Part shown: piece by piece, positions 1 to 64,000 of the stretch
Numbering within the stretch: position 1 is the stretch's first letter
Layout of the letters: the number at the start of each line of letters is the position of its first letter
Assembly: GCA_033551855.1 (NCBI GenBank)
Contig: JAWSUI010000010.1
Span: forward strand, 24,273-88,272
Direction: 5' to 3'
Origin: Deferrisomatales bacterium
GTDB taxonomy: Bacteria > Desulfobacterota > Deferrisomatia > Deferrisomatales > JACRMM01
DNA length: 64,000 nt
Notes under the pieces: model-generated
What the model was told of the DNA's origin: nothing
Database searches by the model: none
The model's input: only the letters and a program-made list of their open reading frames with translations
Made by a program: the position numbers and the translations under genes

Positions 1-579
1 GAGATCCTGGCCGAGACCGAGCCCCTACGGATCAACGCGGCTCGAAACCTGGCCCTCCAGGCGCGGGGCGAGCTGGCCCGGAAGGGCGAGGCCGTTGCCG
101 CCGAGGTGGCCGAAGTCCTGGCACGGGCCGGAGCCCCCGTCGGCACTCCCCCGGACCGCCGCGCCCTGGCACGGGAGATCACGGCCACCCGCAGGGTCCC
201 CCTGTTCCGCCGCAGGGCTCCGGGGAGAGTGCCCGTCCCCGCGAGGGGGAGGCTCCGTGATGTCGTGGAAGCGGCGGGACGGGCGGTGGCCGGCCGCCTC
301 CCGACGGGGAGCCGGCCCCTTGCGACCGCTGAGGCCGCCGCCCAGCGGGGGCTCCTCCTGCGCGGGTTGAGGCGCGCGTGGGACGCGTACCTGGACGAGC
401 TCCTGGAGGACTGCCTGTTGGTGCATGTGGACGAGGCCGCCTCCCAGGTGTACAACCGCATCGCCTCCTGGGTGCTGTCCTGCACCGCCCCGGGCGGCAC
501 GCCGATCGCCTCGGCCCTCTCCCGCCTCGACGCGGATCCCGGAGCCGAGCCCCCGACAACCGGAGGAGGTTCCCCATGA
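1..579 (+). CDS. 3' part of a hypothetical protein (open frame from the window edge)
   Basis: Frame 1 is open from base 1 (EILAETEPLRINAARNLAL...) with GC3-rich codons. The TGA at 577-579 overlaps the next ATG (ATGA). Confidence 0.6.
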   Translation, partial: EILAETEPLRINAARNLALQARGELARKGEAVAAEVAEVLARAGAPVGTPPDRRALAREITATRRVPLFRRRAPGRVPVPARGRLRDVVEAAGRAVAGRLPTGSRPLATAEAAAQRGLLLRGLRRAWDAYLDELLEDCLLVHVDEAASQVYNRIASWVLSCTAPGGTPIASALSRLDADPGAEPPTTGGGSP

Positions 580-1139
580 TCCAGGCATCCGACCTCAAGC
601 GCGGCAACGTCATCCTGGCCGACGGCGCCCCCTGCCGGCTCCTGGAGGTGCAACAGCACGCCCCCACTGCCCGGGGCGCGAACCTCATGGTCAAGGTGCG
701 ATATCGGAACCTTCTCTCCGACCAGGTCTTGGACCGGACCTACCGGGGTGGGGACAAGGTCGAGGAGGCCGACTTCGAGCGCCGCAAGGGCCAGTTCCTG
801 TATGCGTCCGCAGACGGCGGCGTCTTCATGGACCTGGAGACCTATGAGCAGTTCGAGGTGGGCGCCGAGGCCTTCTCGGGGGTCCAGGGCTACCTCCTGG
901 ACGGCACCGAGGTGATGCTCGGGGTGTACCAGGACCGGGTGGTGAGCGTAGACCCGCCGCAGGTGGTGGAGCTCACCGTCGTGGACACGCCCCCGGTGGT
1001 CAAGGGGGCCACCGCCCAGGCCCATGCGAAGGAGGCCCTCTGCGAGACGGGGCTGAGGGTCATGGTTCCCCCGTACCTCACCTCGGGCGAGAGGATCCGG
1101 GTCGACACCCGGGACGGGCACTTCGTGTCCCGGGCGTAG
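576..1139 (+). CDS. Elongation factor P family protein, EfpL/YeiP-like (loop PTARGA)
   Basis: MIQASDLKRG start with GGAGG RBS. KOW/OB pattern (FMDLETYEQ, ETGLRVMVPPYL, GERIRVDTRDG..VSRA). The loop is HAPTARGA rather than the canonical PGKG. Confidence 0.9.
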   Translation: MIQASDLKRGNVILADGAPCRLLEVQQHAPTARGANLMVKVRYRNLLSDQVLDRTYRGGDKVEEADFERRKGQFLYASADGGVFMDLETYEQFEVGAEAFSGVQGYLLDGTEVMLGVYQDRVVSVDPPQVVELTVVDTPPVVKGATAQAHAKEALCETGLRVMVPPYLTSGERIRVDTRDGHFVSRA

Positions 1140-1149
1140 GAGCGTCCGA

Positions 1150-2652
1150 GTGGGCGAAAGAGGGGTGCGGCAGGGGGAAGGGCGACGACGGGAGGCCGAC
1201 GCGGGGGAGAGGTTGCCCGCGGGCCTCGTGACGCCGGAGGAGCTGCGCCTGTTGCTCTCCCCGGCCCCCGGGGCGGAGGGCTTCCCCGTGCTGCTCCTGG
1301 GCCCGGGTCCGGACCGGCTCGAGTCCGTCGCGAGCCTCCTTCGGGGTCGGGGCCTCGTCGTGACCCCGGCCGTCAACTGCTACGCGGCCCTGGACGCCCT
1401 CCGCCGCCGGCCCGGCGGCGGTGTCGTCGCATTCGCCGGCAGCCTGCCCCCCGACGTGGGCTGGTACCTGGACCGCCTGCGTGCGATCGACCCCGGGGTT
1501 CGGGTGTGCCTGATCCGCGACGGCTCCCGCGAACCGCTGCCGGCCGGGGTACCTGCCGTGGGGCCCGACCTCCCCGGCGAGGAGGTCGACCGCCTCGTGA
1601 ACGCCCTGGGTCCGGGCGCCCCGGGGGAGGCGGGCACGACGGAAACGGGAGCTGTCCCCGAAAGAACCCAGGGCCCGGACCCCTTCCTGGCGCTCCGGTT
1701 CCTTCTCGAAGCGCGGCTCGCGGGGCGCCCCGTCGAGGAGGGGCTCCTGCGGTGGGCCGCCGAGGACCCGGCGGTCCGGGGGTGGGTCGATCAGGAGGAC
1801 CGGGGAGGCGAGCTGCGGCTGAGGGCGCGGGCCGCCGCCGGGGAAGACCGTGCCGGCATGCTCGCCGCTGTTCTGGACCGGTTGGGGGCCCTGGGGGGCC
1901 GGGTCCGCGAAGCCACCGCAGAGGGCCCCTTCGCGCTCTTCCCCCGAGGGGTAGGAGACGAGGGGGCCGTCGCCCTCTGGTTCCGGGAGGCCGCCGGCGC
2001 CGAATACCTGGCCCGAGGCCTCCACCTCCTGGGGCCCTTGCTCGCAGCAGTGCCGGACGGGCGTCCGGGCGGCGATCGGGACAGGCTCCTCTCTCTCCTG
2101 GGGTCCAAGATGGCGGCTGCCGAGCGCCGCGGGACCCGTTTGGGGCTCGTTGTCTTCGAGGGCGGACCGGAGGGGAGCCCGGTGCGCCTCTCCCGGATGG
2201 TCCGGGGGCTGCTGCGGGGAGGCGATTGGGTCGAGCCCCTCGGAACCCGGGTGTACGTGATCCTGGAGGAGCCGGAGCGAGGCGTCTTCCCCATCCTCGC
2301 GGCCCGCCTGCAGGAGCTCCCGGGGAGCGGCCGGCTCCGGGTGGCCGCCCTGGGATGGACACCCCTGGACGGCAGCGCTTCCCGCCTCCTGGAGAGAGCG
2401 GAAGAGACCCTGCGGAGCGGCGGCCGGGGAGAGTGGGTGCCGAGCTGCGAGGGCAGTCCCTCTCCGGGCCCGGATGCTCCGACGGGCCAGAATCCGCCGC
2501 CACATCGTGGGGCGGGGTCCGGGAGCCCCGCAGAGCAGCCCCGTACCGCCTCGGCCGAACCGAAGAGTCCGGCGCAAACGGGTGGATCACGGCGCACCGG
2601 GGACGGGTGGGACACCCCTTCGAATGGCCGCGGATTACGGGGCGAAACGTAG
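1150..2652 (+). CDS. Hypothetical signalling-like protein (degenerate receiver-like N-terminus, degenerate GGDEF-like C-terminus)
   Basis: Long ORF with coding-like codon usage. The N-terminal part resembles a REC fold and LGLVVFE...LLRGGDWVEPLGTRVYVILEE resembles a GGDEF fold without the GGDEF motif. The last ~70 aa are low complexity. Confidence 0.55.
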   Translation: MGERGVRQGEGRRREADAGERLPAGLVTPEELRLLLSPAPGAEGFPVLLLGPGPDRLESVASLLRGRGLVVTPAVNCYAALDALRRRPGGGVVAFAGSLPPDVGWYLDRLRAIDPGVRVCLIRDGSREPLPAGVPAVGPDLPGEEVDRLVNALGPGAPGEAGTTETGAVPERTQGPDPFLALRFLLEARLAGRPVEEGLLRWAAEDPAVRGWVDQEDRGGELRLRARAAAGEDRAGMLAAVLDRLGALGGRVREATAEGPFALFPRGVGDEGAVALWFREAAGAEYLARGLHLLGPLLAAVPDGRPGGDRDRLLSLLGSKMAAAERRGTRLGLVVFEGGPEGSPVRLSRMVRGLLRGGDWVEPLGTRVYVILEEPERGVFPILAARLQELPGSGRLRVAALGWTPLDGSASRLLERAEETLRSGGRGEWVPSCEGSPSPGPDAPTGQNPPPHRGAGSGSPAEQPRTASAEPKSPAQTGGSRRTGDGWDTPSNGRGLRGET

Positions 2653-2680
2653 GGGCTTCCAGACCCTGCTTGCCGAGCAG
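2533..2680 (+). repeat. Dispersed degenerate repeat family B, copy 1
   Basis: Shares GCAGCCCCGTACCGC..TCG.CCGA, GGCGCACCGGGG and GACACCCC..CGAAT with 20779 and 31549. Shares GCCGCGGATT.CGGGGCGAAACG.AGGGGCT.CC.GAC....CTTGCCGA.CAG with the copy at about 43040-43185. Confidence 0.7.
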
Positions 2681-2788
2681 GGTCGCGGGAGTCGTGGACG
2701 GGCGGGGAGGGTTGACGCGGCGCGTGGCCACGGTACTCTGCTGCCGCAACGAGCCACCTTTCGGAAGACACACCCAAGGAGGAATGTC

Positions 2789-3301
2789 ATGAGAAGAGCC
2801 GCCCTCGCCCTGAGCTGTGCCATCACCCTCGCCCTCGCCCTGTCCCCCGGGGGCGCCGTCGGGCAGAAAGAGAAGGAGAAGGAAAAACGCGGGGAAGCCA
2901 AGGGGCAGACCGCCGAGCTCCCGAAGGGCTTCCGCGATTGGGTACACACCAAGTCCATGGTCATTCCCGACAAGACCCACGGCCTCTATGGCTTCCACAA
3001 CATCTACGCGAACCCGCCCGCCCTGAAGACCCTGAAGGCCGGGGGCACCTACCCGGAGGCGTCGATCTTCGTGGCCTCCTTCTACGAGGTGGTGGATCGG
3101 GACGGGGCCGTCACTGCGGGGGACAAGCTCATGGACGTGGTGATGGTCAAGGACAAGAAAGCCACCGAGACCGGGGGATGGGCCTACTCCGCCTTCGGCC
3201 CCGACGGCAAGCCCCTGGCGGTGGACCCGGTGGCCGACTGCTACAACTGCCACACCTCCGTCCGGGACACGGACTACGTCTTCCACAGCTTCGTGGAGTA
3301 G
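2789..3301 (+). CDS. Cytochrome P460 family periplasmic c-type cytochrome
   Basis: AGGAGG RBS and signal peptide. LPKGFRDW...NIYAN...VMVK..ETGGWAY and a C-terminal CYNCH heme motif. Confidence 0.85.
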   Translation: MRRAALALSCAITLALALSPGGAVGQKEKEKEKRGEAKGQTAELPKGFRDWVHTKSMVIPDKTHGLYGFHNIYANPPALKTLKAGGTYPEASIFVASFYEVVDRDGAVTAGDKLMDVVMVKDKKATETGGWAYSAFGPDGKPLAVDPVADCYNCHTSVRDTDYVFHSFVE

Positions 3302-3309
3302 CCGCGGCG

Positions 3310-3327
3310 GGCCCGCGAGCGCGGGCC
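3310..3327. terminator. GC-rich hairpin between convergent genes (possible bidirectional terminator)
   Basis: GGCCCGC-GAGC-GCGGGCC stem-loop between the stops at 3301 and 3333. No clear U-tract. Confidence 0.4.
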
Positions 3328-3332
3328 GTTCG

Positions 3333-3731
3333 CTAGGCGTGCTCCTCGAGGGGCCACAGCCCCCGGCTCTCCAGCACGCGGCGAAGCGCCTTGAGACCCT
3401 GGTTCATGGCCGGCACCCCGCCGTAGACGGCGGTCTGGAAGATGGCCTCGGCGAGCTCCCGCGGGGTGCACCCCACGTTGAGCCCCGCGTGGAGGTGGAG
3501 CTCGAGCTCCTCGGTCCGCTCCAACACGGTCAGCGCCGCCACGGTGACCATTTGGCGCACCGGGTGGGGAATTACCTCCCGGCTGTACATCTGGCCGGTG
3601 ATGAAGAGGGAGAGGTCCTTGGCGAGGCCCTTGTCGAAGGACCTCCACAGCTCGTAGGGGCGCTCCCCGGTCACTCCCTCGAAGTACAGCTTGGCGGTCT
3701 CTGCGGTCTTCTTCACGACGTCGTCGGCCAT
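3333..3731 (-). CDS. Carboxymuconolactone decarboxylase (CMD/AhpD-like) family protein
   Basis: RQMVTVAAL...ELELHLHAGLNVGCTPRELAEAIFQTAVYGGVP signature. Confidence 0.85.
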   Translation of the reverse strand: MADDVVKKTAETAKLYFEGVTGERPYELWRSFDKGLAKDLSLFITGQMYSREVIPHPVRQMVTVAALTVLERTEELELHLHAGLNVGCTPRELAEAIFQTAVYGGVPAMNQGLKALRRVLESRGLWPLEEHA

Positions 3732-3743
3732 GGGGACACCTCG

Positions 3744-3778
3744 TCACGATTCACGATTCACCATTCACCCTTCACGGG
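3744..3778. repeat. Short heptamer tandem repeat (TCAC(G/C)(A/C)T-like, about 5 units)
   Basis: tcacgat tcacgat tcaccat tcaccct tcacggg, mostly intergenic; the last unit overlaps the stop of the next gene. Confidence 0.7.
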
Positions 3779-5172
3779 CCGGGCGGCAGGACCTTGCCGG
3801 GGTTGAGAATCCCCCGGGGATCGAGCGCGTGCTTCAGGAGGTGCATGAGCTCGAGCCCGGGGCCGTGCTCCCGGTGCAGGAACTTGCGCTTGCCGAGGCC
3901 GACCCCGTGCTCCCCGGTCGCGGTTCCCCCCAGGGCCAGCGCCGCCTCCACGACCTCGGCGTTCGCCTCCTGGATCGCCGCCCACGCGCCCGTGTCCTCC
4001 AGTGCCCCCAGGATGAGGCAGTGGAGGTTCCCGTCCCCGGCGTGGCCGAAGATGTACCCGGTGAGGCCGCGGCGGTCCACGGCCCCCCGGGCCCGGGCGG
4101 CGAGCTCCGGGTAGCGGCTCCGGGGAACTGCTGCGTCCACGATCAGGATGCCGTGCCCGGGATGGGCCTCCCGGATGGTGCGGTACGCCCGGTGGCGGGC
4201 ATCCCAGAGGCGGGCTCGCTCGTCCGGGCCCACCCCTGCGTCGAAGGTGAGGGCCCCCTCGGACCGGCAGAGCTCCTCCACTATCCCCACGTCGGCCGCG
4301 AGCCCGGCCCGGCTGGAGCCGTGGAACTCCAGGAACAGGAGGGGGTGCGGGGGCAGGCCGAGCCGGGCCGCGGCCTCCACGGTGCGCACCGTCACGTCGT
4401 CGAGGAACTCGCAGGCCGCCGGGCCGAGGCCCGACGCCATCACAGCGGTCACCGCCCGGGTCGCAGAGCCCGCGTCGGGAAAGGCTGCCAGGGCGGTCAT
4501 CACCTCCGGGGGCAGGGGCGCGAGCTCCAAGGTGATGCGGGTGAAGACCCCCAGGGTGCCCTCGCTCCCCACGAAGAGCCCCGCCGTGTCGTAACCCGAG
4601 GAGGACTTGTGGGCCAGGGTGCCCACCTCGACGCGCCGTCCGTCGGCCAGGGCCACCTCCAGGCGTTTGACGTAGCGGTTGGTGGAGCCGTAGCGCACCG
4701 TGCGGATGCCCGAGGCGTTGGTGGCCACCATCCCCCCCAGGCTCGCGGAGGCCCCGGGGTCGGGGGGGAAGAAGAGACCCGTGCGCAGGCGGTTGAGCTC
4801 GGTGTTGAGATCCGTGTAGAGGACCCCGGGCTCCGCCACCACCAGGAAGTCCTCGGGCCGGATGTCGAGCACCCGGTTCATCTGGGCGAAGTCGAGCACG
4901 AGCCCCCCCGCGACGGGAATGGCGGCTCCCTCGACCCCGGTGCCCGCCCCCCACGGGGTCACCGGGACGCCGCGCTCGAAGGCCCACTCCAGGGCACGAC
5001 TCACCTCCCCGGCTTCCACCGGCCAAACCACCGCCTCGGGCCGGCGGGCCTCGTGGAAGGACTCGTCCCGGCTGTGGAGATCCAGGACCGACGCACCCCG
5101 GGAGACGCGCTCGGGGGGGAAGACGGTCTCCAGCACCCGGAAATCGGCATCGGAGAGAGGGGGGCGGGTCAT
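3772..5172 (-). CDS. FAD-binding oxidoreductase (D-lactate dehydrogenase/GlcD family)
   Basis: PDPGASASLGGMVATNASG, GSEGTLG, FGHAGDGNLH, TGEHGVG and LDPRGILNPGK motifs. The start overlaps the upstream stop. Confidence 0.9.
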   Translation of the reverse strand: MTRPPLSDADFRVLETVFPPERVSRGASVLDLHSRDESFHEARRPEAVVWPVEAGEVSRALEWAFERGVPVTPWGAGTGVEGAAIPVAGGLVLDFAQMNRVLDIRPEDFLVVAEPGVLYTDLNTELNRLRTGLFFPPDPGASASLGGMVATNASGIRTVRYGSTNRYVKRLEVALADGRRVEVGTLAHKSSSGYDTAGLFVGSEGTLGVFTRITLELAPLPPEVMTALAAFPDAGSATRAVTAVMASGLGPAACEFLDDVTVRTVEAAARLGLPPHPLLFLEFHGSSRAGLAADVGIVEELCRSEGALTFDAGVGPDERARLWDARHRAYRTIREAHPGHGILIVDAAVPRSRYPELAARARGAVDRRGLTGYIFGHAGDGNLHCLILGALEDTGAWAAIQEANAEVVEAALALGGTATGEHGVGLGKRKFLHREHGPGLELMHLLKHALDPRGILNPGKVLPPGP

Positions 5173-5981
5173 CCGGCGGTCCTCCGCTTGGGGGAGAGGG
5201 CCAGGCACCCGAAGAAGAGCGCCGTGGCCGTGAGCACGATGGTCGCCCCCGAGGGCACGTCGAAGGCGTAGGAGAGGACCAGCCCGAGCAGGCACGAGAG
5301 GTTCCCGAAGAGGACCGAGAGGCCGAACAGGGCGCGGTAGTCGTAGGTGAGCTGGTAGGCGGCCGAGGCCGGCGTCACGATGAGGGCAAAGACCAGCATC
5401 ACCCCCACGGCGTTCAGGGAGAGCACGATGGTCAGACTGATGAGCAGCAGCATGACGAAGGAGAGCTTGGCAGCGGGCAGGCCCAGGGCCTCGGCCATCT
5501 CGGCGTCGAAGGACAGTAGCTGGAACTCCTTGAAGAACACGGCCACCGTCGCCGCCACCACCGCCGTCAGAACCGCGATGATGACCAGGTCCGCCCGGGT
5601 CACGGAGAGGATGTTCCCGAAGAGGTACCCATACAGCCGCGCGTCGTAGCGCTTCATGAGCCCCACGAACAGGATCCCCAGGGCCATGGTGAGGGCGTAG
5701 AAGATGCCGATGGAGGAGTCCATCTTGATCTTCCCTGCGTGGCTCGTCGCGTGGATCGCCCCCGAGGTCCCGAGGCAGAAACCCACGGCGGTGAGCAGCG
5801 GGTTCCACCCCAGGAGGAACCCCAGGGCGACGCCCCCGAAGGCCGCGTGGGAGATGCCGGCCCCGATGAACGCGAGCCCCCGGAGGATGACGTACACCCC
5901 CACCAGGGAGCACGAGGTCCCGACGAACAGGCTCGCCAGAAGCGCCCGCCGGACGAAGGCGAATTCGAACATCTCAATCAC
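5169..5981 (-). CDS. Zn/Mn ABC transporter permease (ZnuB/MntB-like)
   Basis: GISHAAFGGVALG, YLFGNIL and VGVMLVFALIVTPA motifs; multiple TM segments. Confidence 0.9.
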   Translation of the reverse strand: MIEMFEFAFVRRALLASLFVGTSCSLVGVYVILRGLAFIGAGISHAAFGGVALGFLLGWNPLLTAVGFCLGTSGAIHATSHAGKIKMDSSIGIFYALTMALGILFVGLMKRYDARLYGYLFGNILSVTRADLVIIAVLTAVVAATVAVFFKEFQLLSFDAEMAEALGLPAAKLSFVMLLLISLTIVLSLNAVGVMLVFALIVTPASAAYQLTYDYRALFGLSVLFGNLSCLLGLVLSYAFDVPSGATIVLTATALFFGCLALSPKRRTAG

Positions 5982-6777
5982 GGTGGACGTCCCCCGGGAT
6001 CACGAAGGGCCGGCCGTGGGCCTCGTGCACGTGGACCTCCACCCCGTACATCTCGTCCAGCACCTCCTTGACCAGGGCCTCTCCCGGTGGGCCGTAGGCA
6101 AAGACTTTCCGGTTCACGGCCAGGACCAGGTCGAGGAACGGGTAGACGAGGTTCACGTCGTGGGTCACCAGGAGGGTGGTCAGCCGGCGCTCCCGGTGGG
6201 TGCGGTGGATGAGCTCCATGACCGCGGCCTGGCTGCGCACGTCCAGGCCCGTGGAGGGCTCGTCCAGGAGCAGGATCCGCGGGTCCCGGACCATCGCCCG
6301 GGCGATGAAGACCCGCTGGAGCTGCCCCCCCGAGAGGTGGCCCACCGGGCGGCGGGCCAGGTCGGCCGCGCCCACCGAGTCCAGGGCGGCCAGGGCCTTC
6401 TCCCGCTCCGCCCTTCCGGGGCGGCGCAGCAGACCCAGGCGCGGGTAGAGCCCCATGAGGACGGCATCGAGGACCTTGGCCGGGAAGAAGGGGTCCACCC
6501 GGGCCCCCTGGGGCACGTACCCGATGTCCAGGCGGACCTTGCGCAGCTGGTGGCAGCACAGCTCCCCCACGTGGATCCGGCCCCGGCTGGGGGTGACGAT
6601 GCCGAGTACGCCCTTGAGGAGCGAGGTCTTGCCCGAGCCGTTGGGCCCGATGACGCCGAGGAAGGCGCCCTCGGGCACGTCCAGGGAGACCTCCTCCAGG
6701 GCGACCGTGCCGTCGTAGGCCAGGGTGACCCCCTCGAAGCGGATCGCCGGCGGCGCCCCGAAGGGCAGGGGGATCAA
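5974..6777 (-). CDS. Zn/Mn ABC transporter ATP-binding protein (ZnuC-like)
   Basis: GPNGSGKT, LSGGQLQRV and LLLDEP motifs. Probable TTG start overlapping the upstream TGA. Confidence 0.9.
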   Translation of the reverse strand: MIPLPFGAPPAIRFEGVTLAYDGTVALEEVSLDVPEGAFLGVIGPNGSGKTSLLKGVLGIVTPSRGRIHVGELCCHQLRKVRLDIGYVPQGARVDPFFPAKVLDAVLMGLYPRLGLLRRPGRAEREKALAALDSVGAADLARRPVGHLSGGQLQRVFIARAMVRDPRILLLDEPSTGLDVRSQAAVMELIHRTHRERRLTTLLVTHDVNLVYPFLDLVLAVNRKVFAYGPPGEALVKEVLDEMYGVEVHVHEAHGRPFVIPGDVHRD

Positions 6778-7676
6778 GGGGAGGGCTCCCGCAGGGCGCG
6801 GAGCAGGGCCTGGGCGTTGTGCTCGAGGAGCTCGAGATAGCTCTCCGGCCCCTCGGGACCGAGCAGCGTCGACAGGGTGACCACCCGGATCCCGGCCTCC
6901 TGGGCCAGTAGGTCGGGCATCTTCGAGGAGAGCTGGGGTTCGCTCACGAGGACCCGGAGCTTGTCCCGCCGGATGCGCTGCACCAGGGCGGCGAGCGCCC
7001 GGGCCGAGGGCTCCTGACCCGGAATGGGCGCGACCACCCCGGCCTGCTCGAGCCCGAGGCTCCGGGCGAAGTACGGCCAGGAGGAGTGATACGCGAGGAA
7101 GCGCCGGTCCGGCAGAGTCTGCGCCTCTCGCCTGAGCCGGGCTGCGAGGGCCTCCAGGCGGGCGAGGTAGGCCTCGAGGTTGCCCCGGTAGGTCTCGGCC
7201 CCCCCCGGGTCCGCCGCCGTCAAGGCCTCGGCGATCGTGCGGCACATGAGGGCCGCGTTCTCGGGGGAGAGCCACACGTGGGGGTTGCCCAGCGCGTGGG
7301 CGTGCCCGTGGCCGTGCCGGTGCCCGTGCTGATCCGCCTCGTCCTCGAGCACCGGGACCCCCTGGGAGGCTTCGACGATGCGCAGCTCGGGGCTTCCGGC
7401 GCTTTCCACGAGCCCGTCGAGCCACTCCTCGAGCCCCAGGCCGACCTTCACGAGGACCCGGGCCCGCGCCAGATCCCGGGCGTCGCTCACCCGGGGCTCG
7501 TAGGTGTGCGGGTCCTCGAACCCCCGGAGGAGGCTCGTTGCCTCCACCCGTTCCCCCCCGATCTGGCGCACCCAGTCGGCCAGGTCGGGCAAGGTGGTCA
7601 CCACGCGGAGGCGCTCGGCGGCGGGAGCGGGGGCCGCGCAGAGACAGCAGAGCAGGGCGAAGAGGGACCGGAGCAT
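6774..7676 (-). CDS. Zn/Mn ABC transporter substrate-binding protein (ZnuA/TroA family)
   Basis: Signal peptide, DPHTYEP, His-rich loop HGHRHGHGHAH, NPHVWLSP and YHSSWPYF. Confidence 0.9.
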   Translation of the reverse strand: MLRSLFALLCCLCAAPAPAAERLRVVTTLPDLADWVRQIGGERVEATSLLRGFEDPHTYEPRVSDARDLARARVLVKVGLGLEEWLDGLVESAGSPELRIVEASQGVPVLEDEADQHGHRHGHGHAHALGNPHVWLSPENAALMCRTIAEALTAADPGGAETYRGNLEAYLARLEALAARLRREAQTLPDRRFLAYHSSWPYFARSLGLEQAGVVAPIPGQEPSARALAALVQRIRRDKLRVLVSEPQLSSKMPDLLAQEAGIRVVTLSTLLGPEGPESYLELLEHNAQALLRALREPSP

Positions 7677-7719
7677 CGAAGCCTCGAATTTTTCCAGGTT
7701 TTTCAGCAAGTTCCGGATT

Positions 7720-7990
7720 CTAGGGGAGGTCGGAGGGATCGTCAAGGCGGAGAGCCCTCCGTGGCGACCTGCGAAGGGTCGGATCCTGCCGGAGCACCGC
7801 CTCCAGAGTGGTGTCGAGAGTGGCCTTCCGGCACTCGACTCCGGCCAACGTCCCCTCGCCGGGGAATCGCACGTAGCGGCACGCGCCCCGGAACAGGGGG
7901 AGGCAGACGCATTCCCGGCACGTCCTTTCAGCCCTCCAGCGCGGTCCGCCGAAGGTCGCAGCCACATCTGCGGTGACACCGGGTTACACG
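7720..7990 (-). pseudogene. Relic of a radical SAM/SPASM maturase C-terminus
   Basis: CRECVCLPLFRGACRY...GVECRKATLDTTLEAVLRQD resembles the SPASM CxxCxxLPxCxGGC...C motif with decayed Cys/Gly. There is an in-frame TAA just upstream and no radical SAM core. Confidence 0.55.
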
Positions 7991-8216
7991 TCCCGAAGCT
8001 CGGCGAGGCGCTCGGAGACTTCATGGGCCTTCCGCACCGGAACGACCGTCAGGGTCACACCGAGCTTCCGGGACGGCCAGAGCCGGGAAATAGAGGACGG
8101 GCACCGCGGGCGGGGGGAGGAAGTCCGAGAGCTCGACGGCGGCGAACAGGGCTCTTCGCGCCACGGCCGTCACGGCGCCAGGCCGCCGGCCTGCCGCCCG
8201 GCGCCCCCGAAACCCC

Positions 8217-9554
8217 TCAGCGCAACTCGGCCTTCAGGTCCCGGGCCGCCCTCTCGTAGGCCTCCAGGAGGGCCTCGACGTCGGCGTCGCCATGGGCCCG
8301 GGAGAGGGCACCCCCGCCGTGGACGGCGAACACACCGCGGTTCAGGAGGGAGATCCGGAGCTCCCGGTCCTTGACCGCAGCGTACGTCTTGGCCGCCACG
8401 TCCGCCGGGCTCTCGAGCACCGGGTCGTCCCCCCGGAGGACGTGGGTCATGAGGAGGCTGCCGGCCCCCGTGCACGCCGCGGGCAGGCCAGCGGCGCGGA
8501 AGCGCTCCTCGACGCCGCGGCGCAGCGCTTCTCCCCGCCGCTCCAGATCGGCGTAGAGCGTGTCGCCCCCTCGGGCCAGGGTCTCGAGGGTTGCCAGGCT
8601 CGCCGCCATCGAGAGGGGGTTGCACGAGAACGTGCCGCCTCCCACCAGCACCGGCCGGTCCGGGCCTCGGGCCGTGTGGGGGTTGGCGGCCTCGAGGATC
8701 TCCCGGCGGCCGCCGTAGACGCCCAGGGGCAGCCCCCCCCCGGCGATCTTCCCCAGGGCGGTCAGGTCGGGCCGCACCCCCAATCGGTCCGCCAGGGTGC
8801 CGTACCGGAACCGGAAGCCCGTGATGATCTCGTCGAAGATCAGCACGGCGTCCTGGTCGTCGCAGATCTCACGGAGCGTCGCCAGGTACTCGGGGCGGGC
8901 CGGCAGGAACCCGCCGGCTCCCAGCATGGGCTCGACGATGATCCCGGCAATCGCCCCCCGGTGGCGATCCACCTCGGCCAGGGTCCCTTCCACGTCGTTG
9001 AACGGGATGAGCCCGACCCCCTGCTCCCGGGGGTCGGGCAACCCCGGCCCCTCCGCCCCACGGAAGGGGGTGCTCACGGCGTAGGAGAGGTCGGTGCTCG
9101 CGCCGTGCCAGCCCCCCTCGGCCTTGAGGACCCAGGGCCGGCCGGTGAAGCCGCGGGCTAGGCGCACCGCGTACATGGTCGCCTCGGTTCCCGTGGTGCA
9201 GAAGCGCATCTCCTCCAGGGAGGGGACGGCATCCCGGAGCACCTCGGCGAGCTCCACCTGGAGCCGGGAGGGCATCCCCCAGTGCCACCCGCCCTCGAGG
9301 GTGCGGGCCAGCGCCTCCTTCACCTCCGGGGCGGCGTGACCCAGGATCAGGGCATAGTGGCCCATCCAGAGGTCGAGGAAGCTCGACCCGTCGACGTCGG
9401 TGAACCGGGGACCCGCGGCGTGGTTCGGGTACACCGGGTGGGGGCGGAAGGCGCGCACGTTGTGGCAGATGCCCCCCGGGAAGAGCGACGACGCCCTCCG
9501 GTGGAGTTCCTCGGAGGTCGGGGTGAGGCGCCGGTAGGTCTCGAAGATGTTCAT
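8217..9554 (-). CDS. Class-III PLP aminotransferase, glutamate-1-semialdehyde aminomutase (HemL)-like
   Basis: TGTEATMYAVRLARGFTG, LIFDEIITGFR, LGKIAGGGLP and GGTFSCNP motifs. Confidence 0.85.
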   Translation of the reverse strand: MNIFETYRRLTPTSEELHRRASSLFPGGICHNVRAFRPHPVYPNHAAGPRFTDVDGSSFLDLWMGHYALILGHAAPEVKEALARTLEGGWHWGMPSRLQVELAEVLRDAVPSLEEMRFCTTGTEATMYAVRLARGFTGRPWVLKAEGGWHGASTDLSYAVSTPFRGAEGPGLPDPREQGVGLIPFNDVEGTLAEVDRHRGAIAGIIVEPMLGAGGFLPARPEYLATLREICDDQDAVLIFDEIITGFRFRYGTLADRLGVRPDLTALGKIAGGGLPLGVYGGRREILEAANPHTARGPDRPVLVGGGTFSCNPLSMAASLATLETLARGGDTLYADLERRGEALRRGVEERFRAAGLPAACTGAGSLLMTHVLRGDDPVLESPADVAAKTYAAVKDRELRISLLNRGVFAVHGGGALSRAHGDADVEALLEAYERAARDLKAELR

Positions 9555-9716
9555 GGGCAACGGTCCCTCGTCCGTGGTGAGATATCCGTCGCAGAGACAC
9601 CAGGGACCTGTGAAGCACAAGGAACGCTGCAGCGAGCAGCCGCCCGGGTCGGTCGGCTCCCCACGTTTCCCTCGTCACGCGTCACGGATCCCGGCTCACC
9701 CCTCGCCGGCCGGGCC

Positions 9717-10598
9717 TCACCCCCATCGCCAGAGGGAGATCACGATCAGCACGCCCAAGGCGACCAGGAGATTCACGTAGGCCATGACGTAGAAGACCCG
9801 GACGAGGGGCTCGCCGCCGCGCTCGGCCTCCTCCCCGGCCGCGGAGCGCGACGGGAACCCGTCGAGCCTCTCGGGACCGTGGGGCGCCCCGGCCAAGGCC
9901 TCCTCCAGGTCCTGTCCCGCCTGGTGGCGCCGGAAGTGGTTTCCGTCCTTCCAGCGCCGGCTCGCCGTGAGGTCGTAGATCCGGTCTCCCACCTTGACCC
10001 AGGCCGGCCGGCCCTCCCGGCCGTCGTTGGCCTGCCACCCGGCTCGGAGCCGCTTGAGGTGGGGGCTGATGAAGAGGGTTGCGACGGCCGCCGAGGCCAC
10101 CAGAAAGAGGAAGAGCCCGATCTTCACCAGGAGGAGCTGCCCGGCCTCCGTGGCGAGGAGGTTCGCCGGGCTCTGGAAGCGCATCTTGGTGAGGGGCACC
10201 CCGGTGGCTGCCAGGACCGCCATGGAGATCCAGGCAATGCGCATCTCGGCCCGGGGCAGCCCCCCGAGGGCGTACTTGGGCCGGAGCACCACGTGCACGT
10301 AGAAGATCGTGCCGAACCACATGACGGCGGTGGTGAGGTGGAGGAACCCGAGGGCCAGGCGCACCGCCTTCATCGCCGGAGACCGGCTCCGGATCTGAAT
10401 CTGCTCGGGGATGGGCCACGCACCGCCCGCCGCGACGAACGCCTCCCCGACGGGTGTCAGCGGTCCTCCACCGAAATCGTCCCGATGGCAGACCCCACAA
10501 TCCTGACCGGTGCGGTCGGCGTACTCCTCGGTCGCGGAGGAGACCCCCGCGAAGCACAAGAGCGCGAGCACGGCGATGGCGAGGCGGGCGCAGGTCAT
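9717..10598 (-). CDS. Membrane protein fusing a CxxCH cytochrome c motif, CopD-like TM helices and a cytochrome b5-like domain
   Basis: Signal peptide, then CGVCH. TM block LHLTTAVMWFG...LLVKIGLF. b5-like VGDRIYDLT..WKDGNH..HQAGQDL...APHG. Confidence 0.75.
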   Translation of the reverse strand: MTCARLAIAVLALLCFAGVSSATEEYADRTGQDCGVCHRDDFGGGPLTPVGEAFVAAGGAWPIPEQIQIRSRSPAMKAVRLALGFLHLTTAVMWFGTIFYVHVVLRPKYALGGLPRAEMRIAWISMAVLAATGVPLTKMRFQSPANLLATEAGQLLLVKIGLFLFLVASAAVATLFISPHLKRLRAGWQANDGREGRPAWVKVGDRIYDLTASRRWKDGNHFRRHQAGQDLEEALAGAPHGPERLDGFPSRSAAGEEAERGGEPLVRVFYVMAYVNLLVALGVLIVISLWRWG

Positions 10599-10846
10599 CG
10601 GGCCTCCAGAAGTGGTCCCTGACTTGTAGCACTCGACCACGCCTGCCGCAACTGCCCAGCAACCCTCGGAATCCACCGTCTGGCGACGAGCGGGCGGCAG
10701 GGGGCCCTGGATCCGCGCCCTCCCGAACCCCATGAGACTCCGGACCGGTGGTCCCGGGTTCCTCCCAGCGGTTTACCCGACCGGGGGCGCGTGGTACCGT
10801 TCCGCGGACGGTGCCGCACCCAACCTCTCGACCCAAGAGGATACCC

Positions 10847-11623
10847 ATGGCCTACACCGATCTCACCCTCGAGCGCGACGGAGAGGTGGCCGTCCTGACC
10901 CTCAACCGCCCCACCAAGCGCAACTCCCTGTCCCTGGGTCTGATGGAGGAAGTTCTGGAGGCTCTCGCAGAGGTGCAGGCCGACGCCGCGGTGGGCGCCT
11001 TGGTGGTCCGAGGGGCCGGCCCCGCCTTCTGCGCCGGCCACGACCTCTCGGAGATGACCGGCAGGGACGTGGTCGCCTACCGGCGGGTCTTCGACACCTG
11101 CACCCGGATGATGGCCGCGATCCAGGCCCTTCCCCGGCCGGTGATCGCCCAGGTGCACGGGATTGCCACCGCCGCCGGGTGCCAGCTCGTGGCAACCTGC
11201 GACCTGGCGGTGGCCGAGGAGGGAGCCCGTTTCGCCACGCCTGGGGTGAAGATCGGGCTCTTCTGCTCCACGCCGATGGTCCCGCTCACCCGGGCGGTGG
11301 GGCGCAAGAAGGCCCTCGAGATGCTTCTCACCGGGGACTACCTGGACGCCCACGAGGCCCGGGCTTTCGGCCTGGTGAACAAGGTCGTCTCCCCCGCCGC
11401 CCTGGCCGACGAGACCCTGGCCCTGGCCCGCAAGGTTGCGGCGGCCAGCCCCCTGGTCCTCGGTCTGGGCAAGCAGGCCTTCTACGCCCAGGCGGACCTG
11501 CCCCAGCCGCAGGCCTACGCTTATGCGCAGGAGGTGATGAGCCTCAACGCGATGGCCGCAGACGCCCAGGAGGGGATCTGCGCCTTCCTGGAGAAGAGAA
11601 AGCCCGCCTGGACCGGCCGGTAG
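10847..11623 (+). CDS. Enoyl-CoA hydratase/isomerase family protein
   Basis: LTLNRP, AFCAGHDL, ATAAGCQLVATCD and EGICAFLEKRKPAW motifs. Confidence 0.92.
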   Translation: MAYTDLTLERDGEVAVLTLNRPTKRNSLSLGLMEEVLEALAEVQADAAVGALVVRGAGPAFCAGHDLSEMTGRDVVAYRRVFDTCTRMMAAIQALPRPVIAQVHGIATAAGCQLVATCDLAVAEEGARFATPGVKIGLFCSTPMVPLTRAVGRKKALEMLLTGDYLDAHEARAFGLVNKVVSPAALADETLALARKVAAASPLVLGLGKQAFYAQADLPQPQAYAYAQEVMSLNAMAADAQEGICAFLEKRKPAWTGR

Positions 11624-11627
11624 CGCG

Positions 11628-12071
11628 GTGCCGGCCCCCTCGCCCGTCCAGCGCTGGAAGCCCGCCGCCCGGGCCAGGACCCAGGTGCTCCTGGCGGCCG
11701 TGCTCTGGACGGGGGTTGGGGGCGGGCTCGCCGCCGCCGGAATCCGCTGGTCCCTGCTGGCCCCGGCCCTGTGGCCCGCCGCCATCCTGGCCGTGGCCCT
11801 GCCCCTGGGCCTTCTCAAGGGGCGGCTCGCCCTGGATCGGACAGCCGCGAGGATCGCCAGCCGGATCGCCCGCCGAGGGGATGGCACCTGCCTCGGGGGG
11901 TTTCTCTCCTGGAAGACCTGGCTCTTCGTCCTGGCCATGGTCGGGCTCGGCGGGACCCTTCGCGGCAGCGACCTGCCCCGGGCCGTCCTCGGCCTGCTCT
12001 ACACGGCTGTGGGGATCTCGATGCTCTGGGGGAGCCGGGTCTTCTGGGCGGAGTGGCGTTCCGCACGGTGA
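11628..12071 (+). CDS. Hypothetical 4-TM membrane protein
   Basis: Four hydrophobic segments; directly downstream of the hydratase. Confidence 0.65.
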   Translation: MPAPSPVQRWKPAARARTQVLLAAVLWTGVGGGLAAAGIRWSLLAPALWPAAILAVALPLGLLKGRLALDRTAARIASRIARRGDGTCLGGFLSWKTWLFVLAMVGLGGTLRGSDLPRAVLGLLYTAVGISMLWGSRVFWAEWRSAR

Positions 12072-12129
12072 GGGCTGCGGTGCCGCCCTCGGATTCCCCG
12101 CCGATGCGGCATCCCGCGAGCCGCCTCCC

Positions 12130-12771
12130 TCAGGGAACCAGCGCCGAGAGGAAGCAGCGCACCGCGACGAAGCCCGTAACCCTGTCGTCTGAAAATGGCG
12201 GAAACGGGTCGCCCGCCTCCACCAGGGTCTCGAAGGGAAGGTCGGAGCGAGGTCCCAGGGGAAGCCAGGCGGACGGCCCCAGGCTCCGGTCACGGTAGAG
12301 ACCCTCGCCCCGGGGGTAGGGGTTGCCCAGCGGCCCCGCCGCCACTTCGCAGGTGCCGCTCGCGGACAAGACCAGCGCGAACCGCTCTCCTGCGGCGAAG
12401 AAGGGCGTGCCCGGCACAGCAAAGGTCCGGAAGCCGACCACCGAGGGGGACGGCGGCAGGTTCTCGGCGGGGAGCGAGAGGCTGGCCACCACCGTCTGCC
12501 CGGGAGCGGCGCCGTCCACCTCCCGAACCTGGAGGGTGAACGCACCGGACGCGCAGCCGACCGGCAACCTCACCGCGGCCAGCCTCCCGGTCATCCCCGC
12601 CGTCAGCGTCTGGGCGAGCTCCTGGCCCGCGCTCCCGCCCACGACAAAGGGGGGCACCCCCCCGTCCAGCAGGGGCTGGGACTGGTCCACGAAGGCGGCC
12701 CCCGCCCCGCCCGCCGCCAAGAGAAGGCCCAGCGCGGCCGCCAACCACACCCCCGCCCTGTTCCGCCCCAC
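12130..12771 (-). CDS. Hypothetical secreted protein
   Basis: AGGAGG RBS, signal peptide ending AGA-A, beta-rich body, C-terminus RCFLSALVP. Confidence 0.65.
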   Translation of the reverse strand: MGRNRAGVWLAAALGLLLAAGGAGAAFVDQSQPLLDGGVPPFVVGGSAGQELAQTLTAGMTGRLAAVRLPVGCASGAFTLQVREVDGAAPGQTVVASLSLPAENLPPSPSVVGFRTFAVPGTPFFAAGERFALVLSASGTCEVAAGPLGNPYPRGEGLYRDRSLGPSAWLPLGPRSDLPFETLVEAGDPFPPFSDDRVTGFVAVRCFLSALVP

Positions 12772-12855
12772 GACCGGCCTCCTTCTGCGATCCCCGCGCC
12801 CCCCACGCCCGGAAGAGCTTTCCCCACCGCCCCCCTGGCGCCCTTCGCCTTCCGG

Positions 12856-13650
12856 CTAGAGACGGGGGATGCTCCCCCACTCGACCAGGGCCTCCTGGAT
12901 GAACCCGACCACAGCGTCCTGAACGGCGGCGCCCTTCCTCTCGGGAACGAGCGCCGGGCCGAAGCGGAAGCGCACGGGGAGCGAGGGGTCCACGCGGCCG
13001 AAGTCCTTGAGGATGCGTCCGCTCCCCCAGGCATCGGTTCGCAGGGCCAGCGGCACGACGGCCACGCCCGCCCGGGCCGCGAGCTTGACCCCGAGGGTGT
13101 TGAACTGGGAGGGATCGAAACCCGGGGAGCGGACCCCCTGGGGGAAGACGATCACCGAGACGCCCCGGGCCAGTCTCTGCGCACCCCCGTCGAAGACGGC
13201 CTTCAGGTCCTCCCGTGGGTTCTTCCGGGCCACCGGGATGGGGTCGCGGGAACGCAGCACCGGCCCGAAGACCGGGTACTGCAGCAGGGTGTCCTTGACC
13301 ACGAAGGTGATCGGGCGCACCGGCTGGATGATCGCCGGCAGCACGAAGGTCTCGAGGGTGCTCATGTGGTTGGCCACGAAGACCGCCGGCCCACCCAGGC
13401 CCCGCAGGTGCTCCATCCCCTCGACGACCAGCCGCATGCCGGCCCGCTCCATGGCCCCGATGATCCCCAGGCTCGCCGCCACCCATTGCGCGTCCCCGTA
13501 GGCGCCTCGCCTGGCCAGGCGGCCCGAGCGCCACACGATCCGCAGCACGGCGGGGTAGAAGGCGAGCGCCGGCCAGGGCGAGAGACGGGCCAGGACCGAA
13601 GGTCGGCGGCCGGGGGGGGTCTGGTAGGTGTCCAGGTCGGCGAGGGCCAT
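12856..13650 (-). CDS. Lysophospholipid acyltransferase (PlsC family)
   Basis: VANHMSTLE (HxxxxE variant) and IVFPQG motifs. Confidence 0.85.
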   Translation of the reverse strand: MALADLDTYQTPPGRRPSVLARLSPWPALAFYPAVLRIVWRSGRLARRGAYGDAQWVAASLGIIGAMERAGMRLVVEGMEHLRGLGGPAVFVANHMSTLETFVLPAIIQPVRPITFVVKDTLLQYPVFGPVLRSRDPIPVARKNPREDLKAVFDGGAQRLARGVSVIVFPQGVRSPGFDPSQFNTLGVKLAARAGVAVVPLALRTDAWGSGRILKDFGRVDPSLPVRFRFGPALVPERKGAAVQDAVVGFIQEALVEWGSIPRL

Positions 13651-13763
13651 GAGGGGCCTCCCTGTGGGTCCGCGGGGAGGCCCGCAGTATACACCAAAGC
13701 CGGGCCCCCCCGGGGGATCCCGCCCCCGGTCCTGCCGCCGACGGCTCCCGCGACGGCTCGCGG

Positions 13764-14864
13764 CTAGAAACCCCCGGCCCCGCGGCGGCGGGCAGGTGGG
13801 TCCCGGCGCAGGAGCGCGAAGAACCAGGCGGCCACCAGGAGCGTCGTGGCCGCCCGGCCCGGGACCGAGCTCACCACCGGGGCTCCCCAGCGGTCGTAGC
13901 GGGACAGCCAGGGCGTGGGCCCTTCACCCGGCTCGACGCCGGCCCGTCGGTTGCGGCGGCAGTCCAGGGCGAAGGCGAGTTGCCAGGCGTTGGCCGCCAC
14001 GAAGCCCCCCGTGCCCCACCAGTACCCCAGGAACCGCCGCCACCCGCCGGCGAGGCTTGCCCGGTGGGCGAGCCTCGCAAAGGGAGCGAGACGAAGCCGC
14101 CCCGCGCCGGACTGCTCCCGGTAGGCCTGCCCGGCCTTCTCGAAGAACGCCCCCAACCCGATGACGTCGAAGTTGCGCAGCAAAGCGTTCAGGGTCTGCC
14201 GCTCGCGAAGTCCCTCGGTCTCGAAGCGGCGGGCCGACGTGACCAACCGGCCCGGCAGGGTGACCCAGGCGCCGGTCGCGAAGACCCGGCGGGCGAGGCG
14301 GGCGTCTTCCAGATAGGGAAGCGACTCGTCGAACCCCCCCAGCTCCTCGAAGTACCTTGGCGACAGCCACAGGCCCTGGTCGCCGTTCACGCACTCCGGC
14401 CGGGCCAGGGATGCCTTGGCCTCGTAGAAGTAGTAGGCGGCGTCGGCACGGGGCGAACCGGGGAGAGAACGGGCGAAGCGAAGGCCGAAGTGCCCCGCCA
14501 CCCGGTGCGTGCCCCGGCGGGCCCGCTCCGCCTCGATCCGGGCCCGGGCCGCGGCCAGCAGGCGTCGATCGCGGAGCTCCGTGTCCGCGTGGAGGAAGAG
14601 GAGGTCCGGGCCTCGGGCCCGGCTCGCCCCGGCGTTGAGCTGGTGTGCCCGCCCCGGGGCCGCCGACAGAGTCCTCACGGCGAGGCCGCGAGCGGCGAAG
14701 GACTCCCCGGCGAGGGCGGTCCGGTCCTGGCTCCCGCCGTCGGCCACGACCACTTCGAGGCGGACCCCCTCCTGCGCCAGGAGCCCCTCGAGGAGCACCG
14801 GCAGGGCCTGCTCCTCGTCGCGGGCGGGGATGACGACCGAGAGCTCCGGCAAGGGAGACGACAC
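13764..14864 (-). CDS. Family 2 glycosyltransferase (TIGR04283-like)
   Basis: SVVIPARDE, VADGGSQD, GRAHQLNAGA, LLFLHADT, GDQG and TSARRF motifs. Confidence 0.85.
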   Translation of the reverse strand: MSSPLPELSVVIPARDEEQALPVLLEGLLAQEGVRLEVVVADGGSQDRTALAGESFAARGLAVRTLSAAPGRAHQLNAGASRARGPDLLFLHADTELRDRRLLAAARARIEAERARRGTHRVAGHFGLRFARSLPGSPRADAAYYFYEAKASLARPECVNGDQGLWLSPRYFEELGGFDESLPYLEDARLARRVFATGAWVTLPGRLVTSARRFETEGLRERQTLNALLRNFDVIGLGAFFEKAGQAYREQSGAGRLRLAPFARLAHRASLAGGWRRFLGYWWGTGGFVAANAWQLAFALDCRRNRRAGVEPGEGPTPWLSRYDRWGAPVVSSVPGRAATTLLVAAWFFALLRRDPPARRRGAGGF

Positions 14865-14898
14865 GCTGCGAGCCCGCGCCTGGGTCCCTGGGAACCGC

Positions 14899-15789
14899 TC
14901 AGCCCCGGGCCCTGGGCTCGGCCCGGACCATCAGGAAGAAGATCACCCCCAGCACCAGGAGGGAGGCCAGGAGCAGGGCGAAGATCACCGGCTCCGGGTG
15001 GTCGAGGGCCGCGATGAAGAGCTTGCGGATGAAGGCCACGAGGGCGAGCTCGAGGAAGAGCCTCACGTGGAACTTCCCCCCCCGAAGATGGTCCACTTCG
15101 GCTTGGAGCAGCTCGATCATCATCCAGAGCAGGAGGAGCGACCCCAGCGACTGGATCACACCCCGGGCGAGATCTGTCCCGAAGGCGTGGACGATGTCGG
15201 ATACGAAGAGGCTCAGGACCCCGACCGCCATGGCCAGGAGCCCGACCATGAGGAGGAGGTTGAGGCCGTGCAGCAGCCGCTCTGCCCAACGCACCAGAAC
15301 GGACTCGAACCGACGGGACAGAAAGACGTTCTTGAGCTCTTCCTCGCGGTAGGAGCTCGTCAGGACGTCGAGGTGGAGGTCGAGCGCCTTGTCCAGAGTC
15401 GCCACCAGGGCGTCGCGCTCGCGAGGGTCCGGCACCTGAGCCGCCACGTGCCGGCTGCAAAATGATCGGATGAAGTGCATGGCGGCGTTCACGAAGTGTC
15501 CGGGCAGGCCGATCTTCACGTGCACCTTGCCGATGCGCTCGAGCCGGCGCAGGAGACGGTTGTCATACTCCGCCGCCAGCAGATCACGGAACCAGCCCTT
15601 GATGGTGGTCTTGCGCCGTTCCACGGCCTCGGGGGTCTCGAAGTAGCGGGCGGTCTGGGGGTCTTCCGCCAGGTAGTCGTAAAACTCGTCGGCCAGGGAA
15701 TCCGCTGCCGGGAGCAGGAGCTCTGCCAGGCGCGGCAGGTTCTTCTCATCCACTGGGCCGAACCGATAGTCCCGCAGGACCTCCTTCAT
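14899..15789 (-). CDS. Protoglobin/globin-sensor domain fused to a PsiE-like membrane domain
   Basis: Globin-like FYDYL...RIGKVHVKIGL. The C-terminal four TMs contain FLELALVAFIRKL (PsiE-like). Start uncertain (15789 or 15798). Confidence 0.8.
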   Translation of the reverse strand: MKEVLRDYRFGPVDEKNLPRLAELLLPAADSLADEFYDYLAEDPQTARYFETPEAVERRKTTIKGWFRDLLAAEYDNRLLRRLERIGKVHVKIGLPGHFVNAAMHFIRSFCSRHVAAQVPDPRERDALVATLDKALDLHLDVLTSSYREEELKNVFLSRRFESVLVRWAERLLHGLNLLLMVGLLAMAVGVLSLFVSDIVHAFGTDLARGVIQSLGSLLLLWMMIELLQAEVDHLRGGKFHVRLFLELALVAFIRKLFIAALDHPEPVIFALLLASLLVLGVIFFLMVRAEPRARG

Positions 15790-15919
15790 CGAGTGCACCG
15801 GTGTCCCTCCCTCGCGTTCCCTCGCACAGGCTGCGGGCCACGGAACGTCCTCCCTGCAGCGCAACGGGTCGACAGGTTTGCGGCGCTTCGGGATCCATCA
15901 CCCCTTGGCATGGGGGCGG

Positions 15920-17506
15920 TCAGGCGAGACCCTCTGCCCGCAAGAGCGCAAGTGCCGCCTCCAGGGTCTGCTGCGGTGTCCCCGCGACGGGCAGAGAGCG
16001 CACCGCCGGCAGACTTCGGGGGCCGACCTCGTCCCACGCCGCGGCCGCCCGGAGAAAGACACCCCAGTCCGCATCCGAGGGGCCGGGGGCGCGGGCAGCC
16101 AGCCTCCGTCGGACCGTTTCCGGGTCGATCTCGCACAGGAGCAGGAGGCAGGGAACGCCCACCTCCGCACCGGCGGCGAGGAGGGCCTTTCGCCGCGACT
16201 CCTGCCGGAAGCTCCCGTCGACGAGGACCCTCCCGCCCCGGGACAGGCACTCCTTCGCCCGCCGGAAGCACTCGGCGTAGGTCCTCTCGTCCCAGTCGGC
16301 CGAGTAGAGCCCCTCCCCGTAAGGCGCCGCCGCGGGAGCGCCGGGGGGAAGCCCCGCCAATTCCTTGCGGATTCGATCGGTGGACAAGACCGTGAACCCG
16401 GCCCGCTCCGACAACCCCCCCGCCAGGGTGGACTTCCCCGTGCCCGGCAAGCCCCCCACGGCGAGAAGGCACGGCCGGCGTCCCGGGGCCTCGAGCACTC
16501 CCAGGCCGAAGAGCCAGTACGCGCGCGCGCTTCTCCGCGCCGCCTCCCGCTGGGGCACCGGGACCTCTTCCTCACAGGCCCGCAGACCTTCCACCTTGGC
16601 GCGGACCGCCGCCCGGTAGGCCTCGTACAAGGGGAACAGCCGCAGACCCTCCGCGTCCTCGGCCTCCTGCGCGTAGGCGCGCCGGAATGGGGCCGCCAGG
16701 TCCGGTCGCCCCCGGAACCCCAGGTCCATGGAGAGAAACGCCGCGTCTGCCACCGGGTCTGCGTGCCGGAACCGCTCGCTGAACTCGACGCAGTCCACGA
16801 TGACCAGGTCTTGGGGGGGCGGGCGGTCCGGAAAGACGTACACGTGGTCCAGCCGCAGGTCTCCGTGGGTGTCTCGGGGCACCCCCCGCGCGGCCCGGTC
16901 CTCCACCAGGGACCGGTGCTCCGTCAACACCTGCTCGGTCAGGAGGCGAAAGCGCTCGAACACCGCGGGCACCGGGACCCCTTCGGTCCCGGCCTGCGCC
17001 TGTTCGAAGTTCTCCCGGGCGTTTCGGGCCACGACCTGCCAGCGGGCCGCTGCGCTCACGTGGGGCCCGCCCTCCGCCCGCCGGTGAAACGACGCCAACC
17101 GAGCGGCAACGGCGGCGAGAAGCCCAACGGCGACCTCTCCCCCCTCGAGCCGCCGGGCGAGGGTGGCTTCCTCCGGCAGCCGCTCCATCCACACCGCCCA
17201 CTCCACCGCCTCCCCCTCCCCCCCGACGACCAAGCGCCCCTGCTGGAGCGCGATCGGAACGGCCCCCAGATACACGGAGGGGGCGAGCCGGCGGTTGAGG
17301 CGCACCTCTTCGAGGCAGAAGTGGTGCCGACGCTCGAGGGTGGAGAAGTTCAGGAAACCCAGGTCCAGCGGTTTCTTGATCTTGTAGGCGTAGTCGCCGG
17401 CCAGGAAGACCGCGGAGATGTGCGTCTGACATACCCGGACGGTCTCGCAGGGGTGAGGATATGCCTCCGGTCGGGTGAGGAGCGTCAGCAGTTGGGCCGT
17501 TTCCAC
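15920..17506 (-). CDS. Aminoglycoside-phosphotransferase-like / AAA_33 kinase bifunctional protein
   Basis: QTHISAVFL, YKIKKP, HGDLRLDH and DCVEF motifs, plus a P-loop GLPGTGKST. Confidence 0.88.
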   Translation of the reverse strand: METAQLLTLLTRPEAYPHPCETVRVCQTHISAVFLAGDYAYKIKKPLDLGFLNFSTLERRHHFCLEEVRLNRRLAPSVYLGAVPIALQQGRLVVGGEGEAVEWAVWMERLPEEATLARRLEGGEVAVGLLAAVAARLASFHRRAEGGPHVSAAARWQVVARNARENFEQAQAGTEGVPVPAVFERFRLLTEQVLTEHRSLVEDRAARGVPRDTHGDLRLDHVYVFPDRPPPQDLVIVDCVEFSERFRHADPVADAAFLSMDLGFRGRPDLAAPFRRAYAQEAEDAEGLRLFPLYEAYRAAVRAKVEGLRACEEEVPVPQREAARRSARAYWLFGLGVLEAPGRRPCLLAVGGLPGTGKSTLAGGLSERAGFTVLSTDRIRKELAGLPPGAPAAAPYGEGLYSADWDERTYAECFRRAKECLSRGGRVLVDGSFRQESRRKALLAAGAEVGVPCLLLLCEIDPETVRRRLAARAPGPSDADWGVFLRAAAAWDEVGPRSLPAVRSLPVAGTPQQTLEAALALLRAEGLA

Positions 17507-17534
17507 GGCTTCCTCCGGGGCGGGGCCGGGCGAG

Positions 17535-17672
17535 CTAGCCGGCGAGGCACCCCCTTCCCGCCAGGACGGCGACGAGCACGAGCACCATCGCCAGGAAGAT
17601 CGCGGCCCAGAGGTGGCCGAGCTTCTCTTCCGTCGTAGGGGGATCCGGGTCACGGGGGAGCCGCGACCCCAC
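17535..17672 (-). CDS. Small (45 aa) single-TM protein not in the ORF track
   Basis: GTG..TAG frame MGSRLPRDPDPPTTEEKLGHLWAAIFLAMVLVLVAVLAGRGCLAG fills the gap between co-directional genes and begins 1 nt after the upstream stop. Confidence 0.5.
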   Translation of the reverse strand: MGSRLPRDPDPPTTEEKLGHLWAAIFLAMVLVLVAVLAGRGCLAG

Positions 17673-17673
17673 C

Positions 17674-17931
17674 TCAGGCCTTCCCCCGCCGGGCGTCTCG
17701 GCACGCCTGGCTGCAGAAATACTCTCCTCCGGGGCTCCGGAGCGCGGTCTCCTTGGGAATGTACACGCCGCACACCGGGTCCTGCACGAGCTCCCCTCCC
17801 TGGAGCCGCCCCCCTGCGGGGGCTCCCCCCTCGCCGCCGCCCCCGCGGGGGGCCCCGGGGAGCAGGCCGCGGACGAACCGGTACAGGAGCCACAGGAGGG
17901 CCCCGTAGAGGAGCAGGCGGAAGATTCCCAT
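17674..17931 (-). CDS. Small membrane-anchored YHS/TRASH-like metal-binding protein
   Basis: N-terminal TM, then LVQDPVCGVYIP...YFCSQAC. The start overlaps the folK stop. Confidence 0.75.
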   Translation of the reverse strand: MGIFRLLLYGALLWLLYRFVRGLLPGAPRGGGGEGGAPAGGRLQGGELVQDPVCGVYIPKETALRSPGGEYFCSQACRDARRGKA

Positions 17932-18455
17932 CAGGGGCTCCCCTCCGGCGGGCAGCCCGCCCACGGTGACGGCCCCGCGAGCCGCACGTCCGGGGTCGGG
18001 CCCAGTGCTTCTCGGAGCTCTTTCACGGTCCGGCCCAGCGCCGGGTGGACGGCATCCGGTGCGATCTCCGTGAGCGGCACCAGCACGAACCCCCTCTCGT
18101 GCATCCGGGGATGGGGAACCTCCACGCCCGCGGCTGCCACCACCCGATCCCCGTAGAGGAGCAGGTCGAGATCCACGGTCCGCGGTCCCCACCGCAGAGC
18201 CCGGGTGCGGCCGAGCTCCCCCTCGATCCGCAGCAGCGCGGCAAGCAACTCCTCCGGCGCGAGCTCGGTCTCCACCTCGAGGGCCCCGTTGACGAAGTCC
18301 GGTTGGTCGGTCAGGCCCACGGGCGCCGTCCGGTACAGGGAAGACACCCGCGCGATCCGCGTGGCCGGGAGGAGCGCCACTGCTGCCAGGGCCCGATGCA
18401 GGGTGACCTCCACGTGGCCGAGGTTGCCGCCGAAGCCAATGTGCGCGCGGGGCAT
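17931..18455 (-). CDS. folK: 2-amino-4-hydroxy-6-hydroxymethyldihydropteridine diphosphokinase
   Basis: GFGGNLG, DQPDFVN, RWGPRTVDLDLL and PHPRMHERGFVLVPL motifs. Confidence 0.95.
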   Translation of the reverse strand: MPRAHIGFGGNLGHVEVTLHRALAAVALLPATRIARVSSLYRTAPVGLTDQPDFVNGALEVETELAPEELLAALLRIEGELGRTRALRWGPRTVDLDLLLYGDRVVAAAGVEVPHPRMHERGFVLVPLTEIAPDAVHPALGRTVKELREALGPTPDVRLAGPSPWAGCPPEGSP

Positions 18456-18504
18456 CAGGCCGGCCCCCCGCGGCCGGCGACGGGGGCGAGGCAGGGCAGC
18501 GGGG

Positions 18505-19305
18505 TCACAGGCCCAGGAGGTCCGTCATGGTGTAGAAGCCCGGCGGCTGGGACGGCAGCCACAGGGCAGCCCGCAGCGCACCCCGGGCGAAGGTCTCGCG
18601 GCTGGAGGCCCGGTGGGTGATCTCGACCCGCTCACCGAGTCCGCCGAAGAGAACGGTGTGATCCCCCACCACGTCCCCGGCCCGCACGGCGTGCAGGCCG
18701 ATCTCCCGGGGCCGGCGTTCCCCCACGAGCCCCTCCCGCCCGTGGACCGCCTCGGCGGCGAGGTCACGCCCCAGGGCGGCCGCAACCGCCTCGGCCAGCG
18801 CCAGCGCGGTCCCGGAGGGGGCGTCCTTCTTGAAGCGGTGGTGGGTCTCCACGACTTCCACGTCGTAGCCGTCCCCGAGGAGGCGGGCCACGTCGGCAAC
18901 CATCCGGAGGAGCACGTTGACCCCGACGCTCATGTTGGGTGCCAGGAACACACGGGCCTCCACGCTGCGCCGGCGCACCGACTCCCGCTCGTCGGGGCGG
19001 AAACCCGTGGAGCCGATGACGATGGCCTTGCCGGCGCGGCACACCACGTCCAGGTGCTCCAGCGAGGCGGCGGCGCTGGTGAAGTCCACCACGACGTCGC
19101 CGGCGGGAAGGGCGTCGGCGAGGGCATCGGTGACCCGCACCCCCACGGCCCCGATCCCGGCCGCCTCCCCCGCGTCCCGACCCACGCACGGGTGTCCCGG
19201 CCGCTCCACGGCGGCCCCCAGGGCGATCCCCTCGGTCTCCTGGATCAGGCGCACCAGCTGCCCGCCCATCCGGCCGGCAGCGCCCGTGATCACCGCACGG
19301 ATCAA
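18505..19305 (-). CDS. dapB: 4-hydroxy-tetrahydrodipicolinate reductase
   Basis: GAAGRMG, GSTG, APNMSVG and ETHHRFKKDAPSGTA motifs. TTG start overlaps the dapA stop. Confidence 0.95.
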   Translation of the reverse strand: MIRAVITGAAGRMGGQLVRLIQETEGIALGAAVERPGHPCVGRDAGEAAGIGAVGVRVTDALADALPAGDVVVDFTSAAASLEHLDVVCRAGKAIVIGSTGFRPDERESVRRRSVEARVFLAPNMSVGVNVLLRMVADVARLLGDGYDVEVVETHHRFKKDAPSGTALALAEAVAAALGRDLAAEAVHGREGLVGERRPREIGLHAVRAGDVVGDHTVLFGGLGERVEITHRASSRETFARGALRAALWLPSQPPGFYTMTDLLGL

Positions 19306-20186
19306 GCGGCGCCCTCCAGGAGGCCGCAGTCCCGCAGCACGGCGGCAAGCTTCTTCCCGGTCCCCTCCTGAAGGGGGCACAGGGGAAGTCTCAACTCGGG
19401 CCGAATCCGCCCCATGAGGGCGAGGGCGCTCTTCACGGGAATCGGATTCGTCTCCAGGAACAGGGCCCGGGCGAGGGGCATGGTGCGGAAGTGAAGGTCC
19501 CGGGCCCGCGCGAGATCGCCGGCCTCGAAGGCCTGGACCATGGCCGAGACCTCGGCGGGGATCACGTTGGAGAGCACGGAGATCACCCCGCGCCCGCCCA
19601 GACTCAGGAGCGGCAGGACCGTGAAATCGTCCCCGGAGAGCACGGCGAGGCGGTCGCCGCACAGCTCGAGGACATCGCTCACCTGCTGGAGGTCTCCCGT
19701 GGCCTCCTTGATCCCCACCACTTCCGGCAGGTCGGCCAGGCGCGCCACCGTCTCGGGCAACAGGTTCACGCCGGTCCGCCCCGGCACGTTGTACGGAATG
19801 AGGGGGAAACTGGCCTCCTCGGCCACAGCCCGGTAGTGCCGGTAGAGCCCCTCCTGGGTCGGCTTGTTGTAGTAGGGGGTGATGAGCAGCGCCCCGTCGG
19901 CCCCCGCCTCTTTCGCGTGGCAGGTGAGGCGCACGGCCTCGGCCGTGGAATTGGAGCCGGTGCCGGCGATCACCGGGACCCGGCCGCGGGCCTCCTCGAC
20001 GGCGATGTCGATGACCCGGTTGTGCTCCTCGTGGCTCAATGTGGCCGACTCGCCCGTCGTCCCGCAGGGCACGATCCCCGACACCCCCTCGCGGATCTGC
20101 CAGTCGATGAGCTCCCGGTAGGCCTCCTCGTCCACGCGGCCGTCGCGAAACGGGGTGACCAGCGCGGTGATGGTGCCGCCGAACAT
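19302..20186 (-). CDS. dapA: 4-hydroxy-tetrahydrodipicolinate synthase
   Basis: CGTTGES, TPYYNKP, YNVPGRT, GIKEA and ETNPIPVK motifs. Confidence 0.97.
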   Translation of the reverse strand: MFGGTITALVTPFRDGRVDEEAYRELIDWQIREGVSGIVPCGTTGESATLSHEEHNRVIDIAVEEARGRVPVIAGTGSNSTAEAVRLTCHAKEAGADGALLITPYYNKPTQEGLYRHYRAVAEEASFPLIPYNVPGRTGVNLLPETVARLADLPEVVGIKEATGDLQQVSDVLELCGDRLAVLSGDDFTVLPLLSLGGRGVISVLSNVIPAEVSAMVQAFEAGDLARARDLHFRTMPLARALFLETNPIPVKSALALMGRIRPELRLPLCPLQEGTGKKLAAVLRDCGLLEGAA

Positions 20187-20353
20187 CGTGTCCTCCTCTC
20201 GGGGAAAGCGCCGGAAACCTCGCGGATCCTACCAACCCGGCCTGGGCAAGTCAAAAGCTGGCAAACCCCGCATCCGTGGGCTATAAGGGCCGGGAACGGA
20301 CGAGGGGAGGCCGCTGGGCGGCCTCCCCTCGGGCACGGCTGCTGCCGGGGGCC

Positions 20354-20638
20354 TCAGGCGCTCGAGCTCGGGCACGAAGCGCACGCGGGTTTGGAGCCGC
20401 CGGCTGCGCAGGAAGGGGCGGAATCGGGCTTTGCCGCCTTCTCCGGCCCGCGCCCCGTCTTGGAGCCGTAGTCGGTGGCGTACCAACCGGAGCCCTTCAG
20501 CACGAAGGAACTCTGGGAGATCAGCTTCTCGACGGGCCCCTCGCACTTGGGGCAAGCGCGCAAGGGTGCGTCGGTGATCCTCTGGGTGACCTCGAACTCG
20601 TCGTGGCAGCTGTCGCAGCGGTACTCGTAGATGGGCAT
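20354..20638 (-). CDS. FmdB family zinc-ribbon protein
   Basis: MPIYEYRCDSC...CPKC...FVLKGSGWYATDY. Confidence 0.88.
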   Translation of the reverse strand: MPIYEYRCDSCHDEFEVTQRITDAPLRACPKCEGPVEKLISQSSFVLKGSGWYATDYGSKTGRGPEKAAKPDSAPSCAAGGSKPACASCPSSSA

Positions 20639-20778
20639 GGGTTTCACCTCCGTCGCATGCATCTCCCTCCCTGGGAAGGGGCGATGTTTTATAACACCGG
20701 AGGCGCCGTGAGGCAACCGAAAGGTACGGTCCGGGCTCCACCATCATATTCTCCGCCGGGGCCGGGGAGCCTGGGAGC

Positions 20779-20880
20779 GCAGCCCCGCACCGCCTCGACC
20801 GACCCACCGAGTCCGGGGGCGACGAGTGAATCCCGGCGCACCGGGGCCTGCGGGGACACCCCGTCGAATCGCGGCAGGCC
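20779..20880 (+). repeat. Dispersed degenerate repeat family B, copy 2
   Basis: GCAGCCCCGCACCGCCTCGACCGACCC...CCCGGCGCACCGGGGCCTGC.GGGACACCCC.TCGAAT. Confidence 0.7.
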
Positions 20881-20917
20881 GCGGTGCGAAGCGGAGGGGC
20901 GCCCCGGCGCGGCCCAC

Positions 20918-22096
20918 GTGCCGGGCGGTGGGTCCCGGACGGGGGACACGGGCGGGCACCGGCGGGGGAGCATCTCGGGGGAGGGCATCACCCTCGGCGG
21001 GAGCCTGATCAACGTCGCGCTGGTGTTGGTGAAGGGCGCCGCTGGCACCGTGGGGCAAAGTGCCGCCCTCGTCGCCGACGCCCTCCACTCCCTCTCGGAC
21101 CTGGCCAGCGACCTCGTCGTGCTCCTCGGGTACCGGGTCGGCCGAAGGCCGCAGGACCCCACCCACCCGTACGGTCACGGGAAGGTGGAGACGCTCTCCA
21201 CGGCGGTGGTGGGAGCCATCCTCGTGGCCGTCGGGCTGGGCATGGGCTCCGGGGCGCTGCGGTCCCTGCTCTCCCCCGACCCGCTCCCCCTGCCGGGACG
21301 GGTCGCCCTGTGGGCGGCGGCAGCCTCGCTCCTGGCCAAGGAGATCCTCTACCAGTGGACCGCACGGGTCGCCCGGAGCGAGGACAGTCGGCTCCTCCTG
21401 GCCAACGCCTGGCACCACCGCTCCGATGCCCTCTCCTCCGCGGCTGCGCTCGCCGGGGTGGCGGGGGCCCGTTGGGGCGCCCCCTGGATGGATCCCGCCG
21501 GCGCGCTGGTGGTGTGTCTCTTCGTGATCAAGGTGGGGTGGGATCTGGGCTGGCAGGCGACCCGGGAGCTGGTGGACACGGCGCCGGACCGGGAGCTGCT
21601 CGAGCGCCTGGCCGCGGCGGTTTCCCGGGTCGAGGGGGTAAGGAGCCACCACGACCTGCGGGCGCGCCGCCTCGGCAAGGACATCCTCGTGGACGTGGAC
21701 ATCGAGGTGGACCCGGAGCTCAGCGTGGTCCAGGGCCACGACCTGGCCCGGGCCGTGCGCCAGGAGATGCTGCAGGGCGTCAAGGGGGTCCGGGACGCCA
21801 TGGTCCACGTGGAGCCCGTGGGCGCCCGGGAAGGGGGCATACACTCCCCCGCCGGCCGCTGGGGCATCCTGGGGGCGGCCGAGGCGATCGCCCGACGCAC
21901 CCCCGGGGTGCTCGGCTTCCACAAGACCCGCGTCGTACCCCTGGAGAGCGGCTACCTCCTCAACATCCACATCGAGGTGGCCCCTGCCCTTGCCCTCCAG
22001 GAGGCGCACGCCGTGGCGCACCGGCTCGAAGAAGCCGTACGGGCCCTGCCCGGCATCGTCGACGCCGTGGTCCACGTGGACATCCACGGGGAGTAA
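20918..22096 (+). CDS. Cation diffusion facilitator transporter with two C-terminal dimerisation domains
   Basis: ADALHSLSD, HPYGHGKVE and AWHHRSD motifs; two ZT_dimer-like repeats ending MVHVEP and VVHVD. Start approximate. Confidence 0.88.
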   Translation: MPGGGSRTGDTGGHRRGSISGEGITLGGSLINVALVLVKGAAGTVGQSAALVADALHSLSDLASDLVVLLGYRVGRRPQDPTHPYGHGKVETLSTAVVGAILVAVGLGMGSGALRSLLSPDPLPLPGRVALWAAAASLLAKEILYQWTARVARSEDSRLLLANAWHHRSDALSSAAALAGVAGARWGAPWMDPAGALVVCLFVIKVGWDLGWQATRELVDTAPDRELLERLAAAVSRVEGVRSHHDLRARRLGKDILVDVDIEVDPELSVVQGHDLARAVRQEMLQGVKGVRDAMVHVEPVGAREGGIHSPAGRWGILGAAEAIARRTPGVLGFHKTRVVPLESGYLLNIHIEVAPALALQEAHAVAHRLEEAVRALPGIVDAVVHVDIHGE

Positions 22097-22099
22097 TCG

Positions 22100-22308
22100 G
22101 GTTCTTCCGGTAAACGACCGGGTGGGCCCGCCCACTCCGGCAGACGAGGCCGGACTGCACGGTAGGTGTTCTCCCCCGCCGCGTCCGGAATCCTCGCGAC
22201 ATCGCGACTCCCGAAGCGGCTGCTCCCATCGAGCGGCCGTCCGCCTACGTGGTCGGGCCCACCCGATCGTCCCTGGATACGAGGTCCCGGTCATTTCCCG
22301 GATGATTC
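22100..22308 (+). mobile_element. 209-bp MITE copy 1
   Basis: Imperfect TIR GGTTCTTCCGGTAAACGACCGGG / CCCGGTCATTTCCCGGATGATTC. Flanking 8-bp direct repeat AGTAATCG at 22092-22099 and 22309-22316. Confidence 0.92.
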
Positions 22309-22332
22309 AGTAATCGGGTCGGGGGCGCCCCT

Positions 22333-24531
22333 TCAGCCCCCCCGCAGCAGGAACCGGCGGTACTCCCAGAGTCGGGCGAGGACCCGAGCCGCGCGCTCCG
22401 GTGTCGGGAAGGCCAGGATTCGATCGGCGCGTCCCTCGACGTCGAGGAGTGTGCGGCCCCGCGGCTCGGGGAGCAGGGTCACCCCTACCACGGGCTTGCC
22501 GTACCGCTCGGCCAGGCGGGCGATCGCCCTGCGGCTCTCGTCCTCGTGGCGCGCCGCCTGTGCCTCCGCGGCGTCCAGCACCGCCGCCGGCTGCTCCGGG
22601 TCCACGGCCCGAGCCGACGCGACGCCGGCCCGGAGGAATGACTCCCGGCCCAGAATTCCCAGATGGATGACGGCGTCCGCCCCCCCCCACGCGAGGAGCT
22701 CCTCCAGAACCGCCGCGGGGAGCGCGGGCCCCGGCTCCCCCACCAAGTCCACGGGGTTGGTCCGGCTCCAGTAGGAGGGAAGGAGCCGATCCAGGCGTTC
22801 CCGCACCCCGGGCGCCAGGGCCGGGAGCTCGAGCCCCAGCTCCGCGCAGGCGTCGGCGGCCACGACACCCCACCCTCCGCCCCAGGTCATCACGGCGACC
22901 CGTGGTCCCCTGGGCAGCGGCAACGCCGTGAACGCGGCGGACGCGTCGAGGAGGTCGGTTGGGTGATCCGCCAGCACGACGCCGGCCTGGCGGCACGCGG
23001 CGGCAAACACCCGGGCATCCCCGGCCAAAGCGCCGGTGTGGCTCGCCGCCGCCCGCTGCCCCGCGCCGGTGCGGCCCCCCTTCAAGGCGACCAGGGGCTT
23101 GCGCCGGCCCAGGCGCCGGGCCGCCTCGAAAAAGCGCCGTCCCTCCTTGACCCCCTCCAGGTACAGGATCACGGTCCGGGTCAGGTCGTCGGTCTCCAGG
23201 GCCTCCAGGAAGTCCTCCACACCGACCATGGCTTCGTTCCCCGTTCCGCAGAAGGCACGAATCCCGATCCCCTGGGCTTCCGCGAAGGAGAGAAGCTGGA
23301 CCCCCATGTTGCCCGACTGGGAGAGGAGAGCCGCAGAGCCGGGCTGCGGCCGCACGTGGGCGCCGGTCGCGTAGAACCGGAGGTGGGGGTTGAGGATGCC
23401 CATGGTGTTGGGCCCGACCAGGGTGACCCCCGCGTCACGCGCCGCGCACACGAGGCGCTCCTCGAGAACCCTGCCCTCGGCCCCCGTCTCCCCGAAGCCG
23501 GAAGATACGACGACGGCGCTGCGCACGCCCCGTTCCCCCAGCTGGGTGACGACGGAGGCGACCGTCTCCGCCGGCACGGTGACCACCGCCAGGTCGACCC
23601 CGTCGGGCAGGGCCGCCACCCTCGGCAGCGCCTCGCGCCCGGCGACAGAGCCCCCCCTGGGGTTCACCGGGTAGATCGGCCCGGGAAAACCCCCGGCCAG
23701 GCAGTTGGTCAAGACGGCGTGCCCCCACTTCCCCATCTTGCCGGTGGCACCGACGAACGCCACCGAGCGCGGGTGGAAGAGGCGGGCCAGGGCGCCTGCG
23801 GAGACGCGCCTCCGGGGCTCCCTCCCCCTGTCGTCACCGAGCACCACCAGGGCGTCAACCGCGACCACCGACCCGTCGGGCCGAACCAGCAGGGGGTTCA
23901 CGTCGACCTCCGCGACCGCCGGATGCTCCTCGGCCAAGCGGGAGAGCCCGAGGACGGCAGCGATGAGCGCGTCCCGCTGCACGGCAGGTTCTCCCCGGAA
24001 GCGCCCGAGGACGGCGCGGGCCCGCAGCCGCTCCAAGAGGGCGGCGGCCTCGGCCTCGGTCAGGGGCGCCAGGGCCAGCGCCACGTCGTCGAGAGCCTCT
24101 GCGAGCACGCCCCCCAGTCCGAAGGCGACGACCGGCCCGAACCCGGGGTCCCGGAAGAGCCCCAGAAGCAGCTCTCGCCGGCCCGGCACGAGGGGCTGGA
24201 CCACGAAGCCCTTCACCTCCCCGCCGCCGAGCCGGGCAACCTCCCGCGCCGCGTCCGCGACCTCGGAGGGCCCCCGGAGGCCGATCCGCACGAGGCCGTG
24301 CTCGCTCTTGTGGGCCAGGGCGGCGCCCAAGGCCTTCAGGACCACCGGGAATCCCAGCTCTCGGCCGGCCTCTACCGCTTCCTCGGGAGTGGAGGCCACC
24401 CGCTCCTCAACGGTCGGGACCCCGTAGCGGGAGACCAGGGCCTTCGACTCCGCCTCGTCCAAGGTCCGTCGGCCCTCCCGTCCGGCACTCTCCAGGGGCT
24501 CGGCGCGGCTCCCTCCGCCCTTCCCGTTCAT
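22333..24531 (-). CDS. ADP-forming acyl-CoA (acetate-CoA) ligase family, ATP-grasp domain N-terminal
   Basis: HKSEHG, DPGFGP, DVNPL, VGPNTMG, SQSGN, AASHTGALAG and NPVDL motifs. Confidence 0.9.
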   Translation of the reverse strand: MNGKGGGSRAEPLESAGREGRRTLDEAESKALVSRYGVPTVEERVASTPEEAVEAGRELGFPVVLKALGAALAHKSEHGLVRIGLRGPSEVADAAREVARLGGGEVKGFVVQPLVPGRRELLLGLFRDPGFGPVVAFGLGGVLAEALDDVALALAPLTEAEAAALLERLRARAVLGRFRGEPAVQRDALIAAVLGLSRLAEEHPAVAEVDVNPLLVRPDGSVVAVDALVVLGDDRGREPRRRVSAGALARLFHPRSVAFVGATGKMGKWGHAVLTNCLAGGFPGPIYPVNPRGGSVAGREALPRVAALPDGVDLAVVTVPAETVASVVTQLGERGVRSAVVVSSGFGETGAEGRVLEERLVCAARDAGVTLVGPNTMGILNPHLRFYATGAHVRPQPGSAALLSQSGNMGVQLLSFAEAQGIGIRAFCGTGNEAMVGVEDFLEALETDDLTRTVILYLEGVKEGRRFFEAARRLGRRKPLVALKGGRTGAGQRAAASHTGALAGDARVFAAACRQAGVVLADHPTDLLDASAAFTALPLPRGPRVAVMTWGGGWGVVAADACAELGLELPALAPGVRERLDRLLPSYWSRTNPVDLVGEPGPALPAAVLEELLAWGGADAVIHLGILGRESFLRAGVASARAVDPEQPAAVLDAAEAQAARHEDESRRAIARLAERYGKPVVGVTLLPEPRGRTLLDVEGRADRILAFPTPERAARVLARLWEYRRFLLRGG

Positions 24532-24627
24532 CCCTCCGCCCTCCGTCTCCTGCCTTGCCCTTCGCCGCCGTCACGATAGGCTGTGTCCAATGGGGGAAAC
24601 GGCAACCCCGGCGAGGAGGCAAGGCAC

Positions 24628-24822
24628 ATGAACGTCCGCATCGACTATGGGCTGTGTATGGGGGACGGAAACTGCCACAAGGTGTGCCCCGAAGTCTTCG
24701 ACTACGACGACGACAAGCTGCGGGGGGTGGTCAAGGTCCAGGCCGTGCCGAAGAATCTGGAGGCCAAAGTGCGCCAGGCGGCCGAGGAGTGCAACCCCCA
24801 GGCGATCGAGATCGAGGAGTAG
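24628..24822 (+). CDS. Ferredoxin (single-cluster, probably 3Fe-4S/4Fe-4S)
   Basis: GAGGAGG RBS; CMGDGNC..VCP...ECNPQAI. Confidence 0.88.
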   Translation: MNVRIDYGLCMGDGNCHKVCPEVFDYDDDKLRGVVKVQAVPKNLEAKVRQAAEECNPQAIEIEE

Positions 24823-24841
24823 GTCCCCGGCCCGCGGGGCC

Positions 24842-25525
24842 TCACACCGCGTAGGGGGTCGGGTCCGGGACGCCGGCCTCCCGGAACCCCTTGCGCCGCA
24901 GGAGGCAGCTGTCGCACCGGCCGCACGCCCGGCCGTCCCTGCCCGGGTCGTAGCAGGACCGTGTGAGCCCGTAGTCCACTCCCAGAGCCGCACCTCGGCG
25001 GATGATCTCGGCTTTGGTCCAGTGGAGCAGCGGCGCGCGGACCCGGAAGCGGTCTCCCTCCACGCCGGCCCGCGTGCCGAGGTTCGCCACCCGCTCGAAG
25101 GCCTCCAGGAACTCCGGCCGGCAGTCGGGGTAGCCCGAATAGTCGAGCGCGTTGACGCCGATGAAGAGGTCCCGGGCTCCCAGGACCTCGGCCCAGGCCA
25201 GGGCAAAGGAGAGGAAGACGGTGTTTCGCGCCGGCACGTAGGTGACGGGGATCTCCTTCCCGATCGCCTCCTCCGAGTCCGACTTGGGGACGGCGATGTC
25301 CGCGGTGAGGGCGGAACCGCCGAAGGCCCGCAGGTCGATGCCGGCCACGTGGTGCGCGGCCGCGCCCAAAGCCGCCGCCACCCTGCGGGCGGCGTCGAGC
25401 TCCACGGCGTGGCGCTGGCCATAGGCGAAGGAGAGGGCGTAGGTTTCGAAGCCCTCGGCCCGGGCGATGGCCAGGCAGGTGGCCGAGTCGAGCCCCCCGC
25501 TCAGGAGCACGACGGCGCGGGGCAT
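24842..25525 (-). CDS. queC: 7-cyano-7-deazaguanine synthase
   Basis: [26 protein letters not shown] and SCY...CGRCDSC motifs. Confidence 0.97.
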
Positions 25526-25701
25526 GGGACCTCCTCCCGTCGAGGCGGTGTGGAAACCACGGGGGGCGCATGCCGGCAGGCGGAGACCGCCGCGCTGCGA
25601 GCGCCCGGGATGGGCCGTCCCTCCATGAGAACTGCGCCCGGTGCCCGGTCAGGAGGGGGGTACCCCGCCCTCCTGCCGGGCACGCCCTCGCACCGGCCTG
25701 A

Positions 25702-26997
25702 CTACGTGCGCTCGTCGATGACCCGCTTGGCCTTGCCCTCGCTCCGGGCGATGCTGCCCAGGGGCACGACCTGCACCGGGGCGTTGATCCCGATGACACC
25801 GTGGATCCTCGCCGAGACCCGTTTGCCCAGGTCCAGCAGGCCCTCCTTTCCCTGCCCGTACACCTCCGCCTTGGCCTCGACCTCCACCTTGATGGCGTCC
25901 AGATAGCCCTTCTTGGTCACTCGGATCTGGTACTGGGGCTCCAGCTCCGCAAACTCCATGATGACGGACTCCACTTGGCTGGGGAACACGTTCACCCCGG
26001 AGATGATCAGCATGTCGTCGGACCGGCCCAGGATCTTGTCCATCGTCACCAGGGTCCGGCCGCACGCGCAGGTCTGGCGCTGCAGGCTCGTGATGTCCCG
26101 AGTCCGGTAGCGAAGCAGCGGCATGGCGCGGCGCTGGAGGGCCGTGAAGACGAGCTCTCCCTTTTCCCCCAGGGGCATGGGCTCCAGGGTGGAGGGGTCG
26201 ACGATCTCCGGGTACGTGTGGTCCTCGTTGAGGTGCAGCTGTCGTGCCTCGCAGGAGAACCCGACCCCCGGCCCCATCATCTCGGTCAGGCCGTAGGCCT
26301 CGTGGGCGGCGATCCCCATGCGCGCCTCGATCTCCTCGCGCATCTTCACGGTCCACGGCTCGGCGCCGAAGGAGCCCACGCGCAGGGACATCGTGTGCAG
26401 GTCGATCCCCATCTGTTCAGCCTTTTCGGCGATCGTCAGGGCGTAGGTCGGGGTGGACAGGAGGACGGTGCTCCCGAAGTCCTTCATCAGCATGATCTGG
26501 CGCTCGGTCATGCCCGATCCCGTGGGGAGCATGCACGCCCCCAGCTTCTCCACCCCGAGGTAGAAGCCCAGCCCGCCCGTGAAGAGACCCATGCCGTAGG
26601 CATTCTGGCAGATGTCCTCCGAGCGGACCCCCTGCGCATAGAGCAAGCGGGCCATGCACTCGGCCCACTGGTTCAGGTCGTCGGCGGTGTACGGGCCGGT
26701 GATGGGCTTGCCCGTCGTGCCGGAGGACGCGTGGATGCGCACGAGCTCTTTCATGGGCGCGGCGCACAGCCCGAAGGGGTAGTTGTCCCGAAGATCGGTC
26801 TTCACCGTGAAGGGAAGCCGCGGCAGGTCGGCCAGGGAGCGGATCTCGCTCGGGTTCACCCCCATCTCGTCGAGCTTGCGTTCGTAAAAGGGGACCCGTT
26901 CGTACACCCACTGGACCGTCTCCTGGAGCTTCCGACCCTGAAACGCTTCCATCTCCTCCGGGGGCATCGTCTCGAACTTCTCGTCCCAGTACTTCAT
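25702..26997 (-). CDS. Phenylacetate-CoA ligase family protein (PaaK-like)
   Basis: HASSGTTGKP, YGLTEMMGPG, RYRTRD, GRSDDMLII.GVNVFPSQ and GKAKRVID motifs. Confidence 0.92.
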   Translation of the reverse strand: MKYWDEKFETMPPEEMEAFQGRKLQETVQWVYERVPFYERKLDEMGVNPSEIRSLADLPRLPFTVKTDLRDNYPFGLCAAPMKELVRIHASSGTTGKPITGPYTADDLNQWAECMARLLYAQGVRSEDICQNAYGMGLFTGGLGFYLGVEKLGACMLPTGSGMTERQIMLMKDFGSTVLLSTPTYALTIAEKAEQMGIDLHTMSLRVGSFGAEPWTVKMREEIEARMGIAAHEAYGLTEMMGPGVGFSCEARQLHLNEDHTYPEIVDPSTLEPMPLGEKGELVFTALQRRAMPLLRYRTRDITSLQRQTCACGRTLVTMDKILGRSDDMLIISGVNVFPSQVESVIMEFAELEPQYQIRVTKKGYLDAIKVEVEAKAEVYGQGKEGLLDLGKRVSARIHGVIGINAPVQVVPLGSIARSEGKAKRVIDERT

Positions 26998-27042
26998 CGC
27001 ATCTCCTCCAGACAGACAAGGTTCACGGGCGCGCGAAATACA

Positions 27043-27058
27043 AGCAAACGCTGTACCA
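27043..27058 (-). promoter_or_regulatory. Sigma-54 (-24/-12) promoter of the PaaK-like gene
   Basis: The minus strand reads TGGTAC-AGCGT-TTGCT, matching TGGYAC-N5-TTGC, about 45 nt upstream of the ATG. Confidence 0.7.
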
Positions 27059-27401
27059 ACTGCCTCCCCCTCGACAGGACCCTTCCTGACTGGCGGCGGG
27101 GGAGGGGCCGGTGGGCGGTGGCCGGCGCGAGCGGTAGATATTGGCCGAAGTGGGGGAAGATTTCAACGACGAGTCTGCCAACACGACGAGTCTGGCCCCG
27201 GACCCCCCGCCTCCTCGGCAAGCGGGGGCCGGGGGCCCCGCCGGTCGCCCCGGCCACTGCGGCGATGCGAAGTGGGGGGGCCGAGAAGGCCCCGGTGCGC
27301 CGCTTCACCCGTTTGCGTCGGGCTCGGCGAGTCGGTCGTTGCAGGACGGGGCTGCCCTCCGGGGCTTCCGGCCCCCGCCTCACGAGGCGGGCCATATTTT
27401 G

Positions 27402-27610
27402 GGTTCATCCGGGAAATGACCGGGTACTCGTGTCCAGGGACGACCGGGTGGGCCCGACCACGTAGGCGGACGGCCGCTCGACGTGAGCAGCCGCTTCGGG
27501 AGTCGCGATGTCGCGAGGATTCCGGACGCGGCGGGGGAGAACACCTACCGTGCAGCCCGGCCTCGTCTGCCGGAGTGGGCGGGCCCACCCGGTCGTTTAC
27601 CGGAGGAACC
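27402..27610 (-). mobile_element. 209-bp MITE copy 2 (inverted)
   Basis: Reverse complement of copy 1. Ends GGTTCATCCGGG / CCGGAGGAACC. TSD ATATTTTG at 27394-27401 and 27611-27618. Confidence 0.92.
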
Positions 27611-27617
27611 ATATTTT

Positions 27618-27828
27618 GGCTCTTCCGGGGAATGACGGGGTGCCGTGCCCGAGGACGGCCGGGTGGGTCCGACGCCGCAGGCGGACGGCCCCTCGATGAC
27701 CCTATCCCCGTCGGGGCCTTTGGTCCCTTCGGGTGTTCCGGGGGACCCGAGGGCTCGCACCGTCGGGGCGCCCGGCATCGGCCGCCGGAGTGGGCGGACC
27801 CACCCGGTTGTTTCCGGGACGAGGCACC
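27618..27828 (-). mobile_element. Older, diverged MITE-family relative in tandem with copy 2
   Basis: Starts GGCTCTTCCGGGGAATGACGGGGT. Shares GGGTGGG.CCGAC..CG.AGGCGGACGGCC and GCCGGAGTGGGCGG.CCCACCCGGT with copy 2, but the middle differs. Right end uncertain. Confidence 0.65.
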
Positions 27829-27919
27829 ATTCTTGGCGGCTCCGGGAGTTGCGGCCAATCGGTGCGGCCGGAGACGGACCCCCCTGCCGGGGGGGCGGCG
27901 GGAAACCCGATTTTTCGGG

Positions 27920-27973
27920 TTGACAGGAGCGGGACATCGTGGAGCATGATGTCCGAGCTGTCCCAATTTGTCC
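27920..27973 (+). promoter_or_regulatory. Candidate promoter/operator of the HTH-PTS IIA gene
   Basis: TTGACA at 27920, palindrome GGACATCGTG-GAG-CATGATGTCC (27932-27954), and TGTCC at 27950, 27959 and 27969. Confidence 0.5.
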
Positions 27974-27992
27974 ACAGCAGAAGAGGAACCCC

Positions 27993-28685
27993 ATGGAGCT
28001 CTCGGTCCGCGATGCCGCGCGTCTTCTGGGAGTGTCCGAGAAGACCGTCTACCGGTGGGCCCGCAAGGGAGAGATCCCCCTCACGCGGGTCAACGATCAG
28101 TACCGCTTCCACAGGGTGGAGCTCCTGGAGTGGGCAACCGCGCGCAAGATCCCGGTGTCCCCAGAGATCTACCAGGAGTCCGCGGACGGGCCCTGCCCGG
28201 ACCTCTCCGATGCCCTGGAGGCGGGGGGGGTCTTCTACCGAATCGAGGGGACCGACGTTGCCCAGGTGCTCCGGACCGTTGTGGACCACCTGCGATTGCC
28301 CGAGGAGGTGGACCGGGAGTACCTCTACCAGGTCCTCCTGGCCCGGGAGGAGCTCGGCTCGACGGCCGTGGGCGACGGCATCGCGATCCCCCACCCCCGC
28401 AACCCGATCGTGCTCCACGTGCCGCGCCCCACGGTGACCCTGTGCTTCCTGGAACACCCCGTGGACTTCCAGGCCCTGGACGGCCGGCCGGTACATATCC
28501 TCTTCACCCTCGTGAGCCCAACGGTGCGGGCGCACCTGCACCTGCTCTCACGCCTGGCGTTCTGCCTGCGCGACGGGACCCTGCGGGAGCTCCTGGCGGA
28601 GCCTGCAAGCCGTGACGTCCTCCACCAGGCTTTTCGCGAAGTCGAGAGGGACATCCCGAGGCCCCCGGGAGACACGAGCGGGTGA
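27993..28685 (+). CDS. Excisionase-type HTH + PTS IIA (PtsN-like) regulatory protein
   Basis: LSVRDAARLLGVSEKTVYRW HTH; REELGSTAVGDGIAIPHPR phospho-His motif. Confidence 0.92.
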   Translation: MELSVRDAARLLGVSEKTVYRWARKGEIPLTRVNDQYRFHRVELLEWATARKIPVSPEIYQESADGPCPDLSDALEAGGVFYRIEGTDVAQVLRTVVDHLRLPEEVDREYLYQVLLAREELGSTAVGDGIAIPHPRNPIVLHVPRPTVTLCFLEHPVDFQALDGRPVHILFTLVSPTVRAHLHLLSRLAFCLRDGTLRELLAEPASRDVLHQAFREVERDIPRPPGDTSG

Positions 28686-29027
28686 CCCCCCTCCTGTCCG
28701 GGAGAAACCCGGTGAGCGCCGTTTACGGCGACGTGCCGCTGCTCGACCCGGACGCGTTCGCCCAGGCGCTCTCCGACCGGCTGGCCGGCGGGGCTCTTCG
28801 GGTTCTTCCTGCTCGCGTCCTTCGCGGGCATGGGGGCCACCGTCCTAGCGGTGGCCCAGGGGCCGCCCTCCCCCGCCGCGAGGACCACCGCCTACCGCGA
28901 CGGGCTCCTCACCGGGGTACCTTTGGTTCTCTTCTTCGGGCTCCTCCTGCTGCTCGGCGTCTACCTGCCCGCGCCCCTCGGAGAACTGCTGCGGCAGGCT
29001 GCGGCGATGGTGGAGGGGAGTGGTTAG
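28682..29027 (+). pseudogene. Chimeric deletion scar of an Ehr/hydrogenase-4-like membrane complex operon
   Basis: About 35 codons coupled to the PTS IIA stop (GTGA), then a frame change into LFGFFLLASFAGMGATVLAV...TAYRDGLLTGVPLVLFFGLLLLLGVYLPAPLGELLRQAA, which resembles a HyfF/NuoL-like C-terminus. Confidence 0.65.
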
Positions 29028-31335
29028 CGCCTTCGGAGGGCAGGTTCGGCGGGAGCAGGGCCTCCGGGCTACCCGTCGACACGAGCTCCCCCACGAAGAG
29101 GCTCGCGTTCTTGACGAAGAAGAAGGTGGGCAGGCCGTCGGCCAGCTCCGAAAGCCGCACGGCGTAGTCCTCTTCCTGCCCCTCCTCGGGGGTCGCGAGG
29201 CCCAGCAGGACCGCATCCGCTTCTCGGCTCTCGGCCTGGATCACCTCTCGGATGCTCGTGTCCGGGGGCTTCACGAGCACCTCGACTTGGGCGCTGATGC
29301 GCAGCGCGGGGAGCAAGTGGTCGAGGATGTGCTCGGTCTTCTCCTTCATCAGGGGATTCGAGGCGATGCTCAGCACCCGGATGTGCGCCCCCCGCCACTC
29401 CCGGTTGCGCGTGAGGAGATAGGCCAGCAGGAGCATCAGGTCGCCGTTGCGCTCGAGCCCCCCCCACCAGACGTGGACCGACCGGGGACGGGCGTTGCGG
29501 CCACGGTCCATGGAGGGGGAGACCCGGCCGATGATCAGGGACTTGCGCAGCCGCTCCAGACGACGCGTGACCCGCAGGAGCTGAGCTAGGCGCTCGGGGT
29601 CCCCGGGCCACCCCAGGAGGACGGTGTTGGGCTCCAGCGCCGCCATACCGTTGGCCTGCGCAACCCCTACGATCCCCTGCTCGACGTTGGGCACGACGTC
29701 CACCTCGCCGAAGGCGGTGATCCCCTCCCGGCGAAACAGGGCCTCGATCTGCTCCTTCCTCACGAGGGGGTCCTCCTCCAGTGCCAGGAGGTCGCCCTCC
29801 ACCAGCTCACAGACGGTCACGACGCCCCGGTCCTGGCTGAACCAGTCGCCGAAACGGACCAGGGCCAGGCGCCGCTCCACGTTCTCGACGAAGACGAGAA
29901 CGTGAGGGCGCCAGTTGCGGGCGCTCAGGGGCCGGCGGGAGAGCTTGACCAAGGCCCAGCGGATGAGGGCCTCGTACACGCCCCGGCGCACGTCGCCCCA
30001 GTCGGCCTTGCGCTCCTTGCGTTGGAGCGCGACGTACAGGGCGAGCACGACCAATACCGCCGCGGCGCTGGCCCACGGCCGGATGAGCACCATGGCCCCG
30101 AAGCATCCCAGGGCCCCCGCGAGGCACACCGGCCACGGCACCGAGAGGGTAGGCCTCCAGGAGGGGTCGCCCGAGAGGCCCTCCAGAGCCGCCACCAGGT
30201 TGAGCATCCCGTAGACGGTGAGGAAGAAGAGGGTGACCACCGAGGCGACGGTATTGAGGTCTCCCAGGAAAACCGCCCCCAGGGCGATGGCCAGGGTGAC
30301 GGCCAGCCCCAGCACGGGCTCGCCCCCCTCCTCCGCGACCGCGGCAAACCGCCGGGGAGCGAGGTGGTCCCGGGCGAGCGCCTGCAGGGTTCGGGGCGCG
30401 CCCAGGATCGAACCGACAGCCGAGGAGAAGATGGCCCCCCAGAGGCCCGGAAGGACGAACAACGCCCCGAGGGGCGCGATCCGGGTCCAGACGAGGGGGT
30501 CGGACCGAAGAGTCTCGGCATCGGCCCCCAATGTCAGGAGGACCGGGATCGTCAGGTACAGGGCGAACCCCGTGAGGGTGGCCGCCAAGGCGCCCCGGGG
30601 AATGCTCCGCTGGGGGTCCTTCAGATCGCCGGAGAGGCCGAGGCCGGCCATGATTCCCGTGACCGCCGGGAAGAACACGGCGAAGACGACCCAGAACCCC
30701 ACCTCGCCCGAGCTCCCGGCGACCCTCGGACCGGGGGGGCCGCCGCCGAAGAGCGCCCCCAACACGAGGGCCAGCAACGACAAGGCGATGAGCCCCATGA
30801 TCGGAAGCTGGCTTCGCAGGGCCGCGCCGGCGCCCCGGTAGGCCAAGGCGGCCACCCCGAGCACGATGACCATGGCCGCCGCCGGCACCGGCACCCCGGG
30901 CCAGACGAAGCGCAGCGACTCTGCGAGGCCGTAGGAATACAGCGTAACCGAGAGGGCCTGGGCGAGGAACAGCGGCAGGCCGATCGCCCCCCCGATCTCG
31001 GGCCCGAGACTCCGGGAGATGATGTAGTACGCTCCCCCCGCACCCAGGCGGGTGTTGGTGGCCACCGCCGAGAGGGACAGGGTGGTGATGAGGGTGATGC
31101 CGTTGGCCAAACACACGATGAGCAGGGCCTTGCCCAGCCCGGCGTGCCCCACCACCCACCCGAACCGCAGGTACATGATGACGCCCAGGATGGTGAGGAC
31201 CGTGGGTGTGAAGACCCCGAGGAAGGTCCCGAGCTGGGGGCCCTGGCGTCGGGACACGCCGGCGGCCCCTTCCCCCATGAGTCGGCGGGTCCAGGAGAGC
31301 ACGCGGAGCAGGAGGGGCGGGATCTGGGGAACCAT
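28909..31335 (-). CDS. Cation-chloride cotransporter (SLC12/CCC)-like amino acid permease family protein
   Basis: LGTFLGVFTPTVLTILGVIMYLRFGWVVG, GGAYYIISRSLGPEIGGAIG, FFPAVTGIMAG, SGDLKDP, NWRPH and VWW motifs. Start approximate. Confidence 0.9.
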   Translation of the reverse strand: MVPQIPPLLLRVLSWTRRLMGEGAAGVSRRQGPQLGTFLGVFTPTVLTILGVIMYLRFGWVVGHAGLGKALLIVCLANGITLITTLSLSAVATNTRLGAGGAYYIISRSLGPEIGGAIGLPLFLAQALSVTLYSYGLAESLRFVWPGVPVPAAAMVIVLGVAALAYRGAGAALRSQLPIMGLIALSLLALVLGALFGGGPPGPRVAGSSGEVGFWVVFAVFFPAVTGIMAGLGLSGDLKDPQRSIPRGALAATLTGFALYLTIPVLLTLGADAETLRSDPLVWTRIAPLGALFVLPGLWGAIFSSAVGSILGAPRTLQALARDHLAPRRFAAVAEEGGEPVLGLAVTLAIALGAVFLGDLNTVASVVTLFFLTVYGMLNLVAALEGLSGDPSWRPTLSVPWPVCLAGALGCFGAMVLIRPWASAAAVLVVLALYVALQRKERKADWGDVRRGVYEALIRWALVKLSRRPLSARNWRPHVLVFVENVERRLALVRFGDWFSQDRGVVTVCELVEGDLLALEEDPLVRKEQIEALFRREGITAFGEVDVVPNVEQGIVGVAQANGMAALEPNTVLLGWPGDPERLAQLLRVTRRLERLRKSLIIGRVSPSMDRGRNARPRSVHVWWGGLERNGDLMLLLAYLLTRNREWRGAHIRVLSIASNPLMKEKTEHILDHLLPALRISAQVEVLVKPPDTSIREVIQAESREADAVLLGLATPEEGQEEDYAVRLSELADGLPTFFFVKNASLFVGELVSTGSPEALLPPNLPSEGANHSPPPSPQPAAAVLRGARAGRRRAAGGARRREPKVPR

Positions 31336-31548
31336 GGGCGCTCCGGGGTCGGGGGCGGCCCCGAAGGGACGCGGCGACGGCGGGGGGGGGCTTCCCGCGC
31401 CCGGGTCTGCTGCGGCCGCGCGAGCATAGCATGCCGCCCCGGGGCTGCCCAACCGGGCCGGCCGCAACAGCCCGGCCGCCGCGAGGCCTATCACTACAGC
31501 GAGCGATCGGTTCTCCGCGTGCGTTCGGCGCAAAGCCTTCCCTCCGAA

Positions 31549-31634
31549 GAGCAGCCCCGTACCGCATCGACCGACCCGCCCCGAATCCGGTGCACCGGGG
31601 CCTGCCAGGACACCCCCCTCGAATTGCCGCGGCC
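31549..31634 (+). repeat. Dispersed degenerate repeat family B, copy 3
   Basis: GAGCAGCCCCGTACCGCATCGACCGACCC...CCGGTGCACCGGGGCCTGCCAGGACACCCCCCTCGAATTGCCGCGG. Confidence 0.7.
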
Positions 31635-31670
31635 TTTCCTTCCCCTCCCGGCCTCCGGTAAGATCCCCCC

Positions 31671-32096
31671 ATGCCGCGCGCCGACTTCTACGAAATCCGG
31701 GGCCCCCGCTGGGAACTGGCACTGTGCCGGCAGGTGGAGGCCGCCTACGAGGCGGGGGAGCGCGTGTGCGTGCAGGCCGGCTCGGAGGCCGAGGCCCGGC
31801 GTCTGGACGAGCTCCTGTGGACTTTTCGCGACGAGGCGTTCGTGCCCCACGACCTCTGCCGGGGGGAGCTCCGGGCGACGACGCCCGTGGCCGTTGGTTG
31901 GCGCCCGGGCAACCCGAACGACGCGACCTGTCTCGTGCTGGCCCGGGACGCCGCCCCCCAGGAGGCCGTCGGCTTCGATCGGGTCGTGGACTTCGCCCCG
32001 GTGGACATGCCGGATCTCGTCGCCCTGACCCGCCGCCGCTACCGGGCCTTCCGGGACGCCGGTTTCGCCGTCGCGTTCCACAAGGCCCCGGACTGA
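31671..32096 (+). CDS. holC: DNA polymerase III subunit chi
   Basis: MPRADFY...LDELLWTFRDEAFVPH...RRRYRAFRDAG. Confidence 0.88.
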   Translation: MPRADFYEIRGPRWELALCRQVEAAYEAGERVCVQAGSEAEARRLDELLWTFRDEAFVPHDLCRGELRATTPVAVGWRPGNPNDATCLVLARDAAPQEAVGFDRVVDFAPVDMPDLVALTRRRYRAFRDAGFAVAFHKAPD

Positions 32097-32247
32097 CGCA
32101 TGCCTCACCGGGAACCCGGACCCCGGGCCATGAGAGCGTTTTAATTTCCACCTAACCCCTCCCTCATCTTCCGGTGCCAAGGTATCGGGTCGACGCGCTG
32201 CGAGCGTGGCGGCTCGTCCCCCGCGGCAAGCACAGGAGGCGGAAGCG

Positions 32248-33183
32248 ATGATCCAGGCGGAGAGCCTGACCAAGTACTATGGGGAGGTGAAAGCCCTCGA
32301 CGGGGTCTCCTTCCGCGTAGAGCAGGGAGAGATCGTGGGTCTCCTGGGGCCCAACGGGGCCGGGAAGACCACGGCCATGAAGATCCTCACCTGCTTCCTC
32401 CCCCCCTCCTCGGGAACGGCGCGCGTAGCGGGCCGCGACATCTTCGAAGAACCCCTGGCGGTGAAGCGAAGCGTGGGATACCTCCCCGAGGAGCCCCCGG
32501 TCTACACCGAGCTCACCGTGGAGGAGTACCTGGCCTACGCCGGCCGCCTGAAGGGGCTCGCCCGGGGCGAGGTGAAGCCGGCCCGGAGCCGGGCCATGGA
32601 CAAGTGCGGACTGGGGGACGTGGCGGGGCGCCTCATCGGAAACCTCTCGAAGGGGTACCGACAGCGGGTCGGCCTGGCCCAGGCGCTGATCCACAACCCC
32701 CCGGTGCTCATCCTCGACGAGCCCACCGTCGGCCTCGACCCCGCCCAGATCATCGAGATCCGCGGCCTGATCCAAGAGCTCGCCCGGGAGCACACCGTGG
32801 TGCTCTCGACCCACATCCTCCCGGAAGTCACGGCCACCTGTCAGCGGGTGATCATCATCAACGAAGGCGCCATCGTCGCGGTGGACACGTACGAGAACCT
32901 CTCCCAACAGGTGGGCACCAGTCGGCGCATCCTGCTCAAGGTGAGCCGTCCCGGCCCCGAGCTGACCGACAAGCTCCTCGCCCTGCCGGGCGTGCTGGCA
33001 GTGGAGAGACAGGAAGACGGAGCGTTTCGCGTCGAGTCTCGCCAGGACCGGGACCTCCGGGAAGAGGTGGCCCGAACCGCGGTGGAGAGCGGGGCGGGCC
33101 TGCTGGAGCTCGCCGGTGTCGCCGTTAGTCTGGAGGAGGTGTTCCTGCGGCTCACCACAGAGGACAAGGAGGGCACCGCATGA
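32248..33183 (+). CDS. ABC transporter ATP-binding protein (GldA-like)
   Basis: GPNGAGKTT, LSKGYRQRVGLAQAL and ILDEPT motifs. Confidence 0.92.
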   Translation: MIQAESLTKYYGEVKALDGVSFRVEQGEIVGLLGPNGAGKTTAMKILTCFLPPSSGTARVAGRDIFEEPLAVKRSVGYLPEEPPVYTELTVEEYLAYAGRLKGLARGEVKPARSRAMDKCGLGDVAGRLIGNLSKGYRQRVGLAQALIHNPPVLILDEPTVGLDPAQIIEIRGLIQELAREHTVVLSTHILPEVTATCQRVIIINEGAIVAVDTYENLSQQVGTSRRILLKVSRPGPELTDKLLALPGVLAVERQEDGAFRVESRQDRDLREEVARTAVESGAGLLELAGVAVSLEEVFLRLTTEDKEGTA

Positions 33184-33953
33184 GTCGCATGGCGACCATC
33201 GCCGCAAAGGAGATGCGCACCTACCTGGTCTCGCCCGTGGCCTGGGTCGTCGCAACCGTCTTCCTGGCGGTCACGGGCCTGCTCTTCTACAACATGATGG
33301 CCTGGTACAGCCTCCAGAGCTTCCAGATGCTCCAGTTCCAGGGGGCCACCGGCCAGGTCGGCCAGCTCAACGTGAACCGGTTGGTCTTCGAGCCCACCTT
33401 CCAGAACATGGCGGTGGTCCTGCTGCTGGTCGTCCCCATCGTGACCATGCGGCTGCTGGCGGAGGAGAAGAAGGGACGCACGGCCCAGCTCCTGTTCACG
33501 TCGCCGGTGCGGCTGGGGGAGATCGTGGCCGGAAAGTACGCGGCGGCGGTGGCCCTGCTCTCCATGGTCCTGCTCCTGACCGGCTACATGCCCCTCCTCG
33601 TGTGGGCGTACGGATCTCTCGAGTGGGGGCCGATCGCGACCAGCTACCTGGGGATGGTGCTCCTGGTGGGCGCCTTCGTCTCCTTCGGCCTGTTCGCCTC
33701 GAGCCTCACCGAGAACCAGGTCGTGGCAGCCGTCCTGACCTTCGGCATCCTCTTGATCTTCTGGCTCCTTGGGTGGGCGTCCCAGACCGGGGGCGACCTC
33801 GCCCCGCTGTTCGAGCACCTCTCGATCATCACGCATCTCGACCCGTTCCTCCGGGGCGTCGTGGAGCTCAAGGACGTGGTCTACTACCTCTCCGTCTCGT
33901 CCTTCGGGCTCTTCCTGACCCATCGCGTGCTCGACTCGGCCCGCTGGAGGTGA
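33180..33953 (+). CDS. ABC-2 permease (GldF-like)
   Basis: TMRLLAEEKK..T..LL.TSP and SSLTENQVVAA motifs; six TMs. Confidence 0.9.
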   Translation: MSRMATIAAKEMRTYLVSPVAWVVATVFLAVTGLLFYNMMAWYSLQSFQMLQFQGATGQVGQLNVNRLVFEPTFQNMAVVLLLVVPIVTMRLLAEEKKGRTAQLLFTSPVRLGEIVAGKYAAAVALLSMVLLLTGYMPLLVWAYGSLEWGPIATSYLGMVLLVGAFVSFGLFASSLTENQVVAAVLTFGILLIFWLLGWASQTGGDLAPLFEHLSIITHLDPFLRGVVELKDVVYYLSVSSFGLFLTHRVLDSARWR

Positions 33954-33958
33954 GCGCC

Positions 33959-35503
33959 ATGCGCCAACTCGACCACCCCCGCGTCACGACCCGCACCACC
34001 AGCAAACTGGCCGGCATCGGAGGCGCCCTGCTGGTGCTCGCCGCCCTCTTCGTCGCCAGCTACTACCCGGACCAGAGGGGGATCCTGGCCGTGCTCGGGG
34101 TGGTCGGGGCGGCGGCCCTGCTCTTCTTCTTCATCGCCGAACGCCGGCTCGTCGCCGGGTTGCCGGGCAGCCGGACGGCCAGGTACGGTGCGAACGCGGC
34201 CGTGATGACCCTGGCCTTCGTCGGCATCCTCGTGATCCTCAACGTGCTCGCCATCCGCCACAACGCCCGCTGGGATCTCACCGCGGACCGCCGCTTCACC
34301 CTCTCGGACCAGACCTTGAAGGTGCTCCGGGCGCTGGAGCGGGAGGTGGTCGTGACGGCCTTCTTCTCCGACGCCTCCGAAGCCCGGGTCCGGATAAAGC
34401 GCCTCCTGGACGACTTCTCGGACCACAGCAGCCGGGTGCGGGTCTCCTTCGTGGACCCGGATCGGAATCCCGCCCTGGCCCAGCAGCACGGGATCCGGGA
34501 GTACGGCACCACCGTGTTCGCGAGCGGGGAGCAGACCTACCGGATTACGGAGACCACCGAGGAGGCGGCCACCAACGCCCTGGTGCGGGTGACCCGGGAA
34601 GGGCAGAAGACGATCTGTTTCCTCTCCGGGCACGGGGAGAGGGCCGTGTACGACAGCCAGCGCAGGGGGTACTCCTCCGCCGGGAGGGCCCTGGAGGAGC
34701 AGGGGTATGCCGTCCGCGAGATCCTGCTCCTACGGGAGACCGAGGTGCCCGCCGAGTGTGCGGTCCTGGTCATCGCAGGGCCCACCAAGCCCCTGCTGGA
34801 TCCCGAGCGCGAGCTCCTGGGGACCTACCTGGAGGAAGGGGGCAAGGCGCTGGTGCTGGTGGACCCCCAGACCGAGACCGGTCTGGAGCCCCTCCTGGAG
34901 CAGTGGGGAATCCGGCTGCGCGACGACGTGATCATCGACACCATGAGCCGGCTCTTCGGGGGCTCCTACACCACCCCCATCATCACCGACTACCCACCCC
35001 ACGAGGTGACCCAAGGCTTTCAACTCGCGACCTTCCTCGCCGTCGCCCGGAGCCTGGAGGAGAGTCGGCTCCCCGAGGGGGCCTCCTTCCATCCCCTCGC
35101 CCGTACGACCCCCCAGTCCTGGGGCGAGACGGATCTCCAGGGAGATCAGGCTGCCTTCGACCCGGCCGAGGACCACAAGGGCCCGCTCACGGTGGCCGCT
35201 CTGGTGGAGCGGACGGGCGACGACGGCCTGCCGGGAACCCAGCTCATCGTCGTGGGCGATTCCGACTTTGCGGACAACACCTACTTCGGCTACTCGGGCA
35301 ACGGCGACCTCTTCCAGAACCTGGTGAGCTACCTGGCCAAGGAGGAGGATCTGATCTCCATACGCCCGAGGGACGCCAGGCCGTCGCCCCTGATGCTCAG
35401 CCGCGCCCAGGGCGCCACCCTGTTCTACGGGAGCGTCGTCGTGGGCCCCCTGCTGCTGGTTCTGGCCGGTCTGGGTATCTGGTGGCGGCGCAGGAATCTG
35501 TAG
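33959..35503 (+). CDS. GldG-like ABC auxiliary protein
   Basis: WDLT....TLS..T, FVDPD.NP, FLSGHGE and VVGDSDF motifs; C-terminal TM ending WWRRR. Confidence 0.88.
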   Translation: MRQLDHPRVTTRTTSKLAGIGGALLVLAALFVASYYPDQRGILAVLGVVGAAALLFFFIAERRLVAGLPGSRTARYGANAAVMTLAFVGILVILNVLAIRHNARWDLTADRRFTLSDQTLKVLRALEREVVVTAFFSDASEARVRIKRLLDDFSDHSSRVRVSFVDPDRNPALAQQHGIREYGTTVFASGEQTYRITETTEEAATNALVRVTREGQKTICFLSGHGERAVYDSQRRGYSSAGRALEEQGYAVREILLLRETEVPAECAVLVIAGPTKPLLDPERELLGTYLEEGGKALVLVDPQTETGLEPLLEQWGIRLRDDVIIDTMSRLFGGSYTTPIITDYPPHEVTQGFQLATFLAVARSLEESRLPEGASFHPLARTTPQSWGETDLQGDQAAFDPAEDHKGPLTVAALVERTGDDGLPGTQLIVVGDSDFADNTYFGYSGNGDLFQNLVSYLAKEEDLISIRPRDARPSPLMLSRAQGATLFYGSVVVGPLLLVLAGLGIWWRRRNL

Positions 35504-35513
35504 GGGGCACGTC

Positions 35514-36866
35514 ATGAAGTTCAAGGGCACGTGGATCCTGCTGGCGGCCCTGGCCGCCTTGGTCGCCTACTTCTACGGCGTGGAGGAGCCCCGCCAGGAA
35601 GCGCGCCGGCAGGCCGAGGATCGGTCGGCGCTCCTGCTTCCCGGCTTCGAGGCAGACCGCGTGACCGAGGTCTCCCTGGAGGGAACCGGGGGCGTCCTGC
35701 GCCTCGCCAAGGCCGAGGACGGCGCCTGGTCCGTCCTGGAACCCTGGAACGACCGGGCCGACAGTGGCCGGGTCCGCAGCCTCCTCGCCGCCCTGGGGGA
35801 GCTGAAGGCGAGCCGCGAGGTCGCCGGCGCCGACGCCGATCTGGGTCCTTTCGGGCTGGAGGAACCGGAAGTGGCGGTGGCGACGCGGGGGGCCGAAGCC
35901 CGTGTCGCGGTGGGGGGGCTCAACCCAGCCGGTGACTTCCGGTACGTGCGCGCGGGGGAGGGTCCGGTCCACCTCGTCCCCGGTCACGGCCTCGCCGCTC
36001 TCCTGGGCGACCCCGCGGATTTCCGGAGCAAGGACGTCCTGGGTGACTTCCCCTGGTCGGCCCTTGCCGGCTTGGAGGTGCGTACCCCCGGCGGGGAGGC
36101 CCTGCGGCTGACCCGGGCCGGGGAAGACTGGACCATCGAGGCCCCCTTGTCGGCGGCCGCCGATCCCGAGGCCGTGGGGCGCCTCACGGAGAAGCTGCGG
36201 TGGGCCCGCGTCGCCGGCTTCCTCGACGAGGATCCGGGTGTCGTGGACCAGCGGCTCGCGGATGGCACGACCGTCACCGTCCGGGGGGCCGGGGGGGAGG
36301 AGGCGACCCTGCGGCTGGCAGAGGTGGACGGCAGCGTTTGGGCGGCCCGGGTGGGCCGGGACGCCTGGTTCACCGTGGCCGAGGACGTTCTCGACACCGT
36401 GCAGGTGCCGGCCGAGGCGTTGCGGCGCCGCAAGCCCCTCCTCCTGCGCGGCTGGAAGGCAGAGCGCCTGGAGCTCCGGCTGGCGGACCCGATTGCGGAG
36501 AAGTCGCTGACGTACGGCAAGGAGGACGGCCTCTGGGCCCGCGAGGGGGCGCAGGTGACGGGGGACGAGCTGGCTGCCCTCCAGGACTACCTGTGGGTGC
36601 TCGAGACCGCGGCGGCGGCCGAGATCCTCGACAGCACCGCTGCCGACGCGGAGCATGGCCTCGACGAACCGGTCCTCATGGCGCGGGTCGAGGAGGCAGA
36701 CGGCGTCGTGCAGGGCTTTGCTCTGGGGCTGCGAGACGACGCCCTCTTCGCCCGTTCGAGCGAAGGCGGGCCCGTGTACCGGATGCCGGAGGAGTACCTC
36801 GACAAAGCCCAGGCCCTCTTCGCCACCGCCCGCCCGGGCGGGGAGCCGGCGCCCCAGACGGAGTAG
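35514..36866 (+). CDS. DUF4340-like periplasmic protein
   Basis: N-terminal anchor and repeated ...FGLEEP / HGLDEP domains; usual fourth gene of Gld-like ABC operons. Confidence 0.75.
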   Translation: MKFKGTWILLAALAALVAYFYGVEEPRQEARRQAEDRSALLLPGFEADRVTEVSLEGTGGVLRLAKAEDGAWSVLEPWNDRADSGRVRSLLAALGELKASREVAGADADLGPFGLEEPEVAVATRGAEARVAVGGLNPAGDFRYVRAGEGPVHLVPGHGLAALLGDPADFRSKDVLGDFPWSALAGLEVRTPGGEALRLTRAGEDWTIEAPLSAAADPEAVGRLTEKLRWARVAGFLDEDPGVVDQRLADGTTVTVRGAGGEEATLRLAEVDGSVWAARVGRDAWFTVAEDVLDTVQVPAEALRRRKPLLLRGWKAERLELRLADPIAEKSLTYGKEDGLWAREGAQVTGDELAALQDYLWVLETAAAAEILDSTAADAEHGLDEPVLMARVEEADGVVQGFALGLRDDALFARSSEGGPVYRMPEEYLDKAQALFATARPGGEPAPQTE

Positions 36867-36964
36867 CCCTCAGGCCTCCTGTGCGTCTCGGGCGGGTCGA
36901 CCGCCTCCATCGGGTCCCCAGGGCGCCGCTTGCAACGGGCCCCTTTCGAAGAGAGACCATATAC

Positions 36965-37173
36965 GGTTCTTCCGGTAAACGACCGGGTGGGCCCGCCCAC
37001 TCCGGCAGACGAGGCCGGGCTGCACGGTAGGTGTTCTCCCCCGCCGCGTCCGGAATCCTCGCGACATCGCGACTCCCGAAGCGGCTGCTCACGTCGAGCG
37101 GCCGTCCGCCTACGTGGTCGGGCCCACCCGATCGTCCCTGGACACGAGTACCCGGTCATTTCCCGGATGATCC
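36965..37173 (+). mobile_element. 209-bp MITE copy 3
   Basis: Near-identical to copy 1. Flanks CCATATAC (36957-36964) and CTATATAC (37174-37181) match at 7 of 8 positions. Confidence 0.9.
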
Positions 37174-37306
37174 CTATATACTACGGCGAGAGTTGCGTCC
37201 GTGTCGGGCGTGGGGCCTTCCTGGAGGGCGGGCAGGCGGCCTCACCCCCCGGGACCCCGCGTGGAGCGCGGTCCTTCCGCCCCTTTCCTCCGTACCGGGT
37301 GAGATC

Positions 37307-38224
37307 ATGGACCACGTGACCGCCCTCGTGGCGGAATGGAGCGGCCTGACGCCCGAGACGATCCGCGGCCTCGTCCGTTCGTGCGCCATCCTCCTGCTGA
37401 TGCTCGTGGCGCGGTTCGTGGCCCTGCGCATCGTCAGGAGGCACGTCGAGGATACGCGGAACCGGTACCGCTGGCGCCGGGCCATCAACTACCTGATCGG
37501 CATCCTCGGCCTGCTCTTGCTCACGCGGATCTGGACGAGCGGGTTGCGGGACATCGGCGTGTTTCTGGGACTGGCTTCGGCGGGGCTGGCGATATCGCTG
37601 CGCGACCCGATCGTGTGCCTCGTGGGGTGGGCGTTCATCCTGATCCGCCGACCGTATCAGGTGGGAGACCGGGTACAGATCGGGCAGCATCGGGGGGACG
37701 TCATCGACATCCGCCTTTTTCAGACGTACCTGATGGAGTGCGGGGAGTGGGTCGACGGGGACCAGTCCACCGGACGCATCCTTCTGGTCCCGAACAACGC
37801 GGTGTTCTCGTCGCCCCTCGCCAACTACACCTATGGCTTCGCCTACATCTGGGATGAGCTCGTCGTGCGGCTGACCTTCGAGAGCGACTGGCAGCGGGCG
37901 AAGCAGCTCTTGGGCGAGATCGCCGACACCCAGATGGCCCCGCACTGCAAGGACGCCCAGGAGCAGATCCGCGAGGCAGCAGCCCAGCACATGATCTTCT
38001 TCCAGAAGCTCACCCCGATCGTCTACACGTCCGTTCGAGAGTGGGGCGTGCAGCTGACCGTGCGCTACCTGACGCCGGTTCGCCAGCGGCGGGGGTCGTC
38101 GGAGCGGCTGTGGGAGGCGATACTCGGGGCCTTCGCGAGGGAGCCCCGCATCCGCTTCGCCTACCCCACCACCCGTTTTGCCCGCGGCGAGGGCCCAGCG
38201 CTTCCTCCCCCGCCCGCGGGATGA
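37307..38224 (+). CDS. Small-conductance mechanosensitive channel (MscS family)
   Basis: Three TMs, RPYQVGDRVQIG..GDVIDI and VPNNAVF motifs. Confidence 0.9.
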   Translation: MDHVTALVAEWSGLTPETIRGLVRSCAILLLMLVARFVALRIVRRHVEDTRNRYRWRRAINYLIGILGLLLLTRIWTSGLRDIGVFLGLASAGLAISLRDPIVCLVGWAFILIRRPYQVGDRVQIGQHRGDVIDIRLFQTYLMECGEWVDGDQSTGRILLVPNNAVFSSPLANYTYGFAYIWDELVVRLTFESDWQRAKQLLGEIADTQMAPHCKDAQEQIREAAAQHMIFFQKLTPIVYTSVREWGVQLTVRYLTPVRQRRGSSERLWEAILGAFAREPRIRFAYPTTRFARGEGPALPPPPAG

Positions 38225-38241
38225 CCGGAACGCTCTCGCCC

Positions 38242-38958
38242 TCAGGCAGCGTCCAAGGCCGCCGGAAGCTTCCGCAGGTCTTCGATGCGGGGCACTGGGG
38301 CCGGGCAGCTCCCCTCCCTGTCCAGCAGCATCCCCCGCAGCCCGGCCCGCGCCGCGCCGAAGACGTCTTCCCGCAGGAGGTCCCCCACGTAAAGGACCTC
38401 GGCCGGTTTCCGGCCCAACCGGCGGGCACCCTCTAGAAAGATCGCTGCATCGGGCTTCTCCGCCCCGAGCTCGGCCGACGTGAGCACGAACCGAAAGCGC
38501 CGGGTCAGGCCCAGCCCTCGGAGAACCGGGTGCAGGCGGCTGTCCCAGTTGGAGAGCACCCCCAGGGGAAGTCCCCGGGCAGCGAGGGCTTCCAGGCAGG
38601 GGAGGACGTCGGGGAACGTCTGCCAGTGCCGGGACTCCTCGAACTCCCGGTAGAGCTCCTCGAAGAAGGAGTCGAACCGACCCCGAAGGCCGTCCCGGCT
38701 GCCGGCGTCCCGAAACACCTCCTCCACGAGGCCTCGCCACCAGGCCCGTTCCCGTTCCGGGGAGTGGGGCCGGGAGACGGCCTGGAGAAACCCCTCCTTC
38801 CGTTGTCGAAAGCTCTTCCGGAACCCCTCCTCCAGGGCACCGGCGTCCGCGTGCAGACCATGGCGGCGGGCCACTTCGGCGTAGACGGCGCCCACGCTCC
38901 CCCGCACCCGGATGAGGGTGTTGCCGGCGTCGAAGAGGACTCCCCGAATCGGTCCCAT
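38242..38958 (-). CDS. HAD-superfamily hydrolase (subfamily IA, REG-2-like)
   Basis: FDAGNTL, LSNWD, EKPD and YVGD...D motifs. Confidence 0.9.
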   Translation of the reverse strand: MGPIRGVLFDAGNTLIRVRGSVGAVYAEVARRHGLHADAGALEEGFRKSFRQRKEGFLQAVSRPHSPERERAWWRGLVEEVFRDAGSRDGLRGRFDSFFEELYREFEESRHWQTFPDVLPCLEALAARGLPLGVLSNWDSRLHPVLRGLGLTRRFRFVLTSAELGAEKPDAAIFLEGARRLGRKPAEVLYVGDLLREDVFGAARAGLRGMLLDREGSCPAPVPRIEDLRKLPAALDAA

Positions 38959-38974
38959 TTTCCCGCTCCAAGTT

Positions 38975-38991
38975 GCGAAATCCCATTTCGC
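38975..38991. promoter_or_regulatory. Perfect 7-3-7 palindrome in the divergent promoter region upstream of the CODH operon
   Basis: GCGAAAT-CCC-ATTTCGC. Confidence 0.35.
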
Positions 38992-39096
38992 GTGGTACGT
39001 TGCGTCCGGGCCCGGATGGTTTCGGCGACGGGCAACGGCCGCCGTCCGTCGACCCGGTCCCGTCCCCAGGGTACCGAATCAGAGGGGCAGCACGCC

Positions 39097-40344
39097 ATGC
39101 GCTACGTGGTCGTGGGCGCGAGTGCGGCCGGCCTGGCCGCGGCGGAGGGAATCTTCGAGGTGGACCCCGGTGGGGAGGTGCTCCTCCTCTCCGAGGAGCG
39201 CCAGGCCCCCTACTGCCGCCCCCTCATCTCCTACTGGCTCGCCCGCGAGGCACCCGCGTCCCTCTTTCCCCTTCCCTCCCCCGCACTGAACCGGGGCGAG
39301 CTGCGAGCCGGCGTGAGGGCCGTCCACCTGGACGCCGGGGCGCGGAGGCTGACCCTCGCGGGCGGGGAGGTCATCCCCTACGACCGGCTCTGCCTCGCCA
39401 CCGGCGCAGCCCCAAAGCCCCTGGGGCTTCCCGGAGAGGAAGCCCCGAACGTCTTCTCGTTCCGCACCCGGGCCGACGCCGAGGCCATCGAGGCCGAGCT
39501 CGGCCGGGGCGCGGGGCGAGCCCTCGTGCTCGGAGGCGGGCTCGTGGGCGTCAAGGCCGCTCTGAGCCTCGCGGCCCGGGGCCTCGAGACCGGCCTGTGC
39601 GTGGCATCGGGTTTTCCCCTTTCCCAGTCCGCCGACGAGACGGCCGGGGGGCTCGTGACACAGGCCCTCGAGAGCCGCGGTGTCCGGGTGCGCTTGGGAT
39701 GCCGCCCCTCTGCCTTGCGGGTGGAGGGGGGCAGGGTGACCGGCATCGGATTCCACTCCTCTGATGGGGTGGACCCCTGCGACGTGGTCATCCGGGCGAA
39801 GGGCGTGGAGCCCCGGGGTGAGCTTCTGGGCGCACCGCCGGGGGGAGTTGCCGGGGACCAGGAGCTGCGCACGGGCACCCCGGGCGTCTGGGTGGCCGGG
39901 GATACGGCCCTGACCCACGATCTGGCATGGGAGGAGCCTCGGATCAACGCCATCTGGCCCGCGGCCGTGGAGCAGGGGCGCCTCGCCGGGCGCAACATGG
40001 CCGGCGCGCGGGAGAGCTACCCTGGTTCCCTGGCGATGAACTCCCTCCGGGTGGGAGACCTACACCTGGTGACCGCCGGCATCACCCGGCCCCCACTGGG
40101 GCCCTACCGTGCGCTCCAGGAAGCAGACGCTTCCCGCGGGGCGTACCGGAAGCTCGTCCTCCGCGAGGGGCGGCTGGTGGGGGCCGTGTTCGCGGGGGAG
40201 GCGGAACAGGCCGGCCTCATCGTGGCCGCGATCCGGGCAGGCTCGCGGCTCGAGGACCTGCCCTTCGACCCCCTCGACCGGCGCGCCCACTGGGGTGCCT
40301 ATGCCTTCGCCGGTCCGTTCCCTCCCTTCGCAGGGAGGGGGTGA
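39097..40344 (+). CDS. FAD/NAD(P)-dependent oxidoreductase (CODH-associated FNOR)
   Basis: VVGASAAG, ATGA, LGGGLVG, VAGD and AVEQGRLAGRNMAG motifs. Confidence 0.88.
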   Translation: MRYVVVGASAAGLAAAEGIFEVDPGGEVLLLSEERQAPYCRPLISYWLAREAPASLFPLPSPALNRGELRAGVRAVHLDAGARRLTLAGGEVIPYDRLCLATGAAPKPLGLPGEEAPNVFSFRTRADAEAIEAELGRGAGRALVLGGGLVGVKAALSLAARGLETGLCVASGFPLSQSADETAGGLVTQALESRGVRVRLGCRPSALRVEGGRVTGIGFHSSDGVDPCDVVIRAKGVEPRGELLGAPPGGVAGDQELRTGTPGVWVAGDTALTHDLAWEEPRINAIWPAAVEQGRLAGRNMAGARESYPGSLAMNSLRVGDLHLVTAGITRPPLGPYRALQEADASRGAYRKLVLREGRLVGAVFAGEAEQAGLIVAAIRAGSRLEDLPFDPLDRRAHWGAYAFAGPFPPFAGRG

Positions 40345-40382
40345 GGGATTCTCGGTTCCCACCGCTACCATCGGAGGTGACC

Positions 40383-40991
40383 ATGAAGACCGTCATCGTC
40401 CACCCCGAGCGCTGCGTCGGCTGCCTCCAGTGCACGGCCGCCTGCGCCGCGGCCCACTCCCGCAGCAAGACGGTCTACGGTGCGGTGGCCGAGCAGCCCC
40501 GGACGACTCCCCGGATCCACGTGGGCGCCGGCCGGGCAACCTTCGCGTTCCCCAACAAGTGCCGCCACTGCGACCCTGCCCCGTGCATGGGGGCGTGCAT
40601 GCCCCGGGCCATCGGCCGCGACGGGCCCACCGGTGCCGTCCTGGTGGACCCCTCGCGGTGCATCCAGTGCGGCATGTGCTCCATGGCGTGTCCCTTCGGG
40701 GTGATCCGCTACCGGGCCGACTGGAGGGTTCCCGGACGAAACGCCGTCGCGGTCAAGTGCGACAACTGCGCGGACCGACAGAAGGAGGGGCGGGTCCCGG
40801 CATGCGTCGAGACGTGCCTGGTCAAGGCCCTGGAGTTCGGGGACCCCAACGAGCTCCTCCGGGAGGAGACCCGCCGTCTCGCCCGAGAGGTGAGTATCGG
40901 GCTGCAGCAGGGCGAGGAGGCGCGACGAGAGGCGCCGGCCGTGCAACTCTGGCGAGCCCTCGGGCGCGCCGCCGAGGCCGTCGCCCCGTAG
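40383..40991 (+). CDS. cooF: 4Fe-4S dicluster electron-transfer protein (CooF-like)
   Basis: CVGCLQCTAAC, CRHCDPAPC..AC, CIQCGMC..ACP and KCDNC...PACVETC motifs; directly upstream of cooS. Confidence 0.85.
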   Translation: MKTVIVHPERCVGCLQCTAACAAAHSRSKTVYGAVAEQPRTTPRIHVGAGRATFAFPNKCRHCDPAPCMGACMPRAIGRDGPTGAVLVDPSRCIQCGMCSMACPFGVIRYRADWRVPGRNAVAVKCDNCADRQKEGRVPACVETCLVKALEFGDPNELLREETRRLAREVSIGLQQGEEARREAPAVQLWRALGRAAEAVAP

Positions 40992-41081
40992 CCCGTAGGT
41001 CGGGGCCCGCCCCGACGACACCGGCAATGGATTTCGGATCTCGGCGGGGCAAGCCCCGCCCTGCGATGAGGAGGACCCAGC

Positions 41082-42968
41082 ATGGCTTCCCAGACAGAGA
41101 AGCTCGCCGCCTGCTCCGTCACCCAGGACGCCCTGCCCATGCTTGAGAAGGCCCGGGCCGACGGGGTTTCGACGGTCTGGGACCGCCACGCCGCCCAGGA
41201 GCCGCGGTGCGGCTTCTGCGACCTCGGGCTTTCCTGCCGCATCTGCGCCATGGGGCCCTGCCGGATCGACCCTTTCGGAGAGGGGCCGCAGCAGGGGGTG
41301 TGCGGCGCCGACGCCGACATCATGGTCGCCCGAAACCTGGGCAGGATGATCGCCGCCGGCTCGGCGAGCCACTCGGACCACGGCCGGGACCTCGCCGAGA
41401 CGCTGCTCGCGGTGGGCGAGGGCAAGGCCCCCGGGTACGGGATCACCGACGAGGGCAAGCTCCGGGCCCTCGCCCGGGAGCTCGGGGTGGCCGAGGCGGG
41501 GCGTGACCCCTTGGCGGTGGCCCGGGACCTGGCCGGCGAGATGCTCGAGGAGTACGGCATGCGCAAGGGCCGGCTGGGTTTCGTCGATCGCATGCCCGCC
41601 GCCCGGGTCGAGGCCTGGAGGCGCCTGGGGGTTCTGCCCCGGGGCATCGACCGGGAGGTCACCGAGATGATGCACCGGACCCACATGGGGGTGGACAACG
41701 ACTACGTGAACCTCCTCCTCCACGGGTTCCGCACCGCCCTGTCCGACGGGTTGGGGGGCTCGATGATCGGCACCGAGCTCTCCGACGTCCTGTTCGGGGT
41801 CCCCAAGCCCACGACCTCCACCGTGAACCTGGGGGTGCTCCGGGCGGACCGGGTGAACATCCTCCTCCACGGCCACAACCCGGTGGTCTCCGAGATGGTC
41901 GCCCGAGCCGCCGAGGAGCCCGAGCTTCAGGCCCTGGCCGCGAAGGTGGGTGCCAAAGGCATCAACCTGGCGGGGCTGTGCTGCACCGGCAACGAGCTCC
42001 TCATGCGCCGGGGCATCCCCATGGCGGGAAACCACCTCATGACCGAGCTCGTGCTCGTCACCGGCGCCGTGGAGATGATGATCGTCGACTACCAGTGCAT
42101 CATGCCCGCCACCCCCCGAGTCGCGGGCTGCTACCACACCAAGTTCGTCACCACGAGCCCCAAGGCGAAGTTCGCCGGAGCCGAGCACCGCGAGTTCTCC
42201 CCCGAGAACGCCCAGGCCCTCGCACGGGAAGTCGTCCGGGAAGCCGTGGAAAACTTCCCCCGCCGCCGGGCCGGGGCGCTCGAGATCCCCGGGCAGGCGG
42301 TCACCCAGATGTCGGGATTCAGCGTGGAGGCCGTGCTCGGCGCCCTGGGGGGCACTCCCCAACCTCTCATCGACGCCCTCGTCGCCGGCAAGGTCCGAGG
42401 CGCGGTGGGAGTCGTGGGGTGCAACAACCCCAAGGTGCGCCACGACCACGGCCACGTCGCCCTGACCCGGAGGCTCATCGAGAACGACGTCCTGGTCCTC
42501 GACACCGGGTGCGCGGCCGTGGCCAACGCCAAGGCGGGGTTCAAGACCCCGGAGGCCGCCGAGCTCGCCGGGCCGGGGCTCAAGGAAGTCTGCAAGGCCC
42601 TCGGCATCCCCCCGGTGCTCCACACCGGCTCCTGCGTGGACAACACCCGCATCCTCCACCTGGCCGGGGCGCTCGCCAAGGCGCTCAACGTGGACACCGC
42701 GGCGCTTCCCCTGGCCGGCGCCGCCCCCGAGTGGTACTCGGAGAAGGCGGTGGCCATCGCCTTCTACGTAGTGGCCTCGGGCATCACCACCTTCCTGGGG
42801 GTAGTCCCCCCCATCCTCGGCTCCCCCAATATCGTCAAGCTCGCCACCGAGGGGCTCGAGGAGGTGGTGGGCGCGCGCTTCGTCGTGGAGCCCGACCCGG
42901 AGAAGTGCGCCGACGCCATCGTGGCGCACCTGAACGCCAAGAGACGGGGTTTGGGCCTGAAGGTGTAG
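41082..42968 (+). CDS. cooS: Anaerobic Ni,Fe carbon-monoxide dehydrogenase catalytic subunit
   Basis: CRIC.MGPC, HSDHGR, HGHNP, CCTGNE, YQC, GCNNPK, TGC, GSCVDN and EKA motifs. Confidence 0.96.
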   Translation: MASQTEKLAACSVTQDALPMLEKARADGVSTVWDRHAAQEPRCGFCDLGLSCRICAMGPCRIDPFGEGPQQGVCGADADIMVARNLGRMIAAGSASHSDHGRDLAETLLAVGEGKAPGYGITDEGKLRALARELGVAEAGRDPLAVARDLAGEMLEEYGMRKGRLGFVDRMPAARVEAWRRLGVLPRGIDREVTEMMHRTHMGVDNDYVNLLLHGFRTALSDGLGGSMIGTELSDVLFGVPKPTTSTVNLGVLRADRVNILLHGHNPVVSEMVARAAEEPELQALAAKVGAKGINLAGLCCTGNELLMRRGIPMAGNHLMTELVLVTGAVEMMIVDYQCIMPATPRVAGCYHTKFVTTSPKAKFAGAEHREFSPENAQALAREVVREAVENFPRRRAGALEIPGQAVTQMSGFSVEAVLGALGGTPQPLIDALVAGKVRGAVGVVGCNNPKVRHDHGHVALTRRLIENDVLVLDTGCAAVANAKAGFKTPEAAELAGPGLKEVCKALGIPPVLHTGSCVDNTRILHLAGALAKALNVDTAALPLAGAAPEWYSEKAVAIAFYVVASGITTFLGVVPPILGSPNIVKLATEGLEEVVGARFVVEPDPEKCADAIVAHLNAKRRGLGLKV

Positions 42969-43039
42969 CACCCCCTCTCGGGCGGCTCCGGGGAGTGGCG
43001 CTCCACCGCCGCATGCTTGGAGGGATCGGGCATGCCGGG

Positions 43040-43185
43040 AGAAGCGCCACCCATCGACCGAGGCGCAGAAACCGATCGGGACCGGTGAAGCTCGGCGCAC
43101 CCGGTCCCCCGGTGGCCAACGTTTCGACGTGCCGCGGATTGCGGGGCGAAACGCAGGGGCTCCCGGACTCCGCTTGCCGACCAGC
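43040..43185 (+). repeat. Dispersed degenerate repeat family B, copy 4
   Basis: GCCGCGGATTGCGGGGCGAAACGCAGGGGCTCCCGGACTCCGCTTGCCGACCAG closely matches about 2627-2680. Confidence 0.65.
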
Positions 43186-43246
43186 CGGTGGATCCAGGCT
43201 GGGCGACCCCGTTGCCCGGCCTGAGCCGGCGTGGTAGCTTCGGCCC

Positions 43247-43891
43247 ATGACCCGGCTGCGCGTCTCCGAGATCTTCTCCAGCATCCAGGGCGAGTCCCAC
43301 TGGGCTGGGTACCCGTGCACCTTCGTGCGGCTCGCGGGGTGCAACCTCGACTGCTCCTACTGCGACACACGGTACGCGCGGGAGGGCGGCGACCTCCGGG
43401 GGATCCCCGAGATTCTGGAAGCCGTCGGCCGCGACGGCCTTGGCACCGTGGAAGTCACGGGAGGGGAGCCCCTCCACCAGGAGGGGACCCCGGAGCTGCT
43501 GCGGTCCCTGGCCGCCACGGGCCGCCGGGTCCTCCTCGAGACCAACGGCAGCCTCCCCCTGGACGGGGTGGCGCCGGGAGTCCACGTGGTGATGGACCTC
43601 AAGTCCCCGGGCTCGGGGATGGCAGGCTTCAATCGCTGGGAGAACCTGGCTGGTCTCCGCGCCACGGACGAGGTCAAGGTGGTGTGCCGGGACCGGACGG
43701 ACTACGAGTGGGCGCGGGAGACCCTGCGGCACCGGGGGTTGGTGGGACGGGTTCGGGCGAGTATCTCCCCGGTCTGGGGTGAGCTCGACCCCGCCGAGCT
43801 GGCTGCATGGATGCTCCGCGACCGCCTGGACGTGCGGCTCCAGGTACAGCTTCACCGGGTCCTCTGGCCGACCGCGGACCGAGGGGTCTGA
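43247..43891 (+). CDS. queE: 7-carboxy-7-deazaguanine synthase (radical SAM)
   Basis: EIFSSIQGE, RLAGCNLDCSYCDT, TGGEPL, ETNG and QLH motifs. Confidence 0.93.
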   Translation: MTRLRVSEIFSSIQGESHWAGYPCTFVRLAGCNLDCSYCDTRYAREGGDLRGIPEILEAVGRDGLGTVEVTGGEPLHQEGTPELLRSLAATGRRVLLETNGSLPLDGVAPGVHVVMDLKSPGSGMAGFNRWENLAGLRATDEVKVVCRDRTDYEWARETLRHRGLVGRVRASISPVWGELDPAELAAWMLRDRLDVRLQVQLHRVLWPTADRGV

Positions 43892-43908
43892 GCCCGACCC
43901 GAGCCCCC

Positions 43909-44355
43909 ATGCGCGAAGCCCGCAGGAGCCCGGACGGCCGCTGGTACATCCTGGAGGGATCCGAGGCGCTCTGCCGCATCGGGCCCCCGGACTGGGGACC
44001 CGACCCCCGGGGGTACTGGCCCCGGGTGGATCTGGAGGCCCGCGCCCTCGAGGAAACCCTGGCTTGCCCCAACTGCGGAACCGAGTGGGTCCTCGAGCAG
44101 TTCGACTGTGTGTTCGGGACCGCTTGCCGGGAGGGCAACGACATCCGGGTGCTCGTGCGCTGCACCACTTGCCGCCTTCCCCATCGGGTCCGCGGGGTGG
44201 GATTTGCCACGGCGTACCCCGGTCTCATGGACCTGATGGGCGGATGGACCCGCCACGAACGGCGCAACGAGCTGTTCCGGGCCGCCGAGAAGAGCTTCTA
44301 CGGCGATGAGCCCGCCTACCCCGACACCCGTCGACCACAGGAGGACGTTTCGTGA
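43909..44355 (+). CDS. Hypothetical protein with two CxxC motifs (zinc-ribbon-like)
   Basis: CPNC and CTTC motifs; the stop overlaps the purE GTG. Confidence 0.65.
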
Positions 44356-44849
44356 AGTCCATCGCTATCCTGATGGGAAGCCCCAACGACTGGCCGGTGA
44401 TGAAGAAAGGGGTGGAGGTGCTCCGGGACCTCGGCGTGCCCTGCGAGGTCCACGTGGCCTCGGCCCACCGCGACCCGGCCCGGGTCGTCGCAGTGGTCTC
44501 CTCCGCCCGGGAGCGCGGGGTCGCCGCCGTGATCTGCGGCGCGGGCATGGCCGCCCATCTGGCCGGGGTCGCGGCCGCCCACACCACCCTGCCGGTGATC
44601 GGCGTACCCCTGGCCTCGGGGGCCCTGAACGGCCAGGACGCGCTCCTCAGCACGGTCCAGATGCCCCGGGGGATCCCCGTGGCGAGCGTCGCCATCGACG
44701 GCGCGGTCAACGCAGCGCTCCTGGCGAGCCAGATCCTCGCGGTCCACGATTCAGGACTGGCCGCGCGCCTCGAGGACCTCCGGGAGAAGGACCGGAGGGG
44801 GCTCCTGGAGGCCACGGAGAAGTACCGTGCCGAGGTGGGTGCTCGGTAG
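44352..44849 (+). CDS. purE: N5-carboxyaminoimidazole ribonucleotide mutase
   Basis: [25 protein letters not shown] and VQMP.GIPVA motifs. Confidence 0.96.
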
Positions 44850-44860
44850 GGCGCCGGGGC

Positions 44861-45400
44861 TCACCCGGCCGGGGCGAAGCTCAGGGAAGCCGAGTTGATG
44901 CAGTAACGGAGCCCCGTGGGGGGCGGGCCGTCCTGGAAGACGTGTCCCAGGTGCGCGTCACACCGGCGGCAGTGCACCTCGGTGCGCACGAGGAAGAGGC
45001 TCCGATCCTGCTCGGTGCCGATGTTCTCCTCGGCCACAGGCCTCCAGAAGCTCGGCCAGCCCGTACCGGACTCGAACTTGTGCTCCGACGAGAACAGATC
45101 GGTCCCGCAGCACACGCAGCGATAGACCCCCGCCTCGGGGCGATCGGCAAAATCCCCCGTGAACGGAGGCTCCGTCCCCCGCTCCCGGGTCACGCGGTAC
45201 TGCACCGGCGTCAGGTCCCGGCTCCACTGGTCCGCGGTCTTCACCAGCTTCGACGCCTCGTAGAACGCTCCGGACCCCACAGAGTACAGCCGCACCATCG
45301 TCGTCTCCTCCCCTGCCGTCGCCTGCCCGGGCGGCACCCGGGGGCCGGCCGGCCGCGCGAAGCGGCGCTGGAACACGACCGCGGCGCAGACCGGGAGCAC
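44861..45400 (-). CDS. msrB: Peptide-methionine (R)-S-oxide reductase
   Basis: GTEPPF, KFESGTGWPSF, HLGHVF.DGP and RYCINS motifs. The start may be 45298. Confidence 0.93.
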   Translation of the reverse strand: MLPVCAAVVFQRRFARPAGPRVPPGQATAGEETTMVRLYSVGSGAFYEASKLVKTADQWSRDLTPVQYRVTRERGTEPPFTGDFADRPEAGVYRCVCCGTDLFSSEHKFESGTGWPSFWRPVAEENIGTEQDRSLFLVRTEVHCRRCDAHLGHVFQDGPPPTGLRYCINSASLSFAPAG

Positions 45401-45501
45401 CTCTTGCCGCTCCCCATCCTCGTCGTGGCCCCTCTTCGGGTCGCCCCCGCGGAGGCGGCCCTTGCGGCCCCGCCCCCGTCGGGTAGCCTGACGGGGCGCG
45501 G

Positions 45502-45939
45502 ATGTCCCTTTGCAGGGAGACCCCGAACGTGGACGACAGGGACGAGGAAGAAGCCCGCCGTCGGGAGGTCCTGGCGGCCCTGTGCCGGAAGCACCTGTCC
45601 TTCTGGCTGGGACTGACCCTCGCGCTCCTCCTGGCCGACCGGGTCTACCATCCTCCTCCCCGGTTCACCGCATCCATGCTCTCGGGTCTCCTCGCCTGGG
45701 CATTCCTCTTCGTGGCCGTCCCGGTCTACACGGCGGTCGCCGCCCTGGTCCGGCTCCACCTCGGCAGGGGCTTCCCGCTCCCGGCGGAGCTCGCGTTCCA
45801 CCGGGTCCTGGCTGCCTCCAACCTCGCCTTGGTCGGCGGCATCGCGGCGGCCGTCTGGGCCGGCTGGCCGTGGCTGCTCCTCTCGGCGTTGCCCCCCCTG
45901 CTGAGTCTCGCGACCTGCCGGGTCCTGGGCTCGGAATAG
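45502..45939 (+). CDS. Hypothetical membrane protein
   Basis: Four hydrophobic segments. Confidence 0.6.
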   Translation: MSLCRETPNVDDRDEEEARRREVLAALCRKHLSFWLGLTLALLLADRVYHPPPRFTASMLSGLLAWAFLFVAVPVYTAVAALVRLHLGRGFPLPAELAFHRVLAASNLALVGGIAAAVWAGWPWLLLSALPPLLSLATCRVLGSE

Positions 45940-45946
45940 CCCCAGC

Positions 45947-47959
45947 TCACCCCTTGTCCAGACGCTCGGCCAGGAGCTCGGCCACGTCTGCCACCCGCAC
46001 CCGGCCCTCCGCCTGGAGGTCCTTCACGCCGTCCTCCAGCATGGTCAGGCAGTAGGGGCAGGACACCGCGATCCGGTCCGGATTCGCAGAGAGGGCCTCC
46101 CGCACCCGGTTCAGGTTCACACGGTGGTCCGGCTCCTCCTCCATCCACATGCGCCCGCCCCCCGCCCCGCAGCAGAACCCGTGCTCGCCGCTGCGGGGCA
46201 GTTCTTCCGGAGCCCGCCCCGTGGCGGTGGACACCAAGGACCGCGGGGGCGCGTAGATGCCGTTGTGGCGCCCAAGGTAGCACGAATCGTGGATCACGGT
46301 GCGCCCGGGCTCCCCCGTTTCCCCAAACCGAAGCCGGCCGTCTCGGGTCAGCTCCTGCAGGAGCTCCGTGTAGTGCAGCACCCGGGCTTTGAGCCCATAC
46401 TGGCGATAGTCGTTCTGGAGGGTCGAGTAGCAGTGGGGGCAGTAGCAGACGATGTTTCTCACCCCGCGGTGCGCGAAGAGCTCGGCGTTCTCGCGGGCCA
46501 GGGCGTCGAAGGCGTACTCGTTGCCCAGGCGGCGCTGGGAGTCCCCGCAGCAGCGCTCCTCGGGTCCCAGGATCGCGAAGCTCAGCCCGGCCGCCTTGAA
46601 CAGCCGAGCTAGAGCCACCGCGACTTTTCGGCTTCGGCTGTCGAAGGAACCGGCGCACCCGACGTAGAACAAGTACTCTGCCGTCTGCCCCTCGGGAAGT
46701 TCCCCGAGCAGGCGCAGTTCCAGCCCCTTGGCCCAGCGGCCTCGATCCGCCGGGGGCAGCCCCCAGGGGTTGGAGCGCTGTTCCGTCGCCTCGAAGAAGA
46801 CGCCGAGCTCGGGCGGGAACTTCGCAAGGTTCTCCACCAGGTGACGGCGCATCTGGATGATCTTGGGCACGTGCTCGATGAAGACCGGGCAAACCCGCAT
46901 GCAGGCGCCGCAGGTCGTACAGTCCCAGAGGGCGTCTTCCCCCACGGACCCCACGGCCGCGGCGTCCTTCTCCACGATGAGGGGGAGCAGTCCTTGGGCC
47001 CGGCTGCCGTGACGGAGCTTCTCGCCGTTGGCCAGGAGGTTCACCTTCCCGTCCCGGATGACCAGTCTCGGGTTGAGAGGCTTGCCGCTGGTGGTGGCGG
47101 GGCAGCTCTGATTGCAGCGCCCGCACTCGGTACAGGAGGCGAAGTCGAGCAGGTCCTTCCAGGAGAACCGATCGACCTGCCCCGCGCCGTAGACCCGGCC
47201 AGCCTCGAAGGTCTCCCTCGGGACCGTCCTCACCGGCTCCAGGGAGCGGCAGAAACAGTTCGGGATGGCGGTGAGGATGTGGATGTGCTTGCTGTAGGGC
47301 AAGTAGTTGAGGACGCCCAGGAACGCCAGGGCGTGGAGCCACCAGAAGACCCGGCCGGCCGTGTGGAGCCCCTCGCCGAACACCGCGGCCATCGTGGGCG
47401 CGACGACGACGCGGGTCAACGGCATGAAGGTTCCCCGGGGGGCCTGGCCCAGGGCGATCTCGGCCCCGTGGTAGCCGTAGAAGAGGAACATCAGGAGGAA
47501 CACGAGCCCGAGGACCACGAAGGCATCGATGCTGCGGTACTCGATGTGGGGCGGCTTCACCACCAGACGCCGGTGCAGGGCGACGACCACGCAGGCGATC
47601 ACCAGGAGCGGCACCAGGTCGAAGAGGAGGGTGAGGACGGGATAGAAGACCGGCCCGAACACCGTGAGGCTGATCTGGGGGAAGAGCCCGTTGAGGACGA
47701 AGCCGGCATTGTCGAGGCCGAGGACGACGAAACCCCAAAAGAGGAAGAAGTGGTTCCGCCCGAAAGGCTCCTCGAGCACCCGCCTCTGCCCGAACCCATA
47801 CTCCAGCGCGGACAGGACACGCTTCTCCAGGCCCTGCCGCAGGCGCGGATCGGGCTGCCCCAGCCGCACAGCCCGCACCAGCCGCCGCACGGAGAGCCCG
47901 AAGGTGAAGACGGCCGCGGTGAGGAGGATCGCGAAGACGGTGCTCTCGGTCTGGCTCAT
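45947..47959 (-). CDS. Membrane-bound Fe-S oxidoreductase (HdrF/FadF-like, putative Etf:quinone oxidoreductase)
   Basis: N-terminal TM domain, CTECGRC and CTTCGAC clusters, and two CCG domains (ERCCGD, FCCGAGGG). Confidence 0.9.
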   Translation of the reverse strand: MSQTESTVFAILLTAAVFTFGLSVRRLVRAVRLGQPDPRLRQGLEKRVLSALEYGFGQRRVLEEPFGRNHFFLFWGFVVLGLDNAGFVLNGLFPQISLTVFGPVFYPVLTLLFDLVPLLVIACVVVALHRRLVVKPPHIEYRSIDAFVVLGLVFLLMFLFYGYHGAEIALGQAPRGTFMPLTRVVVAPTMAAVFGEGLHTAGRVFWWLHALAFLGVLNYLPYSKHIHILTAIPNCFCRSLEPVRTVPRETFEAGRVYGAGQVDRFSWKDLLDFASCTECGRCNQSCPATTSGKPLNPRLVIRDGKVNLLANGEKLRHGSRAQGLLPLIVEKDAAAVGSVGEDALWDCTTCGACMRVCPVFIEHVPKIIQMRRHLVENLAKFPPELGVFFEATEQRSNPWGLPPADRGRWAKGLELRLLGELPEGQTAEYLFYVGCAGSFDSRSRKVAVALARLFKAAGLSFAILGPEERCCGDSQRRLGNEYAFDALARENAELFAHRGVRNIVCYCPHCYSTLQNDYRQYGLKARVLHYTELLQELTRDGRLRFGETGEPGRTVIHDSCYLGRHNGIYAPPRSLVSTATGRAPEELPRSGEHGFCCGAGGGRMWMEEEPDHRVNLNRVREALSANPDRIAVSCPYCLTMLEDGVKDLQAEGRVRVADVAELLAERLDKG

Positions 47960-47990
47960 GCCGCTCTCCGGTAGAGGACCGCTCCGAGGC

Positions 47991-49319
47991 TCACTGCCCC
48001 TGGGCGATGTCGCGCAACCTGCGGGTCAGGGCCGGGATCACCTCGAAGAGGTCTCCCACGATGCCGTAATGGGCGACCTCGAAGATGGGGGCGTCCCGGT
48101 CCCGGTTGACCGCGATCACCAGGTCCGCGTCCTGCATCCCCACCAGATGCTGGATGGCCCCGGAGATGCCGCAGGCGACGTAGATCTTCGGGCGCACGGT
48201 CTTGCCCGTCTGTCCTACCTGGCGCTCGTAGGGGATCCACCCGGCGTCCACCGCGCTGCGCGACCCGCTCACGGTCCCCCCGAGGACCGCGGCGAGCTCC
48301 TCCAGGAGACGGAAGTTCTCCCCGCCCTGCAGGCCCCTGCCCCCGGACACCAGGACCTCGGCCCCTGCGATGTCCACGTGGCCGGCCCCGTGCTCGTCCC
48401 GCAGGACCTCGAGAACCTTCGCCGCCACCTCCTTTTCCGCCAGACCCAGAGCCGCCCGGAGGACCTCCCCCGCCCTTCCCTCTTGCCGCTCCGGCCGCCG
48501 CATGACGTGGGGCCGCACCGAGGCCATCTGGGGGCGGTGGACCACGTTGAGGATGGTGGCCATGATGTTTCCGCCGAAGGCGGGTCGGGTCTGCTCCAGG
48601 AGCCTCTGTTCTGCGTCCACCGTGAGCTCGGTGCAGTCCGCCGTGAGGCCGGTCTCCAGGGCGGTGGCCACCGCCCCGGCCAGGTCACGGCCCAGACCCG
48701 TGGCGCCCATGAGGACCACCTCTGGCCGGTGCCGGCGGATGAGCTCCAGGACCCCCTTGAGATACGGTTGGGTGCGGTAGTGGCGAAGCACCGGGTCGTC
48801 CACCAGGTAGACTCTCTGGGCACCGTAGGCGAAGGCCTCCGCAGCTAGGTGCTCCACCCCCTCGCCGAGGACGAAGGCGCCGAGCTCGACGCCGAGCTCC
48901 CGGGCCAGCCCCGCGCCGGCCCCCAGCAGCTCCCAGCTGACCGCAGCGGCCGCGCCGTCCTGCTGCTCCACGAACACCCAGACACCCCGATAGCTCGGGT
49001 CGGCCTGGGGGGCGGGGGGCTCCTCTTCCCCACGGCCGGAGGGCTCTCGCCACTCCCCTCGGCGCTTGAGCTCCTCGATCTGCTGGAGCTCCTCGTCGGT
49101 GTAGAACATCTCCAGGGCTTCGACCGGGCACACCTTCACGCAGCGGCGGCAGCCGATGCATGCGTCGAGATCGATGACCGGCTCCCCGGCGTCATCGTAG
49201 GTGATCGCATCCACCGGGCACTCGGGGGCACATCGGCCGCACGCGATGCACTTGCCCGCAAGCAGTCGGGACTTGCCCCGGGGCTTCCTGGGCGCGCCCT
49301 TGTCCTTGTGCTCGGCCAT
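47991..49319 (-). CDS. etfA: Electron transfer flavoprotein alpha subunit with an N-terminal 2x[4Fe-4S] domain
   Basis: CIACGRC and CIGCRRC clusters; GLTADCT, TRPAFGGN, QVGQTGK and GISGAIQH motifs. Confidence 0.93.
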   Translation of the reverse strand: MAEHKDKGAPRKPRGKSRLLAGKCIACGRCAPECPVDAITYDDAGEPVIDLDACIGCRRCVKVCPVEALEMFYTDEELQQIEELKRRGEWREPSGRGEEEPPAPQADPSYRGVWVFVEQQDGAAAAVSWELLGAGAGLARELGVELGAFVLGEGVEHLAAEAFAYGAQRVYLVDDPVLRHYRTQPYLKGVLELIRRHRPEVVLMGATGLGRDLAGAVATALETGLTADCTELTVDAEQRLLEQTRPAFGGNIMATILNVVHRPQMASVRPHVMRRPERQEGRAGEVLRAALGLAEKEVAAKVLEVLRDEHGAGHVDIAGAEVLVSGGRGLQGGENFRLLEELAAVLGGTVSGSRSAVDAGWIPYERQVGQTGKTVRPKIYVACGISGAIQHLVGMQDADLVIAVNRDRDAPIFEVAHYGIVGDLFEVIPALTRRLRDIAQGQ

Positions 49320-49371
49320 CACTTCAGGTCTCCCGTCCCGGGGTGCCGCCACCCCCGACCCGTGGTTTTCT

Positions 49372-49580
49372 GGTTCTTCCGGCAAACGACCGGGTGGGCC
49401 CGCCCACTCCGGCAGACGAGGCCGGACTGCACGGCAGGTGTTCTCCCCCGCCGCGTCCGGAATCCTCGCGACACCGCGACTCCCGAAGCGGCTGCTCCCG
49501 TCGAGCGGCTGTCCGCCTGCGTGGTCGGGCCCACCCAATCGTCCCTGGACACGAGTACCCGGTCATTTCCCGGATGATCC
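49372..49580 (+). mobile_element. 209-bp MITE copy 4 (between etfB and etfA)
   Basis: Near-identical to copy 1. TSD GGTTTTCT at 49364-49371 and 49581-49588. Confidence 0.92.
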
Positions 49581-49612
49581 GGTTTTCTTCGCCGGGGCGA
49601 CCCCGGCAACCG

Positions 49613-50455
49613 CTACACGGAGATCACGTCCCGCTCGATCAACTTCCGGATGAGCTCCTGGACCGCGCCCTCCGGGTCGGCCTCCCCGTCGCCGACGATC
49701 TCACCCAGGCGACGCTCCGGGGCGAAGATCCGCTTGACGCTGGTGGGGGAGCCCTTGAGCCCGATCCGGTCCGGCGGCAGGCCGAGGACCGCGTTGTCCC
49801 ACACGGGGATCTCCAGCTCCTCGGCCGCGAGCCGCCTGGGGACGGTGGGGTAGCGGGGCTGGTTGATCTCCCGCACCACGGTCACCACGGCAGGAAGCGG
49901 CGCGCGAACCACTTCCCGGCGGCCCTCGAGCTTCCGCCGCACGGTCAAGGCCCCGGCCTCCGGGGAGATCTCCAGGAGCCGGTCCACCAGGGTCAGCTGG
50001 CTCCAGCCCAGGCGGGTGGCGATCCCGGGCCCCACTTGGGCGGTGTCGCCGTCGATGGTCTGCTTGCCGCACAGCACCAGGTCCACTCTCCCCCATTCCT
50101 GCGCCGCCCGCCGGACCGCGGCGGCCAGCACGAGGCTCGTGGCGAGGGTGTCGGCGCCCCCGAAGGCCCGATCCGAGATCAGGACCGCCCGGTCGACGCC
50201 CAGCGCGAGGCACCGCCGAAGGGCCAGAGTCGAGTTCGGGGGGCCCATGGTGAGCGCCACCACTTCGCACGAGAACCGGTCCCGGAGGCGGAGGGCTTCC
50301 TCCACGGCGTGGGCGTCGAAGGGGTTGAGGATGAACGGGACCCCCTCCCGGATCAAGGTTCCGGTCTCCGGGTTCACCTTGACTTGGGTGGTGTCGGGCA
50401 CCTGCTTCACCGCCACCACCACCCTCTGCAGCCGACGACTACCGCCTTGGGGCAT
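49613..50455 (-). CDS. etfB: Electron transfer flavoprotein beta subunit
   Basis: KQVPDT, NPFD..AVEEAL, GGADTLATS and GKQTIDGDTAQVGP motifs. Start approximate. Confidence 0.93.
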   Translation of the reverse strand: MPQGGSRRLQRVVVAVKQVPDTTQVKVNPETGTLIREGVPFILNPFDAHAVEEALRLRDRFSCEVVALTMGPPNSTLALRRCLALGVDRAVLISDRAFGGADTLATSLVLAAAVRRAAQEWGRVDLVLCGKQTIDGDTAQVGPGIATRLGWSQLTLVDRLLEISPEAGALTVRRKLEGRREVVRAPLPAVVTVVREINQPRYPTVPRRLAAEELEIPVWDNAVLGLPPDRIGLKGSPTSVKRIFAPERRLGEIVGDGEADPEGAVQELIRKLIERDVISV

Positions 50456-50624
50456 GGGTTGCGTGCTCCTGTGAGAGGTCATCGGGGCCGTCCCGGGGCG
50501 AGGGGGCGAAGGGAGTGTAACACACGGCCCGTCCCCCACCAGCCGGGAGGACGGGCCGAAAGCGGTCACCGAAGGAAGGCCGAAGAGCCCCCGGCGGCCT
50601 CGCGGGCGAGCCGGAGGGGGCGGG

Positions 50625-51443
50625 TCAACCGTAGCTGTGGAGCCCCGAGAGGATAAAGTTGACACCCCAGTATGTGAACATCGTGGCCCCGAACCCCACG
50701 ATGGAAAGCCACGCGAGGCGGTTCCCCTTCCACCCGGCGGTGAACCGGGCGTGGAGGAAGGCGGCGTAAATGAACCAGACGATCAGCGACCACGTCTCCT
50801 TCGGGTCCCAGCTCCAGTAGGTGCCCCAGGCGTAGTTCGCCCAGATCGCGCCGGTCAAGATGCCCAGGGTCATGAATGGGAAGCCGAGAGCGATGGCACG
50901 GTACGAGACGTCATCGAGCACCTTGCGGGAAGGAACCGGCCCTTCGGTGCCGTCCCCCCGGAAGAGATAGACGATGCTCACGGCGAAGGAAAGGGCGAAC
51001 CCCGCGTAACCGATGAAGCACGTGACCACGTGGGCGGTGAGCCAGTTCGACTGCAACGCCGGCACCAAGGGGGCGAGGTCCGGGGAGATCCGGGGGTTGA
51101 GGGAGACGATGGCGATGGCCAGCGCCCCCAGGGGTGCGACGAAGGCGCCCAGTGTCCGGGTGCGGTACTTCCACTCGAAAAGCAGGTACACGGCCACGAT
51201 GCACCAGGCAAAGAAGACCTTCGACTCATACATGTTGGAGAGGGGCATGTACGCATGCCCCAGCTGGTGGCTCTCCAGATACCGAACCACGAAGGCCCCG
51301 GAGTTCACCAGGAAGCCCGCCAGGCAGGCCGCGGTGGCCGCGAGCCCGATCGTGCGGTTTTGCCGGGTGGCCAGGTGCAGGGCGTAGAGCACGCTGGCCA
51401 CCAGGTAGAGCACCATGGCCACGTTGAAGAGGGTCACGTTCAT
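50625..51443 (-). CDS. Cytochrome c biogenesis heme-attachment protein, system II (CcsA/CcsB, ResC-like)
   Basis: PLSNMYES, LVPALQSNWL..H and GAIWANYAWGTYWSWDPKETW motifs. Confidence 0.93.
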   Translation of the reverse strand: MNVTLFNVAMVLYLVASVLYALHLATRQNRTIGLAATAACLAGFLVNSGAFVVRYLESHQLGHAYMPLSNMYESKVFFAWCIVAVYLLFEWKYRTRTLGAFVAPLGALAIAIVSLNPRISPDLAPLVPALQSNWLTAHVVTCFIGYAGFALSFAVSIVYLFRGDGTEGPVPSRKVLDDVSYRAIALGFPFMTLGILTGAIWANYAWGTYWSWDPKETWSLIVWFIYAAFLHARFTAGWKGNRLAWLSIVGFGATMFTYWGVNFILSGLHSYG

Positions 51444-51656
51444 CGTTGGCTGTCCTTTCCAAGGTCATCCCGCCGGCTCGACCCGCCGCCGTCTTCTCCG
51501 GGGGAGAACCGCGGGGCCGATGCGGGCCGGGGGGGGAAGCACCGTGCCGCCGGGGCCTCCCGCACCCGAGCTCGCGGCATCAGTGTAGAGATGCCACAGG
51601 TTCCTCGTCAAATGAGAACGGTCTCACGAAACCGGCCCGACACCTCCCCGTGGCCG

Positions 51657-51950
51657 TCAGCAGCAGCCCCCCGCGTCGCACCCGCAGGTGGGCGGCCCTC
51701 CGGTGATCCAGCCCTTGATGATCGCACTGGCGCAACCGACCCCGGCCGAGACCGTAAGCGCCCCCGCGGGACAGTTCCGGGCGCACGCGCCGCACTCCAT
51801 GCAGGCGTCCCGGTCCAGGAGCCTGGCCTTGCCCTCCCCCACCGCGAACACGCCGTGGGGACACACGGCCCGGCAAAGCCCGCAGCCGACGCAGGGGCTC
51901 GGATCGAGGCGGAGCGTCGTGACGCCGTCGAGGTAGCGAAACCCGTCCAT
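51657..51950 (-). CDS. hgcB: Mercury methylation ferredoxin HgcB
   Basis: CVGCGLC..VCPH and CMECGAC..NCP clusters, GVGCA and C-terminal GGCC. GGAGG RBS. Adjacent to hgcA. Confidence 0.93.
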   Translation of the reverse strand: MDGFRYLDGVTTLRLDPSPCVGCGLCRAVCPHGVFAVGEGKARLLDRDACMECGACARNCPAGALTVSAGVGCASAIIKGWITGGPPTCGCDAGGCC

Positions 51951-52070
51951 TTGTATCACCTCCTGTGCACCGAAGCCGCCGGCCCTCAGGGAGCCGTCCT
52001 GGGGACCGCTCCCACGGCCGCCGCTCCCCCGCGCGGCCGGGCTCCTCTCGGAAAGGGGCCGACTCCCCTC

Positions 52071-53309
52071 TCAGAATGCGGACGCGAACCAGAATACCAC
52101 CGCCAGTGCGGCGGCACCCACCTGCCACGGGAGCGCCCGGCGCATCTCGCGCTCGACCCCGGACGGCGAGGTGAAGGGGGTCGCGCCGGTGAAGCTCATG
52201 GCGAGGTAGGACGACCCGGCGGACACCCCTAGCAGAAGCGCGAGGAATCCATACCCGCCCGGGAATCCAAACGCGGCGACACCGAGAAGCGCCACCGCGG
52301 CCCCGACCAGGGCGCCCTTCGCCGAGAAGGCGCGCCACGGGAGCAGGGGGAGCAACACGGGCGTGGCGACCGCGCCGGCGACCACCGTGCCGGCGAGGGC
52401 GGCGACGCCGGCCACTCCACGGATCCAGGCGCCGGACAGGGAGTAGAAACCCGGCCCGAACCCGGCGGAGACGGCTATGGCCGCAGCCACCCAGGCGGCA
52501 TGCCGGAGCGTTCCCGCCAGCTCCACGGGAGTAAGGACGAAGCGCTCGAGAGCCGTGAAGGTGACCGTCCGCATCGCCGGGGTCGCCGCCATGCCCGCGC
52601 CCAGGAACGCACCAATGTCCGCGGACCGGACCGGGCCGAAGACCACCGAGAAGCCGCACTCCCTTCGGACCTCGTGGGCCGCTACCCCGGGGGCGCCGAG
52701 CTGGGGCAGGAGCAGCCGTCGGTGGCTGACCACACGGCTCAGGCCCGTCGCCCGCACTCGCCGGACCACCTCGGCGGTCCCGAAGGTGCCCTTTCCCGCG
52801 GCGCACCACACGTTGATACCGTAGGTCTCGAGCACCAGGATCCACGCGTCGAGTCCTGCCAGATCGCGCCGCAGCAGGTCGAAGGTCATCTTGTAGTTGG
52901 CCGTGACCAGCACCGGGGAGCCCCCCCCGGGGCGGCCCACGGCGTAGAGCCCGGGAGCCAGTCGGTAGCGGTCCCTCCCGATCCCCCATCGCATCTGCCA
53001 GCGTCCGAGCACGTCGGTGGCATCGAGGCGGCTCCTGACGCGGGGCACCGGCCCGACGGGCGTGTCGATCCAGCCCTCCACAAAGGGCCAACGCCGATAC
53101 CCCGGGAGTTCCCCCCCGGCCTCGGGCCGGGGCCCGGATGAGGACGGCCCGGGGCAGCAGCTCGCCGGGGACTCCGGCGAAGGGGGCGGCGCAGGGACCG
53201 CGCAGCAGGGGGCCTGCGCCGGGGCGTCCCCGGCAGCGGGCCGCGTCGAGGGGGGCGAGTCCTGGGAGGTCGCGAGGGCACAACAGACCATGGCTTCGTC
53301 CCGGCTCAT
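52071..53309 (-). CDS. hgcA: Mercury methylation corrinoid protein HgcA
   Basis: PGLYAVG, VTANYKMTFD, cap helix GINVWCAAGKGTFG, LPQLGA and C-terminal TMs with FTGATPFTS.SGV..EM. Confidence 0.96.
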   Translation of the reverse strand: MSRDEAMVCCALATSQDSPPSTRPAAGDAPAQAPCCAVPAPPPSPESPASCCPGPSSSGPRPEAGGELPGYRRWPFVEGWIDTPVGPVPRVRSRLDATDVLGRWQMRWGIGRDRYRLAPGLYAVGRPGGGSPVLVTANYKMTFDLLRRDLAGLDAWILVLETYGINVWCAAGKGTFGTAEVVRRVRATGLSRVVSHRRLLLPQLGAPGVAAHEVRRECGFSVVFGPVRSADIGAFLGAGMAATPAMRTVTFTALERFVLTPVELAGTLRHAAWVAAAIAVSAGFGPGFYSLSGAWIRGVAGVAALAGTVVAGAVATPVLLPLLPWRAFSAKGALVGAAVALLGVAAFGFPGGYGFLALLLGVSAGSSYLAMSFTGATPFTSPSGVEREMRRALPWQVGAAALAVVFWFASAF

Positions 53310-53353
53310 GGGTTCCTCCAGCACTCGCGGCCCACCGGGTCGCCGGGGGGGGT

Positions 53354-54427
53354 TCAGGTGGCTCCCGAGCAGGCGCACGCACCCCGCTCCCGGCTCAGCA
53401 GACGGGCCAGGCGCGGCCCCACGGCAAGGGCGATGAGGGCGACGGCGCTCCCCGTCCCCACCCCGGCGGGAAAGACCTCGGTGCTCGCCCCCACCAGGGC
53501 CTGGGCGGAGAGCCCGAGGGCCCCGTACGCCCAGTCCAGCGCGGCTCCCGCGGCGAGCGCCCCGGCGCTCAGGGCCGCCAGGTACCGCAGCGTCGTCTTG
53601 ATCCCGAGGGTCCCCGCCACCACGGTGAGGGAGGCCAGGCTCGTGGCCGGCCCGGCCAACAGGTACACCAGCGCGGCCCCGGGGCTCAAGCCCTTGAGGA
53701 CCAGGGCCGCGGCAATGGGGGTGGCGGCGGTGGCGCAGGTGTACATGGGGATGCCGATCACGAGCATGGCCAGGAGCGGCAGTAGCCCGCCGCCCAGATG
53801 GGCCTCGATGAACTCCGGAGGCACCAGCACCGTGATGAGCCCAGCCCCGAGGAAGCCCAAGGCCAGCCAAGGGGCCAGGTCGCCGAGGAGGTCGCGGAAG
53901 GCGTACCGCAGGCCCTCCCGCGCCCTCGCGAGCCGTCCCGCGGCCTCGGATCCATGCGCTTCGCGGCAGCCGCAGGCCGAGGGTGGCGGCTCCGGGCTCG
54001 GTTCCTCCCGGCCGAAGACGTTCTCGGCCGTCCCGGCCGCCACGGCGGTGGCGAAGGCCGCGACCGGCCGGGCCACGGTCATCACCGGGTCCATGAGGGC
54101 GTAGGTGAGGGAGATGGAGTCGACGCCGGTCTCGGGCGTCGAGACCAGGAAGGAGACCGTGGCGCCCTTCGTGGCGCCCTTCTTCCGCAAGCTCAGAGCC
54201 GCGGGGAGCACTCCGCAGGAGCACAGGGGCAGAGGAATGCCGAACAGGGCGGCCTTGACCACCGAGCGGACCTTGCCCCGCCCGAGATGGCGCGCCACCC
54301 CTTCGGCGGAGACGAAGGCGTGGATCACCCCTGCGGCGAACAGGCCGAAGAGGAGGTACGGAGCAGCGTCGGAGAGGATGTGCCAGGTCCCGGCGAGCAC
54401 CGCGCTCGCGAACTCAGGCCAGGGCAA
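53354..54427 (-). CDS. DUF318/ArsP-superfamily permease (SO_0444-like heavy-metal efflux type)
   Basis: GIPLPLCSCGVLP, FLVSTPETGVDS, PMYTCATAATP and LLAGPAT motifs; Cys-containing loop and tail. Confidence 0.85.
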   Translation of the reverse strand: MPWPEFASAVLAGTWHILSDAAPYLLFGLFAAGVIHAFVSAEGVARHLGRGKVRSVVKAALFGIPLPLCSCGVLPAALSLRKKGATKGATVSFLVSTPETGVDSISLTYALMDPVMTVARPVAAFATAVAAGTAENVFGREEPSPEPPPSACGCREAHGSEAAGRLARAREGLRYAFRDLLGDLAPWLALGFLGAGLITVLVPPEFIEAHLGGGLLPLLAMLVIGIPMYTCATAATPIAAALVLKGLSPGAALVYLLAGPATSLASLTVVAGTLGIKTTLRYLAALSAGALAAGAALDWAYGALGLSAQALVGASTEVFPAGVGTGSAVALIALAVGPRLARLLSRERGACACSGAT

Positions 54428-54773
54428 GCCGGTCCTCCATCACGTGGCGCAGCCCCTCGGCAAACAGGGTGCGCACGTGGTCGTCGTCCAGGCTGTAGAA
54501 GGCCAGCTTCCCCTCCCGGCGCGCCTTGACCAGGCGGTGGGCGCGGAGCACCCGGAGCTGGTGGGACACGGCGCTGGGCGTCACCTCGAAGAGGTCCGCC
54601 AGGTCGCACACACACAACTCCCGGGCGGCGAGGGCCAGGAGCACGCGCACCCGGGTGGGGTCGCCCAGTACCCGGAAGGTCTCCGCCAGCGCTTCGGCCG
54701 GCGCCCCCGCCAAGGCCTTCCGGGCCTCGTCCACCGCCTCCGGGTGCACCAACCGTTCGTGACACAGGTCCAT
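54414..54773 (-). CDS. ArsR/SmtB family metalloregulator
   Basis: FRVLGDPTR, ELCVCDLA, SAVSHQLRVLR and YSLDDDHV motifs. Confidence 0.95.
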   Translation of the reverse strand: MDLCHERLVHPEAVDEARKALAGAPAEALAETFRVLGDPTRVRVLLALAARELCVCDLADLFEVTPSAVSHQLRVLRAHRLVKARREGKLAFYSLDDDHVRTLFAEGLRHVMEDRLALA

Positions 54774-54789
54774 CTGGCACCATCAACGA

Positions 54790-54805
54790 ATGAGCATGTG
54801 TTCAC
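54790..54805. promoter_or_regulatory. SmtB/ArsR-type operator core
   Basis: TGAGCA-TG-TGTTCA (54791-54804), one mismatch from TGAACA-N2-TGTTCA, 17 nt upstream of the ArsR start. Confidence 0.65.
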
Positions 54806-54876
54806 ACATAAGAACACACCGCCGGGCTCCGGTCAATGGGTTGACGGCTCCCTGGTGGAAATAGGCACGCGTTTCC

Positions 54877-54906
54877 TTGCCGACCTTCCACAAACCCGGT
54901 TATATA
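54877..54906 (+). promoter_or_regulatory. Candidate sigma-70 promoter of the TAXI-TRAP operon
   Basis: TTGCCG-N18-TATATA in an AT-rich patch of an otherwise GC-rich sequence. Confidence 0.4.
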
Positions 54907-54976
54907 TAGCCGCCCGAAGGGTGGACCCAACGATCTCGGCTCGAAAACCTGTAGCGTGCAAGAGGAGGGACAGACG

Positions 54977-55939
54977 ATGAGGCGATGCTGGCTCCTGGCA
55001 GTAACGGCATTGGTGCTGAGCTCCGCTCCCGCGTGGGCAACAGAGAAGATCTCGGTAGCCACCGGAGGCACCGGCGGCGTGTACTACCCTTACGGCGGCG
55101 GCATGGCCGAGATCGTGAACAAGCACGTCGCGGGGGTCGAGGCGGTGGCGGAGGTCACGGCCGCGAGCGTCGAGAACGTGCGCCTGGTCGACCGCGGGGA
55201 GTCTGCCATCGGGCTCGTCATGGGTGACACCGCGTTTCAGGCCTTTGCGGGCACCGAGCGGTTCACGGGCGACACGAAGAACATCCGCACGCTGTTCGTC
55301 ATGTACCCGAATCAGCTCCACATTGTGGTGCGGAAAGGAAGCGGCATCGCGAAGGTCTCGGATCTGAAGGGCAAGCGGATCTCCATGGGCGCCCCGGGCA
55401 GCGGCACGGCGGTACAGGCCGAGGCGGTCCTGAGCGCGCTCGGCCTTGGCAAGAGAGACTATCGCCCCTCCTTCCTGTCCTTCAACGAGACAGCCGACGC
55501 CCTCAAGAACCGGACCATCGACGCGGGCATCTGGTCCGTGGCCCCGCCCACCTCGTCGATCATGGACCTCGCCACGACCCATGACATCGAGGTCCTGTCG
55601 TTTTCGGACGAGGAGCTCGAGAAGATCCACAAGGCGTACCCCTACTACTCGAAGTACGAGATCCCGGGGGGTCTGTACCGGGGCGTCGATCGGCCCGTGC
55701 CGAACCCCTCGGTGTGGAACGTGGCCATCGTGAGCGCCGACATGCCCGAGGAGTTGGCCTACGAGCTCACGAAGGCGATCTTCGAGAACCACAGCGAGCT
55801 CGTGCGGGTCCACAGAGCCGCCGAGGACACCAGGCCCAAGGCGTCGGTGGTCAACTCCCCGATCCCCCTCCACCCGGGAGCGGCGCGGTACCTCACGGAG
55901 CAGGGGCTCACGATACCCGAGGAGCTCGTCGCCAAGTGA
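54977..55939 (+). CDS. TAXI family TRAP transporter solute-binding protein
   Basis: Signal peptide; ATGGTGGVYYPYG, SVEN, GAPGSG and PLHPGA.RY motifs. Confidence 0.93.
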   Translation: MRRCWLLAVTALVLSSAPAWATEKISVATGGTGGVYYPYGGGMAEIVNKHVAGVEAVAEVTAASVENVRLVDRGESAIGLVMGDTAFQAFAGTERFTGDTKNIRTLFVMYPNQLHIVVRKGSGIAKVSDLKGKRISMGAPGSGTAVQAEAVLSALGLGKRDYRPSFLSFNETADALKNRTIDAGIWSVAPPTSSIMDLATTHDIEVLSFSDEELEKIHKAYPYYSKYEIPGGLYRGVDRPVPNPSVWNVAIVSADMPEELAYELTKAIFENHSELVRVHRAAEDTRPKASVVNSPIPLHPGAARYLTEQGLTIPEELVAK

Positions 55940-55940
55940 A

Positions 55941-56480
55941 GTGAGGCCCGCCGCGGGCCGGCTGGGGGTCGCCGGGCTGGCCGCCCTGACCCTGGCTCTG
56001 TTCCTGGTCCACCGGCCCCTCCTCGAAATTCGGCTCGAGGAGGGGCCGGTCGTGTGGCGCGAAGCCCTCGCCCCCGGGGAACCCATCGTCCTGTCCTACC
56101 GCCACTCCGTCACGGGCCAGCCCGTGCGGGAGGAATACGTCCTCGACCGCGGCGGGAGGCTGCGGGTCCGCGAGCACGCCTACCGGCTCCAGGGCGCGGG
56201 GCTCGGGCAACGGGAGGGCGAAGGCCGCACGGTGGAGGCCCCCGGGGGGTGGACCCGGGTCCTCGGGCTCGACCGGGACGTGGGGCACTTCACCCTGCGG
56301 GTAGGCCAGGGACCCCAAGACCACCGGCTCCAGGTGCGGGGAAGACAGATGGAATTGAGCCGGACCCTGGCCGGCCGGAGGCTGTGGATCGGCGGGCGGC
56401 CGGCCCGTCTGTGGGAGTGGCTCCGGCACCGGCGTCCCGCCGCGCCGCCGACACCTGCCCCTTGGGAGGAGACACCTTGA
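55941..56480 (+). CDS. DUF1850-like protein
   Basis: LSYRHSV...V.EEY...GAGL; typical position between TAXI and the permease. Confidence 0.75.
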   Translation: MRPAAGRLGVAGLAALTLALFLVHRPLLEIRLEEGPVVWREALAPGEPIVLSYRHSVTGQPVREEYVLDRGGRLRVREHAYRLQGAGLGQREGEGRTVEAPGGWTRVLGLDRDVGHFTLRVGQGPQDHRLQVRGRQMELSRTLAGRRLWIGGRPARLWEWLRHRRPAAPPTPAPWEETP

Positions 56481-58348
56481 CCACGCAACAGAGGACCGCC
56501 CTGGGGTGGGTGACCGGGGGGCTCGCCGTCACGCTCTCCCTCTTCCAGCTGTACACGGCCGGGATCGGCCTGCTCAGCGCCATGTTCCAGCGGGGCATCC
56601 ACCTGAGCCTTGCCATGGCGCTCGTCTTCCTCCTCTGGCCCTCGGGGGGGAGGAGGAAGAACCGGCTGGCTCTGGCGTGGGACGTCCTCCTGGCGCTCCT
56701 GAGCTTCGTCGTCGGCGGCTACATTCTGGTCTTCTACGACGACATCATCTGGCGCATCGGCGAGGCCACGTTCTGGGACATCGCCCTGGGCACCCTGGCC
56801 ACGGTCCTCGTCCTGGAGGCGACCCGGCGCACCACGGGCTGGGTCATGAGCTTCATCGCGCTGTGCTTCCTGGCCTACGCCTTCTTCGGGAGCTACATCC
56901 CGGGCGCCCTCTCCCACAAGGGGTACGGCCTCGAGCGGGTGATGACCCAGCTCTACCTCACCACCGAGGGCATCTACGGCACCCCGCTGGCCGTCGCCGC
57001 CACCTACGTCTTCATCTTCGTGCTCTTCGGGGCCTTCCTCGAGGTGACCGGGGCGGGCCAGTTCTTCATCGACCTGGCCTACGCCCTGACCGGCCGGTAC
57101 CGGGGCGGCCCGGCCAAGACCTCGGTCGTGGCCAGCGCCTTCCTGGGAAGCGTCTCCGGCTCGGCCATCGCCAACACGGTGGCCACGGGCAGCTTCACCA
57201 TCCCCCTCATGAAACGCCTGGGGTACGAGCCCCACGAGGCCGGGGGCATCGAGGCCGCCGCCTCCACCGGGGGGCAGATGATGCCCCCTATCATGGGGGC
57301 CGGGGCCTTCCTCATGGCGGAGTACACCGGGCTGCCCTACCTGGAGATCGTCAAGGTGGCGATCATCCCGGCCTTTCTCTACTTCTACACCGTGCTGCTC
57401 TTCGTCCATGTCTTGGCGGTGAAGAAGGGGCTGCAGGGCTCCGCCAAGGAGGACCTCCCCCCCCTGGGGCGCACCCTCCGGGACGGCATCCACTTCCTTC
57501 TCCCCTTCGGTGTGCTGCTCTACTTCCTCTTCGCCAACTACAGCCCGATGATGGTGGGGTTCGTCTCGGTCGTCTCGGTCTTCCTCGCCTCGTTCCTCCG
57601 ACGGGCCACTCGGGTCGGGTTGGCCAAGACCCTGAAGGCCCTGGAGACCGGCGCGAAGAACGCGATCAGCATCTCCATGGCCTGCGCCACCGCCGGCATC
57701 ATCGTGGGCGTGGTGGGGCTGACCGGCCTGGGGCTCAAGTTCAGCCACCTCGTGGTCAGCCTCTCGGGCGGGTACATCGTACCGGCGCTGGTGCTGATCC
57801 TCCTGGCCAGCCTCGTGCTCGGCATGGGCCTGCCGGTCACGGCCTCCTACATCGTACTGGTGATCCTGGCCGGGCCCGCGCTCCTCGACATGGGCGTGCC
57901 CCTGATCGTGGCCCACATGGTGGTCTTCTGGTACAGCCAGGACGCCAACGTGACCCCGCCGGTGGCACTGGCTGCCTTTGCCGGGGCCGGGGTAGCGGGG
58001 GCCAACGTCATGCGCACCAGCTTCGTCTCCTGGAAGCTCGCCAAGGGCCTCTACCTGATCCCCATCCTCATGGTCTACTCCCCGCTCCTCCTCAACGGCC
58101 CCGTGGACGAGGTGATCTTCGCGGTGGTTTCGTCCCTCCTCGCCCTCACCGGTTTCGTGGCCGCCCTGGAGGGGCACCTCTTCCGGCCGATGGGTTGGAT
58201 CGGCCGCGTCGCCGTGGTGGCGGGAGGGCTCCTGGTGTTCTGGCCCGGCCACGAGACCGACTGGCTCGGCCTCGCCGTGCTGGTCGGCGCCCTGGTGCCG
58301 CAGGTACTCCCGATCGGGCGCCGTCCAACCTTCTCCCGGGGCTCCTGA
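56477..58348 (+). CDS. TRAP transporter fused 4TM/12TM permease
   Basis: GGPAK, SGSAIAN, IEAAASTGGQMMPPIMGAGAF, LGMGLP and TPPVALAA motifs. TTG start with GGAGG RBS. Confidence 0.93.
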   Translation: MTTQQRTALGWVTGGLAVTLSLFQLYTAGIGLLSAMFQRGIHLSLAMALVFLLWPSGGRRKNRLALAWDVLLALLSFVVGGYILVFYDDIIWRIGEATFWDIALGTLATVLVLEATRRTTGWVMSFIALCFLAYAFFGSYIPGALSHKGYGLERVMTQLYLTTEGIYGTPLAVAATYVFIFVLFGAFLEVTGAGQFFIDLAYALTGRYRGGPAKTSVVASAFLGSVSGSAIANTVATGSFTIPLMKRLGYEPHEAGGIEAAASTGGQMMPPIMGAGAFLMAEYTGLPYLEIVKVAIIPAFLYFYTVLLFVHVLAVKKGLQGSAKEDLPPLGRTLRDGIHFLLPFGVLLYFLFANYSPMMVGFVSVVSVFLASFLRRATRVGLAKTLKALETGAKNAISISMACATAGIIVGVVGLTGLGLKFSHLVVSLSGGYIVPALVLILLASLVLGMGLPVTASYIVLVILAGPALLDMGVPLIVAHMVVFWYSQDANVTPPVALAAFAGAGVAGANVMRTSFVSWKLAKGLYLIPILMVYSPLLLNGPVDEVIFAVVSSLLALTGFVAALEGHLFRPMGWIGRVAVVAGGLLVFWPGHETDWLGLAVLVGALVPQVLPIGRRPTFSRGS

Positions 58349-58447
58349 GTCCGGGGGCCCGTTCCCGTCAGAGACGATGGGCCGCCCCGAGCGCACTTCC
58401 GCCGAGACCGGTCGCGGCCCGGATCAACGAGAGGAGGACGTGGGACC

Positions 58448-60214
58448 TTGAAGGGCTTTCACCGGCGGGTGCTGGTGGCCGACCTGGGGAGCCGGACCTG
58501 CTCCGTCGCCGGCGTGGGCGACGAGGTGCTGGCCCGGGCCCTGGGGGGCAAGGGGCTGGGGACGCACCTACTCACGAACCACTCCCTGGTGGGCGTCGAT
58601 CCGCTTTCCCCGGAGAACCCGCTGATCTTCGCGGCCGGGCCCGCCACCGACACGAAGATCCCGGGCTCCTGCCGCTACGGGGTCTTCACCAAGAGCCCCC
58701 AGACCGGCTTCTACTCGGAGAGCTACTCCGGGGGGAAGCTCGCGGAAAAGCTCTCCCGCACGGGGTTCGACGCGGTGGTGCTCACGGGGGCGGCGGACGG
58801 CCCGGTGTACCTGGAGGTGGGGGAGGACGGGGGCAGCGTCCACGGCGCCGAGGACCTCTGGGGCCTCGAGACCTACCCGTCCGAGGACGCGCTCCTCTCC
58901 CGGCACGGGGGGCCGAGCCGGGCGGGGGTCGCCGTCATCGGGCCGGCCGGGGAGAACCGGGTGCCGTTTGCCATCATCGCCAACGACTACTGGCGGTGCG
59001 CGGGGCGCACGGGGGCCGGTGCGGTGCTGGGCTCGAAGAACGTCAAGGGGGTGGTCTTCCACGGGGCCGCCCGCCGGCCGGTGGCTGACCCCGAGGCCAT
59101 CGAGGCGCTCTCGCGCCGCATGCTGGCGGAGAAGAAGGACCACCCCGCCACCCAGGCCTACCGCAACTTCGGCACCCCCATGATGGTGGCGCTCCTCAAC
59201 ACCGTCCAGGCGTTTCCCCACCGGTACTGGCGCCAGGGGCGCATGCCCGACTACGAGCGGATCTCGGCGGAGGCCATGGTCGCGCGGTGCGAGGTGCGCC
59301 CCAAGGCCTGCCCCCGGTGCTTCATGGCCTGCGGGAAGCTCACCACGGTGAAGGAGGGCCGCCACGCGGGGCTCAAGCTCGAGGGGCCCGAGTACGAGAC
59401 CCTCTACGCCCTGGGGGGGCTGTGCTGCATCGGCTCCGTCGAGGAGATCGTGCACCTGAACGACGTCTGCGACCGCCTGGGGATGGACACCATCAGCGCG
59501 GGGAACCTCGTGGCGTTTGCCATGGAGGCGTCGAACTTGGGGGCGATTCCCGAGAAGGTCGCCTACGGGGACGTGGCCGCCGCCGAGGGCCTCCTGGCCG
59601 ACATCGCCGCCCGGCGGGGCCTGGGCCAGGTGCTCTCCCGGGGCATCGCCCCGGCCTCCCGGGAGTGGAAGCTCGAGGACCTCGCCATCCACGTGAAGGG
59701 CCTGGAGCCCGCCGGGTACGATCCCCGGGTCCTCAAGGGGATGGGGCTGGCCTACGCAACCTCGGACCGGGGCGCGTGCCACCTGCGCTCCACCTTCTAC
59801 AAGCCCGAGCTCTCGGGGCAGATCGCCCCCGACGCGGTGGAGGGCAAGGCCGCGCTCTTCGTGGACTACGAGGACCGCCTGAACCTCTTCGACGGCCTGA
59901 TCCTGTGCCGGTTCTTCCGGGACTTCTACCCCTGGGAAGGGCTCGGGGAGGTGGTGCGCTTGACGACCGGCATGGACTTGGGGCAAGAAGGCCTCCGGGA
60001 TCTGGCGCGGAACATCGCCGACCAGGCCCGGCGTTTCAACCTGGCCGAGGGCCTGACGCCTGCGGACGACTGGCTCCCGAGCCGCTTCTTCGACGAGCCC
60101 CTGCCCGAGACCGGCGCCGTGCTCCACCGTGAGGAGCTGGAGCGGATGCGGCGGGAGTACTACGCCCTGCGGGGGTGGGACGGCCAGGGCCGCCCCGCCG
60201 GCGGGACCGACTGA
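58448..60214 (+). CDS. Aldehyde:ferredoxin oxidoreductase family (W/Mo-pterin)
   Basis: KSPQTG, IGPAGEN, GRTGAGAV.GSKNVK, CPRC..AC, GPEYET, GMDTIS and RGACHL motifs. Confidence 0.93.
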   Translation: MKGFHRRVLVADLGSRTCSVAGVGDEVLARALGGKGLGTHLLTNHSLVGVDPLSPENPLIFAAGPATDTKIPGSCRYGVFTKSPQTGFYSESYSGGKLAEKLSRTGFDAVVLTGAADGPVYLEVGEDGGSVHGAEDLWGLETYPSEDALLSRHGGPSRAGVAVIGPAGENRVPFAIIANDYWRCAGRTGAGAVLGSKNVKGVVFHGAARRPVADPEAIEALSRRMLAEKKDHPATQAYRNFGTPMMVALLNTVQAFPHRYWRQGRMPDYERISAEAMVARCEVRPKACPRCFMACGKLTTVKEGRHAGLKLEGPEYETLYALGGLCCIGSVEEIVHLNDVCDRLGMDTISAGNLVAFAMEASNLGAIPEKVAYGDVAAAEGLLADIAARRGLGQVLSRGIAPASREWKLEDLAIHVKGLEPAGYDPRVLKGMGLAYATSDRGACHLRSTFYKPELSGQIAPDAVEGKAALFVDYEDRLNLFDGLILCRFFRDFYPWEGLGEVVRLTTGMDLGQEGLRDLARNIADQARRFNLAEGLTPADDWLPSRFFDEPLPETGAVLHREELERMRREYYALRGWDGQGRPAGGTD

Positions 60215-60237
60215 GCCTCCCCATCGTGTGAGGGCCA

Positions 60238-61194
60238 ATGGAATCCAAGCTCCTCGACCTGCCGGCGGCCGCCGCCCTCGTGCCCAACGGAGCCTCAGTC
60301 TCCATCGGCGGCTTCACGAGCCAGCGCCACCCCACCGCGCTCCTGCGGCAGCTCGTGCGCCGCCGGGTCCGGGACCTCGCCGTCTACTGCCACTCGGCCG
60401 GGAGCGACGTGGACCTGCTCATCGGGGCCGGCTGCACGCGCCGGGTGGAGGGGGCCTACCTGGCCGACGGCGTCTTCTCGCCGATCGCCCCCAACTGGCG
60501 GCGCTTCGTTCAGGAGGGCCGCATCGCCTTCGAGGACTACTCCAACGCGGCCATGATGGCACGGTTCACCGCCGGCGCCATGGGCCTGCCGTTCTTCCCG
60601 ACCCGCTCCATGCTCGGCACCGACCTCCTGGAGAAGGAGGGTTTGACCCCCGACGCCCGGCGGGCAGACCCCGACGCGGCGCCCCGGAAGGCCGCGGTGA
60701 CCCGGTGCCCCTTCACCGGGGAGCCGGTGGTGCTCGTGCCGGCCCTGCGCACGGACCTCTGCCTGCTCCACGTCCAGAAGGCCAGCCCGCTGGGCCTCTT
60801 GCGAATCGAGGGTCAGGAGTTCCTGGACGTCCAGCAGGCCCTTGCGGCGCGCACGGTGATCGTCACCTGCGAGGAACTAGTGGACGACGAGGAGCTGCGC
60901 CGGGAGCCCGAGCGCAACCGCATCCCGCCCTTCGCCGTGCACGCCGTGGTCCACGTCCCCTTCGGCGCCCACCCCCACAGCGTGCACAACTGCTACGACT
61001 ACGACCCGGACCACCTGACGCTCTTCGCCCAGGCCGCCCGGTCCGACGACACCTTCGCAGAGTACCTGGAACGCTTCGTCTTTCGGCCGGCGGACCACGC
61101 GGCCTACCTCGAAGCCGTCGGGGGGGAGGCACGGCTCGACGCCCTGCGGGCGCGGTCGGGCCTCGGGTACAACCCGGAGCTCCGGAGAAGGTGA
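60238..61194 (+). CDS. CoA-transferase subunit A (glutaconate CoA-transferase-like)
   Basis: SIGGF, GAMGLPF.P, CPFTGE, LLHVQKA and PFGAHP motifs. Confidence 0.88.
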   Translation: MESKLLDLPAAAALVPNGASVSIGGFTSQRHPTALLRQLVRRRVRDLAVYCHSAGSDVDLLIGAGCTRRVEGAYLADGVFSPIAPNWRRFVQEGRIAFEDYSNAAMMARFTAGAMGLPFFPTRSMLGTDLLEKEGLTPDARRADPDAAPRKAAVTRCPFTGEPVVLVPALRTDLCLLHVQKASPLGLLRIEGQEFLDVQQALAARTVIVTCEELVDDEELRREPERNRIPPFAVHAVVHVPFGAHPHSVHNCYDYDPDHLTLFAQAARSDDTFAEYLERFVFRPADHAAYLEAVGGEARLDALRARSGLGYNPELRRR

Positions 61195-61205
61195 GGGGCG
61201 AGGCG

Positions 61206-61985
61206 ATGAGCGGGGATTTTTCGACCCTCGAGATCATGACGGTGGCCGCCGCCCGGGAGATCCGGGACCGGGAGGTCGTCTTCGCCGGCACCGGGCTGCC
61301 CATGCTCGGGGCCATGCTCGCCCAGCGCACCCACGCCCCCCGGTGCACCATCGTCTTCGAAGCCGGGGCGGTGGACCCCCAGATGCTCCACCTCCCCATG
61401 AGCGTGGGGGACTCCCGCACCCTGGTCGGCGCGGCCCAGGCCGCCGGCCTCCTGGACGCCTTCACTTACATCCTGCAGGGGGGCCGGGTGGACGTTGGCT
61501 TCCTGGGGGGTGCGGAGATCGACCGGTACGGCAACCTCAACTCCACGGCCCTCGGGGATTATCGCCTCCCCGCGGTGCGCTTCCCGGGAAGCGGCGGCTC
61601 CGCCGACGTGGCGGCCCTCTCGGGCCGCACCGTGGTCATCGCCCGTCACGAGCGCCGACGGTTCCCCGAACGGGTCCACTACCGCACCAGCCCCGGCTGG
61701 CTCGAGGGCGGCGACTCCCGGGAGCGGGCCGGGATCACCGGCGGCGGGCCGGCGGCCGTGGTCACGACCCTGGGGGTCGTTCGTTACCGTCCCGAGACCC
61801 GGGAACCCTACCTGGCCTCCTACCACCCGGGCACGACCCCGGAGGGGGTCCAGGCCGAGACCGCCTTTCCCCTCGACTGCTCCGACGCCTACGAGACCCC
61901 TCCCCCTACCCGGGAGGAGCTCGAGATCCTGCGCCGGGTCGTGGACCCCGAAGGGGTGTTTCTGCGGAGCCGGGAACGGGGGTAG
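61206..61985 (+). CDS. CoA-transferase subunit B (glutaconate CoA-transferase-like)
   Basis: VFAGTGLP, IVFEAG, GFLGGAEIDRYGNLNST and PGSGG motifs. Confidence 0.88.
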   Translation: MSGDFSTLEIMTVAAAREIRDREVVFAGTGLPMLGAMLAQRTHAPRCTIVFEAGAVDPQMLHLPMSVGDSRTLVGAAQAAGLLDAFTYILQGGRVDVGFLGGAEIDRYGNLNSTALGDYRLPAVRFPGSGGSADVAALSGRTVVIARHERRRFPERVHYRTSPGWLEGGDSRERAGITGGGPAAVVTTLGVVRYRPETREPYLASYHPGTTPEGVQAETAFPLDCSDAYETPPPTREELEILRRVVDPEGVFLRSRERG

Positions 61986-62159
61986 GGAAGGAGCCCTTCT
62001 CGCGAGGAGCTCCCGAACCGCCACCTCCGCAGCGCCTCCGTGCCCGTCGGCCTCGGTCCGCGAACATCCTTGCTCTTCCTCACCCGGACTGCCCTCGGGA
62101 GCAAGCAACCCGGACCCTGTCGGCCAGGACGACGCGGCGAGACTCGAGGGGGCGTGCGA

Positions 62160-62195
62160 GTGACCAACGACTTTCGGCGTCGAAGATCGGGCCAG
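62160..62195 (-). CRISPR. Isolated degenerate CRISPR repeat
   Basis: GTGACCAACGACTTTCGGCGTCGAAGATCGGGCCAG matches the array repeat at 30 of 36 positions, ungapped and in the same orientation. Confidence 0.8.
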
Positions 62196-62328
62196 GGCCC
62201 CCTTCCGGCTCTCGTCGGCCCGGCCCCGCACCCGATATACAGGGAACGGCGACTCCGGCGGGCCCCGCGGGACGGCGCACGGAGACCCCGCCGGGAAAGA
62301 CCGCGAGAAACGGCCCCTCGGAGCAGGC

Positions 62329-63693
62329 ATGCGAAACAAGGGTGACCCGCGAGACCCAACGGGAAGTCGGGAAGAACGGGGGCTTGCGCCGGGCACCCGG
62401 CCTGAACGAGCCCGCCGGAGTCCCGACCCCGGCACCGGGCGGGGAGCCCCTCCGGGTGCGCCCCCCCAGCCGGGCCCGCCCGCGGTTGCCTCCCGCACCC
62501 GTTGGGGCCTCGTGCTCCTCATCGTCGCCGTGGGCGTGTGCGCGGCGTTCCAGATCGGCAAGGTGCCCCCTGCCCTCACGGAGCTTCAGAGCAGCTTGGG
62601 CATCAGCCTCGTGGTGGGCGGCTGGGTGATCTCAACCTACAGCGCGGTGGGGTCCGTATGCGGCATCGCCATGGGGGCGGTCGGAGACCGCTTGGGCTAC
62701 CGCAGGACGTTGCTCTTCGGGGTCTCGTGCATCGGGGCGGGCAGCCTGCTCGGTAGCGCGGCGCCGGGGCCCGGCTGGCTCCTGGCGAGCCGCGCCCTCG
62801 AGGGTCTGGGCTTCATCCTGGTGGTCGTTTCCGCGCCGTCGCTCATCTTCCAGATCGTGCGGCCGTCGGATCTAGGGATCGCGTTCGGGCTGTGGAGCTG
62901 CTTCATGCCCGTGGGCACGTCGGCGATGATGCTGGCCTCGCCGGCGCTCCTGTCGCTCTTCGGGTGGCGCGGGGTTTGGGCGTGCAACGGCCTTCTCCTG
63001 CTCTCGGCAGGGGCCGCGTTCCACTACGCCACCCGAGGCCTACCGGGTCGGGGGGCGCTGCGTGCCGCGGCGCCCGGCAGGCTCTGGAGCAACGTGCGGG
63101 CGGTGGTCTCCTGCCCGGGTCCGGTGCTCCTCGCGGTCTCGTGGTCCATGTACACCACGACCTACATGGTCCTGATGGGGTTCCTGCCCACCCTGCTCAT
63201 GGCCGACGGCCACACGAGGGCCGCCGCCGCGGCCTTAACGGCCGCGGCGGTGGCGGTAAACGCGGCGGGCGCCCTGGGTGGCGGCTGGCTGCTGAAGCAC
63301 GGCGCCCCTCGCTGGGGTCTGATGGCCTTCAGCGGCGCCGTGAGCGGCCTGTGCATGGTGGGGATCTATAGTCCCGGGACCGCTCCTTGGCTGCGATACG
63401 GCCTGTGCGTCCTGTTTTCGGCAGTCGGCGGCCTCCAGCCGGCGGCCGTCCTCGGGGGAGCACCCCACTATGCCCCGACGCCCACCGCGGTCGCCACGAC
63501 CAACGGCTTCATCAACCAGTGCTCCTACGTCGGGATGGTGCTCGGCCCACCCGCCGCGGCGGCGCTCGCCTCGGCCAGCGGCGGGTGGCACAACACCCCG
63601 TGGATCCTTTCCTCGGGCGCAGCCATCTGGATCTCCTCCGCGCTCCTGCTCCGGCGGGTTGGCCCCGGGACGGACGCCACCCCCCGTCGATGA
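62329..63693 (+). CDS. MFS transporter (CynX/NimT-like)
   Basis: About 12 TMs; GAVGDRLGYRRTL motif A and LASRALEGLG. Start uncertain. Confidence 0.88.
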   Translation: MRNKGDPRDPTGSREERGLAPGTRPERARRSPDPGTGRGAPPGAPPQPGPPAVASRTRWGLVLLIVAVGVCAAFQIGKVPPALTELQSSLGISLVVGGWVISTYSAVGSVCGIAMGAVGDRLGYRRTLLFGVSCIGAGSLLGSAAPGPGWLLASRALEGLGFILVVVSAPSLIFQIVRPSDLGIAFGLWSCFMPVGTSAMMLASPALLSLFGWRGVWACNGLLLLSAGAAFHYATRGLPGRGALRAAAPGRLWSNVRAVVSCPGPVLLAVSWSMYTTTYMVLMGFLPTLLMADGHTRAAAAALTAAAVAVNAAGALGGGWLLKHGAPRWGLMAFSGAVSGLCMVGIYSPGTAPWLRYGLCVLFSAVGGLQPAAVLGGAPHYAPTPTAVATTNGFINQCSYVGMVLGPPAAAALASASGGWHNTPWILSSGAAIWISSALLLRRVGPGTDATPRR

Positions 63694-63696
63694 ACG

Positions 63697-63723
63697 GCCG
63701 GAAGCGAAGCCTGCCGGCGTTTT
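63697..63723 (+). terminator. Probable intrinsic terminator of the MFS gene
   Basis: GCCGG..AG-CGAAG-C..CCGGC stem followed by a T-run. Confidence 0.45.
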
Positions 63724-63729
63724 GGGGAA

Positions 63730-63907
63730 GTGCTCAACGCCTTTCGGCATCGAAGATCGTGTCAGTAGGGGGCCTGCCCTGCACCCAACGGGATAGGGAT
63801 GTGCTCAACGCCTTTCGGCATCGAAGATCGTGTCAGGGCGTCCGCAGGGGCAGGAGGGCGTTGACCGCGAGGTGCTCAACGCCTTTCGGCATCGAAGATC
63901 GTGTCAG
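63730..63907 (-). CRISPR. CRISPR mini-array: 3 identical 36-bp repeats and 2 spacers of 35 bp
   Basis: GTGCTCAACGCCTTTCGGCATCGAAGATCGTGTCAG at 63730, 63801 and 63872. The strand is inferred from the ...GGCGTTGAGCAC 3' end of related type I-B repeats. No cas genes in the window. Confidence 0.93.
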
Positions 63908-64000
63908 AGACAGAATGACCCAGTCCACGGAAACCCAAGAAAGTGCCAGCAATTCCCGGACCCCTCGGAAATGGCTCAAACACGCGCATCTGGCAGGGAC

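Follow-up and report, generated by a model that had tools for sequence, protein, structure and literature searches.

The mercury-methylation genes hgcAB of this Deferrisomatales genome lie at the tail of a cluster headed by a Zn/Cd-type repressor and an SO_0444-family permease. Judging from the sequence, we consider it somewhat better than an even bet (probability ca. 0.58) that hgcAB is transcribed together with this cluster, so that metal export and the capacity to methylate mercury would rise together when an excess of Zn, Cd or Cu lifts repression. Since a Zn/Cd-type repressor and a Cu/Zn-type exporter stand ahead of hgcAB, and the layout is repeated in a second lineage, Zn, Cd or Cu excess, rather than arsenic, is the likely inducer. 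The locus bears on the native role and regulation of hgcAB, for which the only regulator with experimental tests that we came across in the literature is responsive to arsenic and S-adenosylhomocysteine (SAH). It provides a defined alternative, in which a Zn/Cd/Cu-type sensor is combined with a known operator class and an identified efflux partner, and this arrangement is seen in two lineages. Should this reading be correct, base-metal contamination accompanying mercury might alter how much these organisms can methylate.

A gene cluster ending in hgcAB

The cluster was found on the minus strand of the window (the whole stretch of DNA analysed, 64,000 nucleotides) and consists of the following genes, all of them scoring above the curated NCBIfam cut-offs:

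54414..54773, minus strand: arsR, ArsR/SmtB repressor, 119 aa (NF033788, 98.8 vs cut-off 55), with alpha3N-type C4/H10/C54/C56 and alpha5 D97-x-H99-x10-H110-x2-E113
53354..54427, minus strand: permease, SO_0444-family Cu/Zn efflux (ArsP/DUF318 superfamily), TTG start, 357 aa up to a UGA (NF033936, 380.9 vs 300; PF03773)
52071..53309, minus strand: hgcA, 412 aa (NF040863, 429.3 vs 275), cap helix NVWCAAGK at 52814-52791
51657..51950, minus strand: hgcB, 2[4Fe-4S] ferredoxin, 97 aa (NF040864, 129.1 vs 99), with CMECGAC and a terminal CC

The order arsR-permease-hgcA-hgcB, with a 14-bp overlap between the first two genes and gaps of 44 bp (permease-hgcA) and 120 bp (hgcA-hgcB), is as a first, sequence-only reading had described it, and so are the diagnostic motifs of HgcA and HgcB, to which the profile matches now add. 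The cap helix agrees with the consensus N(V/I)WCA(A/G)GK of HgcA, a protein with a corrinoid and a membrane domain, and the adjoining ferredoxin carries both of its expected Cys motifs; by motif and profile, these two proteins are the mercury-methylation pair. HgcA also has a Pro-rich N-terminal extension with three CC pairs, the Cys form of the PCUGP selenoprotein motif (bioRxiv 10.1101/2022.07.06.499078). The anatomy of the whole cluster fits a single autoregulated operon.

The repressor and the permease

The best PDB match of the repressor was SmtB (E 1.3e-22), the closest entries being SmtB, CzrA and CadC. It has the complete alpha5 signature DxHx10Hx2E (D97, H99, H110 and E113) and, for the alpha3 signature (Cx1-2C plus one or two N-terminal Cys), C54-V-C56 together with C4, both as defined for metal sensors in PMC8790569. 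H10 may be an additional metal ligand, given its conservation. Among 38 related arsR-permease loci, the alpha3 C[VG]CD was found in 38, the N-terminal Cx5H in 34 and the strict alpha5 site in 30, and one member of the IMG cluster carries the name “lead/cadmium/zinc/bismuth-responsive.” The R773-type arsenite site (three Cys on helix alpha3, C32/C34/C37) is absent, the segment ELCVCDLAD holding two Cys, and the PRK10141 score was 40.5 vs 97. Motifs, PDB matches and conservation thus bear out the earlier suggestion of a regulator nearer to CadC/ZiaR/BxmR-like sensors than to arsenite sensors, and support its assignment as an SmtB/ZiaR/BxmR-type (alpha3N plus alpha5) metalloregulator rather than an arsenite sensor. 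The metal that it would sense is read from these motifs.

The first reading had named the co-directional transporter a DUF318 permease; the superfamily stands, and the more exact identity is, by profile (NF033936) and the CSC motif (PLCSCG), an SO_0444-family Cu/Zn efflux protein. It also has an internal CGC and a C-terminal CACSGAT. Its proposed role in Zn/Cu export follows by analogy from mutant fitness in Shewanella, which requires SO_0444 under ZnSO4 or CuCl2 stress (PMC3219624). In Nitratiruptor, Cd and Cu each induce the family's gene (PMC10092412). The CSC motif is shared with the family, whose Shewanella gene is accompanied by a ZntR-like regulator (PMC3219624). A related permease, SaoE, belongs to the SAO system, a nine-gene locus for which CC/CU motifs, a proposed organometallic chemistry and an explicit parallel with HgcAB have been described (bioRxiv 10.1101/2022.07.06.499078). 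However, our permease is below the SaoE cut-off (NF040736, 167.8 vs 325), and neither the SAO ABC genes nor SaoL were present among the flanking ORFs scanned, which are ccsB/etf and TAXI-TRAP genes.

ArsR control of hgcAB has been published for Pseudodesulfovibrio mercurii ND132, in which arsR2-hgcA-hgcB is reported to be co-transcribed (bioRxiv 10.1101/2022.10.17.512643), and in both organisms an ArsR/SmtB-family repressor heads hgcAB. This precedent, and the ArsP superfamily membership of the permease, would favour arsenic-responsive control here too. We find that hard to credit. In ND132, ArsR2 carries Cys47/49/86/88 and is responsive to As and SAH, and its gene adjoins hgcA directly, without a transporter gene between them (bioRxiv 10.1101/2022.10.17.512643), whereas the only Cys residues of our repressor are 4, 54 and 56, its alpha5 site is complete, it lacks the three-Cys arsenite site, and the SO_0444 gene intervenes. 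The two systems are set apart by Cys positions and layout. Besides, the genome has a separate ars locus on another contig (acr3, two arsR and an ArsP-like gene), and that ArsP-like protein is below the SO_0444 cut-off that the permease passes (106 vs 300). Methylators known from metagenome-assembled genomes also have hgcAB in metal(loid)-resistance neighbourhoods with an ArsR-like gene (PMC7438021, PMC11984097), but their partners are arsenic genes (acr3, arsC, arsM, arsR), while those described here are of the Zn/Cd/Cu type. The cyanobacterial ZiaR/BxmR/SmtB/AztR operons have the same alpha3N and alpha5 signatures, a 12-2-12-type operator near the promoter and a regulator paired with a metal-export gene, although their targets are P1B-ATPases or metallothioneins and not an SO_0444 permease or hgcAB (PMC8790569). 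Our repressor also differs from theirs in its N-terminal ligand pattern, Cx5H.

In the literature searched, hgcAB was not found together with an SO_0444 permease, and the main text of the ND132 study makes no mention of SO_0444 (bioRxiv 10.1101/2022.10.17.512643); its table of other hgcAB-adjacent ArsR/SmtB genes may include such loci. The supplements of PMC11984097 gave no match for this combination or for a C-terminal selenocysteine (Sec).

Predicted operator, promoter and transcript ends

The putative signals that would delimit the transcript are the following:

54831..54836, minus strand: putative -35 box of the arsR promoter, TTGACC (most related loci have a TTGAC a short way upstream of their palindrome)
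54808..54813, minus strand: putative weak -10 box TCTTAT, 17-nt spacer, placed from spacing with low confidence (TTCAAT or TATCAT in relatives)
54791..54804, no strand assigned: predicted operator TGAACA-CA-TGCTCA, core of an SmtB-type 12-2-12 inverted repeat, proposed from its uniqueness in the genome and its conservation
51619..51634, minus strand: terminator-like hairpin 3' of hgcB from a hairpin scan, likely 3' end of the unit
51611-51582, minus strand: separate promoter-like site for ccsB after that hairpin, from a promoter scan

The palindrome that had been noticed just upstream of arsR (TGAGCA-TG-TGTTCA on the forward strand) was the sole match in the window to TGARCANNTGYTCA at ≤1 mismatch (0.13 expected), which is weak on its own because 13 out of 100 shuffles reach one match. 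Across the genome, it was the only exact match among 12 sites at ≤1 mismatch, with 6 in the reversed control, so that no further exact operator of a wider regulon appeared anywhere (11 one-mismatch sites vs 6). It is also conserved, a TGA-N8-TCA site being found upstream of arsR in 30 of the 38 related loci. The 6-2-6 core pairs at 5/6 positions and the full arms at ca. 7/12, counted by hand, and it resembles TGAACA-GA-TGTTCA in Table 2 of PMC8790569. A second TGA-N8-TCA, at 51626, was taken as chance because it deviates from the consensus and coincides with the hairpin that follows hgcB.

Without metal, the repressor dimer would occupy the palindrome, which closely follows the promoter, and repress its own operon; it would come off the DNA once metal is bound at alpha5 (the Zn-type site) or at alpha3N (the Cd/Pb/Cu-type site). 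A single mRNA would then run from arsR through the permease and hgcA to hgcB and end before ccsB. In agreement with this, the scan listed no promoter- or terminator-like sites in the permease-hgcA or hgcA-hgcB gaps. The sigma-70 consensus scan missed the arsR promoter because its -10 is weak, and could therefore also miss an internal one. In the scan, promoter-like sites numbered 2 vs 0.2 expected, and terminator-like sites 4 vs 2.5 expected, which makes the hairpin after hgcB weak evidence if taken alone. Counting against a single transcript are two terminator-like hairpins inside hgcA (52299-52272 and 52112-52096) and a strong GC-rich structure within the hgcA-hgcB gap of this genome (G000).

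A predicted C-terminal selenocysteine in the permease

The UGA at which the permease is annotated to end likely encodes Sec, according to the following features:

53354..53356, minus strand: UGA annotated as stop, predicted Sec codon (Cys in the G486 homolog, enrichment of SECIS-like hairpins, Sec machinery in the genome)
53327..53343, minus strand: predicted bacterial SECIS (bSECIS) hairpin GCGACCC-GGU-GGGCCGC with one mismatch, loop G 17-18 nt past the UGA, fitting the bSECIS model
53306..53353, minus strand: predicted 15-residue read-through tail, from translation with TGA=U, whose stop overlaps the hgcA start (ATGA)

Decoding of this UGA would add a Cys/Sec metal-binding tail to the exporter, and the 44-bp gap to hgcA would probably become an ATGA overlap. 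The genome has selA, selB, selD and tRNA-Sec (selC). At the aligned position, the G486 permease has Cys, a single case, with no further convincing Cys homolog among 59 held-out permeases. The hairpin fits the published model (PMC13188914, Fig. 2 legend), which calls for a G among the first positions of the loop, 16-37 nt beyond the UGA; taken by itself, this loose model is also satisfied at 134 of 500 ordinary TGA stops. With the loop start set at 17-21 nt, a hairpin was found in 18 of 43 TGA permeases (14 of the 25 that have a loosely defined tail motif) and at 50 of 500 background stops. The held-out set was run because the stricter rule (G at 17/18) and the tail motif had been set after the first data were seen. 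A hairpin at this fixed position occurs only after UGA (19/43 vs 0/8 with other stops), and the held-out set gave 9/38 vs 0/21.

The hairpin could instead be a terminator or processing site that separates or uncouples hgcAB from the genes ahead. It lies directly past the annotated stop, proteins in the databases stop at this UGA (357 aa), the covariation of the hairpin is weak (23/500 shuffles), and no selA was found in G011, G313, G159 and G473, all incompletely assembled, which carry the motif or a hairpin (in G159 there is an internal USC site). We regard this as most doubtful, given that the hairpin has no U-tract and is tied to UGA at a fixed position in both data sets, that the UGA has a Cys counterpart in G486, and that the scan detected no promoter-like site in the 44-bp gap. 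The SECIS-like hairpin is not unusually stable alone (z = +1.02), nor was the fold stability of the 73-nt junction above that of shuffles.

Three additional ideas about the read-through were discarded. The ATGA-type overlap with the next gene recurs in G416, G264, G455, G473 and G486 and is absent in G001, G002 and genus g2, and fails as a conserved rule. Masking of the hgcA ribosome-binding site by the lower SECIS stem was not borne out in this genome (unpaired probability of 0.57 free and 0.49 with a ribosome at the UGA; relatives were mixed). The tail does not track the loss of selA, a gene that is present too in genomes without the tail and in G486 with its Cys. In what the two texts covering SO_0444 offer on the family, the selenoprotein form on record has USC at the CSC motif with one Sec per protein, a C-terminal Sec being undescribed there, and none was found for the family in the literature searched. 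If the prediction is true, current annotation cuts many permeases of the SO_0444 family short, and some would have two Sec residues.

Distribution and origin of the linkage

The layout recurs in seven of the eight genomes of family f1, on one contig in G000, G001, G003, G005 and G007 and inferred across contig breaks in G002 and G006. Neither the remaining member (G004) nor any of the 13 further genomes searched in the order has it. In the distant family f72, of 24 genomes with both genes, six are linked, two are split but compatible and 16 are without linkage. Three genera in each family are covered. In trees, a single clade of the f1 and f72 groups was rejected for HgcA (deltaL 212) and for the permease (deltaL 136), by tests with a fast search, 2000 replicates and 22-23 hand-picked taxa, the permease tree being a quick one. 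The layout thus probably arose at least twice, hgcAB having likely joined a pre-existing efflux cassette each time, and one horizontally spread cassette was ruled out by the same tests. The link is rare phylum-wide: among 401 genomes, SO_0444 was detected in 83 (the search missed at least G005) and hgcA in 125, with both in 32 (ca. 26 expected if independent) and linkage in 5.

Co-occurrence so near to chance would suit a passenger hgcAB, co-transcribed merely from having landed behind an autoregulated promoter, with real metal control but no selected meaning for HgcAB. Varied genes head hgcAB in other genomes, such as another ArsR subtype with two unknown genes (G008), an SBF-like transporter (family f4), or MarR- or AbrB-type genes and a DAHP synthase (PMC10349881). 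An acyl-CoA dehydrogenase gene stands between the permease and hgcA in five f72 genomes (G264, G455, G473, G456 and the split G486), which means that the operon also carries unrelated genes. We nevertheless hold this to be unlikely, because the identical join is found in two separate clades and kept across three genera in each, and a third permease-hgcA junction, with no arsR, exists in the metagenome locus L181.

The sequence-only reading had gone further and proposed a dedicated transport-plus-methylation unit. This is not supported, since arsR and the permease gene commonly form a cassette of their own (38 related loci compared) and only 5 of the 32 genomes with both genes link them. A version in which the organometal that HgcAB makes from Hg or another soft metal leaves the cell through the Cys/Sec-tailed permease could appeal to the ArsP organo-arsenical exporter superfamily, the predicted tail, the CC pairs of HgcA, the ATGA overlap on read-through and the recurrent linkage. 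It seems very unlikely to us: permease and Sec-type tail also occur in unlinked loci, 93 of the 125 hgcA-positive genomes had no SO_0444 match in the search that missed at least G005, hgcAB is reportedly not induced by Hg, and the genome has a separate mer locus (merA with merR-, merB- and merT-like genes). Slightly less remote, and still quite improbable, is that the native substrate of HgcAB is not mercury but a different soft metal, such as Cd, Pb or Bi, which it would methylate under metal overload, the Sec-tailed permease exporting the methyl-metal and the operon having been assembled at least twice since the steps cooperate; were this true, the permease would be a candidate methylmercury exporter too. 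Recent foreign origin of the cluster was also considered, and its GC content (0.72-0.74 vs 0.70 genome-wide) bears no compositional sign of it.

Organization and predicted control of the hgcAB locus

In the window, hgcAB closes a run of four minus-strand genes. Their identities, order, gaps and motifs, as claimed in the sequence-only reading, were all borne out when the sequence was re-read and are direct observations.

54956-61194, plus strand: TAXI-TRAP transporter with aldehyde ferredoxin oxidoreductase and CoA-transferase genes
54791-54804: palindrome TGAGCA-TG-TGTTCA, predicted operator
54773-54414, minus strand: arsR
54427-53354, minus strand: permease
53354-53356: UGA, annotated permease stop
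53327-53343: hairpin
53309-52071, minus strand: hgcA
51950-51657, minus strand: hgcB
45947-50497, minus strand: etfB-etfA-CCG-domain oxidoreductase cluster

Curated cut-offs were passed by HgcA, HgcB and the ArsR/SmtB model. The permease had been called DUF318; it stands as a permease, now better named by the SO_0444 Cu/Zn efflux equivalog (380.9 bits against a cut-off of 300), while SaoE failed. Because the TAXI-TRAP operon upstream of arsR is divergent and, downstream, a weak terminator-like hairpin is followed by a separate promoter-like site for ccsB, the unit most likely runs from 54836 to about 51620. Separate transcription of hgcAB is, in our judgment, very unlikely. The ccsB/etf and TAXI-TRAP flanks are common to the window and G002, of the same family, and were seen in none of the other relatives examined.

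We propose that the arsR product would repress its own unit at the palindrome, that Zn, Cd or Cu would release it, and that one mRNA would run through hgcB, also encoding an exporter with a predicted selenocysteine (Sec)-bearing tail. Judged from sequence, hgcAB would thus be functionally placed under Zn/Cd/Cu de-repression, with a probability of roughly 0.6.

The best solved relatives of the repressor in a PDB comparison are SmtB (E 1.3e-22), CzrA and CadC. With site definitions taken from PMC8790569, it has the alpha5 signature DxHx10Hx2E (D97, H99, H110, E113) and an alpha3N-type set (C54-V-C56 and N-terminal C4, plus a conserved H10); ZiaR and BxmR carry both sites, according to that source. 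Among 38 related arsR-permease loci, C[VG]CD is kept in all, the N-terminal Cx5H in 34 and the strict alpha5 motif in 30. Operator conservation is likewise observed directly: TGA-N8-TCA, the relaxed palindrome, lies upstream of arsR in 30/38 (one locus unscorable), and most have a TTGAC box just upstream of the palindrome. These motifs, together with the phenotypes of SO_0444, which Shewanella requires under Zn or Cu stress (PMC3219624) and which Cd and Cu induce in Nitratiruptor (PMC10092412), suggest Zn, Cd or Cu as the sensed metal.

ArsR control of hgcAB has been published for Pseudodesulfovibrio mercurii ND132 (bioRxiv 10.1101/2022.10.17.512643). However, ND132 ArsR2 has a four-Cys site there, whereas the window's repressor has alpha3N and alpha5 sites instead; it matches neither that site nor the E. 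coli ArsR arsenite site. Arsenic control of hgcAB is highly improbable; the genome has its arsenic genes on another contig, C46 (acr3, two further ArsR and a permease like ArsP). Ars-type or other regulators beside hgcAB are described in PMC7438021, PMC11984097, PMC10349881 and PMC13362967. Loci of the window's kind may be in Table S4 of the ND132 paper, since that paper mentions further ArsR/SmtB genes, not orthologous to arsR2, next to hgcAB in Deltaproteobacteria. A literature search, with most subscription journals outside its reach, found no text joining hgcAB to an SO_0444 permease. With this locus, the metal signal that controls hgcAB could be tested for cheaply.

In G008 (L119:7218-7670, minus strand; with its own upstream palindrome) and G159 (L144:842-1252, plus strand), hgcAB is headed by a second ArsR/SmtB subtype that has Cys close to each end. 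In genus g2 (L114-L116), a second, divergent ArsP-family permease gene lies upstream of arsR and shares its intergenic region.

Distribution and origin of the linkage

The arsR-permease-hgcAB layout is real and conserved in two lineages. Among the eight genomes of the window's family (f1), it is on one contig and direct in three (G000, the window's genome, G001, G005), has two unknown genes inserted in G003 and G007, probably continues over contig breaks in G002 and G006, and is absent from G004. G004 has two hgcAB copies from different clades (L122, L123), one behind a methyltransferase and a MarR gene. The link occurs in 0/13 other genomes of the order; in family f4, SO_0444 matched in 0/6 genomes and the loci examined have an SBF-like transporter ahead of hgcA. 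G008 has a different ArsR subtype, and its hgcA is preceded by the two unknown genes already mentioned. These genes, directly before hgcA in g2 and G008 under different regulators and without Pfam/NCBIfam match, are candidate HgcAB accessory genes:

L116:7617-8521, plus strand, and L119:6261-7243, minus strand: small CxxxxC protein, probably secreted, and membrane protein with CFLVGCCG

Across the phylum (401 genomes), SO_0444 matched in 83, hgcA in 125 and both in 32, near the 26 expected under independence; a dedicated methylate-and-export unit is quite unlikely. The layout is less general than the earlier reading implied. Five of the 32 are linked (G000, G001, G003, G006, split, and G264) in a family search whose incomplete sensitivity missed G005. 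In f72, the family of G264 (101 genomes), SO_0444 matched in 36, hgcA in 49 and both in 24, leaving out three weak partial hgcA rows. Six of the 24 have one-contig links, direct in G416 and G440 (matched by locus L011) and with an inserted acyl-CoA dehydrogenase gene in G264, G455, G473 and G456; in two (G474, G486) the locus is split yet compatible with a link, and 16 have no permease-hgcA link. In one of 26 metagenome permease loci (L181), hgcA comes immediately after the permease, and arsR is missing.

The acyl-CoA dehydrogenase gene (L159:7338-8414, plus strand) directly precedes hgcA in two f72 genera (86-90% identity), and also in G415, with no permease found nearby. Permease-linked f72 HgcA (L159, L199-L203) lack the N-terminal CU/CC motif; most unlinked ones examined (L214-L218) carry C-UGA.

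Two clades are directly observed: whether the tree is of the permease (47 rows, quick method) or of HgcA (133 rows, FastTree), the f1 and f72 groups each stand beside their own taxonomic neighbours. A single f1+f72 clade was rejected on author-chosen subsets (23 taxa, deltaL 212, HgcA; 22 taxa, deltaL 136, permease). Together, separate placement and rejection rule out one mobile cassette, so that hgcAB joined arsR-permease at least twice, or an old link was lost on many occasions. It is arsR-permease plus operator that commonly stands alone; hgcAB is the added part. That hgcAB is a co-transcribed passenger of no selected meaning is unlikely, and we prefer metal de-repression.

A probable selenocysteine in the permease

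A probable added feature is an unannotated selenocysteine site: the UGA at which database permease proteins terminate probably encodes Sec, judging from comparative evidence. G486 has Cys at the aligned codon and continues into the peptide encoded past the UGA in its f72 relatives; it is the only Cys homolog found. A G[GU]-loop hairpin 17-18 nt after the codon, a rule set after data inspection, occurs in 19/43 UGA-ending permeases vs 0/8 ending in UAA/UAG, and in 39/1423 ordinary TGA-ending ORFs of the genome. Unchanged on new permeases (60, 59 scorable), the rule gave 9/38 vs 0/21; x-Cys followed UGA in 18/38 vs 2/21 other stops (hand count, many f72 kin). As positive control, about 34/73 HgcA C-UGA sites (counted by hand, with a few false ones among them) score at 17-18 nt; most of the others do so at 19-24. 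The genome has selA, selB, selD and tRNA-Sec. Counting against the Sec reading are weak covariation (75% of cells paired, 2/500 shuffles; covariation score 23/500), the single Cys homolog, the end of database proteins at the UGA, and four genomes with the tail motif or a hairpin in which no selA turned up. ARAGORN called two tRNA-SeC genes in the window's genome, the second of which may be spurious or due to contamination.

Read through UGA, the permease end overlaps the hgcA start as ATGA. G416 shows this as well, and genus g182 does so with the inserted gene; the overlap is missing in G001, G002 and g2. The idea that the hairpin masks the hgcA ribosome-binding site did not hold up when modelled. 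SO_0444 selenoproteins are described, in bioRxiv 10.1101/2022.07.06.499078 and one further text, only as USC at the CSC motif, with one Sec per protein. Some permeases (L164, L175, L179, L182, L187) carry both that site and a C-terminal UGA with hairpin, and may be double selenoproteins.

Mercury genes lie on contig C9 of the window's genome, with merA over cut-off and merR-, merB- and merT-like genes below; the genome's repertoire may cover demethylation as well as methylation. The MerB-like gene (L285:7290-7937, minus strand), in that cluster outside the window, scores under both the MerB and the SaoL cut-off. An in-frame UGA, followed by a hairpin, lies some 50 codons short of the gene's end, and the product is likely a selenoprotein organomercurial lyase.

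Follow-up and report, generated by a model that had tools for sequence, protein, structure and literature searches.

To our knowledge, the DNA known to interrupt CRISPR arrays consists of IS, phage or plasmid DNA. SiL-E1, as described in the available text of PMC3718332, is a 1.9-kb plasmid-derived pseudo-spacer located between identical repeats of CRISPR_2 in Sulfolobus islandicus LAL14/1. Prophage PhiAP1.1 integrates into CRISPR repeats of Streptococcus pyogenes (10.1101/2020.10.09.333658, available portion), and array fragmentation is reported in the accessible part of an Anabaena preprint (10.1101/2020.04.14.041012). The available portions of two other papers (PMC5640232, PMC8616872) contain nothing decisive. 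No report of an MFS gene inside a CRISPR array was found in the literature searched, which included few subscription papers and consisted of main texts without supplements. Diverged repeats standing alone between genes near a CRISPR-cas locus are described, in the text available, for CreA/CreR mini-arrays and Racr units (10.1101/2023.03.10.532045, 10.1101/2023.03.03.530964, PMC10651486); the first of these sources states that the CreR upstream repeat keeps its 8-nt handle. In the available text of the Shmakov preprint, target-less and unconserved copies near type III arrays are read as degraded repeats.

The window, that is, the whole 64,000-nucleotide stretch of DNA analyzed here, forms the final 64 kb of contig C10, in an assembly of 4.24 Mb with 69.6% G+C. 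At its end a gctB-like CoA-transferase subunit gene (61209-61985, plus strand; Pfam CoA_trans, E=3.6e-34), which is the left anchor of a variable site, is followed after 174 nt by a lone degenerate repeat (62160-62195, minus strand), after a further 133 nt by an MFS_1 ORF (62329-63693, plus strand) and, 36 nt beyond the ORF, by three perfect 36-nt repeats. The perfect repeats start at 63730, 63801 and 63872 and together with two 35-nt spacers form a trailer-side piece of the array (63730-63907, minus strand). A third 35-nt spacer and 4 bases of a fourth repeat follow (63908-63946, minus strand), at which point the array is cut by an IS end (63947-64000) that reaches the contig edge and also occurs on contigs C19 and C118. 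The lone copy is identical to the array repeat at 30 of 36 positions and shares the single orientation of the perfect copies. Between it and the first perfect repeat lie 1,534 bp (62196-63729, 72.6% G+C) in place of one spacer, where spacers of this array are normally 34-36 nt. These coordinates and counts agree with the initial annotation, which did not mention the third spacer, the repeat fragment or the IS end, nor the further repeats and cas genes on contig C7.

Both strands of the whole assembly were scored against the repeat. Fourteen sites scored 36/36 and one 30/36, no site scored 31-35 or 25-29, and background topped out at 24. Scores of 25-35 out of 36 are reached by the lone copy alone, and a chance match is excluded; by arithmetic, random placement within 2 kb of the array on the right strand would be expected in about 2 of 10,000 cases. 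A contig of a slightly different strain (one run of one study) covers 60973-63759 with 6 differing letters and one 12-nt deletion, which argues against an artefact of assembly joining. In the contigs of run X1, which drop rare variants, the lone and perfect repeats were nowhere joined as they would be after excision.

The cas genes are found on contig C7, which opens with an IS end unlike that of C10 and a 32-nt part-spacer; 11 perfect repeats and a leader come next and then, on the minus strand, cas2, cas4-cas1, cas5, cas7, cas8, cas3 and cas6. Every profile of the set Cas8a1/Cmx1, Cas7/DevR, Cas5/DevS, Cas6/Cmx6, Cas3, Cas1-MYXAN and Cas2 (TIGR03485, TIGR02585, TIGR02586, TIGR02807, TIGR01587/TIGR01596, TIGR03983 and TIGR01573, respectively) scores above its cut-off, and the system is a complete type I-B (MYXAN) system. 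The 36-mer repeats on C7 and at the end of C10 are identical, and by sequence the window repeats are assigned to the array beside the C7 cas genes. On the minus strand, each of the three perfect copies is hit by Rfam CRISPR-DR33, below the gathering threshold of that model; the lone copy has no Rfam match at E<=1. Because of the minus-strand DR33 match, and because the leader and cas genes are at the opposite end of the array on C7, the lone copy is on the trailer side in array orientation, as the initial annotation had proposed in assuming minus-strand transcription.

The array is interrupted by an IS end at the edge of each contig, between the leader and the three C10 repeats, one of them inside a repeat and the other inside a spacer. 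Treating the two as one pair was rejected: they are different ends with no common 8-10-nt target-site duplication, in contrast to four other pairs that have one. Part of the array may therefore be missing from the assembly. In G002, a member of the same genus, contig C18 unites the flanks seen on C10 and on C7, oriented alike; gctB is there ~880 bp from the gene for a thiamine-binding protein that flanks the cas block on C7, and the one unrelated ORF between them, read from sequence, is neither MFS nor CRISPR. From this arrangement C10 and C7 are very likely adjacent in the genome, the join itself being absent from the assembly.

Several other features of these contigs were observed. The IS ends at window positions 63943-64000 and C7 positions 1-86 are among 30 IS ends in the assembly with a common 12-nt terminus, in seven variants, and four pairs of IS ends share 9-bp target-site duplications. 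Between cas5 and cas1 (L001, the C7 locus, 3768-4597) a nucleotidyltransferase ORF (Pfam NTP_transf_2; MntA-like below cut-off) precedes an 88-aa ORF without a family, possibly an MNT-HEPN-type toxin-antitoxin pair in the cas operon. At ~10740-10790 of the same locus, an inverted repeat of 7 bp lies by an extended -10-like box, with one 8-mer present three times; located ~90 nt upstream of where cas6 probably starts, this may be an operator.

The lone copy differs from the array repeat at positions 4, 6, 17, 26, 32 and 33. Two of the six changes fall in the 5′ handle of 8 nt, and another, G26T, disrupts pair 19-26 at the center of the stem. In folding predictions, which are not a cleavage assay, the pair probability of the canonical hairpin is 1.0 for the array repeat and 0.0 for the lone copy, with or without flanks. 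To compare the copy with its family, public genomes were scanned for the 3′ core of 22 nt with a pattern that also admitted the letters of the lone copy, which returned at least 119 stretches, 80 of them among the matches listed. From the matches listed and the loci of two relatives, 28 arrays were taken, each with at least 3 repeats and a trailer flank of at least 2 kb. The last repeat is imperfect (30-35/36) in 13 of these 28 and perfect in 15 (among the matches listed), and worn last repeats are, on this comparison, normal in the family. The lone copy resembles such degenerate terminal repeats in its trailer-side, leader-distal position, its array orientation and its score of 30/36, within the range of those 13 arrays. 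That the contiguous block in the window ends in a perfect repeat is uninformative, since 15 of the 28 arrays do likewise.

The lone copy differs from other terminal repeats in two respects. It is displaced by 1,534 bp, whereas none of the 28 arrays (among the matches listed) has a displaced copy of at least 24/36 within up to 4 kb past the trailer, and its changes are scattered, whereas terminal-repeat changes in the family concentrate in the last five positions (17 of 34 among the matches listed). Four of its six changes are at positions where 31-32 of the 32 distinct family repeats (among the matches listed) agree, despite a search pattern that permitted the lone copy's letters. Its uniqueness in the genome, its position 1.5 kb from the trailer and its array orientation favor our preferred reading, which we hold to be somewhat better than an even bet: the lone copy would once have been the last repeat of the type I-B (MYXAN) array, until a gene-sized insertion stranded it and it decayed into what is probably a non-functional relic. 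The known decay of array ends is the most likely explanation for its divergence.

A possible second and much more decayed repeat in array orientation lies 84 nt past the lone copy (62040-62075, minus strand). Its match to the array repeat (20/36) is suggestive only, with p=0.0105 in ungapped shuffles, p=0.30 with gaps and p=0.116 against the lone copy, and scores of 20-24 are reached by 749 background sites genome-wide. A mini-array partner repeat one spacer away from the lone copy on either side was also sought and rejected; the best candidates matched at 17-18/36 at the wrong offset (gapped p>=0.18).

In other genomes, solitary members of this repeat family are common far from cas genes, and an ectopic origin of the lone copy is therefore possible. 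Among the matches listed, 15 of 22 loci with solitary or displaced family copies have no Cas match within up to 5 kb on each side, some of these loci being near contig ends. The copy would then be an ectopic repeat, or the remnant of an earlier related array, and the MFS gene and the CRISPR-cas block would have arrived separately, so that the present array was never split. We regard this as unlikely, at roughly the chance of a one in a handful draw. In its favor, CRISPR-positive genomes are described in the available text of 10.1101/2023.03.03.530964 as gaining and losing ectopic repeats dynamically, relatives differ at this site, and position 6 of the lone copy (C) fits the repeat of genome G010 and differs from that of its own array. 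Against it, 12 of the first 14 positions of the lone copy are this array's variant, in a 5′ region that is highly variable between genomes, and the copy is in array orientation on the trailer side. The syntenic site of G002 was also searched for a relic of the repeat; an 11-nt match over the lone-repeat edge was rejected, as it was reached by 139 of 1,000 shuffles, and p ranged from 0.08 to 0.96 in 24 tests.

The family loci without a Cas match are L090, L094, L111, L112, L121, L125, L127, L128, L137, L143, L145, L146, L149, L159 and L160, of which L094 and L128 are two-repeat units. The G010 array (L078 14061-17075) contains a duplicated block of ~20 spacers and a duplicated first spacer, either real or an assembly artefact.

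The gap between the lone copy and the perfect repeats contains, as had been noted at the outset, a full MFS ORF: it is unbroken over 454 codons from the first ATG (Pfam MFS_1, E=1.6e-32), its start and substrate being uncertain and all NCBIfam subfamily matches falling below cut-off. Most close homologues are 403-408 aa long. The GTG start of the gene in G001, the closest relative, corresponds to GCG at 62482, and translation of the studied ORF must consequently begin either upstream, at the ATG of 62329, or at an internal codon. The 12-nt deletion of the other strain is in-frame and within the N-terminal extension. The protein is 86% identical to its G001 orthologue, and a dN/dS of 0.20 over 399 codons indicates that this intact gene is under purifying selection. 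Its dS of 0.30 is inside the spread of three neighbors (0.22, 0.50 and 0.67), and its GC3 is 0.90, compared with 0.91-0.94 for gctB and gctA and 0.83-0.86 for cas8 and cas1. Fourteen MFS relatives from metagenome contigs are 36-41% identical. Taken together, the G001 orthology, dN/dS, dS and host-like GC3 point to a genus-native gene, under purifying selection, that has moved to this site from another location.

In G001 the MFS gene is located between a DEAD/DEAH-type helicase ORF and cheA (names taken from translations), and nothing in that genome matches the repeat pattern. A dispersed intergenic repeat of 80-200 nt, present in dozens of copies in G001 and G002, has one copy upstream of the G001 MFS gene; others are at C7 (L001) 15570-15780 and in the window near 2485-2674, 20737-20942, 27201-27382 and 43052-43202.

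The contents of the site between gctB and the thiamine-binding-protein gene vary between relatives. The gctB orthologues of G001, G002 and G004 precede other genes, and in none of 20 relatives of the order, several of them incomplete genomes, do the gctB and MFS matches share a contig. An MFS-less allele of the studied array was found neither among these 20 relatives nor in one run of strain contigs. Because no allele with the array and without the MFS gene was found, the insertion into the array is inferred and not observed. The initial annotation had named two findings that would speak against a gene-sized insert, namely similar degenerate repeats scattered through the genome and gctB-MFS synteny in relatives that lack repeats. 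The genome contains no such repeats, the next score after 30 being the background value of 24, and the relatives searched show no such synteny. Since neither was seen, a gene-sized insert in the array tail is the best reading; its route may have been either of those originally suggested, recombination or aberrant acquisition.

The segment from 62410 to 63705 is 88% identical in DNA to G001, and 62196-62405 has no significant match to the G001 DNA upstream of MFS. The homology ends 24 nt before the array repeat. By eye it can be followed as far as the repeat, an extension without statistical significance (p=0.10-0.45), and an exact end of MFS-flank homology at the repeat edge was rejected. A weak hairpin with four T follows the MFS stop (63692-63723, plus strand). 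It was initially taken for a probable terminator; a consensus scan found no terminator after the gene, and with a folding energy of -11.6 kcal/mol and z=0.15 the hairpin makes a doubtful terminator at best. Nor is it a spacer, because homology with the G001 MFS flank extends through the first 12 nt past the MFS stop.

These edges bear on a further explanation, in which the whole 1,534-bp gene cassette was integrated as a pseudo-spacer into a young array, by Cas4-Cas1-Cas2 or by repeat-mediated recombination, with duplication of the repeat, and was then pushed trailerward by growth at the leader end. SiL-E1, in the text available, offers a precedent, and repeat copies bound the segment on both sides with no recognizable leftover spacer, the MFS-flank homology running to within 24 nt of one of them. 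We nevertheless consider this explanation improbable due to the non-significant edge alignment, the normal spacer length of 34-36 nt, the host-type rather than mobile-element character of the DNA, and the 215 nt without known donor at the other end, owing to which precision like that of SiL-E1 cannot be demonstrated. The likeness to SiL-E1, as far as its description was available, consists of a strain-specific segment of 1.5-2 kb, of unknown route, that bears genes and lies between two repeats belonging to a single array. SiL-E1 is plasmid DNA that matches its donor up to both edges and is followed by further units, whereas here the cargo is a host-lineage transporter, the distal repeat is at 30/36, nothing intact lies beyond, and donor homology is firm for 62410-63705 only, with G001 as a stand-in donor. 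The two identical flanking repeats of SiL-E1 are likewise not found, the present ones scoring 36/36 and 30/36. Compared with PhiAP1.1 (available text), the locus is similar in that inserted DNA interrupts an array and separates its distal units, and dissimilar in that the segment contains no mobility gene, integrase, att site or phage gene, only the single transporter ORF.

The lone copy might instead be a functional crRNA-like regulator of the CreA/CreR type or a Racr-like decoy, processed by Cas6 and guiding or sequestering Cascade. The initial annotation had raised a regulatory RNA or Cas6 site; this found no support, with hairpin and handle damaged and no PAM-flanked target, and we likewise think a functional role improbable. 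Three guides were tested, namely the two 35-nt flanks of the lone copy and the 36-nt stretch that follows the 63730 repeat. The 35-nt flank after the lone copy agrees at 20 of 35 positions, with a 7-base seed run, with a site ~340 nt upstream of cas6. The score was equalled by random 35-mers in 1.4% of 5,000 trials, and joint thresholds set post hoc were reached in 5 of ~1,000. Note that this match has a CGC PAM, has its seed broken at positions 9-10 and is one of six pairs tried (3 guides × 2 regions). An AYG/AYN PAM was measured for the Myxan Cascade of Synechocystis PCC 6714 (PMC11096372, available text). With AYN borrowed from that system and at least 8 seed positions required, the downstream guide has no match near the locus, and the same filter leaves a single match, of the upstream-flank guide, inside a C7 coding region. 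For 16 guides (13 spacers or part-spacers and 3 flanks), no self-target rose above background.

No sigma-70-type promoter consensus was found in 61900-64000, by a scan that is insensitive in a G+C-rich genome, and the 24-nt repeat core pattern had no match in viral contigs. When the 10 spacers and part-spacer of C7, leaving out the window's three spacers, were compared with 50,697 phage records, 2 records were returned with one 29-nt haloarchaeal-virus match (E=0.07), which was taken as chance. The lone copy is neither beside cas6 nor between cas genes; its context is chromosomal and metabolic, with a cas-linked array 1.5 kb away. Like the CreA/CreR mini-arrays and Racr units described in the text available, it is a diverged standalone intergenic repeat near a CRISPR-cas locus. 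It differs from them in its damaged handle and stem (2 of 8 handle bases changed and a stem pair broken, whereas CreR keeps the handle in its upstream repeat) and in having no PAM-flanked promoter target (by the borrowed PAM), no promoter, no cas6 adjacency and no virus or plasmid location. The features of Racr and other solitary repeat units are also lacking: the copy is chromosomal, with 0 promoter-like sites, 0 viral matches and a cas-linked array near. A regulatory role draws some support from the weak second repeat downstream (62040-62075) and from L124, whose solitary post-cas5 repeat has the identical two handle changes.

L124 (2617-2652) and L095 (2850-2885), two unrelated MYXAN loci, each have one diverged repeat directly after cas5 and before cas1. 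These recurrent post-cas5 repeats are better candidates for regulation than the lone copy.

Returning to the stranded terminal repeat, the history we favor would be as follows. The array tail would originally have consisted of a repeat, a spacer and the terminal repeat. A 1.5-kb piece of host-lineage DNA with the MFS gene would have replaced or split the last spacer, presumably by ordinary illegitimate recombination at a site where genes are frequently swapped. The repeat thereby cut off would have been freed from selection for Cas6 processing and may then have gathered its six changes. Cas6 is predicted to cleave the three perfect copies and to cleave the lone copy poorly or not at all, and the MFS gene is predicted to be transcribed independently on the plus strand.

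If the segment did enter as a pseudo-spacer, arrays would be gene-capture sites carrying host genes along with the cas block, and the MFS segment would be a first spacer. Should the insert edges prove exact, this would be whole-gene capture by the CRISPR integration machinery in nature. As read here, the locus would be another case of an array end severed by insertion, mildly unusual in that its cargo is an intact host-lineage transporter without a mobility gene, and it suggests caution, as a solitary repeat beside the promoter region of a gene need not be a regulatory RNA.
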